Assembly: GCA_041662745.1 (NCBI GenBank)
Contig: JBAZRV010000003.1
Span: forward strand, 56,034 to 120,033
Reading direction: 5' to 3'
Length of the DNA: 64,000 nt
From: Patescibacteria group bacterium
GTDB taxonomy: Bacteria; Patescibacteriota; Patescibacteriia; 2-01-FULL-39-33
Under the pieces are notes generated by a model. It did not search any database and was not told the DNA's origin. It saw only the letters and a program-made list of their open reading frames with translations. Below, one piece after another: positions 1 through 64,000 of this stretch. Made by a program: the position numbers and the translations under genes. Each line of letters begins with the position of its first letter. Positions within the stretch are counted from its first letter, which is position 1.

Positions 1-552
1 TTGGATAATTTAACTTCCGGCCAATTTTTTTTTAAGGGGCGCGATGTCAGCAATTTGGATGAAGATGAGCTGGCGCGCATCAGGAATGAAGAAGTCGGCT
101 TTGTTTTTCAAGCCTTCCATCTATTGCCCAAGACTTCGGTCTATAACAATGTCAAGTTGCCTTTGCTTTACAGCACGGCCAAAGATGCCGACCAAAAGGT
201 CAGGACGGCGATTAAGGCCGTGGGGCTGGAACATCGCACCAATAATTTTTCCAATCAACTCTCCGGTGGCGAGAAACAGAGAGTCGCCATTGCCCGCGCC
301 TTGGTCAATAATCCGTCAATTATTTTTGCCGATGAGCCGACCGGCAATTTGGACAGCAAGTCAGGCAATGCCATCATGGAAATCTTGGAAGATTTAAACG
401 ACGCCGGCCATACGATTATCCTGGTTACTCACGAAACCGACACGGCTAAGCACGCCAAACGCATCATTAAGATTGTTGACGGTTTAATTGCTGAGGATTA
501 TAATGTCGCCGATCGTCGCAGCGCTAAGAACGGCGGGCAATTAATGAAATAA
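1..552 (+). CDS. ABC transporter ATP-binding protein, MacB/LolD-like (5' partial, starts before window)
   Basis: ABC signature [15 protein letters not shown], Walker [14 protein letters not shown]-loop VTHE; directly followed by FtsX-type permease. Confidence 0.88.
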
Positions 553-553
553 C

Positions 554-1789
554 ATGCGATTTACCGAAACCGTCAAACTGTCTTTTTCTGTTTTGCGCAC
601 CAACCGAACGCGCAGTTTTTTGACTTCTTTGGGAATTATTATCGGTATTGCCGCCGTTATTGTGATTATTTCCGCCGGCGCCGGAGCACAATCGCTTATC
701 GTTAACCAATTCAACGCTATCGGCACTAATTTAATAGGTGTTCTTCCCGGCGCCAGCGATGAGAACGGTCCGCCCGCTTCCGCTTTCGGCATTATTTTGC
801 AGACGCTCAAATACGAGGATGCTCAAGCAATTGCGCAAACAATACCGCACGCCAGCGCCGTCTCTTCCTATAATACCGGGGTGGCCACGGCATCTTATCA
901 GGGCGCTAAAGTGGATACCACTTATTACGGCGTTATGCCCGATTACGTGTTGGTTGAGGATACGGGAGTGGAGACAGGGAGATTTTTCGGGGATGACGAG
1001 GACCGGGGCAGTTCAAAAGTTGCCGTATTGGGCTGGCAGGTGGCGCAGGATTTGTTTGGCGGTCAGGATGCCGTGGGTCGCAAGATAAAAATCGGCAAGG
1101 AATTTTTTGAAGTGATCGGGGTAATGCGCAAGCGCGGCGTTTCCGGCTTCCAAAACAATGATAATATTATTCTAATACCGGCGCAGACCGCGCAAAAAAT
1201 AATGCTGGGCGTGCGTCATGTAAATTTCATCCGCGTTAAGGTTGATCAGCAGGAAAATCTGCCGCAAACCGTAGAAGACATCCGTTTTTTGTTGCGCGAT
1301 CGCCATAACTTACTGGAATCAAAGGTTGATGATTTTAATATCCGCAACACAGCCGATGCTATCAAAACCTTAACCTCCATTACCGACGTGTTGAAGTTTT
1401 TCCTGGCCGCCATCGCCAGCATCTCTTTGCTGGTCGGCGGCGTGGGCGTAATGAATATCATGTTAGCTTCGGTCAATGAGCGCGTTCGTGAAATCGGTTT
1501 GCGCAAGGCCGTGGGCGCCAAGCCCGGTGATATTATGGTGCAGTTTTTGGCTGAATCGGTTACCGTCACGTTGGCCGGAGGGGTTATCGGCATTATTATC
1601 GGTTCACTGATTTCGGCGTTGGTTGCCGTAGTCGCCAAATACCTGGGCTATGATTGGGATTTGGTGGTCTCGCCGCTGTCAATATTTATGGGTTTTGGCG
1701 TGGCTTTTGTCGTGGGTTTGATTTTTGGCATTTATCCGGCCACTCGCGCGGCCAAACTTAACTCCATTGAGGCGCTAAGGTGGGAATAG
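554..1789 (+). CDS. ABC transporter permease, MacB/FtsX family (411 aa)
   Basis: N-terminal TM, large periplasmic domain, C-terminal 3 TM; typical MacB/LolE-family end ...FGIYPATRAAKLNSIEALRWE; 2 nt after ATPase gene. Confidence 0.85.
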   Translation: MRFTETVKLSFSVLRTNRTRSFLTSLGIIIGIAAVIVIISAGAGAQSLIVNQFNAIGTNLIGVLPGASDENGPPASAFGIILQTLKYEDAQAIAQTIPHASAVSSYNTGVATASYQGAKVDTTYYGVMPDYVLVEDTGVETGRFFGDDEDRGSSKVAVLGWQVAQDLFGGQDAVGRKIKIGKEFFEVIGVMRKRGVSGFQNNDNIILIPAQTAQKIMLGVRHVNFIRVKVDQQENLPQTVEDIRFLLRDRHNLLESKVDDFNIRNTADAIKTLTSITDVLKFFLAAIASISLLVGGVGVMNIMLASVNERVREIGLRKAVGAKPGDIMVQFLAESVTVTLAGGVIGIIIGSLISALVAVVAKYLGYDWDLVVSPLSIFMGFGVAFVVGLIFGIYPATRAAKLNSIEALRWE

Positions 1790-1924
1790 GGGAGTTAATG
1801 TTCAGTTGCTAACGGATCGGCTTTTAGTTAATAGATCGCTTATTTTTAGGCGATTTTTTTAATTTAATTTTGTCTAATTTTACGTATTTATTGATAATTA
1901 AATTAGAAAAAGTGGATAAAACAC

Positions 1925-1953
1925 TTGACAAAATATTTAAGGTGTGATATAAT
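1925..1953 (+). promoter_or_regulatory. consensus sigma70 promoter: -35 TTGACA (1925-1930), 17-nt spacer, extended -10 TGaTATAAT (1945-1953)
   Basis: exact TTGACA-N17-TATAAT with TG at -15/-14 read directly from sequence; predicted TSS about 1960, upstream of a GC-rich structured region. Confidence 0.6.
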
Positions 1954-1959
1954 AGTTTA

Positions 1960-2910
1960 TTCAAGATGATGGTTGTGGATAACTGAACAAAATTCAATTA
2001 TTGACAATATCATCTTGTGGCAGTTTAAAAGCTGTTTTAAAAGAGTTCTTCGGAGCTCTTTGTCAGGGCGGCATACGGCTTATGTCGTGTGTCGCCCTTG
2101 ACAAAGGTTTCTGAAAAGCGATGGCTAATTCTTGTTGATGGCTGTTTTTTTGAGTGGACATAGTCCGAACAGTATCGGCGAGAACGGTTGCAACGCAGAA
2201 ATCCAGGGTTCTTGGGTGGTATCGGCTGAAGGTGCCAATCCGACTTCGGGTCGGTCGCAGCTAATGCTTAAATAAAAAAATCGACCGAAGGCCGATGCCC
2301 CCAAGAATCCGACCTAAGAATCAGAAATGCACTTTAACGGCTGACTTAATTACGGTCAGCCCTCCACTTAAGCTCAGGATAAATCATGATCTTAACGGGA
2401 GCTTGAACATTACTAAGCATTCATCTGCGGCAGTTTGTCGCCGCATCGATATGATTAAGGCGTATGCTTGTCCGCCTGATCAAGTCCAAAGCCAAAAGCC
2501 GAGGATTTTGGGAGGAGATTGAGCTGAAGAGGGGGCATGGTTTGAAATTATATATTTACCAATCGCCTTAATTCACTTCTTCAAGTCTTGATTATATCGA
2601 TGCGGTAGCAATGTTTGGCCGTCAAGCAGGCGGGCAAACGCGCGCCGCAAGCACTTTCTTTGAAAGAAGAATTTCCCCACCGTCGGGCCATTATCCCGCC
2701 GGATCGGTAGACTTCCTCCTTTCTCTGGGGAGGCGTCATGTAACCGCATGCGCCTCCCCCACACGCCTCAGACAGTATGGTTCGAGGGCGCATAATCAAA
2801 TCCTCACAAGGGAAGCTTGGTTTTACGCTTACGGCTTAAGTACTGTTTGAGGCGTGTGTTTTAAAACGGCATTTCATTCTACGAGCAATCTCGTGAAGGA
2901 GGGTCTGTCT
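1960..2910 (+). ncRNA. unclassified GC-rich highly structured RNA (long 5' leader of zinc-ribbon operon or independent ncRNA)
   Basis: no credible ORF with RBS over ~950 nt; GC visibly above flanks; many perfect hairpins (UUCG-loop hairpins at 2042-2059 and 2244-2258; 18-bp helix 2760-2777/2841-2858; long-range helix 2207-2225/2292-2310); mutually exclusive hairpins around 2715-2757. Confidence 0.35.
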
Positions 2911-3093
2911 ATGGTAATTCAATGTTGCGTTTGCTCCAAGGTGCGTTCGGCCGGTACTTGGGAAGTCCGGAGCATCCCTCCCGGGGAGCAGGTTTCCCAC
3001 GGCTATTGCCCAGAATGCGCCGAAAAAGTGTTTCAGGGCATAGAGCGGGAGTTGGCCGCGCGACAAAAGAAGGAGGAGACCGTCAATGGCTAA
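2911..3093 (+). CDS. small zinc-ribbon protein (60 aa), CxxC ... YCPxCAE
   Basis: ATG at 2911 preceded by AGGAGGG (2897-2903); Cys pairs CCVC and CPEC; stop overlaps start of paralog (ATGGCTAA). Confidence 0.6.
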   Translation: MVIQCCVCSKVRSAGTWEVRSIPPGEQVSHGYCPECAEKVFQGIERELAARQKKEETVNG

Positions 3094-3286
3094 AGGTAAG
3101 TGTCCGGCTTGCTTCAAAGTTGAAGTAGCGCCGGGACAATGGAAGAATGTCGCCTTGCCGGTCGGCGAGGAAACATTTCCCCAATATTGTCCAAAGTGTG
3201 CCGAACACAACGCTTATGTTCGGGGGAGCATCCTGGCATCCAAGAGGTTGGCGGATGCGGCCCTGGCCTCGGCGTCGGGCAAATAG
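3086..3286 (+). CDS. small zinc-ribbon protein paralog (66 aa), CPAC ... YCPKCAE
   Basis: RBS GAAGGAGGAG upstream; same Cys spacing and shared YCPxCAE motif with preceding ORF; translationally coupled. Confidence 0.6.
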   Translation: MAKGKCPACFKVEVAPGQWKNVALPVGEETFPQYCPKCAEHNAYVRGSILASKRLADAALASASGK

Positions 3287-3293
3287 TTCAATG

Positions 3294-3322
3294 AAGGAGG
3301 AGGCTGCGCGCTTCCTCCTTTA
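3294..3322 (+). terminator. hairpin aaggaggagg-ctgcgcg-cttcctcctt with short T tract
   Basis: 10-bp stem (1 mismatch) immediately after zinc-ribbon operon stop; weak U-run. Confidence 0.4.
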
Positions 3323-3497
3323 AAATTAATTTTGATTTATCCACAGCCAGACTCTTGACACTATATTGTTTTTATAAAAATTTAAGATATAATTTTATAT
3401 TAAGGGATGACACTAAGCGTCAGGCATTTTCAATCGCACTTTCCTAAAAACATTTTTAGGATCACACTTAAGTGTGATTTCGAAAATTCTCGTCGCG

Positions 3498-3526
3498 TCT
3501 TCTCCAAGTCCCGCCCATGTGGCGGG
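3498..3526 (+). terminator. intrinsic terminator-like hairpin gtcccgcc-catg-tggcgggac + TTTTAATT
   Basis: 8-bp perfect GC-rich stem followed by T-run; lies in a hairpin-rich 200-nt intergenic stretch (perfect hairpin atcacact-taa-gtgtgat at 3459-3477). Confidence 0.45.
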
Positions 3527-3555
3527 ACTTTTAATTGGCTGATTTTTTTGATTAG

Positions 3556-3564
3556 TGTTATAAT
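3556..3564 (+). promoter_or_regulatory. extended -10 promoter TGtTATAAT upstream of membrane-protein gene
   Basis: TGTTATAAT 22 nt upstream of ATG at 3586. Confidence 0.4.
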
Positions 3565-3585
3565 TTAATCAAGCAATCAAATCCT

Positions 3586-3963
3586 ATGTCGCTTAAGCAA
3601 TTAATCATCATCGTTGCCATTGCCACATTATTATGCTGGGCCAGCTGGTTGCTGGTCATTTTTGAGGTGGATCCGACGACTGCCGGCTTTTACGGCTTGC
3701 TGATTTTTTATGCCAGCATGTTTTTTTCTTTGCTCGGCTTATTTTTTTTGATCAGTTTCGGTTTCAGGAAGATTTTCAACAAGCTGGAAATGGAATACAG
3801 GCTGGTGGGCATGTCTTTCCGCCAATCGTTTTTCTTTGCCCTGGCAGTCGTCGGTTTCTTTTTTTTGCAAAGCAAGGATTTGCTGACTTGGTGGAATAGC
3901 ATTATGTTGCTGGCGGCTCTGGTGATTTTGGAATTTTTCTTTTTGAGTTATCGGAAAAAGTAA
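3586..3963 (+). CDS. hypothetical small membrane protein (125 aa, 4 predicted TM)
   Basis: long ORF, hydrophobic segments. Confidence 0.55.
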   Translation: MSLKQLIIIVAIATLLCWASWLLVIFEVDPTTAGFYGLLIFYASMFFSLLGLFFLISFGFRKIFNKLEMEYRLVGMSFRQSFFFALAVVGFFFLQSKDLLTWWNSIMLLAALVILEFFFLSYRKK

Positions 3964-4019
3964 GGCAACAGAAGGCGTCCCTTGTCGGGACGTTTTTTTT
4001 ATTTGGCATTATAATGTTT

Positions 4020-4262
4020 CTTGTTATTTTTACTCTCTCATGTCATTCCTGGCTTGACCAGGAATCCAGGTTTTCCTGTCATCCTGAGGCGCACCTGCCT
4101 GCCGGTAGGCAGGGACGGGAATCCAGGTTATTTTTATCCGTCATTGCGAGCGAAGCCGTAATCGGCGAAGAGCGGCAATCTTTCAGTGAACATAAATGTG
4201 GCCTTCAATATTGCTTCGTTCCGCTACGCTACACTCGCAATGACGAAAAGCAATTTGACTAA
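4020..4262. repeat. cluster of 3 tandem MITE-like hairpin units, GTCATTCC...GGAATCCAGGTT family (third unit flanked by inverted repeats gtcattgcgagcg/cactcgcaatgac)
   Basis: units at about 4040-4072, 4078-4130, 4140-4250; each self-complementary; second copy of family at 55866-55945 shares cctgcct-N-ggcagg core and GGGAaTCCAGGTTATTTTT(a/g)TCATT. Confidence 0.6.
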
Positions 4263-4352
4263 GTTAAGATAAAATAGCTATAATATATTCATATTAAGCT
4301 ATTTTTCTCCCCCTTACGAAGGGGGAGATTAAGAGGGAGTTATAGAGAAACT

Positions 4353-5411
4353 ATGAAAGAAAAACTTAGCCAATTAAAGGCGCAATTCACCGAAGAATCG
4401 GCAAAGGTCAAATCAGCCAAAGAGCTGGAGGAGCTGGAGAGTAGATTTTTGAGTCGTAAAAGCGGACTGCTGACCGGTATCATGAAGGAGATCAAGGATG
4501 TGGCCAAGGAAGAGGTGGCGGAAATCGGCGCTTTGGCTAACGAAACCAAGGAATATATCGTTGAGGGACTGGCAGCGCTTAAGGGCAATTTGGCCGGCGC
4601 CGGCTCTTTTAATTTTGATTTTACCGTGCCCGGCCATAAGCCGCCGGTCGGACATTTGCATTTATCAACCATTGCCATCCGCGAAATTGAAAGCATTTTA
4701 GAGCCGTTGGGGTTCAAGCGTGTTAGGCATCCTGATATTGAATGGGATTATTATGCTTTTGAAACCCTGAATATGCCCGGAGATCATCCGGCGCGCGATG
4801 ATTGGGAAACTTTTTTTATTGATGAAGCGCCGATTAAGATGAATTTGCCGGCTAATTCCAAAAAACTGGTCAAAGAGGGGAGACGGCTGCTCACTCCGCA
4901 CACTTCCAGCATTCAGGTGCGTGAAATGGAAAAAGGCGAACTGCCGATTCGGATGATGAATATTTCCAAATGCTATCGCCGGCAGATTGATGTTTCCCAT
5001 GTGCCGATGTTCCATCAGTTTGAAGGACTGGTGATTGACAAGGGGATTAACATCACCCATTTGAAAGGCACGATTGATTATTTTGTTAAGAAATTTTTCG
5101 GCGAAGATCGGGTTATTCGTTTGCGTCCGCATCATTTCCAGTTTACCGAACCGAGTTTTGAGGTGGATATTTCCTGCGGTTTGTGCAATGGCGCGGGTTG
5201 CAAGATGTGCAAAGAGGGCTGGCTGGAACTGGCTGGCGCCGGCATGGTGCACCCCAATGTCCTAAAAGCCGGAGGAATTGATCCGGAGAAGTATTCCGGG
5301 TTTGCTTTCGGTTGGGGTGTGGAGCGATGTTTCTCAATGAAATCGGGACTTAATATTGATGATTTGCGGTTGATGTATAAGAATGATTTGAGGTTTAATG
5401 AACAGTTTTAA
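4353..5411 (+). CDS. pheS: phenylalanine--tRNA ligase alpha subunit
   Basis: class II motifs: FPFTEPS-like region FQFTEPSFEVD, GAGMVHPNVL, FAFGWGVERC; RBS AGAGGGAG. Confidence 0.93.
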   Translation: MKEKLSQLKAQFTEESAKVKSAKELEELESRFLSRKSGLLTGIMKEIKDVAKEEVAEIGALANETKEYIVEGLAALKGNLAGAGSFNFDFTVPGHKPPVGHLHLSTIAIREIESILEPLGFKRVRHPDIEWDYYAFETLNMPGDHPARDDWETFFIDEAPIKMNLPANSKKLVKEGRRLLTPHTSSIQVREMEKGELPIRMMNISKCYRRQIDVSHVPMFHQFEGLVIDKGINITHLKGTIDYFVKKFFGEDRVIRLRPHHFQFTEPSFEVDISCGLCNGAGCKMCKEGWLELAGAGMVHPNVLKAGGIDPEKYSGFAFGWGVERCFSMKSGLNIDDLRLMYKNDLRFNEQF

Positions 5412-5435
5412 GATTAATATCATAATTAGTATTAT

Positions 5436-5984
5436 ATGGGTAACCAAATTAAAAACAACAAATTAAAATATCTATTTTGGCTATCAAGTATAGCCATAAT
5501 ATTTTGGATAATTTTTGGTCTCGGCTTGCAAAGGGATTATAAGAACTGCGGTAGTGCAATCTCTAAAATTTCCTTTTTTGGAATAGTTTTGTATGAGTAC
5601 GATAATCCGTGTCCTGTTACAAATACAAAAACACCAGAATTAAGTGACTTAGATATATTTTCGATAGAAATTAATAGGCATCCAAATTTGAGAGGATTTC
5701 CATTTTCTGAAGTTGTAGATTTTTCTCGTTTTGATAAAAGTAATTTGAAAGCTATTTGGATGATTATATCATTTGTTTCATTATTGAATTTGATTTTTTA
5801 TTTTGTTTTTTTTCAAATACTATTTAAAATTTTAGATAAGGTTAGTAACAATTATAGAAAAATAGTTTTTATAATTTTGATGATTACGATTTCTCTTATA
5901 TTTTTAATTATATCATCTATAAATGCCAAATATTCTTTAAGTTATTTAACTTTCTATTCAATTTTAACAATTTTTAAATTGTAG
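5436..5984 (+). CDS. hypothetical membrane protein (182 aa), strongly AT-rich gene
   Basis: long ORF in markedly AT-rich segment inserted between pheS and pheT; N- and C-terminal TM segments. Confidence 0.5.
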   Translation: MGNQIKNNKLKYLFWLSSIAIIFWIIFGLGLQRDYKNCGSAISKISFFGIVLYEYDNPCPVTNTKTPELSDLDIFSIEINRHPNLRGFPFSEVVDFSRFDKSNLKAIWMIISFVSLLNLIFYFVFFQILFKILDKVSNNYRKIVFIILMITISLIFLIISSINAKYSLSYLTFYSILTIFKL

Positions 5985-6028
5985 GCTTTTTATAAATCTA
6001 AATATTTCAATAACCGACTGAAGTCGCT

Positions 6029-6544
6029 ATGATTAAACCCCTCAAGCAATCAACATACGAAACTTGTTTGACCTGTTGTTTATTAATGCTTGCAGGAAAA
6101 AGCAGAAAAGATGAAATTGAAATTTGGAAGCATGGCTGGAAATTCAATTATCTAATCGGCCAGATTAATTTTGTTAGCAGCAAATACAATAAAAAGGTAA
6201 CCGCTTATATTGAGAATAAGTATTATTTTAATGAACTGAAAAACCAAGGCGGTAAAAATGTCAGATTAATTAACAGCAAAATTAACTTAAAGCTGATTAA
6301 TAAGCTTTTAGAGGAGGGGAGTGTCGGGGTTTATTGTGATGCTTACTATCCTTTTGCCGCCCATTCCGGTTATGTCCATGCTCCGCACTTTATAGTATGT
6401 TTAAGCAGGGATGGGGATTTTATGGAATTAGCCGATCCCTGGGATGGCCAGATCAAAAAGTGGCCGGTCAAAGAAATCAACAAGGCGATAATCAGTTTAC
6501 GTAATCATTTAAAGTATAGCCCAGTTTTGATAACAATTAATTAA
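6029..6544 (+). CDS. putative standalone C39-like cysteine peptidase (171 aa)
   Basis: N-terminal Q-x6-C-L-T-C-C-L-L-M-L resembles C39 Q...DCGxACLxMI catalytic Cys region; C-terminal HFIVCLSRDGDFMELADPWDG matches H-F-V-V ... I-A-D-P-x-x-G His/Asp motif of C39 peptidase domains. Confidence 0.45.
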   Translation: MIKPLKQSTYETCLTCCLLMLAGKSRKDEIEIWKHGWKFNYLIGQINFVSSKYNKKVTAYIENKYYFNELKNQGGKNVRLINSKINLKLINKLLEEGSVGVYCDAYYPFAAHSGYVHAPHFIVCLSRDGDFMELADPWDGQIKKWPVKEINKAIISLRNHLKYSPVLITIN

Positions 6545-6547
6545 TAT

Positions 6548-8920
6548 ATGAATTTAAATATCTCTTACAACTGGCTAAAGTCGTATGTCAAAACCAGTTT
6601 GACACCGCAAGAATTTGCTAAACGGATCTCGCTTTCCGGACCATCGGTTGACCGCATTAATGCCATCAAACCGAATTTCAGCAAGGTAGTCGTCGGGCAA
6701 ATCAAAAAAATAGAACAGCATCCCAATGCCGACAAGCTTCATGTTTGCAAGGTTAATATTGGCAAAGAAGAATTGCAAATAGTTTGTGGCGCGCCAAATA
6801 TTAAAGAAGGTCAAAAAGTGCCGGTAGTTTTGGTTGGCGGTCAAGTCGGTGAGTTTGAAATCAAAGAAGCCAAATTAAGAGGCGTAGAAAGCTTTGGTAT
6901 GATGTGCTCTCAAAAAGAATTAGGGTTAGGCGAGGATCACACCGGAATTTATATTTTGCCGGCAGATGCCAAAGTTGGCGAGCCGTTAGAGAAAATCATG
7001 CCCATGGATGATGCGATTTTGGATATTGAAATCACTTCCAACCGCCCGGATGCCATGAGCGTTATCGGCATCGCCAGAGAAGCGTCAGCAATTTTGGACG
7101 CTAAGTTTTTATATCAAGCCCCTAAGCCTAATTTGGCTGTCAAAGGCGGTAAAAAGGATTTAAAGATTAAGGTGGCTGAAGAAAAATTTTGCCCTCGGTA
7201 TTCCGCTATTGTTATGGGGGAAGTCAAAGTTGAGGCCTCGCCCTTATGGATGCAACAGCGGCTGCTCGCTTCCGGCTTGCGTCCGATCAATAATCTGGTG
7301 GATATCACTAATTATATTTTATTGGAATACGGCCAGCCGATGCATGTGTTTGATTATGATAAATTATCAGGCGCGGAGATTAATGTCCGCAAAGCCAAAA
7401 AAGGCGAGAAGATTTTGGCGCTGGACGGCAAGGAATATGAATTGTTAACTGATCAATTGGTGATTGCGGATGCTAAGGTCCCGGTCGCTGTCGCCGGTGT
7501 CATGGGCGGAGAATTGTCGGCCGCCACAACAGAAACCAAAACCATTGTGTTTGAATGCGCTAATTTTAATCCGGTTTCAGTCAGGAAGACTTCCAGAGCC
7601 CTGAATTTGCGTTCTGAGAGCTCGGCGCTTTATGAGAAGGGAATCAGTCCGGAAAATGTTATCGCCTCAATGTTGCGCGCCATAGAGCTGGCGCAGGAAT
7701 TGTGCGGCGCCAAAATCGCCGGTAGATTAATTGATGAGAAGTCATATAAAATTAAAGATAAGGAAATTGTTTTGGATTTGGATAGTGTTAATTCCGCTTT
7801 GGGTGTTAAAATCAAACCAGCAGAAATCAAAAAGAATTTAGAAGCTTTAGGTTTTAAAGTTTCTTCCACCAAGTCCAAGCGCGATGAATTTATGGTGGTT
7901 GTGCCGTGGTGGCGGGAAAATGATATTGACGGCCAGCATGATTTAATTGAGGAAATCGCTCGCATGCACGGTTATTATAATCTGCCAACTGAGCTTATGT
8001 CTGGCGCTTTGCCAAAAGCCGCCAGCAGCATTAATTTTGGTTTAGAAGATAAAATCAAGGATGTTTTGGTTGGTTTTGGTTTAACCGAAGTTTATACTTA
8101 CTCTTTCATCTCTGAAAAACAAATAACCGCCTGCGGTTTAAAGCCGGAGGATCATATTAAAATCGCCAATCCCTTAAGTGTTGATTTTGAGTACATGCGG
8201 ATTTCACTCTTGCCGGGAGTTTTGCAAATTATTGCTGAAAACGAAGGTTTTTATCCGGCTGGAAAATTGTTTGATTTCAGCCAGGTTTATTTGCCGTTAG
8301 GCGCAAACGATTTAGCCGATGAAAAATTTAAATTATTAATCGCTTGCTATGGCGCTGAAATCAATAAAGTCGCCGGTGATGTCAGGGGATTATTGGATGG
8401 TTTAATGCAACGGCTTTATATTTCCGGTTTGGTTTTTAAAAATACTGCTGATGGCTCAGAGATTTATGTTGGTGATAATAAATTGGGCGAGATCAAAGTC
8501 ATTAATAATAAAATTTTATCCGCTTTCGGCATTAAGAAAGCAGTAACAATCGTAGAATTGGATTTTGAAGCTGTTAGTAAATCAGCCAAGTCCGCGCCGA
8601 CTTACCAGCCGATTCCTAAATTTCCGGCGATTGAACTAGACTTGTCAATGGAAATTGATAATGTCGTGACTTTTGCCGAGGTGGCTAATATCGCGACTGA
8701 CGCCGGCCTGCCTGCCGGTCAGGCAGGCGCGCCATTGGTAGAGAGAGTTGATTTTTTATCAGTATACAGAGGTAATGATTTGCCGGAAGGTAAAAAAGCT
8801 TTAGCGATTAGAATCGTTTATCGTGACTTGAACAAGACGCTGGAATTAGCTGAAGCGCAAAAAGCGCATGATAAAGTTGTAGCGGAATTAAAAAAGAGTT
8901 ATAATATAAGTGTAAGATAA
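6548..8920 (+). CDS. pheT: phenylalanine--tRNA ligase beta subunit
   Basis: 790 aa; N-terminal tRNA-binding (EMAP-like) domain, B3/4, B5, core and anticodon-binding domains; follows pheS. Confidence 0.93.
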   Translation: MNLNISYNWLKSYVKTSLTPQEFAKRISLSGPSVDRINAIKPNFSKVVVGQIKKIEQHPNADKLHVCKVNIGKEELQIVCGAPNIKEGQKVPVVLVGGQVGEFEIKEAKLRGVESFGMMCSQKELGLGEDHTGIYILPADAKVGEPLEKIMPMDDAILDIEITSNRPDAMSVIGIAREASAILDAKFLYQAPKPNLAVKGGKKDLKIKVAEEKFCPRYSAIVMGEVKVEASPLWMQQRLLASGLRPINNLVDITNYILLEYGQPMHVFDYDKLSGAEINVRKAKKGEKILALDGKEYELLTDQLVIADAKVPVAVAGVMGGELSAATTETKTIVFECANFNPVSVRKTSRALNLRSESSALYEKGISPENVIASMLRAIELAQELCGAKIAGRLIDEKSYKIKDKEIVLDLDSVNSALGVKIKPAEIKKNLEALGFKVSSTKSKRDEFMVVVPWWRENDIDGQHDLIEEIARMHGYYNLPTELMSGALPKAASSINFGLEDKIKDVLVGFGLTEVYTYSFISEKQITACGLKPEDHIKIANPLSVDFEYMRISLLPGVLQIIAENEGFYPAGKLFDFSQVYLPLGANDLADEKFKLLIACYGAEINKVAGDVRGLLDGLMQRLYISGLVFKNTADGSEIYVGDNKLGEIKVINNKILSAFGIKKAVTIVELDFEAVSKSAKSAPTYQPIPKFPAIELDLSMEIDNVVTFAEVANIATDAGLPAGQAGAPLVERVDFLSVYRGNDLPEGKKALAIRIVYRDLNKTLELAEAQKAHDKVVAELKKSYNISVR

Positions 8921-8935
8921 AATAATTATATTCCC

Positions 8936-9244
8936 ATGCTTGTCACATCAAAAGACCTATTCTGGGTCGTGTTATCGTTTGTTATTCTCTTTGGCGGTAT
9001 TTGCACCAGCTTCGCTATTTTTTACTTCGCCATGATTCTACGCGACGGCTGGTACATCACCAAGGCCATCAGGCGCAAGGTGGAAGCGGTAGAAAAAGTC
9101 ATGACCGCTTTCAAGTCTAAAGTGGAAAACACCGCCAGCTATGTGCCGCCGTTAATTGACGGCGTGTCCAAATTGGTTGAAGCCATAGCCGAAAAGAAAA
9201 GATCTTCGGCCGCCAAAACCGGCAAAAAATCAAAAAGAAAGTAA
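8936..9244 (+). CDS. hypothetical small membrane protein (102 aa) with K-rich tail
   Basis: ORF with one N-terminal TM. Confidence 0.45.
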   Translation: MLVTSKDLFWVVLSFVILFGGICTSFAIFYFAMILRDGWYITKAIRRKVEAVEKVMTAFKSKVENTASYVPPLIDGVSKLVEAIAEKKRSSAAKTGKKSKRK

Positions 9245-9255
9245 AACATTACAAT

Positions 9256-9486
9256 ATGCTGTCAACAATCGCTTTGATGCCGATTTTCGGCTATCCGGCC
9301 ATCATGTATGGCGGAATTATTACTTTCATTCTTTTCCTCCTTGTTGCTTTCATGGGTTATCGAATAAATAAAGGAAAATGCCGTTTACCTAATCCAATTA
9401 AATGGCATCAGACTATAGCGCTTCTGGCGTTAATTCTGGCCGTAATCCACGGCATCCTGGGGTTATCTATCATGGTAGGATTCTAA
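9256..9486 (+). CDS. hypothetical small membrane protein (76 aa, 2 TM)
   Basis: ORF, two hydrophobic helices; followed by terminator. Confidence 0.45.
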   Translation: MLSTIALMPIFGYPAIMYGGIITFILFLLVAFMGYRINKGKCRLPNPIKWHQTIALLALILAVIHGILGLSIMVGF

Positions 9487-9495
9487 AGATAAAAA

Positions 9496-9522
9496 TAGCC
9501 GGCCTTTGCCGGTTATTTTTTT
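9496..9522 (+). terminator. intrinsic terminator tagccggc-cttt-gccggtta + T7
   Basis: hairpin plus TTATTTTTTT directly after 9256..9486 ORF. Confidence 0.6.
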
Positions 9523-9613
9523 GTTATTGACTTTTTATTGATTTTTTAGTATCATAAGCAATCGTACCTTTAAATCGTTTATTCATTAAGACTATTATAA
9601 AGGAGAATTAATA

Positions 9614-10156
9614 ATGAAGATTATCAGATGGTATTCCGGCAATACCAGATTTGTCTTAGTGATTGGTTTTTTGGCTTTTAAGTTTGCCAAAATCAATCTG
9701 TTTATGGCTTTAAAATGCGAATTCAGGCAATTATTTACGAACAGTCATAATGTGAGACGCTTAGTGAAGAAATATGGTTATGTATGCCCGGTATCGCCAC
9801 TTTATTGGCTGCTCCGCGGAATCACAGCCAATTGGCTGGAATGGCGTTATTATCGGCGCACGCGCTTACCGATTCTTGCTCCAACCTATTTGTCGCTTGG
9901 CTTAGTAAATATCCAGGCGGCCGGCGTTTATCCGCAAGTAACCGAAAAATATTTTAGAAGCCAAATCAGCGCCATCATCGGCCATGATGAGAATAATGAT
10001 GAAGATATCCATGCCGATCCACACACTCTTCGTCAAATGGAAAACTACATCGTCTTTAACGGCAGACTGAAGATCATTGATTATGGATCACCAAAATCCT
10101 GGACGTTTTTGGAGAAATGGGGAAAAAAGATATTTGATGAATTTATCGCTCTGTAA
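9614..10156 (+). CDS. hypothetical protein (180 aa)
   Basis: ORF with GGAG RBS; followed by hairpin agccacg...cgtggct + TTTTAT (about 10166-10195). Confidence 0.5.
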   Translation: MKIIRWYSGNTRFVLVIGFLAFKFAKINLFMALKCEFRQLFTNSHNVRRLVKKYGYVCPVSPLYWLLRGITANWLEWRYYRRTRLPILAPTYLSLGLVNIQAAGVYPQVTEKYFRSQISAIIGHDENNDEDIHADPHTLRQMENYIVFNGRLKIIDYGSPKSWTFLEKWGKKIFDEFIAL

Positions 10157-10233
10157 TCCAGCCACTTAAGCCACGCTTAGTCGTGGCTTTTATATTTGCT
10201 ATTTTTTGCTGATTTTCGTATAATATAAGCATT

Positions 10234-10560
10234 ATGAAGATGGAAAACGAGCCGGTAAATTCGGTTTTAAACGAGCCGGGATTTCAGGAATTCATCAGGA
10301 ATCGCAAGATTCAAGAAGCGGACTTTCCGCTTTTGGAGGAACTGGCGGAAATTCCCAAAGATTTGCTATTTGTTGAATTGCATAATTTTTTTAATTCTAA
10401 TCGAGAAAGAAGCGCCGAGGAATTAGAGCGCCAGCTTTTGACTATGGAAGACGGTGGCAAGAAGCGTTATTTTGAGTTACTGTTGCGTTTTACCCGGGCT
10501 TATGACTGGACAGCTTGTTATAATTTAGAAAGAGTTTTAGAAAGAAGATATGAAAATTAA
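10234..10560 (+). CDS. hypothetical protein (108 aa)
   Basis: ORF overlapping lysS start by 11 nt. Confidence 0.45.
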   Translation: MKMENEPVNSVLNEPGFQEFIRNRKIQEADFPLLEELAEIPKDLLFVELHNFFNSNRERSAEELERQLLTMEDGGKKRYFELLLRFTRAYDWTACYNLERVLERRYEN

Positions 10561-12055
10561 AAATATGCCCCAACAATCAGAAGCTAATCCTTTGGATGAG
10601 AAAGTAATGCGTTTAAAACGTCTTGCTGACATTAAGTCGTCCGGTGTCAATCCGTATCCGGAAAAATTTGATAAATTACAAAGCCTGGCCGAGGCCAAAG
10701 CCGGCAAAGAGGGGACTAAGGTCAAGACAGCCGGCCGAATTATGACTATCAGAAGCATGGGCAAGATTGCTTTTTGCCATTTGTCCGATTGGAGCGGCAA
10801 ATGCCAGGCCGTATTGAACATTACCGAAATCGGAGAGGAAAAATTGCAATGGTTCAAGGACTACGTGGATAGGGGTGATTTTATCGGCGTTTCCGGCGAA
10901 ATTTTTACTACTAAGGCCGGAGAGATTTCCATTTTAGTCAAAGAATATGAATTCTTGGGTAAGGCGCTTTTGCCGTTGCCGGAAAAGTTCCATGGCCTGA
11001 AGGATACGGACACGATTTATCGCCAGAGATACTTGGATTTGATCGTCAATAATGAGGCCAAAAAACGTTTCCAATTCCGTTCGGATTTTATCCGCGCTAT
11101 TCGCGAGTTTTATTGGCAGGAAGGGTTTATGGAAGTGGAAACTCCAACTTTGTTGCATCAAGCGACCGGAGCGACGGCTACTCCCTATGATACGCACAAT
11201 AATGCCCTGGATGTGGATTTGGTTTTGCGGATTTCCCACGAATTACCGCTGAAGGAGTTGATTGTCGGCGGCATGGAAAAGATTTTTGAGTTGGGCAAAG
11301 CTTTCCGCAACGAGGGAGTTGACCCCTCGCATCTGCCCGAGCATACGCTTTTGGAACATTATGCGGCTTATTGGAATTTTGAAGATAATATCAAATATAC
11401 CGAAAAGATGTTTGATCATTTGTTTGATAAGTTAAAATTGCAGAAAGTTTTGGAGGTAGAGGATCGCGAAGGCCAAAAACAAAAAGTTGATTTTACCACG
11501 CCTTGGCAGCGGGTTGATTTTATTGAGATGATCAAAGTTGATACCGGCATTGATATTACTGAATTTGACGAGGCCGCAGAATTATTAAAAGAAATCAAAA
11601 AGAAGAAAATAGAATTTGAAGATATGGATGGGATGAGTTTGACGGGATTAGTGGATAATTTATATAAGAAAGTCAGTCGCTCAAAAATCGTCGGCCCGGT
11701 GATTCTTTATCATTACCCCAAATATATGCAGCCGTTGGCGCGCGTTAATGATAAAGACAAGAATATTGTTGATCAGTTCCAACTCATAGTCAACGGCTGG
11801 GAAATGCTCAAGGCCTATTCCGAATTGGTTGATCCCACAGATCAGAAAGAACGTTTTGAAGCGCAAAGAAAGGCCAAAATCAAAGGCGAAGGCGAAGTGA
11901 TGGAGGGTGATGATGAGTTTATTACCGCTCTGGAGCATGGCGCGCCGCCGATCTCCGGCTGGGGCATGGGCATTGACCGCACCGTGGCCATTTTGACCGG
12001 CCAAAGCAATTTGCGGGATGTAGTGCTGTTTCCGTTATTAAGACCGAAGGAATAA
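10550..12055 (+). CDS. lysS: lysine--tRNA ligase (class II)
   Basis: OB-fold N-domain, class II motifs, C-terminal GWGMGIDRTVAILTG. Confidence 0.93.
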   Translation: MKIKNMPQQSEANPLDEKVMRLKRLADIKSSGVNPYPEKFDKLQSLAEAKAGKEGTKVKTAGRIMTIRSMGKIAFCHLSDWSGKCQAVLNITEIGEEKLQWFKDYVDRGDFIGVSGEIFTTKAGEISILVKEYEFLGKALLPLPEKFHGLKDTDTIYRQRYLDLIVNNEAKKRFQFRSDFIRAIREFYWQEGFMEVETPTLLHQATGATATPYDTHNNALDVDLVLRISHELPLKELIVGGMEKIFELGKAFRNEGVDPSHLPEHTLLEHYAAYWNFEDNIKYTEKMFDHLFDKLKLQKVLEVEDREGQKQKVDFTTPWQRVDFIEMIKVDTGIDITEFDEAAELLKEIKKKKIEFEDMDGMSLTGLVDNLYKKVSRSKIVGPVILYHYPKYMQPLARVNDKDKNIVDQFQLIVNGWEMLKAYSELVDPTDQKERFEAQRKAKIKGEGEVMEGDDEFITALEHGAPPISGWGMGIDRTVAILTGQSNLRDVVLFPLLRPKE

Positions 12056-12058
12056 GAT

Positions 12059-12769
12059 ATGAAAAACAAATATTTGTTAATCGCTTTAATTATTTGCTCT
12101 GTTGCTTTAACCGGTTGCGGGATCCAGAAGGATGAAGTCAAAGAGGCCGTGCCGGCCGGGAGCGTTGCGGTTATCGGTCGGACAGTAACTGAATCGCCGG
12201 CCAGTCCGGCTGATGCCAGTTCCAGCCAAGCAACCTCATCCGCCACAATTATTAATAAAACACTTACTATGCCGGAAATTATTATTGATCAAAGCAAAAC
12301 TTATACCGCCGTTTTGCACACCGACCGGGGCGATATTACCGTCGCTTTAAACGCCAAAGCCACGCCGATCACCGTTAATAACTTTGTTTATTTGGCTAAG
12401 AATAATTTTTATGATAACACGATCTTTCATCGCGTGATTAAGGACTTCATGATCCAGGGCGGCGATCCCAAAGGTGATGGCACCGGCGGGCCGGGCTACA
12501 AGTTTGCCGATGAAAAATTTACCGGCGAATATGCCCGCGGCACGCTGGCGATGGCTAACTCCGGACCCAACACCAATGGTTCGCAATTCTTCATTATGCA
12601 CGCCGATGTGCCCTTGCAGAAAGATTATGTCATTTTCGGCCGCGTTACCAAGGGATTGGACGTGGTGGATAAAATTGCCACCGCAGCGACGACTCTGGGC
12701 GCTGATGGCGCCATGTCCAAGCCGGTTACTCCGGTTAAGGTTAATTCCATAGAAATAATTGAGAAATAA
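12059..12769 (+). CDS. peptidyl-prolyl cis-trans isomerase, cyclophilin type, lipoprotein
   Basis: lipobox LTGCG; FHRVIKDFMIQGGDP, GTLAMANSGPNTNGSQFFI cyclophilin signatures. Confidence 0.88.
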   Translation: MKNKYLLIALIICSVALTGCGIQKDEVKEAVPAGSVAVIGRTVTESPASPADASSSQATSSATIINKTLTMPEIIIDQSKTYTAVLHTDRGDITVALNAKATPITVNNFVYLAKNNFYDNTIFHRVIKDFMIQGGDPKGDGTGGPGYKFADEKFTGEYARGTLAMANSGPNTNGSQFFIMHADVPLQKDYVIFGRVTKGLDVVDKIATAATTLGADGAMSKPVTPVKVNSIEIIEK

Positions 12770-12779
12770 TTTAATAATT

Positions 12780-13250
12780 ATGAAAAAATTATTGTTAATT
12801 TTGCCGATCCTCGCTTTAATTTTAGCCGGTTGCGGCCGGGCCGACCAAGGCAAAGTTACTGTTGGCGATGTGGCCAATACTTATAATGCCGCTCAAGAGC
12901 TTAATCAGGATATGAATGATCCCAATAAGATATCCTCCGAAGATAACGTGGAAAATATTTATACGATTATGAATTATCAGGGTAATGAAGCCAAAGAAAC
13001 AGTTAAAACGGCGATCAGGGCGGGGATAGAAGACGGTAAGGCCCAAGGCGAGCTGGATAAGGAATTAATAAAAACCTCGGCCGCTAATAATAACGACTTA
13101 GGCACCGGTTATATGCTGGGCTATGTTTTTGGCTGCAAGGCCGTTACCGGCAATGAGGATAAGTGCAATGATGATATGGGTGAAAAATACCAAGCGATCA
13201 TGGTGGAGGAGATGCAGAAACAATTCCAAAACATGGGCGTGACCCAATAA
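12780..13250 (+). CDS. hypothetical lipoprotein (156 aa)
   Basis: MKKLLLILPILALILAGCG signal/lipobox; ORF track start at 12759 is a TTG, ATG at 12780 preferred. Confidence 0.5.
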   Translation: MKKLLLILPILALILAGCGRADQGKVTVGDVANTYNAAQELNQDMNDPNKISSEDNVENIYTIMNYQGNEAKETVKTAIRAGIEDGKAQGELDKELIKTSAANNNDLGTGYMLGYVFGCKAVTGNEDKCNDDMGEKYQAIMVEEMQKQFQNMGVTQ

Positions 13251-13276
13251 TATTTTAGATTTTTATAACCAATTTT

Positions 13277-14530
13277 ATGTTAGACATTAAACAGCTCCGC
13301 GAGAATACGGAGAAAATCAAGGAGGCCTTGTTAAAAAGAATGGATAAAAAGGTTTTGGAATCCGCTTTGGACAAGATTTTGAAATTGGACAATGAGCGCC
13401 GTGAAGTTCTGCAGAAGGCCGAGGATTTGAAATCCGAACGCAATAAAGCGTCAAAAACCAAACCCACTCCGGAGATTATTGAACAGATGAAATCCGTAGG
13501 GGAGGAAATTAAGGCCCTGGACACCCAATTGGCGGGGATTGAGGCTGATTTTGAATTGGCGATGGCCGAATTGCCGAATGCTCCGGCCGATGATGTTTTG
13601 CCCGGCGATAAAGAAAACAATAAAGTCATCAGAACCTCCGGCGATAAGCCGAAATTCAAATTTGAGCCCAAGGATCATGTGGAATTGGCGACTGAATTGG
13701 GATTGATTGATTATGAAAGGGGAGTGAAGATGTCCGGTTCCGGTTTTTGGATTTATAAGGGGCAAGGCGCGCTTTTGGAGTGGGCGTTATTGAATTATTT
13801 TTTGGATTTTCACACTAAGAACGGCTATACTTTTATTTTGCCGCCGTATTTATTGACCGAGAAGTCCGCCTATACCTCCGGCCATTTGCCGAAATTCCGC
13901 GACGATCTGTTCTGGACGCAGGATCAGCTTTGCCTTAATGCCACCTCCGAAATGATGCTGGGCAATTATCATCGCGATGAAATTCTGGAAGAAAAAGAAT
14001 TACCGCTTAAATATTGCGCTTATTCCGCCTGTTTCCGCCGTGAAGCCGGTTCTTATCGCAAGGAGGAGCGGGGGATGATTCGCGGGCATCAATTCAATAA
14101 GATTGAAATGTTTCAATTCACCAAGGTCGGAGAGTCCTGGCCGGCTTTTGACGAGTTGACTCGCAATGCCGAGGCGCTGGTGGAAGGTTTGGGTTTGCAT
14201 TTTCAAACAGTCCAGTTGGCGGCCGGCGATGCTTCCGCGGCCATGGCCAAGACCATTGATATTGAGGTGTGGATTCCGTCCATGGGTATCTATAAAGAAG
14301 TCTCCTCGGCTTCCAATGCCCTGGATTATCAGGCGCGCCGCGGCAATATACGCTACAAAGATACCACCACCGGCAAAAATGAGTATGTCCATACTCTTAA
14401 TGCTTCCGGATTGGCTACCAGCCGCTTATTCCCGGCCATTTTGGAACAATTCCAGCAAGCTGACGGTTCAGTGATTATTCCCGAGGTTCTGCGCCAATGG
14501 ACGGGATTTGACAAGATTAAGAAGAGATAA
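13277..14530 (+). CDS. serS: serine--tRNA ligase
   Basis: N-terminal coiled-coil arm, class II core (FRREAGS, GxGxGxDR-like GLATSRLF end). Confidence 0.92.
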   Translation: MLDIKQLRENTEKIKEALLKRMDKKVLESALDKILKLDNERREVLQKAEDLKSERNKASKTKPTPEIIEQMKSVGEEIKALDTQLAGIEADFELAMAELPNAPADDVLPGDKENNKVIRTSGDKPKFKFEPKDHVELATELGLIDYERGVKMSGSGFWIYKGQGALLEWALLNYFLDFHTKNGYTFILPPYLLTEKSAYTSGHLPKFRDDLFWTQDQLCLNATSEMMLGNYHRDEILEEKELPLKYCAYSACFRREAGSYRKEERGMIRGHQFNKIEMFQFTKVGESWPAFDELTRNAEALVEGLGLHFQTVQLAAGDASAAMAKTIDIEVWIPSMGIYKEVSSASNALDYQARRGNIRYKDTTTGKNEYVHTLNASGLATSRLFPAILEQFQQADGSVIIPEVLRQWTGFDKIKKR

Positions 14531-14545
14531 ATAATCGATGGATTT

Positions 14546-15124
14546 ATGGGAAAAATATTTATTGTCAGGCACGGGCAAGATACTGATAATGTAGCCAAGA
14601 TTTTAAACGGCCGCCGGGATACGGAGTTGACCGACTTAGGCAGGAAACAAGCCAAAGAAACGGCTAAAAAGCTTTCCACCGAATATTCCATTAAAATAAT
14701 CTATTCGTCGCCGCTTAAGAGATGCTACGAAACAGCTCGCATTATTGCTGAATTTTTGCATGTTGACGAGATTGTAGTTGACGAGCATTTAATAGAAAGA
14801 GAATTCGGAATTTTAACCGGCAAGCCATTGGCTGACATACCCAAATACAGCAATAAGATTCTGCATAGCGACGGGGTGAATTATTTTTTGGAAGCGGACG
14901 GCGCCGAGGATTTTCCTGCTGCTTATGAGAGAGGAAAAAAGATCTTGGACGAGATAAGAGAAAGGCATCCCCAAGATAATATTTTAATCGTTACTCATGG
15001 CGATACCGGCAAGATGATTCGCGCCGCCTTTCATGATTGGGGCTGGGAGAAAGGATTAATGATGCCATATTTTGATAATGCTTCAGTTTTGGAGCTTTTT
15101 AACACGCAAGATATTATCAAATAA
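14546..15124 (+). CDS. histidine phosphatase family protein (phosphoglycerate mutase-like)
   Basis: FIVRHGQ (RHG catalytic motif) and IVTHGDT second His motif. Confidence 0.75.
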   Translation: MGKIFIVRHGQDTDNVAKILNGRRDTELTDLGRKQAKETAKKLSTEYSIKIIYSSPLKRCYETARIIAEFLHVDEIVVDEHLIEREFGILTGKPLADIPKYSNKILHSDGVNYFLEADGAEDFPAAYERGKKILDEIRERHPQDNILIVTHGDTGKMIRAAFHDWGWEKGLMMPYFDNASVLELFNTQDIIK

Positions 15125-15138
15125 ATTAGGAATGCAGC

Positions 15139-15987
15139 ATGATCAAGGATTATTCTTATTCCGGCGGGAAGGCGGGAGTCAAGAAGGATTACCAAGTCAA
15201 GAATTTCAACAATCCCTATTTCCATCCGGAGAAAAAAAGCCTGACTAAGCACTTCAACACCAAGCTGTATCTGCAGATCCTCTTGGCTCTTTTTTTATTG
15301 TACGTGATTATTTATAGCGATTTGTTTAAGATTGCCGCTGTCGGTATTTCCGGCACTGATTTGATCGATCAGAATGAGATCAGATCCATGGCCGAGAAAG
15401 AACTCAGCGGTTATAAGCTGTTTCTGTTTCCTCGCCGCAATATGATTTTTTTCAACCAGAAAAAGCTGGAGCGGGAAATCAACAGCCGTTATGCCCTGAA
15501 TAAACTGGAAATCAAAAAGAGCTGGCATCGTTTGGACATTAATTTGGAAGAAAAAGTCGCTTATCTTATTGCCACCGACAACCAGAGATCTTATTTTGTT
15601 GATCTGACCGGCACAATCATTAAAGAGTTGTCGCCCCAAGAGGTGATTGACTACTCGCCGCGTTTTCCCAGCTTGATTTTGATGTCAGAAATAAAAATCG
15701 GCGATAAGCCGATCTCCGGGAGATTCGTCAATTATGTTTTGGAATTGGATAATGATTTGCAGAGCCACGGCATTAAGGTTAAGGATTATCAGGGCGGGGG
15801 AGTGGATCAGGTGTTTATGAACGCTGAGGCGGGCTGGCAAGCCAAGTTTTCCATTAATACCAATATCAAGTTCTCTCTTGAGAATCTCTACTTCTTTTTG
15901 GACAAGAAGCTCAAAGGCAAAACATTTCAATATATTGATTTGCGCATCGGGGATCATGTTTATGTTTTTCCGGAGCAGGGAATATAA
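15139..15987 (+). CDS. FtsQ/DivIB-like cell division protein (TM + POTRA-like)
   Basis: single TM then FKIAAVGISGTDLIDQNEIRS...HRLDINLEEKVAYLIA pattern typical of FtsQ POTRA region. Confidence 0.5.
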   Translation: MIKDYSYSGGKAGVKKDYQVKNFNNPYFHPEKKSLTKHFNTKLYLQILLALFLLYVIIYSDLFKIAAVGISGTDLIDQNEIRSMAEKELSGYKLFLFPRRNMIFFNQKKLEREINSRYALNKLEIKKSWHRLDINLEEKVAYLIATDNQRSYFVDLTGTIIKELSPQEVIDYSPRFPSLILMSEIKIGDKPISGRFVNYVLELDNDLQSHGIKVKDYQGGGVDQVFMNAEAGWQAKFSINTNIKFSLENLYFFLDKKLKGKTFQYIDLRIGDHVYVFPEQGI

Positions 15988-16089
15988 TTTTTATTATTTG
16001 CTTTAGTTTACGCCTTTGTTATATAATATATTTAACTTCGTATAACGCAGGATAACCGATGTAGTATTATCAAATAATGCCTAGTAACT

Positions 16090-17058
16090 ATGAAAAAGTC
16101 ATCAGAACCGTTAATTAAACACATTAATGACTTTTTGGATTACGTGGAGGTGGAAAAGGGTCTTTCCCCCGTTTCTGCCAAGAATTACCATAACTTTCTC
16201 AAAGTGTTTATTGTTTGGCTTAAGGATAACAATTTGGCTCAGATTAAGCCTCACGAGTTGGATAGCAAGCATATCTGGGACTTCCGTCTCTATTTATCCC
16301 ATAAAAAGGACCAGCGGGGTCAATATTTAAAAAAGACCACCCAGAGCTATTATTTGAGAGCTTTGAGGCAATTGTTGAATTATTTTGCTGAGAAGGATAT
16401 CAGTTCCCTGCCCGCAGAAAAAATCAAATTGCCGAAACTGACTGATAAAGACAGGCAAATAAAATTTTTGTCTTACAGCCAAGTTGAACATTTATTGTCA
16501 ATGCCGGACTTGAATGACGTTTCCGGATTGCGTGATCGGGTTATCTTGGAAGTTCTCTTTTCTACCGGCATGCGCGTGGCTGAATTAACTTCGCTTAACT
16601 TGAAACAGTTTGATTTGAGAATGATTTTAAATAATAAGATTAAGGATTTGGAATTATCAATAGCCGGCAAGGGCGGTAAGGTCAGGACGATTTATTTTTC
16701 ACCCCGAGCCATTAAATACTTGTCGTTATATTTGAAAACACGCCAGGAGGACATGCTCGCTCCCCTGTTTATCAATTATAGCCGTAATACCGGCGATAAA
16801 GGCGAACGTCGTCTGACTCCCCGAGCAATTGAAAATTTGGTTAAAAAGTATACGGTCATGGCCGGCTTGCCGATTGATGCCACGCCCCACACCCTTAGGC
16901 ACAGTTATGCTACCGATTTATTGGAACAAGGGGCTGATTTGAGATCGGTTCAGGAGTTGCTGGGCCATAGCAATGTGGCCACCACCCAGATTTATACCCA
17001 CGTTACTAATCCTCGGTTAAGGGATGTTTATAAAAAATTCCATAGTGGCAGTAAATAA
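16090..17058 (+). CDS. tyrosine recombinase XerC/XerD family
   Basis: C-terminal catalytic motifs ...HTLRHSYATDLLEQGADLRSVQELLGHSNVATTQIYTHV (R..H..R..Y). Confidence 0.88.
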   Translation: MKKSSEPLIKHINDFLDYVEVEKGLSPVSAKNYHNFLKVFIVWLKDNNLAQIKPHELDSKHIWDFRLYLSHKKDQRGQYLKKTTQSYYLRALRQLLNYFAEKDISSLPAEKIKLPKLTDKDRQIKFLSYSQVEHLLSMPDLNDVSGLRDRVILEVLFSTGMRVAELTSLNLKQFDLRMILNNKIKDLELSIAGKGGKVRTIYFSPRAIKYLSLYLKTRQEDMLAPLFINYSRNTGDKGERRLTPRAIENLVKKYTVMAGLPIDATPHTLRHSYATDLLEQGADLRSVQELLGHSNVATTQIYTHVTNPRLRDVYKKFHSGSK

Positions 17059-17066
17059 ACAGCCAA

Positions 17067-17100
17067 TAAAAAACAACCGGCCATGGCCGGTTGTTTTGTT
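17067..17100. terminator. bidirectional intrinsic terminator, perfect palindrome aacaaccggccatggccggttgtt flanked by A-run and T-run
   Basis: between convergent xerC-family gene (+) and 17117..17341 (-). Confidence 0.75.
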
Positions 17101-17116
17101 AAGACTCAATCTTAGT

Positions 17117-17341
17117 TTACTCCTCATCATCCGTGTTCTCATCTTCCTCTTCCTCTTTCTTTTCATCCCCATCTACTCCCCCAACATCTTCCTCATCATC
17201 GGCATTGGAGTCGTCGATCATGTTGCTGCAGCCGCAAGAGCAGTCCGGGCCGCAAGCGCAACAATGGAAGCAGAGCGAGGTGTCGCAACTGCATTTGCTG
17301 TCGTCACTAACGGGCATACCGCATTTGACGCATGTGTCCAT
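17117..17341 (-). CDS. small Cys-rich protein with poly-acidic C-terminal tail (74 aa; 14 Cys in first 42 residues)
   Basis: MDTCVKCGMPVSDDSKCSCDTSLCFHCCACGPDCSCGCSNM then D/E-rich tail; GAA/GAG/GAT codon usage coherent on minus strand; bidirectional terminator immediately downstream; no obvious SD. Confidence 0.5.
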   Translation of the reverse strand: MDTCVKCGMPVSDDSKCSCDTSLCFHCCACGPDCSCGCSNMIDDSNADDEEDVGGVDGDEKKEEEEDENTDDEE

Positions 17342-17463
17342 ACATTTAAAATGGTTATTTTTATTAGGGTTTTTTTACCCCTTTTAAATTATATCAAAGA
17401 TAATAAGAAAAATAAATATGGCTGTCAACCCCATTAAAAGTATTTTTGGTTTGAGCTTAGATT

Positions 17464-18693
17464 TTATGGCAGATAGTTAAGGGGGTCAACAGGAATGCCA
17501 TTGGCCCTAACCTCAAAATGAAGATGCGGCCCGGAAGAAAAGCCGGTACTGCCTGATAGGCCGATCAATTGTCCTTTGGTGACATATTCATCACTGTCTA
17601 CGTTAATGGAACTTAGATGGGCGTAAAGGGTGGAAATATTGTTGCCATGAATAATCATGATGTAATTGCCGTACCATTTGGTATTCCGACCGATTGTCGC
17701 TACATAGCCGGTGTCGGCGGCCTTGACTGGCGTGCCGGTTTTGATGCCGATATCGATGCCGGAATGTTCAAAGAGATAGCGGTAAGGGTATTCAGGATCA
17801 TGGAAAACGCAAGTTAGCCTTTGGCTGGCCGTCGGCCAATTTAGCGCCGCCGCCCCCAATTGGTTAAAGCGCTCCTTTTCTCCCTTTTTAGCTAATTGAT
17901 CGCGAAGCTTTTTTTCCAGGGTGGCAACCTGAGCGTTGGCCGCGGCTTGCTCCTTTTTTAAATCAGTAATCAGCGTCTGGAATTTTTTTTCTGATTTTTT
18001 GGTTTCCGTAACCAGGTAGTTTTTTTCCTGCTTTTTGTTGTTCAATATGGATTTTTCGTCTTCCAGTTTATTTAGGATGTCGGCTAACCGTTGTTTATTT
18101 TTATCCAATTCTTTTTTTTGATCGATTAGTTTATCGCTTAGCTCTTGCAAGCGATTAAGCGTTTTTTGCAAGTCGCTTCTGATATCCTCGGAATATTTTA
18201 TTTGATCAAAAAATTCAGAGAATGAATTATTGCCTAAAAGTATGGAAATGTAGTCTTTATCATCATACCGGGCTATTAGGCGCAAGACATTGCCTAATTT
18301 ATCCTTTTCATTTTCCATCAAACCCTCATTTTTTTTGATATTGATGTTGGTACGCTCAATTTCCAGCTGGACTTCCTTGGCCTCCTCTTCTTTAATTTGG
18401 ATATCTAAATCTGTTTTGCCGATTTGGTTGCTTAATATGTTTAATTGGTTTTGCAAGCTGACCTGTTCTAAGCGATTGTTTTTTACGTTAGTTTGATATT
18501 CGGTTATTTGTTGAGTCAGTTGGTCTATTTTGGCTTTTTGCGCTTCTATTTGTTTGTTAAGCTCAGCAGTCGCCGCCTGATCATCGGTACTCCCCTGCTC
18601 TGTTGCCGCCTGGACAACTTGAAGAATGCCAAAAACAGCCAAAATAGCCAGGCCTGCGGTTAAGATTATTTTTTTGGTTAGATTATTCGGCAT
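17464..18693 (-). CDS. M23 family metallopeptidase with long N-terminal coiled coil (EnvC/murein-hydrolase-activator-like architecture)
   Basis: signal/TM, ~250 aa Q/K/E-rich coiled coil, C-terminal LytM motif GSTGFSSGPHLHFEV. Confidence 0.85.
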   Translation of the reverse strand: MPNNLTKKIILTAGLAILAVFGILQVVQAATEQGSTDDQAATAELNKQIEAQKAKIDQLTQQITEYQTNVKNNRLEQVSLQNQLNILSNQIGKTDLDIQIKEEEAKEVQLEIERTNINIKKNEGLMENEKDKLGNVLRLIARYDDKDYISILLGNNSFSEFFDQIKYSEDIRSDLQKTLNRLQELSDKLIDQKKELDKNKQRLADILNKLEDEKSILNNKKQEKNYLVTETKKSEKKFQTLITDLKKEQAAANAQVATLEKKLRDQLAKKGEKERFNQLGAAALNWPTASQRLTCVFHDPEYPYRYLFEHSGIDIGIKTGTPVKAADTGYVATIGRNTKWYGNYIMIIHGNNISTLYAHLSSINVDSDEYVTKGQLIGLSGSTGFSSGPHLHFEVRANGIPVDPLNYLP

Positions 18694-18853
18694 TTTCTTT
18701 ATTATATTATAGCAGTCTAGTCAATATTTGACAAAGACCGGCATAAGTATTAAGATGGGCAAATCATGGCACTTTATAAATAAACTGTAAAATAAGTTAA
18801 GATTTGTTGTTGTGAACGGGCAATATAATCAATCAAGTGGAGGACCAAAGACC

Positions 18854-19081
18854 ATGGCGATTTTAGAAGCGGATGGACAAATCATTTGTGATGGCATGAG
18901 AGAGGGCAGGAAGTGCCGGCGACAATTTAATATTATTAGGCCGTCGGCTGCGGCGATTGTCAGAAGTTCATTGGATTATTGGCGTAACGTATTGCAGCAA
19001 GCGCTGGATTGCAATTGGACTTATAACAGGGTGTCAAGGAAAATTTTTTGTCCTAAATGTTCTCAAATCAGACAGCCCTGA
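18854..19081 (+). CDS. hypothetical small Cys-containing protein (75 aa; CDG...KC ... CPKC)
   Basis: ATG with GGAGG 10 nt upstream; possible zinc-ribbon-like Cys pairs. Confidence 0.4.
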   Translation: MAILEADGQIICDGMREGRKCRRQFNIIRPSAAAIVRSSLDYWRNVLQQALDCNWTYNRVSRKIFCPKCSQIRQP

Positions 19082-19108
19082 TTAAAAGACTAAAAGGAGG
19101 CGCCGATA

Positions 19109-19318
19109 ATGGTAATATTTGCCGTTTTATGCTTGTTAGCTTTGACGATTTTCTTCTTTCTTTATGCTTTCGCGGCTTCTTATAATGACGGATTTGAAGA
19201 GGGCGCAGTCTATGCCTTGTTGTTTATCGGCGTATGCTTAACGGTTTGTGATGTTGTACTTTTGGTATTTATAATTATATATTTCGTAACTCTCACGCCG
19301 CCCATTCCAGTGTTATAA
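19109..19318 (+). CDS. hypothetical small membrane protein (69 aa)
   Basis: RBS AAAGGAGG; two TM helices. Confidence 0.45.
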   Translation: MVIFAVLCLLALTIFFFLYAFAASYNDGFEEGAVYALLFIGVCLTVCDVVLLVFIIIYFVTLTPPIPVL

Positions 19319-19374
19319 TTTCCGATCTAACACAGCCGCAACCATTACAATCATTGTTCAATAGGACATTCACA

Positions 19375-19406
19375 AATACAGCGCCCTGCTGAGGCGCTGT
19401 ATTTTT
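19375..19406. terminator. bidirectional terminator atacagcgcc-tgctgag-ggcgctgtat + T-run
   Basis: between 19109..19318 (+) and gltX (-). Confidence 0.7.
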
Positions 19407-19415
19407 TATTGTTTT

Positions 19416-20903
19416 TTAAGATAATTTTTTAATCGCTTCATTGATTCTCTTTAGGGTTTTTTCTTTGCCTAAAATTTCAGCGATTTCAAATGGCGTCGGA
19501 GATTTTTCCTGGCCGGTCAGGGCGGCTCTTAGTGGCCAAAGAACCTCGCCGTTAGTCAACCCAGATTTTTTAATCCAAGCCAATAATGATTTTTCCAAGT
19601 TGTTTTTAGACCAATCAGTCAGTCGTTCTAATTCTTCGGCCGTTAAGGACAGGTTCTTTAGAGTCGTTTGTTGGTCGGATTTTTTCCAAATCAGCAGTTC
19701 GGGGCGGTATTCCAACTTATCCGTAAATAGGAATTTAATCCCCTCTCCCGCCTCAGAAAGTTTGCTTATGCGCTCCTGCTCAATCGCTAATATTTTTTCG
19801 ATTTCGAGGCCTTCGGGCAATGCCCCAATATTCTTTTCTAAGTATGGTCGAGCTAATTGAACAAATTTTGTGTTCGGAAGTTTTTTAATGTATTCGCCGT
19901 TAAGCCAGTCCAATTTTTGCTGGTCAAAGATCGCCCCGGCTTTATGCACCTTAGCCAGGGAGAATTGTTTGATTAACTCGTCTAAGCTGAATATCTCTTG
20001 CTCGGTTCCCGGATTCCACCCCAGCAGCGCTACATAATTTATTAGCGCTTCCGGCAAGTAGCCGGCTTTCATGTAGTCTTCTACGGCCACGTCGCCCTGC
20101 CGTTTGGACAGTTTGGATCTGTCTTTGTTTAGGATTAGCGGCAGATGAGCATAAGCGGGCGCCGTCCAGCCGAAGCATTCAAATAGGATAATATGTTTGG
20201 GCGTGGATGGTAGCCATTCTTCGGCGCGAATAATATGAGTTGATTCCATTAAATGATCATCAACCACGTGCGCCAAATGGTAAGTGGGAAAGCCGTCAGC
20301 CTTAAGCAAGACTTGGTCGTCTAATTCCTTAGTGTTGATTTTGACCTTGCCCCTGACCAAATCATTGAATTCCACTTCTTTATCTTCCGGCATTTTCATC
20401 CTAATAACGTGCTTTTCGCCTTGGGCCAAGCGGTCTTTAATTTCTGTCGCGGACAATTTTTTACATTGGCCGTCGTAACGGGTGGGGCGTTTGAGTTCCT
20501 CTTGCTCCCGTCTCAATTTCTCCAGCCTTTCGGGGGTGCAAAAGCAGTGGTAGGCGTAACCTTGGTCAACCAGCTCCCGGGCGTATTTCTGGTATAAATC
20601 AAGGCGTTTGGATTGCGTGTAGGGGCCAAATTTGCCCTTTTCAGCGGGTTTTCCTGCAGAATCCAGTAAAACACCTTCATCCGGCTCAATACCCGCCCAT
20701 TTTAATACTTTTAACAGGTTTTCTACCGCTCCCGAAACTTCCCGGCTTTGGTCGGTGTCTTCAATGCGCAGAAAAAAAGTCCCGCCGTTTTGTTTGGCGA
20801 ATAAGTATTCATACAGGGCGCTGCGCAAACTGCCCAAGTGCACATAGCCGGTCGGGCTGGGCGCGAAACGCGTGCGGATTTTTGACTTGAATAAATTGAA
20901 CAT
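19416..20903 (-). CDS. gltX: glutamate--tRNA ligase
   Basis: HIGH-type motif PSPTGYVHLGSLRSALY, KMSKS-type KLSKR. Confidence 0.92.
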   Translation of the reverse strand: MFNLFKSKIRTRFAPSPTGYVHLGSLRSALYEYLFAKQNGGTFFLRIEDTDQSREVSGAVENLLKVLKWAGIEPDEGVLLDSAGKPAEKGKFGPYTQSKRLDLYQKYARELVDQGYAYHCFCTPERLEKLRREQEELKRPTRYDGQCKKLSATEIKDRLAQGEKHVIRMKMPEDKEVEFNDLVRGKVKINTKELDDQVLLKADGFPTYHLAHVVDDHLMESTHIIRAEEWLPSTPKHIILFECFGWTAPAYAHLPLILNKDRSKLSKRQGDVAVEDYMKAGYLPEALINYVALLGWNPGTEQEIFSLDELIKQFSLAKVHKAGAIFDQQKLDWLNGEYIKKLPNTKFVQLARPYLEKNIGALPEGLEIEKILAIEQERISKLSEAGEGIKFLFTDKLEYRPELLIWKKSDQQTTLKNLSLTAEELERLTDWSKNNLEKSLLAWIKKSGLTNGEVLWPLRAALTGQEKSPTPFEIAEILGKEKTLKRINEAIKKLS

Positions 20904-20932
20904 ATTAAATTATTATGAAACAATATCTTTAA

Positions 20933-21661
20933 TTATTTTTTTATTTTTTCTTTCAGCGCCAGCCAGCCGAATACGGCTGTCGCTTGCCAGATTCTCTTCC
21001 GTCTCTTGGGTTCTTTGATTAGGCGGAAAAGCCATTCAAAGCCGATGGCTCTAAGCCATTCGGGCGCGCGTTTGATTTTGTCAGCCAGATAATCAAGGGT
21101 TCCGCCAACGCCTATCGCCACTTTGACGCCGGGCATTCCGGCTAGGTTTTCGGCGATCCATTGTTCTTGCTTGACCTGGCCAAAAGCGACTAATAAAATA
21201 TTAGCGCCGGAAGCGTTAATCCTCTCAATTATCGCTTCGTTGTTTTCTAATCGTTTGCCGTCAGAATTTATCTTACCGCCGTCTTCCGCGCCGACAATTC
21301 CGGTGAACACAAATTTTGTTCGCACTGCTTCAGCTATGCCGGGCGCCCCGCCCAACAGATAAATCTTAGCCATTGGCAAGGCGCCTTCTAATAATTTTCG
21401 GCTTAAGTCCGCTCCGGTAACTCGTAACAGTCTGCGGCCATAAAGCAAACGCGCCGCTAAAACCAGACCGAAACCGTCGCAAGTGTTAAGGGCGGTCCGG
21501 TTGAGCAAGTTCTTAAAAGCTTGATTTTTTTGCGCAGCCACGGCAAATTCCGGATTGATCGTAGCAATCTGATATTGTCCTTCAGTGGCCAGCCATTCCC
21601 TTATTTGCGTTAAAACTCGGCTCTGATCAAGTTCATTTATTTTTATTCCTAAGATCTGCAT
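20933..21661 (-). CDS. WecB/TagA/CpsF family glycosyltransferase
   Basis: family-typical size (242 aa) and motifs ...ATINPEF..., ...ALNTCDGFGLV... Confidence 0.75.
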   Translation of the reverse strand: MQILGIKINELDQSRVLTQIREWLATEGQYQIATINPEFAVAAQKNQAFKNLLNRTALNTCDGFGLVLAARLLYGRRLLRVTGADLSRKLLEGALPMAKIYLLGGAPGIAEAVRTKFVFTGIVGAEDGGKINSDGKRLENNEAIIERINASGANILLVAFGQVKQEQWIAENLAGMPGVKVAIGVGGTLDYLADKIKRAPEWLRAIGFEWLFRLIKEPKRRKRIWQATAVFGWLALKEKIKK

Positions 21662-21665
21662 TTAT

Positions 21666-22412
21666 TTATTGCCGGTTTAAGTAATCAACGGTCATTTTTA
21701 TCACGCTGGAGCCGTCGGTGGAAAAGCTGTCGGTTAAGGACATGGCGCCGTCAATGCCGTTTTTGAAAAAGCTCAAGTCTATTTCCGTTGATTGGATTAA
21801 TTCTTCAACCGTAAAACCCTTTGTCTCTAATTGTTTTTTATAATACTCGTATAAATCTTCTTTGGTTTTGTTGATATTGTTCCAAGACAGGGAGACGGTT
21901 TTGATTTCTTTCCTTCCATCGCCGGCAGTTGTTTTAATGTCTTTGACCGTAGGATTCTCCGAGATGTTTTCCGGTGTTTTGTTTTGGGCGATTATTTGGG
22001 TTTTTAGGTCGGGGTATAAGCGGTCGGCGATTATTTGTACGGCCCAGTCAGGCAAGGCCGCTGACAATTGCTCAATCTTTTTTTTGCTTTCCGGCGATAA
22101 AACCTTGATGCTGGCTTGGTTGAGTTGGTAAATGATTAAATCTTTGGGGAAGTCTTCGGGCAGTTCCTCCACGGTTTTAATAATCGGGCCGGAAATATAA
22201 ACGGTTAAAAAAATAGCGCAAGCCAAGACGGCTACGATCATTAAAAAGAAACAGCTGAAAAATTTCAAACAGGAATGATGTCCGGGTGGCCGGTGGCGGC
22301 TGTAATGCCGCGGTTCTTCCGGCTCCACCTCTATTCCCCTGTTTTCCGCTTCGGCTAAAACGTCTTTGGCCGCTTCAATCTCATCCAACGTGATGTTTTT
22401 GTCGCTTTCCAT
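21666..22412 (-). CDS. hypothetical membrane-anchored protein (248 aa)
   Basis: N-terminal cytoplasmic segment, one TM, extracytoplasmic domain. Confidence 0.5.
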   Translation of the reverse strand: MESDKNITLDEIEAAKDVLAEAENRGIEVEPEEPRHYSRHRPPGHHSCLKFFSCFFLMIVAVLACAIFLTVYISGPIIKTVEELPEDFPKDLIIYQLNQASIKVLSPESKKKIEQLSAALPDWAVQIIADRLYPDLKTQIIAQNKTPENISENPTVKDIKTTAGDGRKEIKTVSLSWNNINKTKEDLYEYYKKQLETKGFTVEELIQSTEIDLSFFKNGIDGAMSLTDSFSTDGSSVIKMTVDYLNRQ

Positions 22413-22521
22413 GTGTATAGGATAACAAAAATGGCTGATTTTTGCAATTAAGTTTTATTTGTTGTGCGGCTTATCGGTTTGTGGTATAATATTTATGAAA
22501 GATAAATAACCATCATTAACA

Positions 22522-23940
22522 ATGAAGTTGAAAAAACTCTTTATTTTTGCATTCTGTTTTGTCTTTACCGCTTTAATCGCCGTTAACGCTCGGGCGGCGG
22601 ATTTTACCGCCGATTATTTGATTTCCGACGTTGAAATGAATGACTATAGCGCTATGGATTTAAGCGACATTCAGCGTTTTTTGGAAAAACGCGACGGCAC
22701 TTTGGAGACTTATATTACCTTTGACAAGGAAGGCAATCCTAAGACGGCGGTTCAGACATTTTTTGAAACTTCTCGTAATTGGCAGATCAATCCTAAATAT
22801 CTGTTGGTTTTGGTGCAAAAAGAACAAAGCCTATTGGATGACCCCAATCCCTCGCAGAAACAATATGACTGGGCGACCGGTTACGGGGTTTGCGATAGTT
22901 GCTCTATGGACGATCCTAATATTCAGCGTTTCAGGGGGTTCTATCGCCAAGTCAATTCCGCTGCCGCTCAGACGCGATATTACATGGACAACATTAAGGA
23001 ATTTTCTTTTCAGCCGGGCAAAACCTATAACATTGACGGCCAGACCGTTACGATGAAAAACACAGCCACTGCCGGCTTGTTCAACTATACCCCGCATATC
23101 CATGGAAATCAGCTGTTCTGGAATTTATGGAATAAATATTTTGGCAAATCTTGGCCGGACGGCAGTTTGTTGCAAGTTGAAGATGGCGGTCAGATATACT
23201 ACATTGAAAACGGAGTTAAGCGTTTAATCGCCTCTAAGGCCGTGTTCGCTTCGCGTTTCAATAATAATAGCATCCTGACGGTTAGTCAAAGCGATTTAGA
23301 TACTTATGATGATGGCGCGCCGATTAAATATTTGAATTTTTCCATTTTGCAGAGCACGACTACCGGCGAGATGTATATGATCATTAATGATGTTAAACGT
23401 CGCATTGTCAGTGACGCTGTTTTTAAGAAATTAGGCTTTAGCGATGATGATTTGGCAAAGGTTATTGATTCTGAGTTACAATTATATAAGGCTGGCCCGG
23501 ATATTACCGAATATACTGTTTATCCGACCGGTATTTTGTTGCAGGACAGTAAAGCCAAAATCGCCGACGCCGGCATATATTATGTCATCAGCGGTGAAAA
23601 AAAACCCGTATTAACCAAAGAAATAATGGCGGCTAATTTCCCCGGCATGACCGTCAAGAAAGTTCCTAGCGTAGAATTGGACAAGTATATGCCCGGCTCT
23701 AATGTAACTTTGCCCGACGGTTTATTGGTCAAGATAAATCCTAAAGCTCTAAAAGTCAAAACCAAGGAAGCGCTCGCCGCCGCCAGTACGGTCTATGTTA
23801 TTTCTCATGGCAAGCGTTTGCCTATCATTTCTGGCGCAGTATTCAAACAAATGGGGTATAGCAGCAAGAACATCAAGATCATTTCCGAAGCCACTCTTAA
23901 TGCCCATGATTTAGGCCCCTTCATTACCGGGCAACAGTAA
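22522..23940 (+). CDS. hypothetical secreted protein (472 aa, signal peptide)
   Basis: MKLKKLFIFAFCFVFTALIAVNARA signal peptide. Confidence 0.55.
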   Translation: MKLKKLFIFAFCFVFTALIAVNARAADFTADYLISDVEMNDYSAMDLSDIQRFLEKRDGTLETYITFDKEGNPKTAVQTFFETSRNWQINPKYLLVLVQKEQSLLDDPNPSQKQYDWATGYGVCDSCSMDDPNIQRFRGFYRQVNSAAAQTRYYMDNIKEFSFQPGKTYNIDGQTVTMKNTATAGLFNYTPHIHGNQLFWNLWNKYFGKSWPDGSLLQVEDGGQIYYIENGVKRLIASKAVFASRFNNNSILTVSQSDLDTYDDGAPIKYLNFSILQSTTTGEMYMIINDVKRRIVSDAVFKKLGFSDDDLAKVIDSELQLYKAGPDITEYTVYPTGILLQDSKAKIADAGIYYVISGEKKPVLTKEIMAANFPGMTVKKVPSVELDKYMPGSNVTLPDGLLVKINPKALKVKTKEALAAASTVYVISHGKRLPIISGAVFKQMGYSSKNIKIISEATLNAHDLGPFITGQQ

Positions 23941-23950
23941 TCATAAATAT

Positions 23951-24742
23951 ATGTCACTCGTATTTGCAGCCATTACGCCACATCCGCCGATTTTAATACC
24001 GGCTATCGGCAAGGACAATATCAAACAAATTGAGAAAACAAAATCGGCCATGGAAAAGCTGGAAGAAGAGCTGTATTCGGCTAAACCTGATATTGTCATG
24101 ATTATTTCGCCTCACGGCGAGATGAGCGCCGATTCTTTTACGGTAAACTTAAGCAACGATTATGAAGTTAATTTTGAGTCATTCGGAGATTTTACCACTA
24201 AATTGCAATTCAAGGGTGAGACCGTTTTAATGACTATGGGCAAAGAAAAGATTGCCGCTAAATCGCCTTTGAATATTATTTCTGAATCAGCGCTTGATCA
24301 TGGAGCGGGCGTTCCCTTATTTTATCTGATGCGGCATCTGCCGCAGGTGCCGATTATTCCCTTATCGTTTTCTATGCTGGATAATCAGGCGCATGTGGAG
24401 TTCGGCAAGGGTCTGAAAGAGCTTATCTTAAATACCGATAAACGCGTGGCTGTTATTGCTTCTGGCGATTTATCTCATTGTTTGACTAAAAACGCTCCCG
24501 TGCCCTATAACCCGGCCGGTAATGATTTTGATCAGACGCTAATTGAGTTGGTTAAGAAATGCGATACGCAAGGCATCACTAACATTGATCATAAGTTAGT
24601 CAGTGATGCGGCGGAATGCGGTCTGCGTTCTATCTTGATATTATCCGGCATTATCAGCGATATGAAGTGTCAGCCGGAGGTTTTGAGTTATGAGGGTCCG
24701 TTCGGCGTGGGCTATCTGGTAGCCGAAGTAAAATTTGATTAG
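23951..24742 (+). CDS. LigB-family / class III extradiol dioxygenase subunit B-like protein
   Basis: N-terminal ITPHPPILIP motif, conserved His residues (SPHGEM, DLSHCL) typical of the family. Confidence 0.5.
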   Translation: MSLVFAAITPHPPILIPAIGKDNIKQIEKTKSAMEKLEEELYSAKPDIVMIISPHGEMSADSFTVNLSNDYEVNFESFGDFTTKLQFKGETVLMTMGKEKIAAKSPLNIISESALDHGAGVPLFYLMRHLPQVPIIPLSFSMLDNQAHVEFGKGLKELILNTDKRVAVIASGDLSHCLTKNAPVPYNPAGNDFDQTLIELVKKCDTQGITNIDHKLVSDAAECGLRSILILSGIISDMKCQPEVLSYEGPFGVGYLVAEVKFD

Positions 24743-24757
24743 GATTATTATAAAATT

Positions 24758-24788
24758 ACCTCGGCCGCATAGCCGAGGTGATTTTTTT
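24758..24788. terminator. bidirectional terminator acctcggc-cgcata-gccgaggt + T8
   Basis: between convergent genes. Confidence 0.7.
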
Positions 24789-25062
24789 ATTTTTTTATAC
24801 TGTTGGGATTATCTATCAGTTTGAAAAAATACCGCCATTTTGCTCCGCTGTGGCATAATTCCTTGGTTTCATTGAGCGCTCGTTCCACCAATTCTTTGGG
24901 GTTATCGCGGCAAACCTTAAAAACCGAACTTTTTTTGAAAGCCGGTACGCCTAATTCTTGAATGATTTGTAAAGCCAAGTCTTGCCACTGATAAGCAGGA
25001 GCTTTTCTAAATTGTCTTTTCTGCAACAGCAAACCGATTTTTTGGGGCTGAGTCTTGAACAT
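24787..25062 (-). CDS. hypothetical protein (91 aa)
   Basis: ORF only. Confidence 0.35.
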   Translation of the reverse strand: MFKTQPQKIGLLLQKRQFRKAPAYQWQDLALQIIQELGVPAFKKSSVFKVCRDNPKELVERALNETKELCHSGAKWRYFFKLIDNPNSIKK

Positions 25063-25147
25063 AATGTTATTTTATCAGGGATAGTTGAGTTAGTAAAGTT
25101 TGATTTTTTTCTTGAAATATGTTATAATTTTTTTATAACTTAAAATA

Positions 25148-25609
25148 ATGTTAAAAATACTGACTATACCGCATCCGCTATTAAGGAAAAAAGCCCTGGC
25201 GATTAAGAATCCTTTAGATAAAGAAATACAGAAGCTTATTCCGCAGATGGTGGAGACGATGCTGGAAAAAGACGGAGTGGGCTTGGCTGCGCCCCAGACA
25301 GGCCAAGGCATCAGATTGATAACCGTTCGCCATAAGGACGGTAATTTAGTCATGCTTAATCCCCAGATTGTTAAAAAGTCGTTGATTAAAGAATGGGATG
25401 AAGAGGGTTGTTTGTCGGTGCCTAATATTTACGGCGATGTCAGGCGTTGCAAGAAGATCACAGTTAAGTTTATTGACAGCACCGGCAAGCCCAGGAAGTT
25501 GACCGGCGAAGGATTATTGGCTCGCGTCGTTCAGCACGAAGTTGATCATTTAGACGGCGTATTATTTATTGATAAGGCTAAAAATTTAAGAAAATTGGAA
25601 ACAGCTTAA
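25148..25609 (+). CDS. def: peptide deformylase
   Basis: motifs GVGLAAPQ, EGCLSVP, QHEVDHLDG. Confidence 0.92.
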   Translation: MLKILTIPHPLLRKKALAIKNPLDKEIQKLIPQMVETMLEKDGVGLAAPQTGQGIRLITVRHKDGNLVMLNPQIVKKSLIKEWDEEGCLSVPNIYGDVRRCKKITVKFIDSTGKPRKLTGEGLLARVVQHEVDHLDGVLFIDKAKNLRKLETA

Positions 25610-25613
25610 TAAA

Positions 25614-26558
25614 ATGAAACCGCTTAAGATAATTTTTGCCGGCACGCCGGAATTCGCCGTTCCTTATTTGCGCGGCCTGTTGGCTGATGCGGATTTTGAA
25701 GTCATCGGCGTTATCACTCAGCCGGATCGGCCCAGCGGGCGCAAACAAGAGCTCACTCCCCCGCCGGTTAAGGTTTTGGCAACGGAAAATAATCTAAAGA
25801 TTTGGCAGCCGGAAAAATTAAAAGGCAACGAAGAATTATTGCAGGAGTTGAAAGCTTTGGAATTTGATTATTTGGTGGTTACCGCCTACGGTCTGATTAT
25901 CCCCGCTGAATTTTTAGCTTTGGCTAAGAATGGCAATATTAACGTTCATCCCTCGCTTTTGCCTAAATATCGCGGCGCCTCCCCGATTCAAAGCGCCATA
26001 CTTAGCGGTGAGCAAGAAACCGGAATAAGCATCATGCTAATGGATGAGAAAATGGATCACGGGCCGATTTTGGCGCAAAAGAAAGTCGCTTTGACCGGCG
26101 AGGAAACCAATGAATCCTTGCATTTTCAACTGGCTGAATTCGGCGTGCCTTTATTGGTTAAGACGATTAAGGGTTTTTTTGCCGGAGAAATAAAGCCGCA
26201 AGAACAAGACCACGGGTCGGCGACATTTTGCACTACAATTGATAAGGAGCAGGCGCGGATTGATTGGATTAGACCGGCTGAAGAAATAAAAAGAAAAATC
26301 CATGCTTTTTATTCTTGGCCGATAGCTTGGACTACTTTAGACGGTTTACGGCTCAAAATTTTACCGCCGGCGGAAGCGGTTGATTCGGATGATGCGTCTG
26401 AACCGGGGAAAATAATCATCACCCCGGACGCTGTAACAGTTAAGTGCGGCGAAGGAGGCATAAAGTTGAACCAGTTGCAATTAGAAGGGAAAAAAACTAT
26501 ATCAGCGTCGGATTTTGTCCGAGGCTATAAGGATTTGGCTGGTAGGGTGTTGAAATAA
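25614..26558 (+). CDS. fmt: methionyl-tRNA formyltransferase
   Basis: formyl transferase N-domain (HPSLLPKYRGASPIQ) and C-terminal domain; follows def. Confidence 0.9.
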   Translation: MKPLKIIFAGTPEFAVPYLRGLLADADFEVIGVITQPDRPSGRKQELTPPPVKVLATENNLKIWQPEKLKGNEELLQELKALEFDYLVVTAYGLIIPAEFLALAKNGNINVHPSLLPKYRGASPIQSAILSGEQETGISIMLMDEKMDHGPILAQKKVALTGEETNESLHFQLAEFGVPLLVKTIKGFFAGEIKPQEQDHGSATFCTTIDKEQARIDWIRPAEEIKRKIHAFYSWPIAWTTLDGLRLKILPPAEAVDSDDASEPGKIIITPDAVTVKCGEGGIKLNQLQLEGKKTISASDFVRGYKDLAGRVLK

Positions 26559-26618
26559 TTTTGACGATATTAAAATAAGATGCCGCAAACCCATCTGTTT
26601 ACGGTATCTTATTTTGTT

Positions 26619-27950
26619 TTAATTTTTGGCAATAATCGTCTCAGTGTTGATTTTAGTTAATTTGCGCCTCTTTTTTGTTATCAGATAAATACATAGCAGA
26701 GCAATCAGATCCATAAACAGCTCCTCCCGCTGGAAGTAGTTAGTATAAATAGACATGATACAGACAAAGGAAAAATAAGCGAATAACATGCTAGTCAGAG
26801 GGTTGGGCCGTCGCTGGGCAAAAGCGTAGATTGTTCCCAGCAGCGCTCCCCAACCGATGCCGGCCAGCGCAATCCCCCACCAGCCGAAGTCTAGGAAATA
26901 TACAAATAAGAAGGTGGCGGTGATCCACCAGGGCAGAAATATCGCCGACCAATCAACTGGAGCGTGGAATTGCGGCAGATGGAAAATTTTTAAAGCCGAA
27001 TTAAAAACCGCTAATTCGGCTTGGCCGAGATAATGTTGTTCCGTGTGCAATTCCACTCCTCTGTCCAGTGCTTGCAGATTGAACGCCGGTATCAGATAAA
27101 TCGGCGTTAAAAATTGCAGGTAGGGCGGCAAATTAACTTGAGAAATGGTTGTTAAATAAGAAAATGGGTTATACTCGCCTTGGTAATTGTAATCGCGATA
27201 AGTGATAAATTGCCGAAAGGCCGGTATGGCGATGGAGACGCTTAAAATGGCTGTCAGGGCTAAAAGGGTGCTAACTATCAATCTTTTTAATTTAATGGTT
27301 TGCGAGTTTATTATAAGATAACCAAAGTAGCATAATAACACGGTAATTACGATAATCAGGCGTGAAGCGTATAAAGACAGAATGATAAAACCAATAACTA
27401 TTACCAGCCAATAAAAAAATTTTTTTGCCCGGGTTAAATTTTGTTTGTCTAGAACCAATTCCAAAAAGGCCAGCGGAATGAATAAGCGCGGTAAAAGCGA
27501 TAGCCATTCAAAAATACCGAAAATCTCCTTATTGATAATAAAGCGCATTTTATCGGGAATGGAGGACAGAATGGGCAGGGTGCCGAATCGGCTGAAGATA
27601 TAAAGATTAGCCGCAATACTGGCTAAGGCCATTAGGCCGATTAAAATAGCCATCAGACGGTTGTTTATTTTGGGCCTTTTTTCTGTAACTGCCAGCTTTT
27701 TAGCGGTTAAACGTTTAACAAGATAATACGTTATGATAAAGGGCGGGAAGAATAACCCCAATATCAGCCACAAACGCCAGCTTAAAGGCCGTTCCAGCGG
27801 GCTTAGGCGCAATTGGCTGACAGCCAGAGCAGCCGACCACAGCGAGGCGAGAAGCAGGGCCGGAGAAAATTTTTCTTGGCCCAAAAAATAAAACCAGCCG
27901 AGGGCGGCTGCGGCTAGGAAAAAAATAAAAAATAAAAACCAAGTCAGCAT
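26619..27950 (-). CDS. polytopic membrane protein, O-antigen polymerase/ligase (Wzy)-like
   Basis: ~11 TM helices with one large loop; adjacent to GT2. Confidence 0.4.
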   Translation of the reverse strand: MLTWFLFFIFFLAAAALGWFYFLGQEKFSPALLLASLWSAALAVSQLRLSPLERPLSWRLWLILGLFFPPFIITYYLVKRLTAKKLAVTEKRPKINNRLMAILIGLMALASIAANLYIFSRFGTLPILSSIPDKMRFIINKEIFGIFEWLSLLPRLFIPLAFLELVLDKQNLTRAKKFFYWLVIVIGFIILSLYASRLIIVITVLLCYFGYLIINSQTIKLKRLIVSTLLALTAILSVSIAIPAFRQFITYRDYNYQGEYNPFSYLTTISQVNLPPYLQFLTPIYLIPAFNLQALDRGVELHTEQHYLGQAELAVFNSALKIFHLPQFHAPVDWSAIFLPWWITATFLFVYFLDFGWWGIALAGIGWGALLGTIYAFAQRRPNPLTSMLFAYFSFVCIMSIYTNYFQREELFMDLIALLCIYLITKKRRKLTKINTETIIAKN

Positions 27951-27961
27951 AAGAAATTAGT

Positions 27962-28831
27962 TTAAGCCTTTTTTAGGAAGTACAACAAGGCTGATTTGAA
28001 AAATCGCCATTGGTTGGTTACGACTTTTTGCTGGCCGAAACTTTTTCCGCCGTGGTGGATGATTTTTGTTTCCGGCGTATAGATTATTTTGTAGCCGGCT
28101 CGGCTGACGCGGCGGCAGAAATCAACCTCCTCAAACCAAACGAAGAATCTTTCATCCAATAATCCGACTTTATCTAAAACCGGACGCGGGATAAGCATAA
28201 AAGCGCCCATTACTTGCTCTACCTCCTGTTCTTTAGCATAATCAAGGTCCTCAGCCAGATAGCGGCTGATTGATTTTAAATGAGGCAGAAGCTTAGGCAG
28301 TTTTAGAAGCATTAAGATTACGGGCCACCGGGTCGGCAATCGCCTGACCGAGGGCTGCAGCCGGCCGTCGGGATAAATCATTTGTACGCCCAGAATGCCG
28401 CAAGCGGAGTGGCGTTTGACGGCTGCCACTGACTTGCTTAGGGTGTCCGGGAATATCTCGGTATCCGGATTGAGCAGTAGGATATATTCCCCAGTTGCTT
28501 GCTTGATGGCCAGGTTGTTGGCTTTGGCAAAGCCCAGATTCTTATCACTGGCAATTAACCGTGATTGAGGAAACTTTTTTTTAATCAGCTCGGCCGTGCC
28601 GTCACCGGAAGCGTTATCTACGACAAAAAGTTCCATCGTTAAATTGCCTTGATTCCGATAGATTGAATCAAGGCATTTTTCTAATAAATCCTTAACTTTG
28701 TAGGATACGATGATAATGGAGAGCTGCGTTTTCATAACTATTACAATTATATCATGCTCCGGCATAAGAGCAAACAAAACGCCGCCCTCTTTGCGGGAGA
28801 GCGGCGAGAAGAAAAAATTAAATTTTTTCAA
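27962..28831 (-). CDS. glycosyltransferase family 2
   Basis: SIIIVSYK...VVDNASGDGT, DxD region. Confidence 0.8.
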   Translation of the reverse strand: MKKFNFFFSPLSRKEGGVLFALMPEHDIIVIVMKTQLSIIIVSYKVKDLLEKCLDSIYRNQGNLTMELFVVDNASGDGTAELIKKKFPQSRLIASDKNLGFAKANNLAIKQATGEYILLLNPDTEIFPDTLSKSVAAVKRHSACGILGVQMIYPDGRLQPSVRRLPTRWPVILMLLKLPKLLPHLKSISRYLAEDLDYAKEQEVEQVMGAFMLIPRPVLDKVGLLDERFFVWFEEVDFCRRVSRAGYKIIYTPETKIIHHGGKSFGQQKVVTNQWRFFKSALLYFLKKA

Positions 28832-29123
28832 TCATGATTTCGGTGAAACATTGGCGATGGCCGAATTTCTTGCGGTATCTGGTTTTTCTCTTGTACTTAA
28901 TGCCGGTAACCTTGTCAGCGCGGCCTTGGCCCAGGATTTTAGCCATAACTTTAGCGGCTAAGGTCGGTTCGCCCATCTCAACTTTTTCGCCATCGGCGAC
29001 AAGCAGGGTTTCCAGTTCAATCTTGGATCCGTCGGCCTCCGCTAATTTTTCCACCTTAATTTTATCGTTTTCTTTAACCAGGTATTGTTTTCCACCGGTC
29101 TTAATAACAGCAATTTTTACCAT
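28818..29123 (-). CDS. rplU: 50S ribosomal protein L21
   Basis: MVKIAVIKTGGKQYLVKENDKIKVEKL. Confidence 0.9.
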   Translation of the reverse strand: MVKIAVIKTGGKQYLVKENDKIKVEKLAEADGSKIELETLLVADGEKVEMGEPTLAAKVMAKILGQGRADKVTGIKYKRKTRYRKKFGHRQCFTEIMIEKI

Positions 29124-29249
29124 ATTTGTTTGTTTTGATATTTACTTAACTATTTTAGCTCAATTGGCGTCTTTTGTCAAGGTGGTTGGCGGGAAGATAA
29201 AAAAAGAGCGTTTTTTGTCCGAATTGGAGCAAAAAACGCCCAAAATGTG

Positions 29250-30443
29250 CTAACGAACCATTGATAATTTAACATCCGAACGAACGGTGTGGCGGTAGCT
29301 CACGCTATATCGTTTTCGCAAATACTCATCCAAAATATTGCAACATTCTTGGTAGTGCCTCTCCCACTCCCTAATTTTTTGGGCGCTGAATTTTTCCGGA
29401 TCTTTGCCTTCTCGCAAAGCTTTGGCCTTAAGCCGGGCAAGAGTCGGGCCGTAAGGCTTTAGGGGGCCGATATGGACGCGCAAAGCGAAGTTCTCAATAT
29501 GTCTTTCAATCATCTCTAGCCATTTTTTCAAGCTGGCCGGATTCGGATTGTACATTTGCGGGAAAATATCCAGCCCTGCTTCCACTAATGTGCGCAGACA
29601 GAAAACCTGATCGGAAATAGTGGCGTTGGCTTGGACATTGTCTTGCAGATTGGCATTGTCCGTACCCTTAATGGCGGCTAAGACTTTAACCGGAAAAACT
29701 GCCAGATGACGGTAATAATCAATCGGCCACAAATGAGGCGTGGAGAGATTGGTGTCCACTTGTCCGACCATATCCTCTCCCCGTTCTTCAATTCGGCGCC
29801 AGAGTTTGATAATCCAGTCCAGCACTACGGTCGGCTCGCCGCCGGAAACGCGCAGGACTTTAATATTCAGATCAATCCCGGTTTGTTTTTTGTAAATTTC
29901 CCGCACCTTATCCCGAGCCATTAAGAAGCTGTCAATAACATCGTCAACCTCAACCAGCCATTTATTTCCGGTTTGACGCAGGCCGTCATTGAGTTTGTTA
30001 TCCACAAAACAGTAGAGACAACCGCCGTCGCAGGTTCCGGAATGGAAATTGCAGCCGGCGACCTGGAGGATAAATGGCGCATTATAATCTAAGGCGCGGG
30101 ACAATTCATAGCCTGCGATATGCTTGTACCACAAGGCAAAATCAAATTCTTGCTGCTTGAGATAGTCTTCAATTACTCCCGGAGACATCTTGCCGATGTC
30201 AATGAAGTCCTTGCCGTAAGCCTTGGCCGCCAAGGGATCAACATCTTTGGCATTGAATTTGAACCGGAAAACGCGTCGGCCGTCCCGGTTAGGCATCAGG
30301 TCTATAACCTTGCTTGTGTCTTGGCCTTGCAGCGAATCGGAAAAATCCGCTACCAGTAGCCGTCCCCCCGGCGTGATTACGGTTTGGCGCAAGGCGGTGG
30401 CGCGATCTAATGGACTTTGGACATACGACGGATTTTTAGACAT
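29250..30443 (-). CDS. radical SAM protein, uncharacterised subfamily (397 aa)
   Basis: cluster motif C-D-G-G-C-L-Y-C (Cx3Cx2C) preceded by extra Cys (CNFHSGTC); SAM-binding VSGGEPTV; ~130-aa N-terminal extension; overlaps upstream ORF by 8 nt. Confidence 0.7.
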   Translation of the reverse strand: MSKNPSYVQSPLDRATALRQTVITPGGRLLVADFSDSLQGQDTSKVIDLMPNRDGRRVFRFKFNAKDVDPLAAKAYGKDFIDIGKMSPGVIEDYLKQQEFDFALWYKHIAGYELSRALDYNAPFILQVAGCNFHSGTCDGGCLYCFVDNKLNDGLRQTGNKWLVEVDDVIDSFLMARDKVREIYKKQTGIDLNIKVLRVSGGEPTVVLDWIIKLWRRIEERGEDMVGQVDTNLSTPHLWPIDYYRHLAVFPVKVLAAIKGTDNANLQDNVQANATISDQVFCLRTLVEAGLDIFPQMYNPNPASLKKWLEMIERHIENFALRVHIGPLKPYGPTLARLKAKALREGKDPEKFSAQKIREWERHYQECCNILDEYLRKRYSVSYRHTVRSDVKLSMVR

Positions 30444-30900
30444 AATGCTTTTCTCCCTCCTTTAAGAGTTTTGCGAATTCTTCAGCTAGGACTTGCAATT
30501 TTTGTTTGTCTTCCTCTGTCAGTCCGGCCAGAATCTGTTCTCCTCGGAAATGCAATTTTTGTAACAAAATGTAGGCTGATTTAGCGGCGATGTTGATTTC
30601 AGTTATCAATTCGGCAACTTCCATGCACCACAAAGCAGTACCTACTGAATCCTCATACCAATCGCCGGTATTTCCGCAATAACGGTAAAATCGGCAATCC
30701 CGGAAGAAAACAGCAAAAGCTTTCTGCTTGCTTAATTCTTTTAGGATATTGCATATCCTGCCTATGCGATTATCAATGATAATCTGACAATCGATTAGGC
30801 GGCTGATCAGTCCGGGTCCCGAGAGATGGAAAATTACGATGAGCAAATTTAGCATGTCAAGTTTTCCAGCCGGTGTTCGGTTGCGCGCTGTTGTCGGCAT
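30436..30900 (-). CDS. hypothetical protein (154 aa) translationally coupled to radical SAM gene
   Basis: ATG at 30900 with GGGAGG 8 nt upstream; overlaps downstream gene; several Cys (DCQ, RIC, DCRFYRYC, LWC). Confidence 0.55.
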   Translation of the reverse strand: MPTTARNRTPAGKLDMLNLLIVIFHLSGPGLISRLIDCQIIIDNRIGRICNILKELSKQKAFAVFFRDCRFYRYCGNTGDWYEDSVGTALWCMEVAELITEINIAAKSAYILLQKLHFRGEQILAGLTEEDKQKLQVLAEEFAKLLKEGEKHYV

Positions 30901-30957
30901 ATCTGTTACCTCCCTCGGTTATCGCTGGCTTATTAAGTTTTAATGTTCGGTTGAGTT

Positions 30958-30986
30958 ATCTTACTATATTGGGGGAGAAATGTCAA
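30958..30986 (-). promoter_or_regulatory. sigma70-like promoter for the 154-aa/radical-SAM operon: -35 TTGACA (plus 30981-30986), 17-nt spacer, -10 TAAGAT (plus 30958-30963)
   Basis: read on minus strand; located between secF terminator and operon RBS. Confidence 0.4.
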
Positions 30987-31026
30987 ATAAAAAATATCCT
31001 CGCAAACCTGCTTTGCGAGGATATTG
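30986..31026 (-). terminator. intrinsic terminator for secF: atatcctcgcaaa-cctg-ctttgcgaggatat + T-run on minus strand
   Basis: 13-bp perfect stem; A-run on plus = U-run on minus. Confidence 0.75.
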
Positions 31027-31035
31027 CCGTATGAA

Positions 31036-31941
31036 TTATTTTTTCAATTTTTTGTCCCAGATATTCCAGTCTAACAGCAAACAAGAAGCGATAAAAATCG
31101 AGGAGTAAGTGCCGATAAAAATACCTACCAGAAGCGCCAGAGTAAAGTTTTTAGTGCTGGCCCCGCCAAATAAGTAGAGGCAAAATAGAACCAGTAACAC
31201 CGTTAAAGAAGTGTTGATGGAGCGCGTTACGGTTTGGTTGACTGAATCGTTAACCACCTCATCAAATTTTCCGGTATAGAATCTGCCTAAATTTTCTCTG
31301 GTGCGGTCAAATACTACGATAGTGTCATGGACGGAAAAACCCATAATGGTTAGCAGCGCGGTAATGAATAAACCGTCAACTTCCACGCCGGCAAAGCGTC
31401 CCAGAACGGCAAATAAGCCGACGACAATAGTAACGTCGTGGATTAGGGCTAAAATAGCCGAAACGCCGTATTTCCAGGAAGCGACCGGTTTGGAGACTTT
31501 GCGAAAAGCAAAAGCAATGTAGATAATAATGCACAGGGAGGCTACCAGAATAGCCAGCCAGGCCTTTTTCTGCAGTTCTTGGCCGATTACCGGACCGATT
31601 GATTCAAATCTTAATTCTTGGCTTTGGCCGGGGAATTTATCATTGATAGACTGCAGAATTTGCTGATGCTGGTCTTCATTGACGTTTTGAAATTTTAAGA
31701 TGACATTTCTGTCCCCTGACGGCTGGATAATCACCTCACCCAAATCAAGCGATTTAGTTGCTTCTTGGATTTCCGTATTTTGCGGTCGGTTGTCGGTAAA
31801 AGATAATTCCAAGAGCGATCCGCCGGTAAAATCCAGGCCGGGTTTTAGTCCCCAGGCAATAATAGCCAAAACGGAAGCAACAAACAGGAAGCCGGACACC
31901 AGGTAGTAATATTTGCGATTCTTGATGATTTGTAGTTTCAT
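31036..31941 (-). CDS. secF: protein translocase subunit SecF
   Basis: 301 aa, 6 TM, typical SecF N-terminus ...GLDFTGGSLLEL. Confidence 0.9.
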   Translation of the reverse strand: MKLQIIKNRKYYYLVSGFLFVASVLAIIAWGLKPGLDFTGGSLLELSFTDNRPQNTEIQEATKSLDLGEVIIQPSGDRNVILKFQNVNEDQHQQILQSINDKFPGQSQELRFESIGPVIGQELQKKAWLAILVASLCIIIYIAFAFRKVSKPVASWKYGVSAILALIHDVTIVVGLFAVLGRFAGVEVDGLFITALLTIMGFSVHDTIVVFDRTRENLGRFYTGKFDEVVNDSVNQTVTRSINTSLTVLLVLFCLYLFGGASTKNFTLALLVGIFIGTYSSIFIASCLLLDWNIWDKKLKK

Positions 31942-31968
31942 ATTTTCTTTATAAATGAGAATCGTTGA

Positions 31969-33840
31969 TTAAATTTTTTTCTTGATGCCGTACAGCCATT
32001 TGTTTTGCGTCCATTTCCATTTAGCGGTTAATAGCAAGAATTGCCGGCTGATGATAATAGCCGAGAACATGGAAACGGCAATGCCCAAGGCCAGAGTAAA
32101 AGCAAAACCGCGGATAATGCTGGAACCGAACCAGAATAAAATGGCGCAAGTGATTAAAGAGGAAAAGTTGGAGTCGCGGATTGAAGTCCAGGCGCGACCA
32201 AAGCCCTCATCAATGGCTTTCATTATGTCTTTGCCGGCGCGTAGTTCTTCTTTCAGGCGTTCAAAAATCAGGATATTGGCGTCTACGGCCATGCCGATGG
32301 ATAGAATGAAACCGGTAATGCCGGCCAAGGTCATGGTTACATGGATGATTTTAAACAAAGCCAGGGAGATGGCGGTATAAATTATCAAAGCGATAACTGA
32401 CAGTAAACCCGGTAAGCGGTAAAAGCCGATCATGAATAAGGCCACGGCCAATAAGCCGATAAAGCCGGCAAATAAGCTTTTCTGCACTGCTTCTTGGCCC
32501 AAGGTGGCTCCGACGGTGGTTTGGGAAACTAATTTGATCGGTACGGGCAAGGCGCCGGCATTTAAGCGCTGGGCCAATTTTTTGGCTTCATCCTGGGTAA
32601 AATTACCTTGAATTACGGCTTGGCCGCCCAAGATCGGTTCATTGACTTTGGGAATGGAAATAGCGGTGCCATCTAGGAATATGGCGACCGGTTTACCTAC
32701 GTTTCTGGTGGTGATATCGGCAAATAGTTGAGCGCCCTCATTGTCAAATTCCAAGGATACTTGCGGTACTAAGGCAGTCTGATCGTACTCTACTGAGGCC
32801 TTTTTTAAATTTTTTCCGGAAAGTTTAGTATTAATCCACTCCGGCTCTTGAGCGATACCCAAATCAACCGAAGTCTTGGTTTTTAGTAGGATATGGCGGA
32901 CACTAACCGTACGGCCATCGCCCGTCCCCTGATCTCCTTCCAGTTTAATGATGTGATAGCCGAAAGCAGTTTTGACCAGATCATTATAAACTTCGCCGAC
33001 TTTTAGTTTATTAAACGCAACATCGTCAAATTCGGTGACGAATTGGCCTTTTTTTACGCCCTCATATAATCCCCCGTTGTCTTTACTGCCGGGATCCTCG
33101 CTATATTGCTTGGCCAAAGCGGAAAAATCGGCTCCATTCTTAATCTGTTGCAAAATGTTCACAGCTTGCTTGCGCACCGTCAAATTCATATCATCCAATT
33201 GTTTCTGTTGTTCCGGGGTTAGTTGTTGCGCTTGCGGATTTTCTTCTTTGAATTCCAGAAGCGGTGTTTCGCCGATCATTTTGATGGCGGAATTAATGTC
33301 ATAAACGCCGGCCAATTCCACGCTAATACGCGGTTTATCGCCGGACATTGACGTTTGGACAATCGGCTCGGAAACGCCTAAGGCATTAACGCGCCGCTCA
33401 ATAACGTCTTTAGCTCCGGCTAAAGCGTCATTCCTGCCGGCCAGAGGAATTTGTGATAAGTCAGCGTCATAAGTCAACTGGGCTCCGCCAAGCAAATCAA
33501 GGCCAAGACGAAACGGCAGGCCGTAAGATGATAATTCAATTTGTTTAATATTGCGCCAAACCAGCCGACTACTGTTGTCGGAAACGTTTTTTTCCATTTT
33601 AGGGAAAATGTTCAAGTTAGAAATGACGGGAACGGCGGATAACCCGGCGTCCATAGCGTCAGCCGCTTTATTTTTGAAGCCGATGATGTCAATATAGGCG
33701 GCAATCAAAAACAAAATGGCAATACCGAAAAGCACCCAGCGGAGTCGGCCTCTTTGACCGGGTTTTAGCAGTTTTTCAAAGAAATTTTGCTGCATGTGTT
33801 TCTGTGGATAATAGTTAAAATGATGGATAAATCTTAACAA
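31969..33840 (-). CDS. secD: protein translocase subunit SecD with embedded PpiC/parvulin-type PPIase-like domain
   Basis: SecD motifs LGLDLLGGAQ, C-terminal 5-6 TM bundle; periplasmic insert ...GADFSALAKQYSEDPGSKDNGGLYEGVKKGQFVTEFDDVAFNKLKVGEVYNDLVKTAFGYHIIK... matches parvulin signature. Confidence 0.85.
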   Translation of the reverse strand: MLRFIHHFNYYPQKHMQQNFFEKLLKPGQRGRLRWVLFGIAILFLIAAYIDIIGFKNKAADAMDAGLSAVPVISNLNIFPKMEKNVSDNSSRLVWRNIKQIELSSYGLPFRLGLDLLGGAQLTYDADLSQIPLAGRNDALAGAKDVIERRVNALGVSEPIVQTSMSGDKPRISVELAGVYDINSAIKMIGETPLLEFKEENPQAQQLTPEQQKQLDDMNLTVRKQAVNILQQIKNGADFSALAKQYSEDPGSKDNGGLYEGVKKGQFVTEFDDVAFNKLKVGEVYNDLVKTAFGYHIIKLEGDQGTGDGRTVSVRHILLKTKTSVDLGIAQEPEWINTKLSGKNLKKASVEYDQTALVPQVSLEFDNEGAQLFADITTRNVGKPVAIFLDGTAISIPKVNEPILGGQAVIQGNFTQDEAKKLAQRLNAGALPVPIKLVSQTTVGATLGQEAVQKSLFAGFIGLLAVALFMIGFYRLPGLLSVIALIIYTAISLALFKIIHVTMTLAGITGFILSIGMAVDANILIFERLKEELRAGKDIMKAIDEGFGRAWTSIRDSNFSSLITCAILFWFGSSIIRGFAFTLALGIAVSMFSAIIISRQFLLLTAKWKWTQNKWLYGIKKKI

Positions 33841-33913
33841 AATTGAGAAAAAAAGGCAAGAACGGCTAAGAACTCACCTTTTAAATCGCGGCATTAATCG
33901 GTTTATCGGTCGG

Positions 33914-34912
33914 TTATATGGCTATCGCCATTTCCACTAAACGGTTGGAATAACCCCATTCATTGTCATACCAAGCCAGAACTTTGACCAGATTGCCGTC
34001 AACTACGCGAGTGTATTTTAAATCCACAATAGCTGATTCGGTGGTGCCGATAATGTCGGAAGAAACCAGTTCGTCATCGCCATCAGCAATGCCTAAGATA
34101 TTTTTGTATAACGGATGTGAAGCCATTTTGCGGAAAGCATCGTTAACTTCCTCCGCAGTAACGTTTTTTTTGAGAACGGCGGTGATATCTGATAATGAAC
34201 CGCAGATAACCGGCACGCGAATGGAGATGCCGTCAAATTTGTCTTTAAGCGTCGGGATAACAAGAATGGTGGCTTTGGCGGCGCCGGTGGATGATGGCGC
34301 CATGTTGGCGGCGCCGGCTCGGCCTCGCCTTAGGTCTTTGGCATCGGGACCGTCAACCAGGCGTTGGCTGGCGGTGTAAGCATGGATCGTAGTCATAATC
34401 GATTTGACAACGCCGAATTTTGATTCCAAGATCTGCATAACCGGAGCGATGCAATTGGTGGTGCAGGAGGCGTTGGAGATTATGTTGTCGTGGCCGATTA
34501 ATTTCTTGGTTAATTCCGTGCCGAATACCAAAGTTGTCACTTCATCCTTGGCCGGCGCAGACAAGACGACTTTTTTAGCTCCGGCCAGGGCATGCTTTTT
34601 TAAATCCTCAGCCTTCTCAAAAACGCCGGTGCATTCTAAAACAACATCAACTTTGTATTTTTTCCAGGGCAGTTTAGCCGGATCTTTTTCGGCAAAGACC
34701 GGTATTTTTTTTCCGTCAACAATAATATTCTGTTTGTCATAAGTCACCTTTTTGCCATAACGGCCATAAACCGTATCGTACTTGAGCATATAAGCCAAGG
34801 TGCGGGTATCGGTCAGATCATTGATGGCAACAATCTGCGCCCCTCTTTTTTCCAGGGCGATTTTAAACGCACAGCGACCGATGCGGCCAAAGCCGTTAAT
34901 GGCTATTCTCAT
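33914..34912 (-). CDS. gap: glyceraldehyde-3-phosphate dehydrogenase
   Basis: NGFGRIGR NAD-binding, active site SCTTNC. Confidence 0.93.
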   Translation of the reverse strand: MRIAINGFGRIGRCAFKIALEKRGAQIVAINDLTDTRTLAYMLKYDTVYGRYGKKVTYDKQNIIVDGKKIPVFAEKDPAKLPWKKYKVDVVLECTGVFEKAEDLKKHALAGAKKVVLSAPAKDEVTTLVFGTELTKKLIGHDNIISNASCTTNCIAPVMQILESKFGVVKSIMTTIHAYTASQRLVDGPDAKDLRRGRAGAANMAPSSTGAAKATILVIPTLKDKFDGISIRVPVICGSLSDITAVLKKNVTAEEVNDAFRKMASHPLYKNILGIADGDDELVSSDIIGTTESAIVDLKYTRVVDGNLVKVLAWYDNEWGYSNRLVEMAIAI

Positions 34913-34942
34913 AGATTTGTGTTAGTTAGCTTGATTCGTTGG

Positions 34943-34951
34943 TATTATAGC
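34943..34951 (-). promoter_or_regulatory. extended -10 element TGcTATAAT on minus strand upstream of gap
   Basis: plus-strand attatagca (34943-34951) = minus TGCTATAAT, 31 nt upstream of gap ATG. Confidence 0.35.
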
Positions 34952-35060
34952 ACAAAAATAAAAAATTAAGAAAATAATTGACCGAGGCGGTGATGGCGGA
35001 AAAAAATTAAAACCGCCAAGTGCATGGAGCGCGAGGCGGTGACAAGGTGCGTGTATTCAG

Positions 35061-35273
35061 TTATTTATCGGACGGTTTTATTTCTGATTCTAATTTTTGC
35101 AGTTCTTGGCGTAATTGTCGTGTTATTCGCCGATCCTTGGCGATTAAATCCTTTAGACGCTGGCGAAAACTCGCAGTAATCGGTTCATTCAGCAGTTCTT
35201 CCCATTGACGATTGGCCAAAGCCAGCTGTGCCAAGGTCTTTTTTATCTGTTTGATGCGGCGTTTGGCGCACAT
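35061..35273 (-). CDS. hypothetical small coiled-coil protein (70 aa)
   Basis: ORF; R/K/Q-rich helical; hairpin accgcc...ggcggt + U-run on minus downstream (about 34995-35040). Confidence 0.4.
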   Translation of the reverse strand: MCAKRRIKQIKKTLAQLALANRQWEELLNEPITASFRQRLKDLIAKDRRITRQLRQELQKLESEIKPSDK

Positions 35274-35361
35274 TTTGTCCTCCGTTTGGATTTTAAAATC
35301 ATTCGCTTTGTCCAGGTTGGCAATATAACAATACGGAAACCGATTAAAATAGCATCTGGCG

Positions 35362-36165
35362 TTAGTCTTTGATTATCGGAATTTCTACGATTACCGCTTT
35401 ATCCTGATCGCGTTCTTTGTCTAATTCCACATCAACGCTGCAACGCAAAACATGCCAACCGACGACTACGCCGCGGCCATGTTTAGTCTTGACTTTGGTG
35501 CCTAAAGCCGGCAATTTGGCTATTAAATCCTGATAGTAGGATTCTTCGTAGGCCAGGCAGCATTTGAGGCGGCCGCAGATGCCGGATAAACGCTCGGCTC
35601 CGCGATGCACGATTTGCTGGTCTTCGGCAAAATCGGAAGACACATTGCCGAGTTTTTTCAGATGTCCGCGGCAGCATTGCCCCAGTCCGCAAGAACCGAC
35701 ATCGCCTACCAGCTTAGCTTCATCCCTAACGCCGATTTGTTGCAAGCGTATCACGCGATTGAATGTCCGGCTCAGTTCCTTGACTAATTCGCGGAAATCA
35801 ATGCGGCCGTCGGCAATAAAAGCAAAAGACAGGCGTTGACCGTCCAAGGAAAAATGCGCGTCAACAATCTTCATTTCCAAGCCGTAGCGTTTGACTGCTT
35901 CCCGGCAGTCACGGATTACGCCTTCTTTATCTTGCCGGTTTTTTTCCAGCGCTTCCCAGTCGTCGGCCTTGGCCAGACGTTCAATATTATTGGCGATGGC
36001 TTTGGCTTCTTCTTCGTTCGCCTCTCTAAGCTCTGTGATTTTCCCCGCTTCTTCGCCGTATTCGGTGTTAATAATGGCAAAATCGCCGATAGACAAAGTC
36101 AGGCCGCCAGGATTGGCGGCGCTGATTTTTTCCCATTGGTTGATTTCAACTGTGGCGATAATCAT
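35362..36165 (-). CDS. PSP1 domain protein (YaaT/RicT-like)
   Basis: PSP1 signature Cys pairs ...GSCGLGQCCRGHL... and ...GRLKCCLAYE... Confidence 0.85.
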   Translation of the reverse strand: MIIATVEINQWEKISAANPGGLTLSIGDFAIINTEYGEEAGKITELREANEEEAKAIANNIERLAKADDWEALEKNRQDKEGVIRDCREAVKRYGLEMKIVDAHFSLDGQRLSFAFIADGRIDFRELVKELSRTFNRVIRLQQIGVRDEAKLVGDVGSCGLGQCCRGHLKKLGNVSSDFAEDQQIVHRGAERLSGICGRLKCCLAYEESYYQDLIAKLPALGTKVKTKHGRGVVVGWHVLRCSVDVELDKERDQDKAVIVEIPIIKD

Positions 36166-36183
36166 ATTTACCGATAACTGGCA

Positions 36184-36972
36184 TTAACAGCTGGGCGCGC
36201 TTTCCAAAGCGTACTTGGCCCAGTCGGAGATCTTGGCTTCACCTAAGAGATCTTTAATTTTTTTGCTATCATCCTTAATGAAAATTTGATTAAGCAGGCA
36301 ATTTTCTTCGTAAAATTTATTCAGTTTGCCTTCAATAATTTTGTTCCAGATTTGTTCCGGTTTGCCTTCGCCTTTCAGCTGTTCGCGATAAATTTCTTTT
36401 TCTTTTTCTATTACGGCGGCATCAACGGCAGACGGCTCTAACCAGCGCGGGCTCATAGCCGCAATCTGCATGGCGATATCATTAGCCAGAGTCTCGTTGC
36501 CGCCGGTTAAAACGCAGATGCCGGCGACTTTGCGATTGGCATGGATATAGCGTCCCACGATTTCGCCTTCATAAACGCCAAAGCCGGACAATTGCATATT
36601 CTCCCCTACTTTCATCACCAGCTCTTTAAGTCGGCCTTCCGCCCAAGCTCTGAATTCTTCCGGCTGGGAAACCAAAAGCTTTTCCGCAAAAGTTTGAACG
36701 GTATTGCGGAAATCTTCGGTGCGGGAGACAAAATCTGTTTCGCAAGCCAAAGCCACGATAGCGGCCTTTTTACTGTCGCCGGAAACGGCGATAACGCCTT
36801 CTTTGACGGCGCGGTCGGCTTTTTTAGCGGCTTTAATCTCGCCTTTTTTGCGCATGATTTCTACCGCTTGTTCCAGATTGCCGCCCGCTTCTTCCAAGGC
36901 GGTTTTGCAATCATTCAAGCCGGCGCCGGTTCTTTCGCGAAGTTGGGAAATGAGCTTAACGTCGATGGACAT
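36184..36972 (-). CDS. tsf: elongation factor Ts
   Basis: N-terminal UBA-like LRERTGAGLNDCKTALEEAGGNLEQA; downstream of rpsB. Confidence 0.92.
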   Translation of the reverse strand: MSIDVKLISQLRERTGAGLNDCKTALEEAGGNLEQAVEIMRKKGEIKAAKKADRAVKEGVIAVSGDSKKAAIVALACETDFVSRTEDFRNTVQTFAEKLLVSQPEEFRAWAEGRLKELVMKVGENMQLSGFGVYEGEIVGRYIHANRKVAGICVLTGGNETLANDIAMQIAAMSPRWLEPSAVDAAVIEKEKEIYREQLKGEGKPEQIWNKIIEGKLNKFYEENCLLNQIFIKDDSKKIKDLLGEAKISDWAKYALESAPSC

Positions 36973-37060
36973 ATGGTAAAGAGTTAAAAGGTTTATAAAG
37001 TCAAAGCCATGAAATTAATAACGATTTTGTTTATAATTTTTATGGACTTTAAATTTTCGG

Positions 37061-37762
37061 TTAGGCCGTTTCTTTTTTTTGTTTTACCTTGCCGAAATTA
37101 ATAGCTTCGGCGATAACGCGGGTGATTAAATCAACCGAGTTGATGGCGTCGTCATTGGCCGGAATCGGATAAGTGAATAAATCAGGATTGATATTGGTAT
37201 CGCACGGTCCGATAATCGGAATTTTTCTTTTTTTGGCTTCCAAAACCGCGGTTTTTTCGCGTTTGGCATCAAGGATGAAAACGGCATCAGGCAAACGGCT
37301 CAGGTTTTCCAATCCGCCGACCATCTTGTCTAAGCGTTCAATTTCTTTGCTGATCATCACCTGTTCTTTCTTGGTGTATTTTGCCAGGGCGCCGGAATCG
37401 CGTTGTTCCTTCAGCGAACGGTATTTTTTTATCAGTTTGCCGACATTGACAAAATTAGTGAATAATCCGCCAACCCAGCGTTCCTTAATATAGGGCATGC
37501 CGGCTTGCTTGGCATATTTTTCAATTAACGGCTTGGCTTGGCTTTTGGTGCCGACAAAAAGAATGTTACCGCCGTTTTCGCCGATTTTTTCGGCAAACTC
37601 GGCCGCCTCTTTCAGTTTGGCTAATGTTTGTTCCAGATCAATAATGTGGACCCCGTTGCGTTCGGCAAAAATGAACGGTTTCATTTTGGGGTGCCAGCGG
37701 CCTTTTTGATGGCCGAAGTGGACTCCTGCCTGGAGGAGCTCCATTAATGTTGGTAAATTCAT
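37061..37762 (-). CDS. rpsB: 30S ribosomal protein S2
   Basis: MELLQAGVHFGHQKGRWHPKM. Confidence 0.93.
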   Translation of the reverse strand: MNLPTLMELLQAGVHFGHQKGRWHPKMKPFIFAERNGVHIIDLEQTLAKLKEAAEFAEKIGENGGNILFVGTKSQAKPLIEKYAKQAGMPYIKERWVGGLFTNFVNVGKLIKKYRSLKEQRDSGALAKYTKKEQVMISKEIERLDKMVGGLENLSRLPDAVFILDAKREKTAVLEAKKRKIPIIGPCDTNINPDLFTYPIPANDDAINSVDLITRVIAEAINFGKVKQKKETA

Positions 37763-37985
37763 AATTTTCCTTTCTTTCTTGGCAGTCCCTAATCCGCGGA
37801 TTAACCGCAGATTGGCCCGATTTTAGTTAATTAAAGCTACGGGCAAGGATTAATTCAGGGCTGCTGTTTATTAATAAAATGTATTAAAAGATTATCATAA
37901 ATCAACGGATAAGTCAAATCCCTAATTAAAATATAAAAGCCACTCCTGGGGAGAAGTGGCGATAAATGAGCGATTTTGGCCTTGG

Positions 37986-39359
37986 TCAGCTGTTGGGCCA
38001 GTACTTGCCGACTGGCCATTCGGCGATAGAAACATTGTCAATCATGACGCCGGCTTCGCTTAAACGCAATTGCGTGTTTGCGGAGATGACGTCAATAATG
38101 TGTTTCTTATGTTGCGCCAGTTCTTCCGACATGCCGGCCAGGATGCTGCCAGCGCTTGCTATTCCCGGATTGGCGAAAATAGAACAGGTTGTTTCCGTCG
38201 GCAAGCATTCGGTTAGCGCCACTATCGTCTCTCTTCTGACAACATCAGTGAGATATTCCTCAAGCCCTTCCTGTTGATGAAAGGTTTGAAGGTTTTTCAG
38301 ATAGCTTTCATTGCTGAGCAGAGTGTAGCCAACAGCCAATCTCAACTCATTCCCGTCAAGTGACGCTTCAACCGCTAAACCGTCTTTGGCGGCGGCGATG
38401 CCCCGAGTGTACTTTTTGGCGAATAAATTTACAAAGCGATGATCATAGGCCAGCAGCGTATCCTTATCATCAATGGCAAAACGTTTGTAAAATTCTCCGT
38501 CGGATCGGTTAATAAGGATAATTGAACTGTTTTTGCTTAATAAATATGACGGAGTTTTAAAAGTAAACAAAGTTGACACGACAAGGGCTGTGATAAAGAA
38601 TGCCATGATTACTGGTTTATCGTGTTTGTAAGTTGAGGTATCATGCACTATCGTAGCCGCTATTATCGCCGGTACCATAACGCAGGTAAATATGAACATT
38701 ACCGCAATAACCGCGTTCGGCAAGAAAATTACCGACAAGTAATACAGATAGACTGTCATGGCGACGGCGGCAATGATTATGCTGCAAGGTATCATAAATA
38801 CCGTAACGATATCTGTCAGATCATCGCCGTGTTCGCAGAACCAATTTTTTGTCCCCTTGGCTATTCGGACAAAACCGCAGAACAACCAGCCCAGGATTAG
38901 ACTGACCGGACTGATGATCTTCTTTAATGTTTGTATCTTTTTGTTGGGCGGTTTTAGCAGGATCCTGGCCTGCGACAAACTGACGATCCTGTTGGATATC
39001 AGTGAGATGATCAGTTTTTTATATTGCGAGTTTAAGGTCGGCAGGAATTCCGGTTGCCAGTCCATTCCCGTGGCTAAGCGGAATAATGTGAGACCCAGCT
39101 GATGGAAGGCTTCGCGTACGTCCTTGACCGGAGTTGTCGAGCCGTAATCGACTTTATTATTATCATCAATAAAAATATTTCCCGCTTCATACTTCACCAA
39201 TTCCCCTTTTTCTTTCAGACGCGCTTCCAGATCCTCCAGCAGTTCCGAGGCGATGGCATATAACAGACCATCTCCTAATTTGATTTCGTAGCGTTTTTTC
39301 ATGGTCACGTTCTCCTTTATGGTTGCGGTAACTGTTGTTTTGGTTAATTTTAAGGCCAA
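37986..39359 (-). CDS. membrane protein with N-terminal degenerate Ser/Thr-kinase C-lobe-like domain (457 aa); paralog of next gene
   Basis: N-terminal ...LVKYEAGNIFIDDNNKVDYGST...HQLGLTLFRLATG... resembles kinase subdomains VIb-IX (HRDLKPENILI..VKLADFG / DxWSLGxxLYExxTG) without N-lobe; then ~6 TM; shared architecture with 39480..41027. Confidence 0.5.
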   Translation of the reverse strand: MALKLTKTTVTATIKENVTMKKRYEIKLGDGLLYAIASELLEDLEARLKEKGELVKYEAGNIFIDDNNKVDYGSTTPVKDVREAFHQLGLTLFRLATGMDWQPEFLPTLNSQYKKLIISLISNRIVSLSQARILLKPPNKKIQTLKKIISPVSLILGWLFCGFVRIAKGTKNWFCEHGDDLTDIVTVFMIPCSIIIAAVAMTVYLYYLSVIFLPNAVIAVMFIFTCVMVPAIIAATIVHDTSTYKHDKPVIMAFFITALVVSTLFTFKTPSYLLSKNSSIILINRSDGEFYKRFAIDDKDTLLAYDHRFVNLFAKKYTRGIAAAKDGLAVEASLDGNELRLAVGYTLLSNESYLKNLQTFHQQEGLEEYLTDVVRRETIVALTECLPTETTCSIFANPGIASAGSILAGMSEELAQHKKHIIDVISANTQLRLSEAGVMIDNVSIAEWPVGKYWPNS

Positions 39360-39479
39360 AATTGTAAGGTGCTTGTTATCTGCATAACAATATGGCAGAT
39401 TAGCATTATGTTATGAAAATGTCAAATAATCAATAAATGAAAAGCCACCTCCTCATGGGAAGTGGCAAAAATGAACTAG

Positions 39480-41027
39480 TTATTCAGTTTCCTGTTCGGC
39501 CGTTACTTTGGCCGGCGGATTGGCCGGCTGGGATGGCGTTTGCTTTTCAGCCGTTTCTCCCGGCTTTTTCGGCTCTTTGACTTCAATGTAGTTATACTGA
39601 TTCTTGAATTGTTGGCGCAATTGGCCTTGAATATTGTCCATGATTTGCCGGCGTTGTTTATCAATGACGGCCTGCTGACGCGACAACAGTTCGTTTCTGA
39701 CTAGGCGGACGGTAAGCTCGCGCAGGACCTGATAATCATTTTTTGACAGCGTGCCGTCCGCGCCCTTAGCTTCAACGGTTATTTCTTTAAGCTCCTGCTC
39801 AATTGCCAGGCGGGACTTAATGGGGACAACGCTTTCAGCTAGAGCTTTTTGAACCGCGACTTGACCGGCGTTAATCAGCTCTTGTTCTAGATCGGCTTGC
39901 GTTTGCTTATTCTCCGTCATCCGTTTCCAGTCGCTTTCAAATGTCGCCTGGTCGGTGATGGCATACTTGATCCAGAAGCAGAACTTTTCTCCGTTTTTAT
40001 CCTTATCCAGCGGCGCTTCCACCGGGATGCCTTCATGCTGAATGAGTATGCCCGGCGCATAGCTTTTGGTGAATAAATTGACATACGCAGCTTCGTAATG
40101 CGGGATGTAATGTTTATCTTCGCCGTCGGCGATTCGGCCGATCAGGTTTCCGCTGGAGCGATCAATTACTACTAAGGGAGGACAAAAGCCAGTCGTTGGA
40201 GTCTCAAAGATTTCATAAATTGAAAGCGAGGCAATCAGGATTAAAAAGGCAATCCAGCCCCTGAAGATGCAATCATCCTCCCGCAGATCGGTGAGCATGG
40301 CTGATATCACAGTTATTATGACCCCTAAAAAGAAGGAGAAAAATACAATTAGAAAACCGCAAATTACAGCCATAGCGATACTAAAATAAATAGCATTAAC
40401 AGAAGCCAGGCAAATGAACGAAGCGCCGGCGATGATAATCAGCATTACGTGGGCGATAAGCGAAAATTTACGTTTTATAAACCTCAGCAGTTTCAACAGT
40501 TTGGCCGCTGTTTTTTTTGTTTGCGGATAAATATTGCCAGCTTGAGCTCCCAGCCGTTTAAAAGCTGAGACCGCTCCCTGGCCGATCAGCGTAATCAGCC
40601 AGCAGAGCGGGTTTAACAGCAATTTGGTTTTACGTGCCAGCTTTTTGATTCGGCTGGGTCGGATCAGGAGTTCTTCCACTTGCTTGAAGTTGACCGCTTG
40701 GCCGGATAGCAATAATTCCACTAACGGCCAGAGGTCAGAGTCAAACGGTTCATAGCCGGCATCGGCGGCGCGCAGGGCTGAATCGTTTATTTCCGATTTG
40801 CCCGTGGCCACATGATACAAGGTAACGCCTAAATAATAGAGCGCTTCGCGAATATTTTTGATCTGCGAAGTCGGCAGGGTGTCGCAGACAACCTTTCGGC
40901 TGTCATTGATGAATACCGTATCCGGGTCAAAACGCAATACGACGTCGTTGTTTGCCGCTTCGCGCAACCTGTTAGTCAGGGTTTGGGCGATAAGAAAAAG
41001 ATCTTCTTCCCGTTGCCAGGTTCTCAT
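39480..41027 (-). CDS. membrane protein with N-terminal degenerate Ser/Thr-kinase C-lobe-like domain (515 aa); paralog
   Basis: ...VVLRFDPDTVFINDSRKVVCDT...ALYYLGVTLYHVATGKSE...PLVELLLSG... aligns to kinase catalytic-loop/subdomain IX-XI; TM block; C-terminal coiled coil and Q/P-rich tail. Confidence 0.5.
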   Translation of the reverse strand: MRTWQREEDLFLIAQTLTNRLREAANNDVVLRFDPDTVFINDSRKVVCDTLPTSQIKNIREALYYLGVTLYHVATGKSEINDSALRAADAGYEPFDSDLWPLVELLLSGQAVNFKQVEELLIRPSRIKKLARKTKLLLNPLCWLITLIGQGAVSAFKRLGAQAGNIYPQTKKTAAKLLKLLRFIKRKFSLIAHVMLIIIAGASFICLASVNAIYFSIAMAVICGFLIVFFSFFLGVIITVISAMLTDLREDDCIFRGWIAFLILIASLSIYEIFETPTTGFCPPLVVIDRSSGNLIGRIADGEDKHYIPHYEAAYVNLFTKSYAPGILIQHEGIPVEAPLDKDKNGEKFCFWIKYAITDQATFESDWKRMTENKQTQADLEQELINAGQVAVQKALAESVVPIKSRLAIEQELKEITVEAKGADGTLSKNDYQVLRELTVRLVRNELLSRQQAVIDKQRRQIMDNIQGQLRQQFKNQYNYIEVKEPKKPGETAEKQTPSQPANPPAKVTAEQETE

Positions 41028-41215
41028 GGTTTCTCCTTTGGCTTTTTGGCCGGTTGGCTGTCTGTAAACTTAATGTTTTTTAAATTTTAATGTGCTTGTC
41101 CGGTTATTCCAGAATATGAAATCTTAGCATATTTTAGATAAAATGTCAATATGTTGACATTTTGGCTAAAATCGGATATAATTAGGCATATTATCAATTA
41201 ACGTATTAAGCGTTT

Positions 41216-41518
41216 ATGAAAAAAGAAGTCCATCCTCAGTATTTTCCCCAAGCCAAGGTGATCTGCGCCTGCGGCAATGTTTTTAATGTCGGATCAACCC
41301 GAGAGGAAATCCAAGTTGAAATCTGTTCCGCTTGCCATCCGTTTTATACCGGCAAACAAAAATTACTGGATACGGCCCGTCGCGTTGATAAATTCGTTAA
41401 ACGTTCCGAGGCTAAATCCGTTAAGATTGGCGGTAAAAAAGTCAAAAAAGAAAAACAGAAAGCTATCAAGGCCGCCAAGAAAGCCGAGCAAGAGGGAGTG
41501 AAAATCGTCAAAAAATAA
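41216..41518 (+). CDS. rpmE: 50S ribosomal protein L31 with lysine-rich C-terminal extension
   Basis: MKKEVHPQY...CxC...[10 protein letters not shown]; 100 aa vs ~70 typical. Confidence 0.88.
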
Positions 41519-41594
41519 CTGCGATATAAAAAAGAATCCGGACATCTTAAGCGGTGGCGGATTCTTTTTATTTAAGGTATAATGGAAGAAAGTT

Positions 41595-42665
41595 ATGCAG
41601 GATAAATTGCAACAATTGCAAATCAGGTTTGAAGAGTTAGAGCGTCTGCTACAGCAAGACGCCGTGATTAATGATCCCGCAAAAATCAAGGAGGTATCGC
41701 AGGAATATGATGACCTGAAAGAAATCATCGCCGCTAAGAAGCGGCTGGATAAGGTTAGTACGGAGTTGGTTGAAGTAGAGAAAATGCTTTCGGACAATAA
41801 AGACGATCAAGAGTTATATAAGATATCCTTGGAAGAAAAAACCGCTTTGATGCGTCAGAAAGAAGAAACGGAAAAATTAATCAAGTCATTGTTGATCCCT
41901 AAGGATCCGGCTGATAAGAAGAATGTTATCGTGGAAATTCGCGCCGGCGCCGGCGGCGATGAAGCGGCATTGTTTGCGGCTGAGTTGTTCCGCTTGTACA
42001 ATCGTTATGCGGAGAAGCATAATTGGAAAATTAAATTGATTTCCGACAGTCGCATCGGCATCGGCGGGTTCAAAGAAGCTATTTTTGAAGTTGTCGGCAA
42101 TGGCGTTTACGGCCGGTTGAAATTTGAGAGCGGCGTGCACCGTGTCCAGCGCGTACCGGAAACCGAGAAAAAGGGCCGTGTTCATACCTCCACCGTTACC
42201 GTCGTTGTTTTGCCGGAAGTGGAAGAAGTGGATATGAGGATTGAACCGAAAGACATTCGCATTGATACTTTTTGCGCCGGCGGCCATGGCGGACAGTCGG
42301 TTAATACCACTTATTCGGCCGTGCGCATCACCCACTTGCCTACTGGTTTGGCTGTTTCCTGCCAGGATGAGCGCAGTCAATTGCAGAATCGCGAAAAGGC
42401 CATGTTGGTATTGCGTTCCCGCTTATATGACCTGAAACGCCAAGAAGAAGAAACCAAGCTCTCTGCCACCCGCAAGTCGCAAATCGGCACGGGCGATCGG
42501 AGTGAGAAAATTCGCACTTATAATTTCCCCCAGGACCGTATCACCGACCATCGCATTAATGAGAACTTTTCCAATATTCCCGGAGTTATGGGCGGCGATT
42601 TGGACAGAATCTTGGATCAATTGAAGGAATTTTATGACGCTCAGGCCATCAGCGGCCAAGAGTAA
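41595..42665 (+). CDS. prfA: peptide chain release factor 1
   Basis: GGQ motif [11 protein letters not shown] (RF1-type NTT), [10 protein letters not shown]. Confidence 0.9.
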
Positions 42666-42717
42666 TCGCCGATAGAAAAAAGCGTTCCCGTTTGGGAGCG
42701 CTTTGTTAGTAAGGTGC

Positions 42718-43317
42718 TTAATAGCGGTCGCCGGGACCGTCAGGCAGCTTTTTATGCGGTCGGAGCTGGACGGCGTCTTCCAGCTTGAAGCGTTTACGGG
42801 TGGCTTGGTAGTAAGCCAGCAAGAGCAGGGCCTGTTTGGTTTCTAATTGCCTGCCCCAACGCAATTTACAGAGCCCGATAAGGTATTCGGCGTGGCCGTC
42901 CTGAAACGCCGGTGACTCGTGGATGGCGCGAATCGGTTGCCAGTTTTCATTAGTCAAGATTAGAACCATGTTTTTGTAAGGCGAAACGCGGAAAAGACGA
43001 ATAAGATAATTGATTTTGCCGGTATAGTGCATAAGCGAGAATAACCACATCCAGTATAGACTGGATTCGTTATCCTGAATGGGCTCGCCGCTCAGGCGAC
43101 AGGTCATGGCCACAGATGGCGGCAACTTGAATTCTTTAATGAGAACTGAACGCGGAATTTTGGCATAATCCATGCTGGTAAAGCATAGAGCCGCTCTGAC
43201 AGCCTTGTCCGGCAGTTGGCCGGTTGCCTTGGCTTCCCAAAATTCAACTATGGCCCTCAGATAAGCATCAATGATTTGCCTGTATTCTTCCAGAGCGTCG
43301 CTACAGCCGCAGGACAT
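42718..43317 (-). CDS. hypothetical protein (199 aa)
   Basis: ORF between prfA and prmC on opposite strand. Confidence 0.45.
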   Translation of the reverse strand: MSCGCSDALEEYRQIIDAYLRAIVEFWEAKATGQLPDKAVRAALCFTSMDYAKIPRSVLIKEFKLPPSVAMTCRLSGEPIQDNESSLYWMWLFSLMHYTGKINYLIRLFRVSPYKNMVLILTNENWQPIRAIHESPAFQDGHAEYLIGLCKLRWGRQLETKQALLLLAYYQATRKRFKLEDAVQLRPHKKLPDGPGDRY

Positions 43318-43403
43318 GGTTGATTCCTCCTTATCGTTGTCCTATCGTCGTTTTTGTCAAAGTTCTATTTTGTAAATAATATGTTATCATTTTTACTTAT
43401 CTT

Positions 43404-44258
43404 ATGTCAATAGCTCAAATATTGCAGCTGGCCGTCAAAAGATTAAAAAATCGGAATATTGTCTCGACCGAGTTGGATGCGGAATTGCTTCTGGCTTCCG
43501 TTTTGGCTTGTCCGCGCGAATATGTTTTAGCGCATCCGGAATTTAAGCTGAGCGCCAGACAGTTAAGCAAGTTTAAAAACCTGTTGAAACGCCGGATTAA
43601 CTACGAGCCGATTGCGTATATTTTGGGCAAGAAAGATTTTTTTGGTTTGGAACTCAAGGTCAATAAAAACGTGCTTATCCCCCGCCCCGAGACCGAGACG
43701 GTTGTAGAGACGGCCTTGGATTTTATCCGCTCCAATCGCCTTAATAAAATCATTGATGTTGGTACGGGGTCAGGCGCCATTGCCTTGGCCTTGAAGAAAG
43801 TCCGGCCTCGAGCTGATGTTCTGGCCGTAGATGATTCGGCGTCGGCTTTAATTATTGCCAAACAAAACGCCCGGCGCTATGAATTGAAAATAAAGTTTAT
43901 AAAAAGCGATTTACTCAGCCGGGTTAGCGATGCGGAGTTGCAGGATTCGGTAATTGTCGCTAATTTGCCTTATTTAAGTCCGGCAACGATTAAGCGGTAT
44001 AGCCCCGTTTTAAAAAGACAATTGGCTTATGAACCGCAAGCGGCGCTTTATGCCGGTCGTTATGGCATCGATGCCTATGAGAATTTGTTTCAGCAATTGG
44101 CTAAGCGTTTGGCTAAACCGCGCGCCGTGTTTTGCGAAATCGGCCCTTGCCATTGGCGAAAGTATTATCAGACGGCGAAAAAGTATTTTGTCAGGCAAAA
44201 AGTGGAAGTTAAAAGCGATTTGGCGGGCAAGAAAAGGTGTTTGATTATTTATTATTAA
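43404..44258 (+). CDS. prmC: release factor glutamine N5-methyltransferase (HemK/PrmC)
   Basis: SAM MTase motif IDVGTGSGAIA; IVANLPYL (NPPY-type) motif. Confidence 0.85.
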   Translation: MSIAQILQLAVKRLKNRNIVSTELDAELLLASVLACPREYVLAHPEFKLSARQLSKFKNLLKRRINYEPIAYILGKKDFFGLELKVNKNVLIPRPETETVVETALDFIRSNRLNKIIDVGTGSGAIALALKKVRPRADVLAVDDSASALIIAKQNARRYELKIKFIKSDLLSRVSDAELQDSVIVANLPYLSPATIKRYSPVLKRQLAYEPQAALYAGRYGIDAYENLFQQLAKRLAKPRAVFCEIGPCHWRKYYQTAKKYFVRQKVEVKSDLAGKKRCLIIYY

Positions 44259-44332
44259 TATCGCCTCGGTTTGCTAAATAAGCATCACAAAAAAACAACC
44301 CGCTAATGCGAGCTGTTTTTTGTATTTGAAGA

Positions 44333-45007
44333 TTATTTTTTATCTTTGCTTTCCTCGGTTGCCGCAGTTTCGCCTTCAGCGGGAGCGGCCTCGCCTTCAG
44401 CGGGAGCGGCCTCGCCTTCAGCGGTAACGGCTGGGACTTCTTCCGTCTCAACTTTCGGTCGGGCCACATTGGCTACTGCATCTTCAAGATGATGATGCAG
44501 GATTTCCAGGGTTGCGGGAATCTTGAGATCGGCCAAAGTGATAACATCATCAAAAGTGTTTAAGGGGGTGATATCCACTACAACTTCATGGATCAAGTCA
44601 GTTGGCAGACAACGCACTTCCAATTCGGAAATGTTATGCACTAACACGCCGGCGTCTTCCTTAACGGCGCGGGATTCGCCGATAAATACCAGCGGAATAG
44701 TGGCATGCATCTTCTCTTTCATATTGATCCGATGCAGATCGGCATGGGTAACGCGCCCCTTAACCGGTTCAAATTGAACTTCAGAGATGATTGCCTTAAT
44801 CGGCGCAGCGTCGTCAACACTCAAGTCAATGATGGTGCTTTCGCCAGCCTCTTTTAACACTTTCTCAAATTCAACGTAATTGAATTCCAGGTTTTGATTG
44901 GTTTGGCCGTGGCCATAGATTACCGCCGGGACAGAGCCTTGAGATCTTAGGGCTTGGACTTTTTTGCCCAATTCTTTACGGGTTTTAGCTTTTAGATTCA
45001 ATGTCAT
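44333..45007 (-). CDS. rplY: 50S ribosomal protein L25/general stress protein Ctc, with C-terminal AAPAEGE x3 repeat
   Basis: N-terminal ...VPAVIYGHGQTNQNLE...; 3 x 21-nt DNA tandem repeat at 44350-44412. Confidence 0.88.
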   Translation of the reverse strand: MTLNLKAKTRKELGKKVQALRSQGSVPAVIYGHGQTNQNLEFNYVEFEKVLKEAGESTIIDLSVDDAAPIKAIISEVQFEPVKGRVTHADLHRINMKEKMHATIPLVFIGESRAVKEDAGVLVHNISELEVRCLPTDLIHEVVVDITPLNTFDDVITLADLKIPATLEILHHHLEDAVANVARPKVETEEVPAVTAEGEAAPAEGEAAPAEGETAATEESKDKK

Positions 45008-45111
45008 ATATGGATGTTAATTCGTAATAACCAGGTTACTTTAGCATTAAATTATTTTTTTGTCAAATTGGCATTACCTGATTGCCATAGGGCGAATAGA
45101 CTGTTTCCGGA

Positions 45112-45140
45112 TAAGAAAAAAGCTCCCACTAATTGGAGCT
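45112..45140 (-). terminator. intrinsic terminator agctcccact-aattggagct with U-run on minus strand
   Basis: downstream of 45167..45709 (-). Confidence 0.65.
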
Positions 45141-45166
45141 TTATTTGGTTTGGCCAAAGGTGCTGG

Positions 45167-45709
45167 TTAATCGGCGGGAGCGGAAAGTTCGGCGTTGGCA
45201 TCTGTAGCCGGGAAGGCTCCATATCTAACTAAAGCTGTCCCCGGGCTTTCAGGGAAACCTCCATAAAGAGTCATCATGTTTGAATCGTCCGGAGAGTCCG
45301 GAAAAGAGGGTAATCCATCATTTCTATTGCGGTTTAGTTGATCAATTAGCGCTCGTTCCGCCGTTTTAAAGACCACCTCTTGTTTTTCGGGATCATAATC
45401 GGCGAACAAGCGATTAAAAGCAAAAATAATTTGCAGATCTTCATTAAGCAGGACGCCGTAGTCGCAAACAGTTTCTTCAGTACCAAAAATTCTATTGGCT
45501 AAATTAACCATCCCGGTTTCTTCGGAGTAAACGGCCATAAACTCCTCGGCTGGCTTGGTCTGGCCCCGCATAATGATCAAATAATAATTCTGCGCCGCTT
45601 CATCCGGGGAAGCCTGTTCTTGGGGGTTTGACAATTTTACTTTGACTTGATGCCTTTGCAAATCACGACGTAAAAAAGAAAGAACATTGCCATGCATCGG
45701 ATTGCTCAT
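45167..45709 (-). CDS. hypothetical protein (180 aa), downstream partner of SPASM radical SAM gene
   Basis: ORF; 37-nt gap to radical SAM gene, same strand. Confidence 0.5.
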   Translation of the reverse strand: MSNPMHGNVLSFLRRDLQRHQVKVKLSNPQEQASPDEAAQNYYLIIMRGQTKPAEEFMAVYSEETGMVNLANRIFGTEETVCDYGVLLNEDLQIIFAFNRLFADYDPEKQEVVFKTAERALIDQLNRNRNDGLPSFPDSPDDSNMMTLYGGFPESPGTALVRYGAFPATDANAELSAPAD

Positions 45710-45746
45710 TTTTTCTCTCCTTATCGGTTGCCGATTGATTTTTAGG

Positions 45747-46763
45747 TTAGTTAATCAAACTGTGCAGACAACAGAATGGCGCCTGTCCGAATCTATCAAA
45801 ATGAGCTAAGGCCATGGATTTGCATCCGCCTTGGCACCAGGAATATTTTTTGCAGTTTTGGCAGATCCCCCCCGGTTGGCAATCGTCTCTAAATAACCTG
45901 ATAATCTTGTTGTCTTGTTGCCAAATTTCTTTTAATGTTTTTTGCCGTACATTACCCAAGATAAAGCGTTCATCCATTAACGATAAGCAGGGCAAAACAT
46001 TGCCGCAAGCATCAATTCCGACGGTCTGTTTGCCGGCGGTACAACCCGGCCAGCCTCGACCGCGCAAGAGAGTATAGTCATAACCGAAACAATCAGCCGC
46101 CCTGATATCCAAGCAGGATTGGTAAATGTTACGCAGTTTTATCAGGGCAAAGCAAGTTTCTCGGAATATTTCTTCGTTGATTGCCAACTCGCTATTATCT
46201 TTGGCCCGCCCGATAGGCGAAATCAGCTGAACTTGCCAGCCGGAAGCTCCGACTTTACGCAGGAGCTCGGCTAATTCAGGCAGTATTGCGTAATTCAGGC
46301 GACTGACGGTGGTAATGGCAATAGCTCGCAAGCCGATAGCCTTGGCTGTAGCGATAGCGTTTAAGGCCGTTAGCCAGGAACGGCTATGGCCACGGATATG
46401 ATTATGTATGGCTGAGTCGCCGTCAACGGAAACGCCGATAGTATGGGCGCCGGCGTCTTTAAGCCGCTGCGCCAGGCTGTCAGTCATGGTTAAGCCGTTA
46501 GTGATCAGGGCGAAGCTGATCTGCTCCTTTTGCAAACCGTCAAGCAGTTGCGGAAAATCATGTTTAATAGTCGTTTCGCCGCCGGATAATGCCAGTTGAT
46601 TCAAGCCCAGTTCTTGCAGTTGGCCAAAAACCCTTAGCCATTCCTCGGCTGTTAACTCGTCATCCTTAGGTTTTTTTACGCAATCGGAGCCGCAGTGCCG
46701 GCAATTGAGGTTGCAACTCGCGGTGGTTTCTATCACTGCGTTAGTGATTTTTTCATACAACAC
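45747..46763 (-). CDS. radical SAM/SPASM domain protein (338 aa)
   Basis: N-terminal CNLNCRHC (Cx3Cx2C) at residues 17-24, GGE motif LSGGETT; C-terminal SPASM Cys cluster ...CGNVLPC...C...GGICQNCKKYSWCQGGC. Confidence 0.8.
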   Translation of the reverse strand: MLYEKITNAVIETTASCNLNCRHCGSDCVKKPKDDELTAEEWLRVFGQLQELGLNQLALSGGETTIKHDFPQLLDGLQKEQISFALITNGLTMTDSLAQRLKDAGAHTIGVSVDGDSAIHNHIRGHSRSWLTALNAIATAKAIGLRAIAITTVSRLNYAILPELAELLRKVGASGWQVQLISPIGRAKDNSELAINEEIFRETCFALIKLRNIYQSCLDIRAADCFGYDYTLLRGRGWPGCTAGKQTVGIDACGNVLPCLSLMDERFILGNVRQKTLKEIWQQDNKIIRLFRDDCQPGGICQNCKKYSWCQGGCKSMALAHFDRFGQAPFCCLHSLIN

Positions 46764-46847
46764 CCCGCCCTCCTTTGTTTGCTTGTAAAATCATTTAATT
46801 TTTAAGGAACTCTTGATGTTTTATCTTATTTTAAAAAATTAAGATTG

Positions 46848-47957
46848 TCAAGTGGCGCGTCGGCCGTATCTGGCAATGGATAGATTGATGCCGATAAGTA
46901 TCATCATAGTCAATAAAAAGCTTCCGCCGTAAGAAACCAAAGGTAAGGAAATTCCGGTTACCGGCAATAGGCCGACGCACATGCCGATATTAATGAAGAC
47001 ATGGGAAAATACCAGGGCGGCGGTCAGTAGCGCAATAAACATACCCAAATCATCGGGCGCGCGCGTGGCAATGCGGTATAAGCGGAAGAAGAACAGACCG
47101 AATAATCCTAAAACCAGGCAGACGCCGACAAAACCGATTTCTTCGGCTATGACGGAGAAAATAAAATCAGTCTGGCTTTCCGGAATGAATTTCAATTGGC
47201 TTTGGCTGCCGAAACCCAATCCCCGACCCATCAATTTGCCGGCGCCGACGGCGATAATTGATTGGCGCACGTTATATCCCCTGCCCTGCGGATCCAGGGA
47301 GGGATTAATGAAGGTGAAGATGCGGGCTTGTTGATAATCTTGGAAAATAAAAAACCAAGCGAAAAGCAATGAGGTTATAATTAAGCCGAAAATTAAAAAA
47401 ACTTGCCAGCGTTTTTGGACGATTAATAAGAAAGCCGCCAGCCAAATGAAAAACAATACCATGGCCGATCCGAAGTCCGGTTGCAGGGCGACCAAGCATA
47501 ACGGCATAGCCACGATTGCCCCTAAGAATATCAAATGCCAGAATTTGTATAAAGTGCGGCTGTAACGGCTGCAGATATCGGCCAGGACGATAATCAAGAA
47601 TATCTTGGTTAGTTCTACCGGCTGAAAACTCATAAAGCCGAAGTCAAACCAGCCGCGAGCGCCATTGACCACCCGGCCCAGAGGGGTCAGTACTAAAATT
47701 AATAACACGATGGACACGGCATAGCCGATCCAACCGATGTAACGGAAAACGCGGTAGTCCAAAAAAGAGATTCCGCCGGCCGCGCCTAAGGAAATGAATA
47801 ACCAGAGGATTTGCTTGCGGAAATTATCAAATTCGCCCAAACCGCGGCCTAAGGCAACGCTGTAAATAGCGGCTAAGCCGAAAAACATTAAAAAAATCGA
47901 GCTGGCCAAGAGCCACCAATCGATTTTTTTGAATAAATTTGTGATTAACGTTTGCAT
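46848..47957 (-). CDS. SEDS-family peptidoglycan glycosyltransferase FtsW/RodA
   Basis: 10 TM, conserved SEDS motifs (FQPVELTKI..., ...GLLPVTGISLPLVSYGGSF...). Confidence 0.88.
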   Translation of the reverse strand: MQTLITNLFKKIDWWLLASSIFLMFFGLAAIYSVALGRGLGEFDNFRKQILWLFISLGAAGGISFLDYRVFRYIGWIGYAVSIVLLILVLTPLGRVVNGARGWFDFGFMSFQPVELTKIFLIIVLADICSRYSRTLYKFWHLIFLGAIVAMPLCLVALQPDFGSAMVLFFIWLAAFLLIVQKRWQVFLIFGLIITSLLFAWFFIFQDYQQARIFTFINPSLDPQGRGYNVRQSIIAVGAGKLMGRGLGFGSQSQLKFIPESQTDFIFSVIAEEIGFVGVCLVLGLFGLFFFRLYRIATRAPDDLGMFIALLTAALVFSHVFINIGMCVGLLPVTGISLPLVSYGGSFLLTMMILIGINLSIARYGRRAT

Positions 47958-47958
47958 T

Positions 47959-49197
47959 TTACTCGTGTCTTAGGGCCGCAATAGGGTTCATATTGGCCGC
48001 ATGGCGTGCCGGGTAATAGCCAAAAATCAGGCCGACGGCGCCACAGAAGCCGAAAGCGATGACAATTGATTGGGGCGGCAGAATGAATTGCCAGCTATAG
48101 CCCAAAAGGCCGGCGGCAAAACTGATAAAATAGGCAAAACCGATGCCGGCAATTATGCCCAAAGCGCCGCCCAGCAGAGTGATTATAATCGCTTCATAAA
48201 GAAATTGCCAGAGGATTTGGGCTTTTTTAGCGCCGACAGCCTTGCGCAGACCGATTTCAAAAGTGCGTTCTGAAACAGACACATACATAATATTCATGAT
48301 TCCGACGCCGCCGACGATTAGCGAGATTCCGGCAATGGCGATTAGAAGCAAAGTAATGCCGTTAAAAATAGTGTTAATCATGTCTCGGGCTTCTGTCATG
48401 GTGGTTACGGCAAAGTCATCATACTGGGGATCATCAATTTCGTGGCGGGTGCGTAATAAATAAACAATATCGTCAGCCGTTTGATCTTCTTTAGCGGTGT
48501 CAATAATATTTGCGGTAACAGTCTGAATGTAATCAATGCCCATGACTATTTTTTGCAAAGTCTTGACTGGCACGTAGGCTAACTGATCAAAATCAAAACC
48601 GAAAGTGGCTCCGGCTTCATCCATCACGCCAACAACGCGGAATTTATTCTTGCCGATTTTTATTTCTTGTCCCAGCGGATCCTGATTGCCGAATAATTTT
48701 GCTGACAGTTTGCTGCCCAGAACCACCACGCGAGCCAGCTCGTTGTTTTCATCGTCCGTAAAGAATCGTCCAATTTTGGTTTTGGTTTTGCCCATCTCCA
48801 CATAAGCCGGCATGGTGCCAATCAGGTTGACTGATTTTTGCTGATCAAGATAGGAAACCACCTCTTGATCCATAATCATAACATAATAATTTTCAATGTT
48901 GGGCAGTTTGCCTATGGCCTCAGCGTCTTCCAGGGTGAAGGTGGTGACGGCCACTCCTTGCGCCATGGTGCTGGCGTTTTGAGTGGAATTCTTTCCCGTG
49001 GTCGGCACCTTAATTTCAATCTGGATTATTTTGGAGCCAAACGCCTCCAGTTGCCCTAAGATTTCTCCTTTAAGACCTTCCCCCGCCGACATTACGATAA
49101 TGACTGCGGCAATGCCGATAATAATGCCGATCACCGTCAAGACGGTGCGGAGTTTGTTATTTTGCAGTGATTTTAAAGCAATGTTAAGCGATTGCAT
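47959..49197 (-). CDS. ABC transporter permease, MacB/FtsX family (412 aa), no adjacent ATPase
   Basis: same architecture and ~40% similarity by eye to 554..1789 product; ends ...GYYPARHAANMNPIAALRHE. Confidence 0.8.
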   Translation of the reverse strand: MQSLNIALKSLQNNKLRTVLTVIGIIIGIAAVIIVMSAGEGLKGEILGQLEAFGSKIIQIEIKVPTTGKNSTQNASTMAQGVAVTTFTLEDAEAIGKLPNIENYYVMIMDQEVVSYLDQQKSVNLIGTMPAYVEMGKTKTKIGRFFTDDENNELARVVVLGSKLSAKLFGNQDPLGQEIKIGKNKFRVVGVMDEAGATFGFDFDQLAYVPVKTLQKIVMGIDYIQTVTANIIDTAKEDQTADDIVYLLRTRHEIDDPQYDDFAVTTMTEARDMINTIFNGITLLLIAIAGISLIVGGVGIMNIMYVSVSERTFEIGLRKAVGAKKAQILWQFLYEAIIITLLGGALGIIAGIGFAYFISFAAGLLGYSWQFILPPQSIVIAFGFCGAVGLIFGYYPARHAANMNPIAALRHE

Positions 49198-49270
49198 ATA
49201 ATGGCTGGTTTATGGCGTATAGCTTGCAGTTTATACTAATTATAATTAAATATCCGGTAATAAGCCATGC

Positions 49271-52200
49271 TTAAGCGCGGAAATCACAGATGCCGTTGTA
49301 ATCGCACCACTTGCAGGTGTTCTCTGACGGTTGAGGCGGGAATTTGCCGCGTTTTATTTTGGTTACGGTATCAATTATTTTTTCTTTCATTTTTTCCAGT
49401 TCTTTGGGCGTGCCCAGGAAGGAGAGTTCCGAATCGTTGTCAAAATAATAGTATGCCAGTTCTTTGACCGGTTGCCGCAATATTTGTTCGGCGGCCAGCT
49501 GATAAATCAATAATTGGTCCTTATCGTCAGCCTCCAGTTTTTTCTTCGGACTGCCTGTTTTATAGTCAATCAGCCGCAAGCCGCCGTTAACTTCATCAAT
49601 GCGATCAATGGCGCCGCGCACCGACACCTCCGGCGCCAGTTTGACGGTGAAGCCTTTTTCCAATTCCAGGGCCACAGCCGGCGCTTGTCGCCAGCGATCA
49701 AAAAACTTCTTCAGGCAATCCAATCCGTGGTCGCGGTATTTGCGCTTGGTTAGCGCATCCGGATACCATTCGTCCACAAATGACATTTCGTAAAGCTCCT
49801 TGACTTCCTCCCAGGATATTTCCAACGAATCACCCGTTTCACCGAAGAGGTTTTTTTGTTTGGCCTCGGCTTTGGCGCGCGCCAGAATAAAGAATTTTTG
49901 CATGGTTGAATGCATGGTTTTGCCGAAAGAAAATACGGGCTTGCCTTTTATGGGCAAACGCAGAATATGGGCGAAACGATACTGGTAGGGGCAGGATTGA
50001 AAAGACTTCAGCTGGGTGAAAGAAATGGTGGGTAATAGCGGTTTACTGCCGGTTGGCAGGGTTTCGTCAGTATTTTTGGCTTTGGTCGCGGTTAGCAAAT
50101 CAGAGTCGGGTATGGCTAACGCCGTCGCAGCCAAAGCAAAACCGTCCTCACTAAGTTCTGACAGGAAGCGAGAAAGTTTTTTGGCTCTGGCGCCCCCGTA
50201 GTCTTCGGCCGAAGATAAATATAAGCCCTGCTTGGCTCGCGTCATAGCGACATAAAATAATCGCCGTTCTTCCTGCAGATGCGCATCGCCTTCGGGCAAG
50301 ATTTCTTTCGTCAGCGCCGTCGGCAATTCCAGCCGGTCACTCTTGTTGCCCGAGGGGAATTTTCTGTCCACCAGATTGGCGATAAAAACGTATTTAAATT
50401 CTAAGCCCTTGGCTGAATGGACAGTCATAATTCTGACTGAATCGGGGCTTAAGTCTTCCAGATTCGGCGCCAAAGCGCCTTCCTCCCCCGCTTCCGCTTC
50501 CAATTCCATCAGAGCGCGAAAATTATTCAAACTGTGATCCAGATTATCTTTTTCAAACATCTGCATCTTGCGATAAAACTGATTTAGGTAATTGAGTTCC
50601 TGGCGGTTTTCCAAATTGTCTTTGGCGGTCAGGCGCTTGAGATAGCCGGTGGCCTCCAGAAAATCCTGGCAGAGTTCCGTGGGCCGGGCGCCGGCTTGGG
50701 CGCGCGCGGTTTGTGTTTCAATCAGTCCGGCGATTTTAAGCATTTTTTTTCTGCCCTCGGCGGACAATCCCGGCAACAAGGAGTTTTGCTTAGCGGCCTC
50801 AAATAACGACCAGGCTCGTTTGCCCGCCTGGTAATTAAGCGTGCCGAAATCAGTCAGGCCGATTTGCCAGGCCGGCAAGCTTAGAATGCGGAACATGGCG
50901 ATGTTTTCCCTATAATCATCCAACACTTTGAACCAATTCATGATATCCAGAATGATTTTTTTGCCGTAAAGGCCGCGCGAAGCCATGAACATGTAAGGAA
51001 TATCGGCTGATTCCAAAACATAGCAGAAATCGTCCGCGGAAGCGTTGGCGCGCACCAGAATGGCGAAATCCGACCAGTTGGTTTCTTTATCGGCATTATA
51101 TAATTCAATAATTTTATCCGTTACCGCTTTGACTTCATCGGCGATAGTCTGGCCATGCAGGTGGCTGATCTCTCCGGCGCAATTCAAGTGAGCGGCGAGT
51201 TTTTTGGATAATTTTTTTTGTCCTTGGGATAATTTCGCTTCCAAGCGATCAGGATTGTTGCGTTGGATAAAATTATAGGATAAATCTAAAATATTCTGGC
51301 AAGAACGGTAATTGTCGGTCAACAGTATTTCTTTGGCGCCGGGAAAATCATCTTTGAACTGCAAAATATTGGACACCGACGCGCCGCGGAATTTGTAGAT
51401 GGACTGGTCGTCGTCGCCGACCACGGTCAGATTGTTTTTCGGCTCGGCTAAAAGTTTGACTAATTCGTATTGCGCCCAATTGGTGTCTTGAAATTCATCC
51501 ACTAAAATATATTTGAATTGCGAGCGGTATTTGTACAACACCGCTTTCCTGGTTTTAAATAATTTGAGAGTGTAATTGATCAGGTCGCCGAAATCCAAAG
51601 CATTGTTTTCTAACAGTAATTGCTGATAGGTATGGTAAGCGTCGGCGATTTCCAGTTGTTTGGCGATCTCTTCCGTTTTCAGCTCGGCGATTTCCGTCGG
51701 CGACAGGTTTTCTTGATCCTCTTCCTTGATGATTGATTTGAGAAAATCAGCCGAGTCGGAATTTAATTTTAAATTTTCCGCATATTCCAAATAAGCGTCG
51801 GCGGAGATTTCTTCGTCTTTGGCGCGAGAAAACAGCTTTAACAAATCGTGAATGAATTTGGTGGGGTTGCCCAAGGGGCGATAATGCTTAAGATTGAAGC
51901 GATCAAGATTCTGGCGCACTAAAAGCCATTGTTCGGTTTGGGTGAGCAAACGAAAATCAGCCGGCAAGCCGATTTCTAACCCGTATTCCTTAAGGATGCG
52001 TTCGCAAAAAGCATGAAAAGTGGAAATCCATAAGTCATTGTAGCCCAAGGGCAAAAGCTGATCTACGCGTTCTTCCATTTCAGCGGCGGCTTTTTCGGTA
52101 AAAGTCAGGGCTAAAATCTGTTCGGGGAGAATCCCTTGCTCAGTCACCAGCCAGGCGATTTTAGAAGTGATGACCGTGGTTTTGCCCGTGCCGGCGCCGG

Positions 52201-52285
52201 CGATAATCAACAGCGGGCCGTCCCGGTGGGTAACGGCTTGCTTTTGGGCTTCATTCAGGTTTTTTAGCAGTTCAGAATTCGGCAT
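49271..52285 (-). CDS. UvrD/PcrA-family helicase fused to C-terminal PD-(D/E)xK Cas4/RecB-like nuclease with Cys cluster (AddA-like)
   Basis: Walker A IIAGAGTGKTT near N-terminus (start placed at ATG 52285; track start 52336 is TTG); helicase motifs; C-terminal ...CKWCDYNGICDF Fe-S-type Cys. Confidence 0.8.
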   Translation of the reverse strand: MPNSELLKNLNEAQKQAVTHRDGPLLIIAGAGTGKTTVITSKIAWLVTEQGILPEQILALTFTEKAAAEMEERVDQLLPLGYNDLWISTFHAFCERILKEYGLEIGLPADFRLLTQTEQWLLVRQNLDRFNLKHYRPLGNPTKFIHDLLKLFSRAKDEEISADAYLEYAENLKLNSDSADFLKSIIKEEDQENLSPTEIAELKTEEIAKQLEIADAYHTYQQLLLENNALDFGDLINYTLKLFKTRKAVLYKYRSQFKYILVDEFQDTNWAQYELVKLLAEPKNNLTVVGDDDQSIYKFRGASVSNILQFKDDFPGAKEILLTDNYRSCQNILDLSYNFIQRNNPDRLEAKLSQGQKKLSKKLAAHLNCAGEISHLHGQTIADEVKAVTDKIIELYNADKETNWSDFAILVRANASADDFCYVLESADIPYMFMASRGLYGKKIILDIMNWFKVLDDYRENIAMFRILSLPAWQIGLTDFGTLNYQAGKRAWSLFEAAKQNSLLPGLSAEGRKKMLKIAGLIETQTARAQAGARPTELCQDFLEATGYLKRLTAKDNLENRQELNYLNQFYRKMQMFEKDNLDHSLNNFRALMELEAEAGEEGALAPNLEDLSPDSVRIMTVHSAKGLEFKYVFIANLVDRKFPSGNKSDRLELPTALTKEILPEGDAHLQEERRLFYVAMTRAKQGLYLSSAEDYGGARAKKLSRFLSELSEDGFALAATALAIPDSDLLTATKAKNTDETLPTGSKPLLPTISFTQLKSFQSCPYQYRFAHILRLPIKGKPVFSFGKTMHSTMQKFFILARAKAEAKQKNLFGETGDSLEISWEEVKELYEMSFVDEWYPDALTKRKYRDHGLDCLKKFFDRWRQAPAVALELEKGFTVKLAPEVSVRGAIDRIDEVNGGLRLIDYKTGSPKKKLEADDKDQLLIYQLAAEQILRQPVKELAYYYFDNDSELSFLGTPKELEKMKEKIIDTVTKIKRGKFPPQPSENTCKWCDYNGICDFRA

Positions 52286-52376
52286 AATTAAGTCTATATT
52301 TAAGTTAATTTTACCAGAAAACCGGGGATATTTCAAAGCCTGTGATTTTTCGTTAAAATTTTATTTGAAAATAAAA

Positions 52377-52398
52377 AACCGCCGTTATTCGGGCGGTT
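52377..52398 (-). terminator. intrinsic terminator aaccgcc-gttattcg-ggcggtt with U-run on minus
   Basis: downstream of 52451..52969 (-). Confidence 0.65.
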
Positions 52399-52450
52399 TT
52401 GGGCGTTTTGGTTGCAAAGAGCCGATGCGAAGGGCCGGTTGGCGCTGGCA

Positions 52451-52969
52451 TTAAAGCTGAAACCCGAGGCGCTTGGCCTGTTTTTGCAGTTCCTGAAGGC
52501 GTGTTTGGCACTCCTGTTCTTCCAGCTTTTTATCCAACTTCCGTTCCTTGGCTTTCCTGTAATCGGCAATCACTTGATCCGGTTTGTCAACCAGCAAATC
52601 AAGCGGTGTTCGCCAAGCGCCGGTGTCTATGAAAACCTCAACCTTGGGATCGTCATCATGTTGCCAATAGACATCAAAAACCTTTATGGATTCCCCCGGC
52701 AGGCAAAACCAAATTTCAATATTGTTGCCTCCGAAACAGGTCATGCCGAAAATGCCGCGAAATTCAAAATTATCAAAGCCTTTGAACTTCCAGGTTGTTT
52801 TGATATGATCGCTCGAAGTATCCCGCGACACCAATTCCCCTATTCCCGTGAGTATTTTTGCGGCGAATCTTAAATATTTTAGTACCAGTTCTTTCCTGTC
52901 TTTAATCTGTTTTTCCAACGCCGCGATTTCTTGCTCAATCGTTTTTTCTGCGACGGCTGCTTTTGCCAT
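52451..52969 (-). CDS. hypothetical protein (172 aa), coiled-coil ends
   Basis: ORF. Confidence 0.45.
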   Translation of the reverse strand: MAKAAVAEKTIEQEIAALEKQIKDRKELVLKYLRFAAKILTGIGELVSRDTSSDHIKTTWKFKGFDNFEFRGIFGMTCFGGNNIEIWFCLPGESIKVFDVYWQHDDDPKVEVFIDTGAWRTPLDLLVDKPDQVIADYRKAKERKLDKKLEEQECQTRLQELQKQAKRLGFQL

Positions 52970-53176
52970 TAGTCAGTCCTCCCTCGGTTTTTTGGTTGCA
53001 AGGATTTAATGTAATGAACACTAAAGTATTATAACGGATTGGGATAAAAAGTCAAGGTGTTATAAAACCTCGACATTTTCCAATTTTGCTCATATCTCGC
53101 TTCTGACTTGTTCCCGCCCCTTAATATTGTTATGACTTTTGTCAGAAAAAAAGCAAAACAAAAATCACGTCCATAG

Positions 53177-53247
53177 CTCGGGGACAGGGGCTCGAACCCC
53201 GATTAACGGCTTCAAAGGCCGCTGTCCTACCATTAGACGATCCCCGA
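53177..53247 (-). tRNA. tRNA-Gln (anticodon UUG)
   Basis: cloverleaf folded by hand: acceptor TCGGGGA/TCCCCGA, D-arm GTCT-AATGGTA-GGAC, anticodon stem GCGGC/GCCGT with loop CTTTGAA, T-arm CGGGG-TTCGAGC-CCCTG, discriminator G; CCA not encoded. Confidence 0.85.
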
Positions 53248-53559
53248 GTTATAGACGCGATTTTTCGTTAACTAACGTCTTACTTGATTTGAATTATTTA
53301 TATTTTTACTTATTATAAGGCCGGCCGGTCACCTTGGCCTCAAACTTCTTTTTTCTGGCGCTTTTCTTGTCTTCCTGTTTGACTAAGCGAGGCACCTTGA
53401 TCTTCGGATCCCTTTTTCTTTTTGCCATATGTTTATTATTGCTGGGGCAAAACCGAACTAATCTCAAATTAGAAAGTCGTCGGTTTTGCTGTTCTTTTAA
53501 TTAATCTATGTTTTATTCTAACAAATTTATCGCTGTTTGGCAAGATTTTGCCAAAAAAA

Positions 53560-54350
53560 AGAGCCCCCGTAACTTTGGTCGCACACCCATGAAACATTAC
53601 TATTTATTGGTGTGTGGCTAGTTGACGGGGGTCAAAATTAAAGGTGCTTTCGAATGGCGGGGATCGGAGCGTTTTTAGACGCTCTTTTCGGCCGGGTCCG
53701 GAAGAGGCTCCATCACAAAATTCCTGAGCCGCTAATGCGAGAGCTCCGCTAAACAACGCCGCGCTAACGCCCATTTCCATTACACTTTGGCAGCGCGAAC
53801 GATCAATGACCGATGGCGGACCTCATGGCAACAAACAAATCCGGATATTCGGGCCGCATCCTGCGCCCCGATCCCCAAATTCAGCCGGTTGGTGTTTATT
53901 CCTGAGGGGCCCGGCTTGCCCCTAAATACATCGTTGTGTATTTGGCATGTTTGGTTTCCTTTGGCGGCCGGGATTAACGCACCCCTTTCATTAACTGGTC
54001 GGTGCGCCTAACCACCTGGCAACAGGGCCGGGGCGCTGTCCAATATAGCGATCCCCTGCTATGCTTTTATCTACAAGTTGCCAGTTCGTTAACCCTCGTA
54101 ATTACACAAACCCCACGGGATAACGACTCATTAGGAGCCCTCCAGTTTTGTTTGGCCGATAGTTGGCCATGCCCGTTTTAACTATCCAGATGTTCGCCAA
54201 CGGGCGAGACTCTGGAAAAAACGATACTACTGCTGACTGTCAATGAGCTTGGTGAGCGCGAGACGGAAGCGGCCCTTAAGCCTAGGAATGGAACGAATAT
54301 GTTGGTTCCCCCACTTTCCGTCTCGCCTCACCTTTGAGCTTCAATCATAT
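53560..54350. ncRNA. unclassified GC-rich structured noncoding region next to tRNA-Gln (candidate large ncRNA or decayed element)
   Basis: ~1.3 kb without credible ORF; GC clearly above flanks; long-range helix 54253-54269/54317-54334 and many local GC hairpins (53903-53918 gaggggc-ccggctt-gcccc; 53622-53635). Confidence 0.3.
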
Positions 54351-54552
54351 CACATCGTTAATATTTTGTCAATAGCTTTATCCACAGGCAAATTATTAAT
54401 AATAAAAAATTAGTGTAAATTTAGCTAAAATAAATTAATTTATTTTATGATTAAAATGGCGATAATCCGCCATAGGCGGTTTTGCCGGAAAACAAACTTA
54501 AATAAAACTATAGACTTGCCCCAAGAGCGTCTATCAGTTAGAATGAAGTTGT

Positions 54553-55149
54553 ATGTCAGAATCAAATATCAAAAACCTTGTTGATAAATTTGCCAGATTT
54601 CCCTCAATTGGCCCAAAAACCGCCGAACGAATGGTGTATTACCTGCTCAGACAATCGCCGGAAAAAATGGACGAATTATCTTCGGCAATTCATCAACTAA
54701 AAAATAGCATTACCGCTTGCAATATTTGCTTTAATTTTAGCGAATCTAATCCTTGTCCAATCTGTTCCGATCTCCGGCGCGATCGTCGGATTATTTGTAT
54801 TGTGGCCAAACCGCAGGATATTTCAGCCATTGAGAAAACCGGCTCATATAACGGCGTTTATCATGTCTTAGGCGGCAATATCAATCCGCTGGAAAATATT
54901 ATGCCGGAGAATTTGCGGCTTAAAGAACTCTTGGCGCGCATCAAGGATAATGAAGCTTGCGAACTTATCCTGGCTTTGAATCAGGATATGATCGGTGAAA
55001 CCACCGCTTTGTATCTGTCTAAATTATTAAAGCAATTTTCTCAAGTGACGGTAACGCGTTTGGCGCGCGGCTTGCCCATGGGCGCTGATCTGGAATACGC
55101 CGATGAAGTGACTTTGGAAAGCGCTATTTCCGGACGCAGGGAATTATAA
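54553..55149 (+). CDS. recR: recombination protein RecR
   Basis: HhH N-terminus, C4 zinc finger CNICFNFSESNPCPIC, Toprim domain. Confidence 0.92.
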   Translation: MSESNIKNLVDKFARFPSIGPKTAERMVYYLLRQSPEKMDELSSAIHQLKNSITACNICFNFSESNPCPICSDLRRDRRIICIVAKPQDISAIEKTGSYNGVYHVLGGNINPLENIMPENLRLKELLARIKDNEACELILALNQDMIGETTALYLSKLLKQFSQVTVTRLARGLPMGADLEYADEVTLESAISGRREL

Positions 55150-55196
55150 AATAAAACAGCCGGCTCGGCCGACTGTTTTTTAATCACAATAAGAAA

Positions 55197-55871
55197 TCAC
55201 ACTTCTTCGGGAGTTATTTTTTTACACTCCCCCTCTTTTAGGTCTGCCAACTTTAGCTTGCCTATCCTGATGCGTTTTAAATCTTCAACTTTGTAATCTA
55301 ACTGTTCGGCCATGCGGCGGATTTGGCGGTTGACGCCCTCTTTAAGAATCAGGGTCAGCCGGTTGCCTCGCTGTTTAATAATCCTGACCGGTTGGAGTTT
55401 TTTGCCGTCCAAGATCAATCCCCGCTCTATTTTTTGCGCGTCGGTTTTGGCCAGGGCGCGATCCAGTTCCACTTCATATTCCTTTTCGTGGCCGAATTTG
55501 GCCTGGGTCAGGCGATAGGCAAAATCGCCGTCATTGGTTAATATCAGCAAGCCCCGTGAATCTTTATCCAGCCTTCCCACCGGATAAATTCGCTGTTTAA
55601 TTTTAATCAAATCCAAAACCGATTTGCCTTGCGAACCGCTTGAGGAAGTGATATAGCCCCTGGGCTTGTTAAGCGCCAGATAGATTTTTTGCGTTTCTGT
55701 TTCCAGTTTCTTGCCGGCTATTTCTACGGCAGCGTTATTTTCATCAATTACCAGTCCCAAATCTTGGGCGGCCAAGCCGTTTACCTTCACTTTACCGGCT
55801 TTAATTAGCTCATCGGCTTTGCGTCTGGAACAGACTCCGGCTTGAGCAATGTATTTATTCAAACGAATCAT
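55197..55871 (-). CDS. rRNA pseudouridine synthase, RsuA/RluB family
   Basis: S4 domain (RLNKYIAQAGVCSRRKADELI), catalytic GRLDKDSRGLLILTNDG. Confidence 0.88.
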   Translation of the reverse strand: MIRLNKYIAQAGVCSRRKADELIKAGKVKVNGLAAQDLGLVIDENNAAVEIAGKKLETETQKIYLALNKPRGYITSSSGSQGKSVLDLIKIKQRIYPVGRLDKDSRGLLILTNDGDFAYRLTQAKFGHEKEYEVELDRALAKTDAQKIERGLILDGKKLQPVRIIKQRGNRLTLILKEGVNRQIRRMAEQLDYKVEDLKRIRIGKLKLADLKEGECKKITPEEV

Positions 55872-55945
55872 ATTTTGTCATTCCCGCGTACCTTGCCTAC
55901 TGGCAGGTAGAGGCGGGAGTCCAGGTTATTTTTGTCATTCTGAGG
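55866..55945. repeat. second copy of GTCATTCC...GGGAGTCCAGGTTATTTTTGTCATT MITE-like hairpin element
   Basis: shares core with 4078-4150 unit (cctgcct-N-ggcagg inner hairpin; cccgc/gcggg outer stem). Confidence 0.55.
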
Positions 55946-55992
55946 CAACGTCGAAAAATCTCAAATATAATTTTTTTTAATATTAAATTAAA

Positions 55993-56676
55993 CTAAATAC
56001 TATGTTTTTCTTGAACAATTTTTTTCCATTTCTCGTACTTGTCTTTGGTTTTAAGTTTCAGCCAAGGCAGTTTATAGGCAAACGAGGGCAGCCATTGACT
56101 CATAGTCCCGCCGGTTGAGACCTTGAACAATACTTCGGGAATGAACACTCCCCGATCGCCGCATTCGGCCATAGTTAAAAACAGGTCCCAATCTTGGAAT
56201 TTTTTCAGTGTTTCATCAAAACCGGGAAATTTTTCCCGCCTAATCAGCGAGCAGGTATGGATGTATGGTTGTTGTTTTAATTTTTCCGCAGCAAACGGCC
56301 AGAGTTTGAATTTTTTCCAACCCCAGCGGAATTGGCTGTAGGCAAAACTAGCTTCGGACACGGTCTTAAGCGCTAAATGCATCTTTTCCAAGGCTTGAGG
56401 CCTTAAGATTACATCGGCGTCAACGAAGATAACTTCCGATCCGGAAGATTGGCTGAAGCCGTAGTTGCGCGCCGCCGGAGCCCCCTTATTTTCCTGGTTT
56501 AAAATAGTCAGACGATGGCTGCAAGTGGTTAGGGCCAAAAGCAAATCATCGGTAGAGCCGTCGTTGACTACGATGATCTCGTAATCCTTGAGAGTTTGAT
56601 TAAAAATACTGTTCAGACAGCGGCTGATGGTTTTGGCAGCATTATAAGCGGGAATGATGACGGATATTTGCGGCAT
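55993..56676 (-). CDS. glycosyltransferase family 2
   Basis: ISVIIPAYNAAKTISRCLNSIFNQTLKDYEIIVVNDGSTDD. Confidence 0.85.
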   Translation of the reverse strand: MPQISVIIPAYNAAKTISRCLNSIFNQTLKDYEIIVVNDGSTDDLLLALTTCSHRLTILNQENKGAPAARNYGFSQSSGSEVIFVDADVILRPQALEKMHLALKTVSEASFAYSQFRWGWKKFKLWPFAAEKLKQQPYIHTCSLIRREKFPGFDETLKKFQDWDLFLTMAECGDRGVFIPEVLFKVSTGGTMSQWLPSFAYKLPWLKLKTKDKYEKWKKIVQEKHSI

Positions 56677-57792
56677 TTAATTGTTGATTATGTTTTTAAT
56701 TTTTTCTGCTTGTTTGCTCCAATCAAATTCTAACGCTCGTTTTTGGCCGGCTTCAGCCAAGCGCCGCCATAATTCGCGATCCGTGGCGATTTTTATGATT
56801 GCCGATTTTATTTCCTCGTTGATTCGCGGATCAACCAGAATGCCGGTTACCCCGCCCAGCACCGCCTCCTTGGAACCGCCGAATTTAGAGGCGATAACCG
56901 CGGTCCTGGTCGCCGAGGCCTCCAGATAACCGATGCCAAAACCCTCGGGCTTTAATGATACTGTGATATAGATATGCGCCAATTGCAAATAAAACGCCTT
57001 GGCTTCCGGAATATTAGCCACCTCCCCGGCAAAAATAACATTATATTTTAATCCTGATTGTTGAGCTAAATTTTTTAATTTTTCTTCCTGCGAGCCGCCG
57101 CCGACAATGATATATTTAAGCTCCGGCACGAGGGACAATAATTCCGGCAGCATTTTAATGACCGTTTCAATATTTTTTTCCGGTTCCAGACGGCACATGG
57201 ACAGCATGACAACATCGTTGTCAGCTAATCCCAATAGCTTCTTTTTGCCGGCAAAATCTTCGTCCGGCTTGTTAAGCGCTTCATAATCAATGCCCGGGTA
57301 TATTATTTCAATTTTGGTTTTGTCTTTGGTCAGCTTGAATATTTCTTCGGCTAAGTAATCGCTATTGGCAATAAATTTGCGGCATAAGGGATTGCCATAA
57401 ACTTGCTTTAGCAGCCGTTTTTGCCACCAGCTGTCTTTGGCTTGGGTAATATCTGTACCGTGGGCAAAAACATAAAACGGCAGTTTTATTTTTCCGGCCA
57501 GGGAATTATAAGGATGAAAATGGCCGAAGGCCAATCGTTCCACTCCCTCCGTTTTGACGATGTCGTTAATTTCTTTAATTAAAGGACGCCAACGGGGCGG
57601 GATTTTTCCGCTGAAAAAATCCGTGCGGTAAATATGATAAGGTTGGGTTTGATCAAATTCTTTTTCTCCCGCCTGAGTTTGCGCTAAGACGCAAATCTCG
57701 GCCGGCTCCAAACGCGACAGCAGGTTAAGGTAATAATTTTGTATTCCCCCGGCTTGCGGCGGGAAAAAATTGGTAATCAGTAGTTTTTTCAT
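56677..57792 (-). CDS. glycosyltransferase family 4 (GT-B)
   Basis: C-terminal EGFGIGYLEASATRTAVIAS (E-x7-E region). Confidence 0.8.
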   Translation of the reverse strand: MKKLLITNFFPPQAGGIQNYYLNLLSRLEPAEICVLAQTQAGEKEFDQTQPYHIYRTDFFSGKIPPRWRPLIKEINDIVKTEGVERLAFGHFHPYNSLAGKIKLPFYVFAHGTDITQAKDSWWQKRLLKQVYGNPLCRKFIANSDYLAEEIFKLTKDKTKIEIIYPGIDYEALNKPDEDFAGKKKLLGLADNDVVMLSMCRLEPEKNIETVIKMLPELLSLVPELKYIIVGGGSQEEKLKNLAQQSGLKYNVIFAGEVANIPEAKAFYLQLAHIYITVSLKPEGFGIGYLEASATRTAVIASKFGGSKEAVLGGVTGILVDPRINEEIKSAIIKIATDRELWRRLAEAGQKRALEFDWSKQAEKIKNIINN

Positions 57793-59249
57793 AATTGGCT
57801 TTCTTCCTTATTAATCCCCCCCTTAAAATCTTTCATTAACTCTTTAAACGATCTTAGGCGGAACAAGCCCAGGATGTAAGCCAGGATAAGATAAGTCACT
57901 ATTCCGCCGGCAATCGCCACAATAAAATGGACTCGTTCCTTGAGCAACCGGACCGCTAAATACATTATCAGACAGGCCAAGAGCATTTTTGCGGCCGACC
58001 AAATCAAAAACTTCCAGTCGTATTTGATTATTTGGCCGACGACAGTAATGCCCAAAACAAACAGCAAGGCGTAACTGGCGATATTGGCAATGGCTGAACC
58101 GTTATAACTCCAAATCGGGATCAGGATAAGGTTGGCAACAAAAGAAAACCCGGCCACAACGCCCAAATGAATCGTGTTTCTGGCCTGTCGATCGCAAGCG
58201 TTAAGCATGGCGCCAATAGGGAAACAAAGGAAGACAAAAACCAATGACAGCATTAGGATATCCAGGGGTAAAACGGAAGCCGCATAATGATTGCCGAAAA
58301 CCGGACCGATTATCTTATCGGCAATAGAGATTACGCCAATAGATATCGGCAGGGAAAAAAACATCAGCCAATACATGGATTTGACGAAAAGCTTGGATAA
58401 TTTTTCTTGGCTGTGAGCGAAGTAATTGGCAAACGCCGGATAGATGGAGGCGGAGAAAGCCAAGGCGATGAATTGCAAGGCAAAGGCCACCTTAAAGGCC
58501 ACGGAGTAAATGCCTACGGCATAGTCATTGGCGAGTTTTGACAATAAAACAATATCAATAGCCGAAAAAATACGATTGAAGATTCCGGCCAAGGCAAAAG
58601 GGATGGAGATAAGCACTAATTGCCTGATTGTCAGCCAGTCAAAGGAAAAAGCTATCGGTATTTGATATTTGCGGCGCAGATTAACCGCAGACCAGATAAA
58701 GTTTGTCAGACTGCCCAAAATATAAACAGCCATTACCCAGGTCAGTGGCGCGCCAAAAAATAACAATCCCCCGCCGGCAATTAAAACTATTGATTGATTG
58801 ATGATAACGCCCAGGCTTTCATACGCCAGATTTTGATGGCCGCGCAAAGCGCCGTAAACGCTTAGGGAGAACGAGTCTAACAGCATGACAAAGCCGGAAA
58901 TGTATACTAGCGATTTAGTTAGTTGCGGGTAGCCCAGAATATTAACTAAAACTATGATGATTAAATAAACTAAGGCCGAAGCGGCCAGTTTATAACCGAG
59001 GATATTGGCGAGGTATTTGGCGGAATGTTCGCGGTCCTTGGCTACTTCGCGAATCAATACTTGAGTCAGGCCCAAATCTAAAAACATGGCAAAGATGGAG
59101 GTAAAACTGAGGGCGAAAGTAAATCGTCCTTGATCGGCCACGCCGACGGAACGCGCCAGGATGATGAAGTATAAAAACGACAGCGCTTTTTGGGCGGCTA
59201 ACGAAGCGCTGTAAAAAAAAGTGTTTTTAGCCAAGTTTCTGTTGGACAT
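57789..59249 (-). CDS. oligosaccharide flippase (Wzx / polysaccharide biosynthesis protein family)
   Basis: 486 aa, ~14 TM, in GT cluster. Confidence 0.7.
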   Translation of the reverse strand: MSNRNLAKNTFFYSASLAAQKALSFLYFIILARSVGVADQGRFTFALSFTSIFAMFLDLGLTQVLIREVAKDREHSAKYLANILGYKLAASALVYLIIIVLVNILGYPQLTKSLVYISGFVMLLDSFSLSVYGALRGHQNLAYESLGVIINQSIVLIAGGGLLFFGAPLTWVMAVYILGSLTNFIWSAVNLRRKYQIPIAFSFDWLTIRQLVLISIPFALAGIFNRIFSAIDIVLLSKLANDYAVGIYSVAFKVAFALQFIALAFSASIYPAFANYFAHSQEKLSKLFVKSMYWLMFFSLPISIGVISIADKIIGPVFGNHYAASVLPLDILMLSLVFVFLCFPIGAMLNACDRQARNTIHLGVVAGFSFVANLILIPIWSYNGSAIANIASYALLFVLGITVVGQIIKYDWKFLIWSAAKMLLACLIMYLAVRLLKERVHFIVAIAGGIVTYLILAYILGLFRLRSFKELMKDFKGGINKEESQL

Positions 59250-59331
59250 AATGCCTATATTATACTATAAAATACGAGTAAAATAAAGCCCGCTAAAAAT
59301 AGTGATAGCGGGCAAAAAAGTGCAGAAGCGA

Positions 59332-59664
59332 TTACGATTTTATTGGTGTGCCAATCGTGGCCTTATATAATCGCCAGTCAATAGCAGACAATAAAATAGA
59401 AGTGGAAGAGTTGCCGCAAATTAAGGCGAAAACCGGAAAGAGCCGCGGCAATTCTTCGGGGCAATGCTTGAGGCAACCGCAGTAAAGTTCCGATATAATC
59501 TTTTGCAAGCAACCGACACAGATTCGGTTGTCTTTATCCACTAACTGGGCGCGTTTAGCCATTAAGGAGGACAATAATTCCTGCAGGATTATTTGCCGTT
59601 CATGCGGTCTGGCGGATTGTTCCGCCGCCCTGGCCAGCAAGGCGCAGATTTTTTGTTCTTCCAC
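59332..59664 (-). CDS. hypothetical protein (110 aa) with CVGC ... CGCLKHC
   Basis: ORF. Confidence 0.4.
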   Translation of the reverse strand: MEEQKICALLARAAEQSARPHERQIILQELLSSLMAKRAQLVDKDNRICVGCLQKIISELYCGCLKHCPEELPRLFPVFALICGNSSTSILLSAIDWRLYKATIGTPIKS

Positions 59665-59826
59665 GATGATACCTCCTAAGGTTAATGACCTAATTTAACC
59701 TTAGCAGATTAAAATCTTGGTGGCAATTAAGTTATCCCCAAAAGAAAAATTTGTAAGTTTTTAGACTTTTTGTGAAATAAAAAACCGCATAACGTTGAGT
59801 TAGCGGTTTTTTAAAAAAATATAATA

Positions 59827-60288
59827 TTAGCGTTTAGACCATTGCGGGGCGCGACGGGCGCGTTTCAAGCCCGGCTTCTTTCTTTCCTTGACTCTGGGAT
59901 CGCGAGTCATCAGCCCCTCGGCCTTCATGGCCGGTCGCAATTCAGGATTTAGCTGTTCCAGGGCTCGGGCAATGCCATGACGGCAAGCCGCGGCTTGGCC
60001 GTTTTTGCCGCCGCCAACCACATGAATGGAGACGGTGGTATTCTTATCGTGATCAGTCAGAACTAACGGCTTTAAGACAATATCTTGCAGATCTTTAGTG
60101 GGAAAATAAACCTTATAATCAAGATCATTGACTATGATTTCTCCTTTGCCCTTCAGGTATAAGCGGACATTGGCAGATGAGGTTTTTCGGCCGCCTCGGC
60201 CATAAAAAAACTTGCCTTCCGGTTTGACAATCTCGACTTCTTTGATTTCTTTCTTTTTGGTAACCATAATATATTCTTGCGAAAACAA
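59827..60288 (-). CDS. rpsI: 30S ribosomal protein S9 (N-terminal extension; may start at internal Met)
   Basis: ...GGGKNGQAAACRHGIARAL...KKPGLKRARRAPQWSKR. Confidence 0.9.
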   Translation of the reverse strand: MFSQEYIMVTKKKEIKEVEIVKPEGKFFYGRGGRKTSSANVRLYLKGKGEIIVNDLDYKVYFPTKDLQDIVLKPLVLTDHDKNTTVSIHVVGGGKNGQAAACRHGIARALEQLNPELRPAMKAEGLMTRDPRVKERKKPGLKRARRAPQWSKR

Positions 60289-60648
60289 TTAGTTAGTGGT
60301 TTTCAACCGCTTAATCATCTGATCGCGCAGTTTATTTTTAGGCAACATGCCCCAAACGGCTCGTCTGAGGACCTCGCCGGCATTGTCTTTCATGACCACG
60401 CTGGTTTTTTTGATTTTTAATCCGCCCGGATGGGTAGTGTGCCATTTGTATTCTTTTTGTTCCAGTTTCTTGCCGGTTAGTTTGAGCTTGGAACAGTTAG
60501 CGACCTCTACAAAATCTCCGGCATCAATATTGGGCGTAAAAGTGGCTTTATTTTTGCCACGTAAAATAATGGCGATACGCGTGGCTAAACGTCCGACCGG
60601 TTGGCCAGTAGCATCAAGCTGATGGGTTTTTCTTTCTATTTCTTTCAT
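60289..60648 (-). CDS. rplM: 50S ribosomal protein L13
   Basis: ATRIAIILRGK...; immediately upstream of rpsI. Confidence 0.9.
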   Translation of the reverse strand: MKEIERKTHQLDATGQPVGRLATRIAIILRGKNKATFTPNIDAGDFVEVANCSKLKLTGKKLEQKEYKWHTTHPGGLKIKKTSVVMKDNAGEVLRRAVWGMLPKNKLRDQMIKRLKTTN

Positions 60649-60661
60649 AAAATAAATTTAA

Positions 60662-61012
60662 TTAAATAAACTCAATGATAGCCACTTCCGCTCCGTCATT
60701 GACGCGTGGAGCTAATTTGACGATTCTGGTGTAGCCGCCTTTGCGATCTTTGTATTTCGGACCCAAAACTTCAAACAGTTTTTTGACCGCGCCTTGGGTG
60801 TAAAGCACCTTCAGGGCTTCACGGCGATTATGCAAAGTGTCGTTCTTGGCCAAGGTGATCAATTTTTCCACTTTGGGACGGGTTACCTGAGCTTTGGCCT
60901 TGGTGGTTTTGATTTTTTCGTAGACCACAAGAGAAGTAACCAAGCTGCGCAATAACGCTTCCCTTGGCGCCTTTTCACGACCCAATACTTTTCCTTTTCT
61001 GTTATGTCTCAT
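60662..61012 (-). CDS. rplQ: 50S ribosomal protein L17
   Basis: MRHNRKGKVLGREKAPREALLRSL. Confidence 0.92.
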   Translation of the reverse strand: MRHNRKGKVLGREKAPREALLRSLVTSLVVYEKIKTTKAKAQVTRPKVEKLITLAKNDTLHNRREALKVLYTQGAVKKLFEVLGPKYKDRKGGYTRIVKLAPRVNDGAEVAIIEFI

Positions 61013-61106
61013 AATATGTTAGTCATAAAGTCTAAAGCCGAAGGTCTGGAAAGTTTAAAGAAAATCATTTAAACTCCGGGCTTGCGGTTTTTTGACTCAG
61101 TTCTGT

Positions 61107-61973
61107 TTATTCTTCAATCTTTTTGGGGCGGCCGCGCTTTTTGGGCTTAGGCTCTTCCGTTGATTCTTCCCCAGCCCCTTCGGCGACTTCCGCGTTCTCT
61201 TCCAAAACTTCCTCAACCTTTTCTTCAGCGGCGACTTCCGGCAGGATTATCGGCGCCTCAATATCAATTTCTTCTATTTCCCTGGTGCCGCCTTCCATAA
61301 TCCAGCTAAACTGGTTGGTCAGGATTTCCGCCGCTTTTTTAACGGCATCTTCCGGGGAGATGGTGCCATCGGTTTCAACAGTTAAGATTAATTTATCATA
61401 ATCGGTGCGTTGACCGACGCGAGTCGCCTCTACCTCTAAGCCGACATTGATAACCGGCGTAAAAATAGAATCAGTCAAAATCGTGCCGATCTCGCCCTTG
61501 CCTTTATTCTGATCTTCCACCGGAACATAACCGATGCCTTTGGCTACGGTCAATTCCATTTCTATTTCGGCGTTTTCTGCGCTCAAGGAAGTGATGACGG
61601 CGTCTTTATTGACTACCTCGGCATCAACTGACTGCTGGATATCGGCGCCGGTAACTTTCTTTTTGCCTTCAGCTTTAAGTTGCAAGGTAACCGGTTCGTC
61701 GGAGTAAACCTTAAATCTTAAGGTTTTCAAATTAAGGATGATTTCCAAGACGTCTTCCGGCACATTCTCCATGGCTGAACATTCGTGCTTGACGCCTTTG
61801 ATTTTAACGGCAGTAACAGCGCCACCCGGCAGAGACGACAGTATGATGCGTCTTAGGGCGTTTCCTAATGTCAGGCCATAACCGGGAAAGCAGGGCTCAA
61901 TTACAATTTGAGCTGATTTGCCCGGAACCGATTCTTCAACAATGAATTTTTTAGGCAAAGGAATGTGTTTCAT
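61107..61973 (-). CDS. rpoA: DNA-directed RNA polymerase alpha subunit, NTD only, acidic linker ending in AT-hook (KKRGRPKK); alpha-CTD absent
   Basis: alpha-NTD fully recognisable (~228 aa); last 60 aa E-rich then PKPKKRGRPKKIEE; no helix-hairpin-helix CTD; 288 aa vs ~330. Confidence 0.88.
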   Translation of the reverse strand: MKHIPLPKKFIVEESVPGKSAQIVIEPCFPGYGLTLGNALRRIILSSLPGGAVTAVKIKGVKHECSAMENVPEDVLEIILNLKTLRFKVYSDEPVTLQLKAEGKKKVTGADIQQSVDAEVVNKDAVITSLSAENAEIEMELTVAKGIGYVPVEDQNKGKGEIGTILTDSIFTPVINVGLEVEATRVGQRTDYDKLILTVETDGTISPEDAVKKAAEILTNQFSWIMEGGTREIEEIDIEAPIILPEVAAEEKVEEVLEENAEVAEGAGEESTEEPKPKKRGRPKKIEE

Positions 61974-62043
61974 AATATTTCCTCCTTGGCTGCCGGAACT
62001 TTAGCGCCGACAGCCTGTTAACTTAAAATAATTAAATTATTTA

Positions 62044-62682
62044 TTATTTGCTGTAGTACTCAACAATAGTTCGCCAATCAATATTAACGGCGATATCTCC
62101 TAATTTGGGCTGGCTGGTCACTTTTCCTTCAATCTTATCCGAGTCAATCGTCAGCCAGGCAGGAATGTTTGTCAGTTTGCTCAGTTTTTGTTTGATTTCT
62201 TTATAGCCGGAGCTTTTTAATATCTTGTCGGACAAAGCGATGACATCGCCGGTTTTGACTTGGTAAGAAGGAATGTTGACTTTTTCGCCGTTAACCCTGA
62301 CATTGCCATGGCCGACCAACTGGCGGGCGGCGCGGCGGGAAGCGGCAAAACCCAAACGATAAACCGTATTATCCAAGCGTCCTTCCAAAAATCTAAACAG
62401 CCATTCGCCGGTATTGCCGACTTTGCTCAAAGACTTTTTAAAGTAAATTAAGAATTGCGCTTCATAAATGCCATACATGCGCTTGGCTTTTTGTTTTTCT
62501 GCCAATTGCTTGCCGAAATTGGTTTTTTTACCAACACGTTGCAACGGGCCGTGCATGCCGGGAGGAAAATTGCGTTTAACCATCGGGCATTTGGCAGAGT
62601 TGCATTTTTCGCCTTTCAAAAATAATTTTTCACCGGCGCGGCGGCAAGATTTGCATTGAAGATTTCTAGTAAAGTTAGACAT
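62044..62682 (-). CDS. rpsD: 30S ribosomal protein S4
   Basis: Zn-binding CKSCRRAGEKLFLKGEKCNSAKCP; S4 domain. Confidence 0.92.
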   Translation of the reverse strand: MSNFTRNLQCKSCRRAGEKLFLKGEKCNSAKCPMVKRNFPPGMHGPLQRVGKKTNFGKQLAEKQKAKRMYGIYEAQFLIYFKKSLSKVGNTGEWLFRFLEGRLDNTVYRLGFAASRRAARQLVGHGNVRVNGEKVNIPSYQVKTGDVIALSDKILKSSGYKEIKQKLSKLTNIPAWLTIDSDKIEGKVTSQPKLGDIAVNIDWRTIVEYYSK

Positions 62683-62709
62683 AAGGGATTAAGAATAGAA
62701 AAATAAAAA

Positions 62710-63186
62710 TTAAACGCGGCGCGGTCTGGGAGCGCGGCAGCCATTGTGAGGAATCGGGGTAATGTCTTTGATGCTGGAAACGATAAAACCATTGGCATTA
62801 ATGGCGCGGACAGCTGATTCGCGGCCGCCGCCGATGCCACGGACAAATACCGAGACTTCCTTTAAACCGTATTTTTTGACTTTTTCCGCAGCCGTTCTGA
62901 CAATAATCGTCGCGGCATAAGGAGTGGCCTTTTTGGGCCCCTTGAAACCGCATTGGCCGGCTGAACACCAGGACAACACATTGCCGTTTTGATCAGTGAA
63001 AGTGACAATGGTGTTGTTGTAGGTGGACTTAACGTAAGCCCGGCCGCTGGCTACCTGGCGGGCAGCGACGGTTTTTTTGACTTTCTTTTTCGACTTGTCG
63101 GCCGGTTTGGCGGCTTCGGCTTCAGCGTTAGCTTCTGCCGGAGCGGTCATAATGGTCGGTTCGTTTGTCAACAATTCTTCAGACAT
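62710..63186 (-). CDS. rpsK: 30S ribosomal protein S11 (A/E/K-rich N-terminal extension)
   Basis: ...[26 protein letters not shown]... Confidence 0.92.
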
Positions 63187-63216
63187 AATTATATTGGTAT
63201 TTGACTATTATATTGA

Positions 63217-63612
63217 TTAAGTTTTTTGGCTGGTGTCTTTTCTGCCCGAACCCATGGTTTTTCTAACATTGCCTCGCACGGTGCGGTTATTGGTTTTGGT
63301 GCGTTGGCCGCGAGCCGGCAAACCTTTCATGTGGCGGATTCCGCGATAAGACTTGATTTCTTTCAGGCGTTTGATATTGCTCATGACTTCTCGGCGCAAA
63401 TCGCCTTCAATGTTAAAACCGCCTTTTTCCACGGCCGTTCTTAAGGCGATCACCTGTTCTTCGGTCAAATCATTGACTCTGGTATCGGGATTGATTTTAA
63501 CGCCGGCCAAAATTTTATTGGCGCGCGGCTTACCGACGCCAAAAATATAAGTTAAAGCGATTTCTACTCTTTTATTGTTGGGGATAACGACTCCCGCGAT
63601 TCTAACTGCCAT
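63217..63612 (-). CDS. rpsM: 30S ribosomal protein S13
   Basis: [27 protein letters not shown]. Confidence 0.92.
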
Positions 63613-63632
63613 AATTATGTATAGTTTATAAA

Positions 63633-63749
63633 TTATTACCCTTGGCGTTGTTTATGCTTGGGATTTTTGCAAATAACAACCAGACGCTTTTTGCGCCTGA
63701 TGACTTGGCAATCCTTGCAAATTTTTTTAACTGAAGCTCTAACTTTCAT
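63633..63749 (-). CDS. rpmJ: 50S ribosomal protein L36
   Basis: hand translation [37 protein letters not shown] (38 aa, not in ORF track because <60 aa). Confidence 0.8.
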
Positions 63750-63845
63750 AAAGATAAAAATTGAGAAATAAGAAATTAAGGTAGGCAAAACTCACTCTTG
63801 GCTTTTAGCCATTAGCTGTATGCTATGTGCCATAAGCTACTGTGT

Positions 63846-64000
63846 TAATAACGATAAGTGATGCGTCCGCGAGTCAGGTCATAGGGCGTCATTTGGACTT
63901 TGACTTTGTCTCCGGGCAACAGGCGGATGTTAAACATTCGCATCTTGCCGGATAAATGAGCCAAAATCTCATGGCCATTCATTAACCGGACGCGGAAGTT
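63846..64000 (-). CDS. infA: translation initiation factor IF-1 (3' portion; 5' end beyond window)
   Basis: hand translation ...[32 protein letters not shown]. Confidence 0.8.

What the first reader, a model, noticed from the sequence alone, without database searches (positions are those of the whole stretch)
37986..41027. Tandem paralogous membrane proteins whose N-terminal cytoplasmic domain is a truncated, degenerate Ser/Thr-kinase C-lobe
Both proteins (457 and 515 aa; same strand, 120-nt spacer) start with ~110 aa that align to eukaryotic-like kinase subdomains VIb-XI. Examples are VVLRFDPDTVFINDSRKVVCDT / LVKYEAGNIFIDDNNKVDYGST (catalytic loop to DFG region, DFG lost), and ALYYLGVTLYHVATG / HQLGLTLFRLATG (the DxWSLGCVLYELLTG subdomain IX). 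There is no Gly-rich loop or VAIK lysine N-lobe. Then come a ~6-TM block and a conserved extracytoplasmic segment (...DRSSGNLIGRIADGEDKHYIPHYEAAYVNLFTKSYAPGI... versus ...NRSDGEFYKRFAIDDKDTLLAYDHRFVNLFAKKYTRGI...). The longer copy adds a coiled coil and Q/P-rich tail. Lobe-only pseudokinase scaffolds fused to polytopic membrane domains, duplicated in tandem, look like an uncharacterised signalling/scaffolding pair located right next to rpsB-tsf.
Basis: partly seen in the sequence, partly recalled or inferred. Interest (0 to 1): 0.6.

Follow-up and report, generated by a model that had tools for sequence, protein, structure and literature searches.

The report
Membrane proteins with kinase C-lobe-only domain
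Two neighbouring genes of a Patescibacteria (CPR) bacterium encode membrane proteins that begin with only the back half (C-lobe) of a protein-kinase fold, lack its catalytic parts, and belong to an undescribed family that in most relatives sits beside a Cdc48-like AAA ATPase.

Summary
The two minus-strand genes are real tandem paralogs: A, 39480-41027, 515 aa; B, 37986-39302, 438 aa (not 457).

The kinase reading of the first ~125 aa holds:
- A profile-profile comparison with kinase C-lobes gives 94.7% probability; shuffled controls reach at most 1.2%.

There is no N-lobe, no conserved catalytic Asp or DFG, and the activation segment is deleted. This is a non-catalytic, C-lobe-only module, analogous to eukaryotic KIND but not a sequence member of it.

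- The family shows three conserved TM helices plus a variable juxtamembrane helix, not ~6.
- Each gene has its own ribosome-binding site, promoter-like site and terminator.
- Gene A is a recombinant of two paralog types.

New context: the N-domain defines a rare Patescibacteria family (68 clusters among 1.84 billion proteins) with many architectures. Outside this clade it is always adjacent to a conserved ~170-aa + ~65-aa + AAA ATPase cluster, which this window lacks.

Most likely function: a membrane-anchored protein-docking scaffold. This is inferred, not shown.

The parts
39480..41027 (-). Gene A, 515 aa (identical to NCBI MAG protein WC668_02950, 'hypothetical protein', Patescibacteria group bacterium)
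   Evidence: ORF list. 100% match P0001. AAGGAG ribosome-binding site 5-6 nt before the ATG.
40653..41027 (-). A: N-terminal kinase-C-lobe-like domain (aa 1-125). Predicted elements: alphaE 2-26; beta remnants of the catalytic-loop/DFG region 29-55; alphaF 59-75; a loop in place of alphaG 76-99; alphaH 100-107; alphaI 114-120.
40464..40652 (-). A: K/R-rich juxtamembrane linker (aa 126-188), including a moderately hydrophobic helix at ~137-156
   Evidence: 18 K/R in the 80 residues before TM1. Linker-helix hydrophobicity 1.5 here and 0.25-2.5 across the family.
40203..40463 (-). A: three core transmembrane helices (approx. aa 189-210, 217-245, 254-274)
   Evidence: Hydropathy. AlphaFold helices 168-214, 217-245, 250-275.
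39564..40190 (-). A: conserved C-terminal alpha/beta + helical domain (aa 280-488). It carries the motif VVIDRSSGNLIGRIA...YVNLFTKSYAPGI and long helices 429-473.
   Evidence: Family profile A4, HMM E=2.9e-39. No PDB or Pfam relative. Secondary structure.
39483..39563 (-). A: P/E/K/Q-rich, probably disordered tail (aa 489-515)
   Evidence: pLDDT about 30.
41121..41149 (-). Promoter-like site for A (TTGACA-17-TAAGAT with TG), in the 188-nt divergent intergenic region shared with rpmE
   Evidence: Consensus scan, sequence. A consensus match only.
39444..39466 (-). Terminator-like hairpin + T-run directly after gene A
   Evidence: About 60 nt are similar to the region after gene B, and this hairpin motif occurs only twice in the window.
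39361..39390 (-). Promoter-like site for B (TTGTTA-18-TACAAT). It ends just 3' of the TTG at 39359, which therefore probably lies outside the transcript.
37986..39302 (-). Gene B, 438 aa from ATG 39302 (identical to NCBI WC668_02945). The 457-aa TTG-initiated ORF is the maximal ORF, not the likely gene.
   Evidence: AAGGAG 8-9 nt upstream of the ATG. Orthologues start MGKKRYEV / MRKKSFEV.
38937..39302 (-). B: N-terminal kinase-C-lobe-like domain (aa 1-122). It keeps an Asn at the catalytic-loop Asn position (GNIFIDD) and a DYG in place of DFG.
   Evidence: Alignments A1/A2, HMM E=1.1e-24, hhalign.
38559..38918 (-). B: hydrophobic block (aa 129-248). A juxtamembrane helix at 129-148 (uncharged, could span the membrane) plus three core TM helices at about 165-194, 198-219 and 231-248.
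37989..38540 (-). B: C-terminal conserved domain (aa 255-438), a shorter version lacking about 45 aa of the helical insert and the tail of A
   Evidence: Alignment A1, HMM E=5e-31.
37939..37960 (-). Terminator-like hairpin + T-run after gene B, separating it from rpsB (37061-37762)

Best explanation
Genes A and B encode two paralogous polytopic membrane proteins.

Architecture:
- The cytoplasmic N-terminal ~125 residues are a stand-alone, non-catalytic copy of the C-lobe (alphaE to alphaI) of a Hanks-type protein kinase. There is no ATP-binding N-lobe, no conserved catalytic Asp/Asn or DFG, and the activation segment is deleted by about 24 residues. Phosphotransfer is not expected.
- Next come a K/R-rich amphipathic juxtamembrane linker and three conserved TM helices.
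- Last is a ~170-230-aa alpha/beta + helical domain of unknown fold, most likely on the outer face of the membrane.

Mechanism (inferred): the C-lobe-only domain works as a protein-docking surface held at the membrane. This is how the eukaryotic KIND module binds a partner peptide, and how membrane pseudokinases such as EssB/YukC scaffold a complex. The two paralogs probably act together as a hetero-oligomer.

Family context (shown): the domain is the shared N-terminal module of a rare Patescibacteria-specific family. Its members carry a membrane C-terminal part or one of several soluble ones. Outside this clade they are always encoded next to a ~170-aa protein, a ~65-aa protein and a Cdc48/VAT-like AAA ATPase. 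In those lineages the likely docking partner is that ATPase machine. In this clade the pair sits between rpmE and rpsB without it, so the partner here is unknown.

Shown: paralogy, the kinase-C-lobe fold prediction and profile similarity, absence of the catalytic apparatus, the family and its gene neighbourhoods.
Inferred: topology, docking function, hetero-oligomerisation, partner identity.
For: Paralogy.

Kinase C-lobe:
- PDB profile hit to MKK4, E=2.2e-4, collinear.
- hhalign 94.7%, E=6.4e-8 over 80 columns from the catalytic loop to alphaH, with a 24-residue gap at the activation segment. Controls reach at most 1.2%.
- N-domain AlphaFold model: pLDDT 81.7, pTM 0.78.
- Foldseek: the top 50 hits are all kinases, probability 0.98-1.00. 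The full-length model also retrieves Rv3910 pseudokinase, GCN2 and BRAF.

Non-catalytic:
- The protein starts at alphaE and there is no upstream coding room.
- The family consensus Y..F.P..I.I has no conserved catalytic Asp/Asn or DFG.
- There is no Pkinase Pfam hit in any member.

Modularity:
- Gene A is a mosaic. Its N-domain is 71-87% identical to paralog type 1, while the rest is 54-88% identical to type 2. The switch lies at the domain boundary.
- The domain occurs alone (143-183 aa), before unrelated soluble domains, and after other domains.

AAA link:
- Forward look-ups and the genome scan all show adjacency to the ~170-aa + ~65-aa + AAA cluster.
- In the reverse census starting from the 65-aa protein, 7 of 7 loci with enough flanking DNA show it.
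- P0056 and P0067 fuse the AAA protein's N-terminal repeat domain (E=7.6e-27) to the C-lobe domain.
- The AAA is Cdc48/VAT-like.

Topology: the TM1-2 loop has 0-1 K/R, the TM2-3 loop has 0-7 (usually 1-4), and the pre-TM linker has 10-18.
Against: - The fold evidence is a prediction from a 7-sequence alignment. No experimental structure exists.
- The broad 52-sequence family profile shows only the alphaF motif in common with kinases: hhalign 46.6% over 24 columns, PDB E=0.37.
- No binding partner is identified for this clade. The 64-kb window has no homologue of the AAA, the ~170-aa or the ~65-aa protein. None of the 13 closest AAA homologues lies on the contigs that carry this clade's genes.
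- In B the juxtamembrane helix is fully hydrophobic. A 4-TM topology with a cytoplasmic C-domain therefore cannot be excluded.
- The fold and role of the C-terminal domain remain unknown.
Confidence: 0.6

Rival explanations
1. The N-terminal C-lobe-like domain is a recognition handle, not an adaptor. It marks these proteins as clients or cargo of the AAA unfoldase, which would insert, extract, secrete or turn them over. The variable C-terminal parts would be the functional payloads.
For: - The conserved N-domain is followed by highly variable C-terminal regions.
- One Paceibacterota contig carries 10 consecutive paralogs downstream of the AAA gene.
- The domain always sits at the extreme N-terminus in 60+ members.
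- The AAA is of the Cdc48/VAT unfoldase type.
Against: - The window clade keeps the proteins without any detectable AAA cluster nearby.
- There are no small immunity-like ORFs between array members.
- Folded ~125-aa domains are unusual as unfoldase degrons.
- P0056 and P0067 replace the ATPase module with the C-lobe domain behind the same N-terminal repeats. That looks more like a cofactor or regulator than a client.
Confidence: 0.2
2. The proteins are atypical active kinases. The C-lobe would be complemented in trans by a separately encoded N-lobe, or would use a non-canonical ATP site.
For: - B-type copies retain an Asn at the catalytic-loop position and a DYG triplet.
- Tandem paralogs could in principle dimerise.
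Against: - In the hhalign alignment of gene A, the catalytic Asp aligns to a gap and the catalytic Lys to Asp.
- None of these residues is conserved across the family.
- The activation segment and P+1 loop are deleted.
- No ORF in the window matches a canonical kinase C-lobe profile.
- The ~170-aa and ~65-aa partner proteins show no kinase hit.
- No precedent for a split Hanks kinase is known to me.
Confidence: 0.03
3. The kinase resemblance is spurious. A small helical domain shares one amphipathic helix motif (LGVTLYHLATG versus SLGVILYELLTG) with kinases, and AlphaFold, biased by its training on abundant kinases, built a C-lobe around it.
For: - The broad-family profile aligns to kinases only over the 24 alphaF columns, at 46.6%.
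- That profile gets no significant PDB hit.
- There is no Pfam hit.
- The prediction alignment is shallow, at 7 sequences.
Against: - The clade profile aligns collinearly over 80 columns, including the catalytic-loop remnant, the DFG position, alphaF and alphaH. Probability is 94.7%, against at most 1.2% in 32 controls.
- An independent hmmsearch hit to MKK4 has two collinear segments.
- All five models have pLDDT 78.7-81.7.
- 122 of 128 residues superpose on CSK at 2.7 A.
Confidence: 0.12

Closest known systems
[quoted passage not shown]
   Same: - A stand-alone kinase C-lobe with no N-lobe and no catalytic function.
- It is used as a protein-interaction module.
- In Spir KIND the alphaG helix is missing and the formin peptide sits in its place (PMC3415841, read). 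The model here likewise predicts no helix between alphaF and alphaH.
- From memory, KIND also tends to lie at the N-terminus of its proteins.
   Different: - No sequence membership: no Pfam KIND hit at E<=10.
- KIND-containing proteins described in the papers found here are eukaryotic. This family is bacterial and, where named, from Patescibacteria.
- Here the domain is fused to TM helices or to other bacterial domains, and is genetically linked to an AAA ATPase. An independent truncation of a kinase is likely.
Bacterial membrane pseudokinases: EssB/YukC of the type VIIb secretion system and the Rv3910 (MviN/MurJ) kinase-homology domain
   Same: - A cytoplasmic, catalytically dead kinase-fold domain tethered to the membrane, with an extracytoplasmic part, acting as a scaffold.
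- Rv3910 is the top Foldseek hit of the full-length model (probability 0.94-0.96), and YukC also appears.
- T7SSb also combines a membrane pseudokinase, a small ubiquitin-like protein and an ATPase (abstract of bioRxiv 10.1101/2025.01.24.634720).
   Different: - Those are complete bilobal pseudokinase folds. Here only the C-lobe exists.
- No T7SS genes (FtsK-type EssC, WXG100) were seen in the neighbourhoods.
- The associated ATPase is a classical AAA (PF00004, Cdc48-like), not FtsK/SpoIIIE.
- The YukC match has probability 0.16.
Hanks-type (eukaryotic-like) Ser/Thr kinases such as PknB, YabT and PknS
   Same: - Recognisable remnants of subdomains VIb, VII, IX and XI.
   Different: There is no N-lobe, no catalytic Asp, no conserved DFG and no activation segment. 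Pfam Pkinase is not matched.
UBX-type cofactors of Cdc48/p97 (functional analogy only, from general knowledge)
   Same: One conserved docking domain is combined with many different partner domains, some of them membrane-anchored. This pattern matches the family's many architectures and its obligate neighbourhood with a Cdc48-like AAA.
   Different: The fold is unrelated (beta-grasp versus kinase C-lobe). Binding to the AAA is untested. The window clade lacks the AAA nearby.

Membership tests
Hanks-type protein kinase (Pfam Pkinase PF00069) | Bilobal fold with an ATP-binding N-lobe (Gly-rich loop, VAIK Lys, alphaC Glu) | tested here: not met
   The protein begins at the alphaE-equivalent helix (residue 2). 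Only 188 nt (A) or 177 nt (B) of non-coding DNA lie upstream.
Hanks-type protein kinase (Pfam Pkinase PF00069) | Catalytic loop HRDxKxxN and DFG motif conserved | tested here: not met
   In the hhalign alignment of gene A, the catalytic Asp falls in a gap, Lys aligns to Asp and Asn to Thr. B keeps the Asn and a DYG. None of these is conserved in the family consensus.
Hanks-type protein kinase (Pfam Pkinase PF00069) | Score above the Pfam gathering threshold | tested here: not met
   No Pkinase hit at E<=10 for the full proteins or for 7 N-domains, nor in 10 distant members.
Hanks-type protein kinase (Pfam Pkinase PF00069) | C-lobe architecture alphaE - catalytic/DFG beta strands - alphaF - alphaH - alphaI | tested here: met
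   [not shown]
Pseudokinase (classical sense: complete kinase fold lacking catalytic residues) | Complete bilobal kinase fold | tested here: not met
   Only the C-lobe is present.
KIND domain (Pfam/SMART KIND) | Stand-alone non-catalytic kinase C-lobe | tested here: met
KIND domain (Pfam/SMART KIND) | Sequence match to the KIND family model | tested here: not met
   No KIND hit in Pfam scans at E<=10.
KIND domain (Pfam/SMART KIND) | alphaG position free for a partner peptide (Spir-formin mode) | tested here: inconclusive
   The model has no helix at residues 76-99, but pLDDT there is about 50. No complex could be modelled.
EssB/YukC type VIIb membrane pseudokinase | Bilobal pseudokinase + single TM + extracellular domain, encoded with EssC (FtsK-type ATPase) and WXG100 genes | tested here: not met
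   C-lobe only, with 3-4 TM helices. The neighbours are rpmE, rpsB and tsf here, and AAA (PF00004) clusters elsewhere. Foldseek probability to YukC is 0.16.
SPFH/Band-7 (considered for the C-terminal domain) | Profile similarity to stomatin, prohibitin or QmcA SPFH domains | tested here: not met
   hhalign probability 0.2%. No Band_7 Pfam hit in 30 members. The only signal is a rank-36 Foldseek hit at probability 0.16.
Known anti-phage defence systems (PADLOC) | Match to any PADLOC protein model | tested here: not met
   No hit for A, B, or the ~170-aa and ~65-aa proteins. The AAA gives only weak generic ATPase hits.

The most novel reading that the evidence does not exclude
The C-lobe-only domain may be the docking module of a previously undescribed Patescibacteria-specific machine built around a Cdc48-like AAA ATPase. 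The gene set would be a ~170-aa protein, a ~65-aa protein, the AAA, and one to ten C-lobe-domain proteins.

The C-lobe proteins, membrane-anchored or soluble, would act as interchangeable adaptors (or clients) that direct the unfoldase to different targets, much as UBX cofactors do for p97.

On this reading, the window's pair would be membrane adaptors that have become genetically uncoupled from the ATPase. Kinase C-lobes would then have been converted into stand-alone interaction modules in bacteria, independently of eukaryotic KIND.
Probability: 0.35. Interest if true: 0.8.

Novelty: new variant of a known kind. Interest (0 to 1): 0.62.

Why it matters
Stand-alone kinase C-lobes are known as the eukaryotic KIND module. 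The argument that the C-lobe is an independent functional unit rests largely on that one case. A bacterial family built on the same truncation, with dozens of architectures, would be a second and probably independent example. It would also be a new kind of bacterial kinase-fold derivative, because the bacterial pseudokinases compared here (Rv3910, EssB/YukC) are bilobal.

The family gives an identity to a set of 'hypothetical' membrane proteins in Patescibacteria, organisms with tiny genomes and mostly unknown surface and host-interaction biology.

Its near-obligate linkage to a Cdc48-like AAA ATPase and two small proteins outlines a conserved four-component gene module that no database searched here annotates. 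The adaptor-versus-client question is directly testable.

Tried and rejected
- **Database scans of A and B.** Pfam, NCBIfam, PADLOC and direct PDB sequence searches returned nothing useful.
- **Broad N-domain profile against PDB.** The 52-sequence profile gave no significant hit. Only the narrow clade profile detects kinases.
- **SPFH/stomatin or FliL-like C-terminal domain.** The idea came from a rank-36 Foldseek hit and one weak FliL Pfam hit. It was rejected by hhalign at 0.2% and by the absence of PDB or Pfam hits for a 30-sequence profile.
- **The 790-aa window ORF at 6548-8920 as the AAA partner.** It is PheT.
- **AAA, ~170-aa or ~65-aa homologues in the window.** None found by tblastn or blastp.
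- **AAA search for a copy on this clade's contigs.** 13 hits, none on the contigs of 140,050, 957,791 or 212,810 bp. This is weak evidence of absence only.
- **Mapping A and B to the X1/X2 orthologue groups of distant genomes.** No 1:1 correspondence.
- **Canonical kinase in the window.** None among 285 ORFs with a C-lobe HMM. An N-lobe-only gene was not specifically searched for.
- **~170-aa and ~65-aa proteins.** Neither has a PDB or Pfam relative. The ~170-aa protein gives only repeated sub-threshold XPC-binding hits.
- **Literature.** Searches found no description of this family.


Full report
**What is in the window**

Two ORFs lie head-to-tail on the minus strand.
- A is 39480-41027 (515 aa).
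- B is 37986-39359 (457 aa) as a maximal TTG-initiated ORF.

They are genuine paralogs. BLASTP gives E=4e-18 and 24% identity over 345 residues. The alignment runs from the N-terminal domain through the hydrophobic block into the conserved post-membrane segment.

B almost certainly starts at ATG 39302, giving 438 aa. Three observations support this:
- An AAGGAG Shine-Dalgarno sequence lies 8-9 nt upstream of that ATG.
- The deposited protein and its orthologues begin MKKRYEI / MGKKRYEV / MRKKSFEV.
- A promoter-like site (39390-39361) ends just 3' of the TTG.

The spacer between the genes is therefore 177 nt, not 120.

Each gene has its own Shine-Dalgarno sequence, a promoter-like site and a terminator-like hairpin with a T-run (after A at 39466-39444; after B at 37960-37939). 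The two 3' regions are alike over about 60 nt, and that hairpin motif occurs nowhere else in the window. The duplicated unit therefore included the terminator. These look like two monocistronic units, separate from the downstream rpsB-tsf.

Composition is unremarkable: 44-47% GC across the window's 2-kb bins covering this region.

**Organism and close relatives**

Both proteins are identical to 'hypothetical proteins' of a Patescibacteria-group MAG. A word-indexed search of 5.8 billion proteins found seven in all, counting A and B themselves: four of the long type and three of the short type, including Candidatus Buchananbacteria.

Synteny is conserved: prmC, a 199-aa unknown, prfA and rpmE, then the paralogs, then rpsB, tsf, a PSP1-domain gene and gap. 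One relative has three paralogs (500, 490 and 440 aa). Another has two.

Segment-wise identities show that window gene A is a mosaic.
- Alignment columns 1-140 (the N-domain and the start of the linker) are 71-87% identical to the first paralog of the three-gene genome, but only 25-54% identical to the second.
- The remainder is 54-88% identical to the second paralog and 12-22% identical to the first.

Recombination at the domain boundary thus fused two paralogs. This is direct evidence that the N-terminal domain is a separable module.

**Is the N-terminal domain a kinase C-lobe?**

Simple searches fail. There is no Pfam, NCBIfam or direct PDB hit.
1. A 7-sequence profile of the clade's N-domains hits MKK4 in PDB at E=2.2e-4. 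Two collinear segments align: the catalytic-loop region IIHRDiKPSNILLD, and the subdomain IX motif VWSLGITLYELATG. GCN2 and MKK7 follow at E about 0.3.
2. hhalign of that profile against seven kinase C-lobes gives 94.7% probability and E=6.4e-8 over 80 columns. The alignment runs from the catalytic loop through the DFG position and alphaF to alphaH, with a 24-residue gap where the activation segment, P+1 loop and APE motif would be. Reversed profiles and 30 column shuffles reach at most score 17.7 and 1.2% probability.
4. The full-length model retrieves the Rv3910 kinase-homology domain, GCN2 and BRAF.

The predicted elements map as follows: alphaE (2-26), beta remnants of the catalytic-loop and DFG region (29-55), alphaF (59-75), a poorly ordered loop where alphaG would be (76-99), alphaH (100-107) and alphaI (114-120).

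The polypeptide starts at alphaE, and there is no coding room upstream, so there is no N-lobe.

In the hhalign alignment of gene A, the catalytic Asp falls in a gap, the catalytic Lys aligns to Asp, and the catalytic-loop Asn is Thr. B keeps the Asn, and it has DYG at the DFG position. None of these is conserved in the wider family, whose consensus is Y..F.P..I.I ... LR.LGVTLYHLATG.SE.N.ES...DGY..P..S..WP.I..LLSG.A.

The domain is therefore a non-catalytic, C-lobe-only derivative of an ePK-type kinase.

Caveats:
- The fold is a prediction from a shallow alignment.
- The broad 52-sequence profile shares only the alphaF motif with kinases (46.6%, 24 columns; PDB E=0.37).

I put about 0.8 on the C-lobe homology.

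**Membrane part and C-terminal domain**

A crude hydropathy and positive-inside analysis of 32 family members gives the following picture:
- Three strong hydrophobic helices are present throughout (one truncated member shows only two).
- The loop between the first and second helix carries 0-1 K/R.
- The loop between the second and third carries 0-7 K/R, usually 1-4.
- The linker before the first helix is 60-99 residues long, with 10-18 K/R, in members where no extra helix is called.

Inside that linker sits a positionally conserved helix. Its hydrophobicity ranges from 0.25 to 2.5 (median 1.6). It is 1.5 in A and 2.15 in B. This behaviour fits an interfacial or amphipathic helix better than a conserved TM helix.

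The most economical family topology is N-terminus inside, three TM helices, C-terminal domain outside.

The C-terminal domain has the consensus V.VDR.TG.FVARLP...D..L.W...FIN.FKYK...G.P ... Y.I....Y..A...W.....LE. The model predicts two beta hairpins followed by helices. It has no detectable relative:
- A 30-sequence profile finds nothing in PDB or Pfam.
- The SPFH idea raised by weak hits was rejected by hhalign at 0.2%.

A's extra length is a helical insert plus a disordered P/E/K/Q-rich tail.

**The wider family**

An exhaustive HMMER scan of 1.84 billion representative proteins with the full-length profile found only 68 clusters at E<=1e-3, of which 33 are at E<=1e-10.

The N-domain is the common denominator. 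It occurs in four settings:
- at the N-terminus of membrane proteins like A and B;
- alone, in proteins of 143-183 aa;
- at the N-terminus of soluble proteins with several unrelated C-terminal regions;
- occasionally after other domains.

None of ten distant members has a Pkinase hit. Every named protein source, and two of the three named genome-scan MAGs, are Patescibacteria, including Buchananbacteria, Azambacteria and Paceibacterota. The exception is one MAG labelled Gammaproteobacteria, which carries the domain on two ~11-kb contigs. That bin assignment is unverified.

**Gene neighbourhood outside this clade**

Every locus recovered outside the window's clade places the family gene or genes next to the same three genes. 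These are a ~165-200-aa protein, a ~65-71-aa protein and an AAA ATPase of 600-990 aa. The ATPase matches PF00004. Its closest solved relatives are the D2 modules of VAT, Cdc48 and p97 (E=3e-46), and the best NCBIfam subfamily match is CDC48.

The reverse test starts from the 65-aa protein in the metagenome collection. It returned 10 loci. All 7 with enough flanking DNA carry the three genes plus at least one N-domain gene.

Further patterns:
- Tandem pairs recur, and the duplication is old. X1 proteins of two genomes match each other (E=2e-58), X2 proteins match each other (E=2e-90), and X1 versus X2 gives about 1e-40.
- One Paceibacterota contig has ten consecutive paralogs with variable C-termini behind the AAA gene.
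- Proteins P0056 and P0067 join the AAA protein's N-terminal repeat domain (E=7.6e-27) directly to the C-lobe domain. This is a domain-fusion link between the two components.
- Long AAA proteins (783-990 aa, with those repeats) go with membrane-type partners. Short ones (603-637 aa) go with soluble types.

The three-gene cluster has no homologue in the 64-kb window. None of the 13 closest AAA homologues lies on this clade's contigs. A deeper relative (L017) also has the pair next to rpsB without the AAA. In L009 the AAA cluster, the pair and rpsB all lie within 12 kb.

**Interpretation**

The best-supported reading is a membrane-anchored, non-catalytic C-lobe module that docks a cytoplasmic protein. 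The two paralogs probably work together.

In the family at large the partner is most plausibly the Cdc48-like AAA machine. The family's pattern of one conserved domain plus many variable partner domains resembles that of UBX cofactors of p97. This is an analogy, not homology.

Whether the C-lobe proteins are adaptors or clients of the ATPase cannot be decided here. For the window's clade the partner is unknown.

An active or split kinase is very unlikely. A spurious fold assignment is possible but disfavoured by the controls.

**Comparison with known systems**

- **KIND.** The nearest concept is the eukaryotic KIND domain. It is a stand-alone kinase C-lobe that binds partner peptides, and in Spir the formin peptide occupies the missing alphaG position (PMC3415841; KIND literature). 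The present domain works like KIND in architecture but fails its sequence-membership test.
- **Bacterial membrane pseudokinases.** EssB/YukC and Rv3910 share the logic of a dead kinase fold tethered to the membrane. Both are bilobal and sit in different gene contexts.

Literature searches found no description of a bacterial C-lobe-only family or of this AAA-linked gene set.

**Verdict**

The core interpretation, a C-lobe-only degenerate kinase domain, is supported. Its function remains inferred.

This is a new variant of a known kind (kinase-fold-derived non-catalytic modules). It sits in an uncharacterised, lineage-specific family with an unexpected AAA ATPase connection. Interest is about 0.6.

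Noticed in passing
window 39420-39482 and 37915-37988 (minus strand): The 3' regions of genes A and B are alike over about 60 nt, including near-identical terminator hairpins (GCCACTTC...GGAG(G)TGGC + T-run). That motif occurs only at these two places in the window. The duplication, or later gene conversion, therefore covered the terminator.
   Followed up: yes
window 40600-41027 versus L003:8001-9503 and L003:9521-10993: Gene A is a recombinant. Its N-domain comes from paralog type 1 (71-87% identity) and its TM and C-terminal part from paralog type 2 (54-88%). Related genomes carry 3, 2 or 2 copies. This fits unequal recombination at the domain boundary.
   Followed up: yes
L006:3386-6597, L009:2020-5849, L011:4339-7793, L015:4038-6786, L019, L021-L023, L027: A conserved, unannotated three-gene cluster (a ~170-aa protein, a ~65-aa protein with a DFDGF.G.TCSDEE motif, and a Cdc48-like AAA ATPase) always lies next to genes with the C-lobe-like domain. 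The ~170-aa protein gives repeated sub-threshold hits to the Rad23 XPC-binding domain (E 0.003-0.025).
   Followed up: partly
L016:1092-12463: A Candidatus Paceibacterota contig carries ten consecutive paralogous genes downstream of an AAA ATPase gene. Each starts with the C-lobe-like domain and continues into a different C-terminal region.
   Followed up: partly
L015:9848-11293 and flanks: A diversity-generating-retroelement-like pair (bAvd + reverse transcriptase), an integrase and a transposase lie right beside one AAA/C-lobe gene cluster. This hints that some copies sit in variable or mobile regions.
   Followed up: no
window 42718-43317 (minus strand): A 199-aa ORF between prfA and prmC has no Pfam hit. 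A gene of the same length lies at the same position in the related genomes L001 and L003/L004.
   Followed up: partly
window 41154-41182 (plus strand): A perfect sigma-70 consensus (TTGACA-17-TATAAT) lies upstream of rpmE, divergent from the promoter-like site of gene A in the same 188-nt intergenic region.
   Followed up: no
window 22522-23940 (+), 26619-27950 (-), 45167-45709 (-), 9614-10156 (+): Four further ORFs of 180-472 aa have no Pfam match. They are not members of the family studied here (no HMM hit).
   Followed up: partly
L013 and L014 (contigs of MAG CAZJMI01, labelled uncultured Gammaproteobacteria): The only non-Patescibacteria label for this family. The two contigs are ~11 kb each and have 51% GC. 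L013 carries the full AAA cluster and three C-lobe-domain genes; L014 carries one C-lobe-domain gene. The bin assignment may be wrong.
   Followed up: no

What the first reader, a model, noticed from the sequence alone, without database searches (positions are those of the whole stretch)
53250..54552. 1.3-kb GC-rich, highly structured noncoding block beside tRNA-Gln and upstream of recR
No credible ORF. GC is much higher than the genome. There are abundant strong hairpins, including a long-range helix between 54253-54269 and 54317-54334 (17 bp, one bulge) and 53903-53918. On the minus strand a GGAAAGUGGGGGAACC segment (plus 54305-54320) weakly recalls RNase P CR-I, and UGAAAGGGGUGCG (plus about 53974-53986) recalls CR-II. 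The spacing and order do not fit, and I found no tmRNA tRNA-like end or SRP domain-IV match (only GUCCGGAAG at 53697-53705). Large ornate ncRNAs (ROOL, GOLLD) characteristically sit next to tRNAs. Alternatively this is the decayed remnant of an element integrated at the tRNA.
Basis: seen in the sequence. Interest (0 to 1): 0.62.

Follow-up and report, generated by a model that had tools for sequence, protein, structure and literature searches.

The report
Structured RNA gene carrying a nine-codon ORF
The "noncoding block" is a strongly promoted, about 785-base structured RNA gene on the minus strand of a Candidatus Buchananbacteria (CPR) genome that carries a conserved nine-codon reading frame (MSRYPVGFV), next to a separate, real 40-amino-acid protein gene; it matches no described RNA family.

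Summary
The interval holds two minus-strand units and is not one noncoding block.

1. 53306-53428 is a real 40-aa basic protein gene with its own promoter, upstream of tRNA-Gln. Against the closest relative it shows 12 synonymous and 2 nonsynonymous codon differences.

2. 53553-54338 is a stand-alone RNA of about 785 nt. It has a near-consensus extended -10 promoter and a hairpin+U8 terminator. GC is 52% against 44% for the window.

I found relatives in 14 lineages in all, window included. All are Buchananbacteria-like and all lie immediately upstream of recR, transcribed divergently from it. Sizes range from about 340 to 965 nt. Helices covary, and G·U pairs, promoter and terminator fix the strand as minus.

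The most conserved element is a Shine-Dalgarno site plus a 7-12-codon ORF. In the window it is 54131-54102, MSRYPVGFV; the family core is Y-x-[S/V]-G-[F/Y]-x-stop. Variation falls mainly on third codon positions, and all four sense differences against one clade relative are synonymous.

Rfam, ARAGORN, and phage and plasmid searches are all negative. There is no tRNA-fragment repeat. RNase P, tmRNA, SRP, ROOL/GOLLD, introns and a decayed integrated element are rejected.

Best reading: an undescribed lineage-restricted dual-function RNA or micropeptide gene. Its function is unknown.

The parts
54344..54372 (-). Promoter P1 of the RNA: -35 TTGACA (54372-54367), 17-nt spacer, extended -10 TGTGATATGAT (54354-54344).
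   Evidence: Consensus scan scores 11/12 with a TG extension. TTGACA plus a TG-extended -10 is present in the homologs inspected.
53553..54338 (-). Predicted primary transcript, about 785 nt. The TSS is inferred 6-7 nt after the -10 element and the 3' end lies in the U8 run.
   Evidence: Boundaries come from the promoter and terminator. Full-length homologs are L005 (72-73% id), L106 (76% id) and the L093+L108 composite. The strand is set by G·U pairs and a pair-preservation test.
54251..54332 (-). 5' hairpin (GGUGAGGCGAGACGGAAAG ... CUUCCGUCUCGCGCUCACC).
   Evidence: RNAalifold on 3 and on 4 sequences shows several pairs changed on both sides: A-U/G-C, C-G/U-A, G-C/A-U.
54235..54248 (-). GCUCAUUGACAGUC, a candidate 'anti-start' element predicted to pair with the SD-proximal and AUG region of the micro-ORF.
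   Evidence: This is helix 5. One pair takes four canonical forms in four lineages, but the support is not significant with 4 sequences. Inferred.
54173..54224 (-). Second hairpin (UCGUUUUUUCCAGAGUCUCGCC ... GGCGAACAUCUGGAUAGUUAAAACGG).
   Evidence: Helices 6 and 7, with two double-changed pairs.
54139..54143 (-). Shine-Dalgarno GGAGG, 7 nt upstream of the AUG.
   Evidence: GGAG(G) lies 6-13 nt upstream of the start in all 14 micro-ORF copies.
54102..54131 (-). Micro-ORF1: AUG AGU CGU UAU CCC GUG GGG UUU GUG UAA = MSRYPVGFV*.
   Evidence: The same peptide occurs in L005 and L106, where all 4 sense differences against the window are synonymous third-position changes. The family core is Y-x-[SV]-G-[FY]-x-stop. 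Non-consensus bases at codon positions 1/2/3 number 5/6/16. The signature occurs nowhere else in about 1 Mb of related loci.
54015..54084 (-). Hairpin domain closed by CUGGCAAC / GUUGCCAG.
   Evidence: Helices 11 and 12. The closing stem is invariant and the inner stem has 5 double-changed pairs. The closing stem is also present in L108.
53922..53961 (-). Possible second mini-ORF: SD-like AAGGAAACC (53961-53953), then AUG ... UAG at 53948-53922, MPNTQRCI*.
   Evidence: An 8-codon ORF with the same frame and UAG stop is kept in L005 (GUG start, MLHRKRCT) and L106 (GUG start, MPKRKRCT). The substitutions are not coding-like. Uncertain.
53906..53922 (-). Invariant hairpin GGGGC-AAGCCGG-GCCCC.
   Evidence: Helix 17, invariant in the 3 window-clade sequences.
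53658..53877 (-). 3' domain closed by a long helix (5' strand 53877-53863 UGGGGAUCGGGGCGC; 3' strand 53672-53658 ACGCUCCGAUCCCCG). Inside are nested stems CGGCC/GGCCG and UCCGGA/UCCGGA and a branched tip.
   Evidence: RNAalifold. Across 7 lineages 10 of the 13 closing-helix pairs changed on both sides, with 96.7% paired against 78% in shuffles and 37-55% when slid. The strands were extracted by hand.
53634..53647 (-). Tail GCACCUUUAAUUUU, a CU-rich segment resembling the anti-Shine-Dalgarno sequence.
   Evidence: Comparable CACCUU or UUCCUU segments follow the long helix in L005, L106, L108, L007, L008, L037, L101 and L100. Any role is inferred.
53553..53633 (-). Intrinsic terminator: long hairpin GACCCCCGUCAAC ... 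GUUACGGGGGCUC followed by U8 (53560-53553).
   Evidence: Read from the sequence. Conserved in L005 and L106 with compensatory changes. The simple scanner did not list it, presumably because its loop exceeds that scan's 3-8-nt limit.
53515..53543 (-). Promoter P2 (TTGCCA, 17-nt spacer, TG-TAGAAT) for the 40-aa gene.
   Evidence: Scan hit scores 10/12 with a TG extension. Nearly identical in L005 and L106.
53306..53428 (-). 40-aa basic protein gene MAKRKRDPKIKVPRLVKQEDKKSARKKKFEAKVTGRPYNK. It is not part of the RNA.
   Evidence: Orthologs lie upstream of tRNA-Gln in L005, L014, L018 and L026. Window against L005 gives 12 synonymous and 2 nonsynonymous codon differences. There are 8 database relatives. 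No Pfam or NCBIfam family matches.
53176..53247 (-). tRNA-Gln (UUG), intact.
   Evidence: ARAGORN and Rfam at 61.6 bits.
54516..54544 (+). Divergent recR promoter-like site (TTGCCC, 17-nt spacer, TAGAAT), ending 8 nt before the recR ATG at 54553.
   Evidence: Scan hit and sequence. Inferred.

Best explanation
The core of the finding (53553-54338, minus strand) is an independent, probably highly expressed gene for a structured RNA of about 785 nt that also serves as the mRNA of a tiny peptide.

Proposed mechanism:
1. Transcription starts at a near-consensus extended -10 promoter placed back to back with the recR promoter, and stops at a long hairpin followed by U8.
2. About 195 nt into the RNA, after a covarying 5' hairpin, a GGAGG Shine-Dalgarno site and an AUG open a 9-codon frame (MSRYPVGFV, stop UAA). 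Selection acts on the amino-acid sequence. The family core is Tyr-x-(Ser/Val)-Gly-(Phe/Tyr)-x-stop.
3. The start region is predicted to be occluded by pairing. In this clade the partner is an upstream GCUCAUUG element or the adjacent GGCUC. In the sister clade it is a local hairpin with a compensatory change. Translation is therefore probably gated by RNA structure.
4. The remaining roughly 550 nt form a GC-rich set of helices, including a 13-15-bp closing helix that covaries across lineages, followed by a CU-rich tail that resembles the anti-SD sequence.
5. I infer that this part gives the transcript stability and/or a second, noncoding function such as base-pairing to SD regions or binding a protein. 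That would make it a dual-function RNA in the manner of RNAIII/hld.

Shown: the unit boundaries (by consensus and conservation), the strand, conservation in relatives, helix covariation, and the coding-type substitution pattern of the micro-ORF.

Inferred: actual translation, gating by structure, the role of the 3' domain, and what the peptide does.
For: Unit and strand:
- The promoter scores 11/12 with a TG extension and is conserved in the homologs inspected.
- The terminator hairpin plus U8 is conserved.
- Substitutions between the window and L005 keep single-sequence MFE pairs 49-56% of the time on the minus strand against a 31% null. On the plus strand the figures are 32-41% against 37%.
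- Many G·U pairs exist only on the minus strand.

Structure:
- Three window-clade sequences give 220 consensus pairs. 19 changed on both sides, against 8.6±2.1 in shuffles and 2-4 when slid.
- The 5' hairpin gains further compensatory pairs with a fourth lineage.
- In the closing helix 10 of 13 pairs changed on both sides across 7 lineages.

Family:
- Homologs lie upstream of recR in L005, L106/L107, L093+L108, L007, L008, L037, L095, L096, L100, L101, L102 and L103, with a variant in L006.

Micro-ORF:
- SD, start and an in-frame stop one codon after G-[F/Y] are present in all 14 copies.
- The offset between the AUG and the conserved core is always a multiple of 3 nt (0, 3, 6 or 15).
- Non-consensus bases at codon positions 1/2/3 number 5/6/16.
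- Window against L106: 4 sense differences, all synonymous third positions, in an RNA only 76% identical overall.
- The window and L008 lack the sister-clade hairpin but keep the frame and peptide motif.
- The signature is absent from the rest of about 1 Mb of related loci, where 1158 other SD-short-ORFs were checked.
Against: - There is no experimental or transcriptomic evidence for the transcript or for translation.
- Part of the 'peptide' conservation in the sister clade coincides with a hairpin (CAGAUGGA/UCCGUCUG) with compensatory changes. RNA-level selection could therefore mimic some of the codon pattern.
- Phe is UUU in 11 of the 12 copies tabulated, with few synonymous alternatives.
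- The stop is UAG in 12 of 14 copies, although long ORFs in these loci use UAA 76-83% of the time. That could reflect an RNA motif and not termination.
- The fourth window-clade lineage has a diverged peptide, MSCYFVGYT.
- Thermodynamic z-scores alone favour the plus strand, -7.1 against -3.7 from 20 shuffles.
- No partner gene (modifying enzyme, exporter, receptor) is conserved nearby.
- Only 14 lineages are known, all from one CPR group. The sequences are related to one another, so counts overstate the number of independent events.
Confidence: 0.62

Rival explanations
1. It is a purely noncoding structured RNA, for example a protein-binding or ribosome-associated scaffold. Under this reading the SD-AUG-...-UAG segment is a conserved RNA motif or protein-binding site that merely looks like an ORF.
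For: In the sister clade the AUG and the 'Pro-Ser' codons form an 8-bp hairpin with compensatory changes: L103 CUGAUGGA/UCCGUCAG and L096b AGAUGAA/UUCAUCU. The stop is almost always UAG, unlike genes in these genomes, as expected if UAG is part of a motif. The helices covary independently of the ORF.
Against: The hairpin is absent in the window clade and in L008, yet the frame, SD, AUG, peptide motif and stop persist. The Gly codon varies only at its third base (GGA/GGG/GGU). Length differences between the AUG and the core are all multiples of three. Window-clade differences are all synonymous.
Confidence: 0.2
2. It is a cis-acting leader or attenuator. Translation of the micro-ORF would control read-through of the terminator into the downstream 40-aa gene and tRNA-Gln. 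In the sister clade read-through would instead give antisense transcription into ybaB.
For: The layout is a short SD-ORF with an occluded start, followed by long alternative-looking structures and a terminator. In the window the next genes on the same strand are the 40-aa ORF and tRNA-Gln.
Against: The downstream neighbour differs between clades: the 40-aa gene and tRNA-Gln in one, convergent ybaB in the other. The 40-aa gene has its own conserved promoter. It also exists without the RNA in L014, L018 and L026. The terminator is strong and lies about 550 nt from the ORF.
Confidence: 0.08
3. It is a decayed remnant of a mobile element or pseudogene integrated next to tRNA-Gln.
For: It lies next to a tRNA and its GC differs from the surroundings. 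It is absent from some relatives at the same locus: L009 and L097 have ybaB and recR 36-118 nt apart.
Against: There is no tRNA-fragment direct repeat; the longest matches are 8-9 nt, at chance level. No flanking repeats were found. No integrase is present. Promoter, terminator, helices and micro-ORF are all conserved under selection. There are no phage or plasmid matches. In the sister clade there is no tRNA nearby.
Confidence: 0.03
4. It is a divergent member of a known RNA family: RNase P RNA, tmRNA, SRP RNA, 6S, ROOL/GOLLD/OLE/HEARO, or a group I/II intron.
For: The size, the GC-rich ornate fold and the tRNA adjacency resemble ROOL and GOLLD. A short ORF inside a structured RNA recalls tmRNA. 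In my recollection SRP RNA sits near the dnaX-ybaB-recR genes in Firmicutes.
Against: No Rfam 15 family matches the window region at E<=10, nor nine homolog loci at E<=1. The only gathering-level hits in twelve related loci are tRNAs and one SAM riboswitch. ARAGORN finds no tmRNA. There is an SD and an AUG in place of a resume codon, and no tRNA-like end. The CR-I-like segment is not conserved. Length ranges from about 340 to 965 nt. The RNA is absent from close relatives at this locus.
Confidence: 0.03

Closest known systems
Dual-function (coding plus regulatory) bacterial sRNAs, e.g. Staphylococcus RNAIII/hld, SgrS/SgrT, SR1/SR1P, Spot 42/SpfP
   Same: A stand-alone promoter-to-terminator transcript of several hundred nt with many hairpins. 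A small SD-preceded ORF sits in the 5' part and a long structured 3' part carries C/U-rich segments that could pair with SD regions. This comparison is functional and rests on my own knowledge plus reviews found (PMC12310071, PMC12612679), which I did not read in detail.
   Different: There is no sequence or structural homology. The ORF is far shorter, at 7-12 codons against 15-43 or more. The RNA is larger than most such sRNAs. Neither base-pairing targets nor translation is demonstrated. It is restricted to a CPR lineage.
Minimal peptide genes, e.g. mccA (7 codons, microcin C) and bytA (5 codons, biarylitides)
   Same: An extremely short conserved ORF with an SD, in a structured, terminator-ended transcript, with selection acting on the peptide sequence.
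   Different: Those genes sit directly beside their modifying enzymes. Here no enzyme, exporter or immunity gene is conserved next to the RNA. A Radical-SAM/SPASM gene lies about 7 kb away in the window only. About 550 nt of conserved structured RNA has no counterpart in those genes.
Leader or arrest peptides of attenuators (tnaC, ermCL, cat-86 and cmlA leaders)
   Same: A short ORF whose amino-acid sequence near the stop codon is conserved, a start region buried in structure, and a terminator downstream.
   Different: There is no conserved regulated gene downstream. The residue before the stop is variable. The ORF lies about 550 nt from the terminator.
Large ornate bacterial ncRNAs (ROOL, GOLLD, OLE)
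   Same: Length of 0.6-0.8 kb, GC-rich multi-helix architecture, and location beside a tRNA in this window.
   Different: No covariance-model match. No phage association. Rapid sequence and length turnover, from about 340 to 965 nt. It contains a conserved SD-ORF.
tmRNA
   Same: A structured RNA with an internal short reading frame ending in a stop codon.
   Different: It has an SD and an AUG in place of a resume codon. It has no tRNA-like acceptor/T-arm or CCA end: the sequence after the long helix differs in every lineage. ARAGORN and Rfam are negative.

Membership tests
Bacterial RNase P RNA | Match to the RNaseP_bact_a/b covariance models | tested here: not met
   No hit at E<=10 on 53100-54700, both strands. 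None in the homolog loci.
Bacterial RNase P RNA | Universally conserved P4 / CR-I (GAGGAAAGUCC) and CR-V sequences | tested here: not met
It lies inside the variable tip of the 5' hairpin.
tmRNA | tRNA-like domain formed by the 5' and 3' ends, with a 3' CCA and a tag ORF lacking SD and AUG | tested here: not met
   ARAGORN finds only tRNA-Gln. Rfam is negative. The ORF has an SD and an AUG. The sequence after the long helix is not conserved as G-CCA.
SRP RNA (4.5S / scRNA) | Domain IV hairpin matching the Bacteria_small/large_SRP models | tested here: not met
No Rfam hit.
ROOL / GOLLD / OLE / HEARO / raiA large ncRNAs | Match to the family covariance model | tested here: not met
   No hit at E<=10 in the window or at E<=1 in nine homolog loci.
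ROOL / GOLLD | Frequent location in phages or prophages | tested here: not met
   blastn against 50,697 phage records and 72,556 plasmids gives no match. The flanks are housekeeping genes.
Group I / group II introns | Covariance-model match and insertion within a host gene | tested here: not met
   No Rfam hit. The unit has its own promoter and terminator. tRNA-Gln is intact.
Element integrated at a tRNA gene | Direct repeat of the tRNA end flanking the insert, with an integrase or its remnant | tested here: not met
   Only 8-9-nt chance matches to the tRNA in the window. No flanking repeats. No integrase ORF.
Dual-function sRNA (functional class) | Independent transcription unit with its own promoter and terminator | tested here: met
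   A conserved near-consensus promoter and a hairpin+U8 terminator. This is sequence evidence only.
Dual-function sRNA (functional class) | A small ORF that is translated | tested here: inconclusive
   A coding-type substitution pattern, with SD, AUG and stop conserved in 14 of 14 copies. Translation itself cannot be tested with these tools.
Dual-function sRNA (functional class) | A separate regulatory (base-pairing or protein-binding) activity of the RNA | not testable with these tools
   The only indirect evidence is the covarying 3' domain and the CU-rich tail.
Leader-peptide attenuator | A short ORF controlling a terminator directly upstream of a conserved regulated gene | tested here: not met
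   The downstream gene is not conserved between clades, and the 40-aa gene has its own promoter.
Minimal RiPP / microcin C-type peptide gene | Precursor ORF adjacent to its modifying enzyme gene(s) | tested here: not met
   The neighbours are recR, ybaB/dnaB or the 40-aa gene and tRNA-Gln. No conserved enzyme gene is nearby.

The most novel reading that the evidence does not exclude
The RNA is a new kind of translation-coupled riboregulator or signal gene of CPR bacteria. There are two versions of this reading.

(a) The nascent peptide Y-x-(S/V)-G-(F/Y)-x pauses the ribosome at the unusually preferred UAG stop, which only RF1 reads. The pause remodels the large 3' domain and exposes the anti-SD-like tail, which then acts on other mRNAs.

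(b) The 7-12-residue peptide is itself a leaderless signalling or bioactive molecule. That would make it one of the shortest conserved bacterial genes, produced from an unusually elaborate RNA that doubles as a regulator.
Probability: 0.2. Interest if true: 0.8.

Novelty: new variant of a known kind. Interest (0 to 1): 0.6.

Why it matters
CPR/Patescibacteria have tiny genomes with very little noncoding DNA, and almost no regulatory RNAs have been described for them. Only one Rfam family, a tRNA, reaches its threshold in this 64-kb window.

This locus spends about 800 nt on a strongly promoted, structured RNA maintained across a lineage. The RNA carries a 9-codon frame under peptide-level selection. 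That makes it a concrete, testable candidate for a dual-function RNA or micropeptide in an uncultivated group.

It also shows that 'ORF-free' GC-rich blocks can hide genes too short for gene callers. Standard gene calling did list the 40-aa gene on copies of this locus. It listed nothing for the micro-ORF.

If the peptide or its translation has a regulatory role, it would add a new example of translation-gated RNA function. It might also provide a handle on signalling or translation control in CPR bacteria.

Tried and rejected
- Rfam at gathering and at permissive thresholds, on the window and on 21 related loci, found nothing but tRNAs and one SAM riboswitch.
- ARAGORN found no tmRNA.
- nhmmer and blastn with the window RNA against 84 recR loci found only the closest relative, L005. 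A profile search gave marginal promoter and terminator hits in L008, and those led to the syntenic homologs.
- A pattern scan of IMG/VR returned only chance hits inside phage genes.
The pattern required the SD and the AUG, so it could not test their conservation.
- MAFFT across clades is unreliable outside a few anchors, so I did not use it for covariation.
Cross-clade homology of that domain therefore rests on the hand-extracted closing helix.
- The 'anti-start' helix is not statistically supported with four sequences.
- Reading a 58-aa minus-strand ORF (53604-53780) as coding was rejected. Its differences from L005 are nonsynonymous and fit hairpin compensation.
- A tRNA-like reading of GGGGAUC...GAUCCCC-G-CCA was rejected because other lineages have different sequences after the helix.
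- Literature searches for the peptide motif and for CPR structured RNAs found nothing relevant.
- Pfam and NCBIfam gave nothing for the 40-aa and 172-aa neighbours.
Full report
**What is in the interval.** RecR relatives place the window in Candidatus Buchananbacteria, a CPR/Patescibacteria lineage. Across all 64 kb, Rfam at curated thresholds finds only tRNA-Gln at 53176-53247(-). A permissive scan of 53100-54700 at E<=10 adds nothing credible. GC is 0.446 over 53250-54552, which is the window average. It reaches 0.521 in 53553-54338, the 99.5th percentile of 785-nt windows.

**A transcription unit on the minus strand.** A near-consensus promoter lies at 54372-54344: TTGACA, a 17-nt spacer, then TG-extended TATGAT. 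At 53633-53553 a long hairpin (GACCCCCGUCAAC...GUUACGGGGGCUC) is followed by U8. Together they delimit an RNA of about 785 nt. Directly downstream on the same strand a second promoter (53543-53515) precedes a 40-codon ORF at 53428-53306, and tRNA-Gln follows.

**The 40-aa ORF is a real gene.** Orthologs lie upstream of tRNA-Gln in five lineages. Window against L005 gives 12 synonymous and 2 nonsynonymous codon differences. The protein database holds eight relatives. No Pfam or NCBIfam family matches it. 'No credible ORF' is therefore wrong for this part of the interval.

**Relatives of the RNA in the window's own clade.** Identical copies occur in other assemblies.
- L005 (RecR 88% identical) carries a full-length homolog at 72-73% identity. 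Invariant blocks alternate with variable ones, and promoter and terminator are conserved.
- L106/L107 comes from a 958-kb contig and is 76% identical.
- L093 and L108 come from one sample and overlap by 26 nt. Joined, they give an RNA of about 965 nt that blastn recognises only around the micro-ORF.

**Relatives in a sister clade.** In this clade (RecR about 60-65% identical) a unit with the same promoter type and a terminator sits between ybaB and recR, antisense to both. It is present in L007, L008, L037, L095, L096, L100, L101, L102 and L103, at about 340-880 nt. L006 carries a variant.

**The link is to recR.** In most Patescibacteria loci ybaB and recR are 10-200 nt apart. L009 and L097 lack the insert. 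The RNA is therefore lineage-restricted and is tied to the recR upstream region and not to the tRNA. The one metagenome scan returned only known copies, so the family looks rare.

**Strand and structure.**
- I folded the window RNA alone and asked how L005's substitutions treat those pairs. On the minus strand 49-56% of changed pairs stay paired, against a 31% null. On the plus strand the figures are 32-41% against 37%.
- A three-sequence RNAalifold consensus has 220 pairs. 19 changed on both sides, against 8.6±2.1 in shuffles and 2-4 when the partners are slid. Many G·U pairs would be A·C mismatches on the other strand.
It gains further compensatory pairs with the fourth lineage.
- A 13-15-bp helix closing the 3' domain (window 53877-53863 with 53672-53658) can be followed across seven lineages. 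Ten of its 13 pairs changed on both sides, with 96.7% paired against 78% in shuffles and 37-55% when slid. I extracted those strands by hand, which favours pairing.
- Caveat: thermodynamic z-scores alone favour the plus strand, -7.1 against -3.7.

**The micro-ORF.** The only element recognisable in every homolog is GGAG(G), then 6-13 nt, then a start codon, then a 7-12-codon frame. The start is AUG in the 14 copies counted here and GUG in the L102 variants.

| Lineage | Peptide |
|---|---|
| window, L005, L106 | MSRYPVGFV |
| L093+L108 | MSCYFVGYT |
| L007 | MEEYPSGFE |
| L008 | MKYPVGYV |
| L037 | MEYPSGFV |
| L095 | MDNVRSYPSGFV |
| L096 (two copies) | MEYPSGFP, MNFSSGFT |
| L100 | MISYASGFP |
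| L101 (two copies) | MYQSGFV, MEYPSGFV |
| L103 | MEYPSGFA |

L102 has longer variants (14 codons each), and L006 has a 20-codon one.

Features that point to coding:
- In the window the ORF is 54131-54102, with the SD at 54143-54139.
- In the five core codons, non-consensus bases at positions 1/2/3 number 5/6/16. The Gly codon varies only at its third base.
- The AUG-to-core distance is 0, 3, 6 or 15 nt.
- Window against L106 shows four sense differences, all synonymous third positions, plus a UAA/UAG swap. The RNAs are otherwise only 76% identical.
- The signature occurs nowhere else among 1158 SD-preceded short ORFs in about 1 Mb of related loci.

Features that complicate the picture:
- In part of the sister clade the AUG and the Pro-Ser codons form an 8-bp hairpin with compensatory changes. 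The window clade and L008 lack that hairpin but keep the frame and motif. I conclude that peptide-level selection is the common denominator and that RNA structure is layered on top.
- In the window clade the start region can pair with an upstream GCUCAUUG element or with the adjacent GGCUC. Covariation for this is suggestive but not significant.
- The stop is UAG in 12 of 14 copies, whereas long ORFs in these loci use UAA 76-83% of the time. I cannot explain this.

**What it is not.**
- RNase P: no model hit, and the CR-I-like segment is not conserved.
- tmRNA: ARAGORN and Rfam are negative, the ORF has an SD and an AUG, and there is no conserved tRNA-like end.
- SRP RNA, ROOL, GOLLD, OLE, HEARO and introns: no hits in the window or in nine homolog loci.
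- Phage or plasmid element: no matches.
- Element integrated at the tRNA: no tRNA-fragment or flanking repeats.
- Attenuator: the downstream gene differs between clades, and the 40-aa gene has its own promoter.
- RiPP-type cluster: no conserved enzyme gene is adjacent.

**Most likely mechanism and novelty.** I read this as a stand-alone, strongly expressed transcript with two roles. It would be the mRNA of a tiny peptide, with initiation gated by local structure. It would also be a structured RNA whose covarying 3' domain and CU-rich, anti-SD-like tail give stability or a second regulatory activity. That matches the architecture of dual-function sRNAs such as RNAIII/hld, but there is no homology to them.

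The unit boundaries (from promoter and terminator consensus and conservation), strand, conservation, helix covariation and coding-type substitution pattern are shown. Translation, gating, the 3'-domain function and the peptide's role are inferred. No paper in the held library describes the RNA or the peptide.

I rate it a new variant of a known kind. It is moderately to highly interesting because regulatory RNAs and micropeptides are essentially uncharted in CPR bacteria.

Noticed in passing
window 53306-53428 (-): A conserved 40-aa, very basic protein (MAKRKRDPKIKVPRLVK...RPYNK) lies upstream of tRNA-Gln in five lineages. It belongs to no Pfam or NCBIfam family and has no obvious SD. Its function is unknown.
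   Followed up: partly
L026 about 5682-5699 (-): A partial duplicate of the 5' end of tRNA-Gln (TCGGGGATCGTCTAACGG) lies about 190 nt upstream of the intact tRNA-Gln (5449-5519). A GC-rich hairpin-forming stretch sits between them. It could be a tRNA pseudogene or intron-related remnant; compare the paper on group I introns in Patescibacteria tRNA genes, PMC13011429.
   Followed up: no
L010 5330-5920, L015 340-850, L012 5650-5970, L022 930-1180, L006 5360-5620 (all minus strand, upstream of recR): The recR upstream / ybaB-recR spacer also holds other promoter-plus-terminator small units in neighbouring lineages. They have no detectable similarity to the window RNA and no Rfam match where scanned. 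L006 has an SD plus a 20-codon ORF (MKKNVRRKYGGQAVLGVVFT) whose start context resembles L007's.
   Followed up: partly
micro-ORF stop codons in the window and in L005-L108: The micro-ORF ends in UAG in 12 of 14 copies, and the possible second mini-ORF always does. Long ORFs in the same loci use UAA 76-83% and UAG 9-14% of the time.
   Followed up: partly
window 53922-53961 (-); L007, L008, L037, L101, L103: A second SD-preceded mini-ORF of 8-16 codons, always with a UAG stop, ends just before the GGGGC hairpin or the closing helix. Its frame and stop are kept but the peptide sequence is not conserved. This suggests that translation itself, and not the product, might matter there.
   Followed up: partly
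window 53835-53850 (-): GAAUAUCCGGAUUUGU inside the 3' domain resembles the sister-clade micro-ORF core (GAAUAUCCGUCUGGAUUUGU) but lacks 4 nt and is out of frame. It may be a degenerate second copy. L096 and L101 have two intact copies.
   Followed up: no
window 54516-54552 (+) and the recR upstream regions of most loci: The recR -10-like TAGAAT ends 8 nt before the ATG, so recR may be leaderless. A palindrome of the type ATCTAAATTTAGAT recurs between the divergent RNA and recR promoters in many loci.
   Followed up: no
window about 45747-46763 (-), mapped from L002 16207-17223: A Radical-SAM/SPASM protein gene lies about 7 kb from the micro-ORF. It is not adjacent and I did not check it in other lineages, so any link to peptide modification is speculation.
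   Followed up: no
L026 4740-4845 (-): A SAM-I riboswitch (Rfam 64.6 bits) occurs in a Buchananbacteria-like MAG. This shows that standard riboswitch models do work in this group.
   Followed up: no
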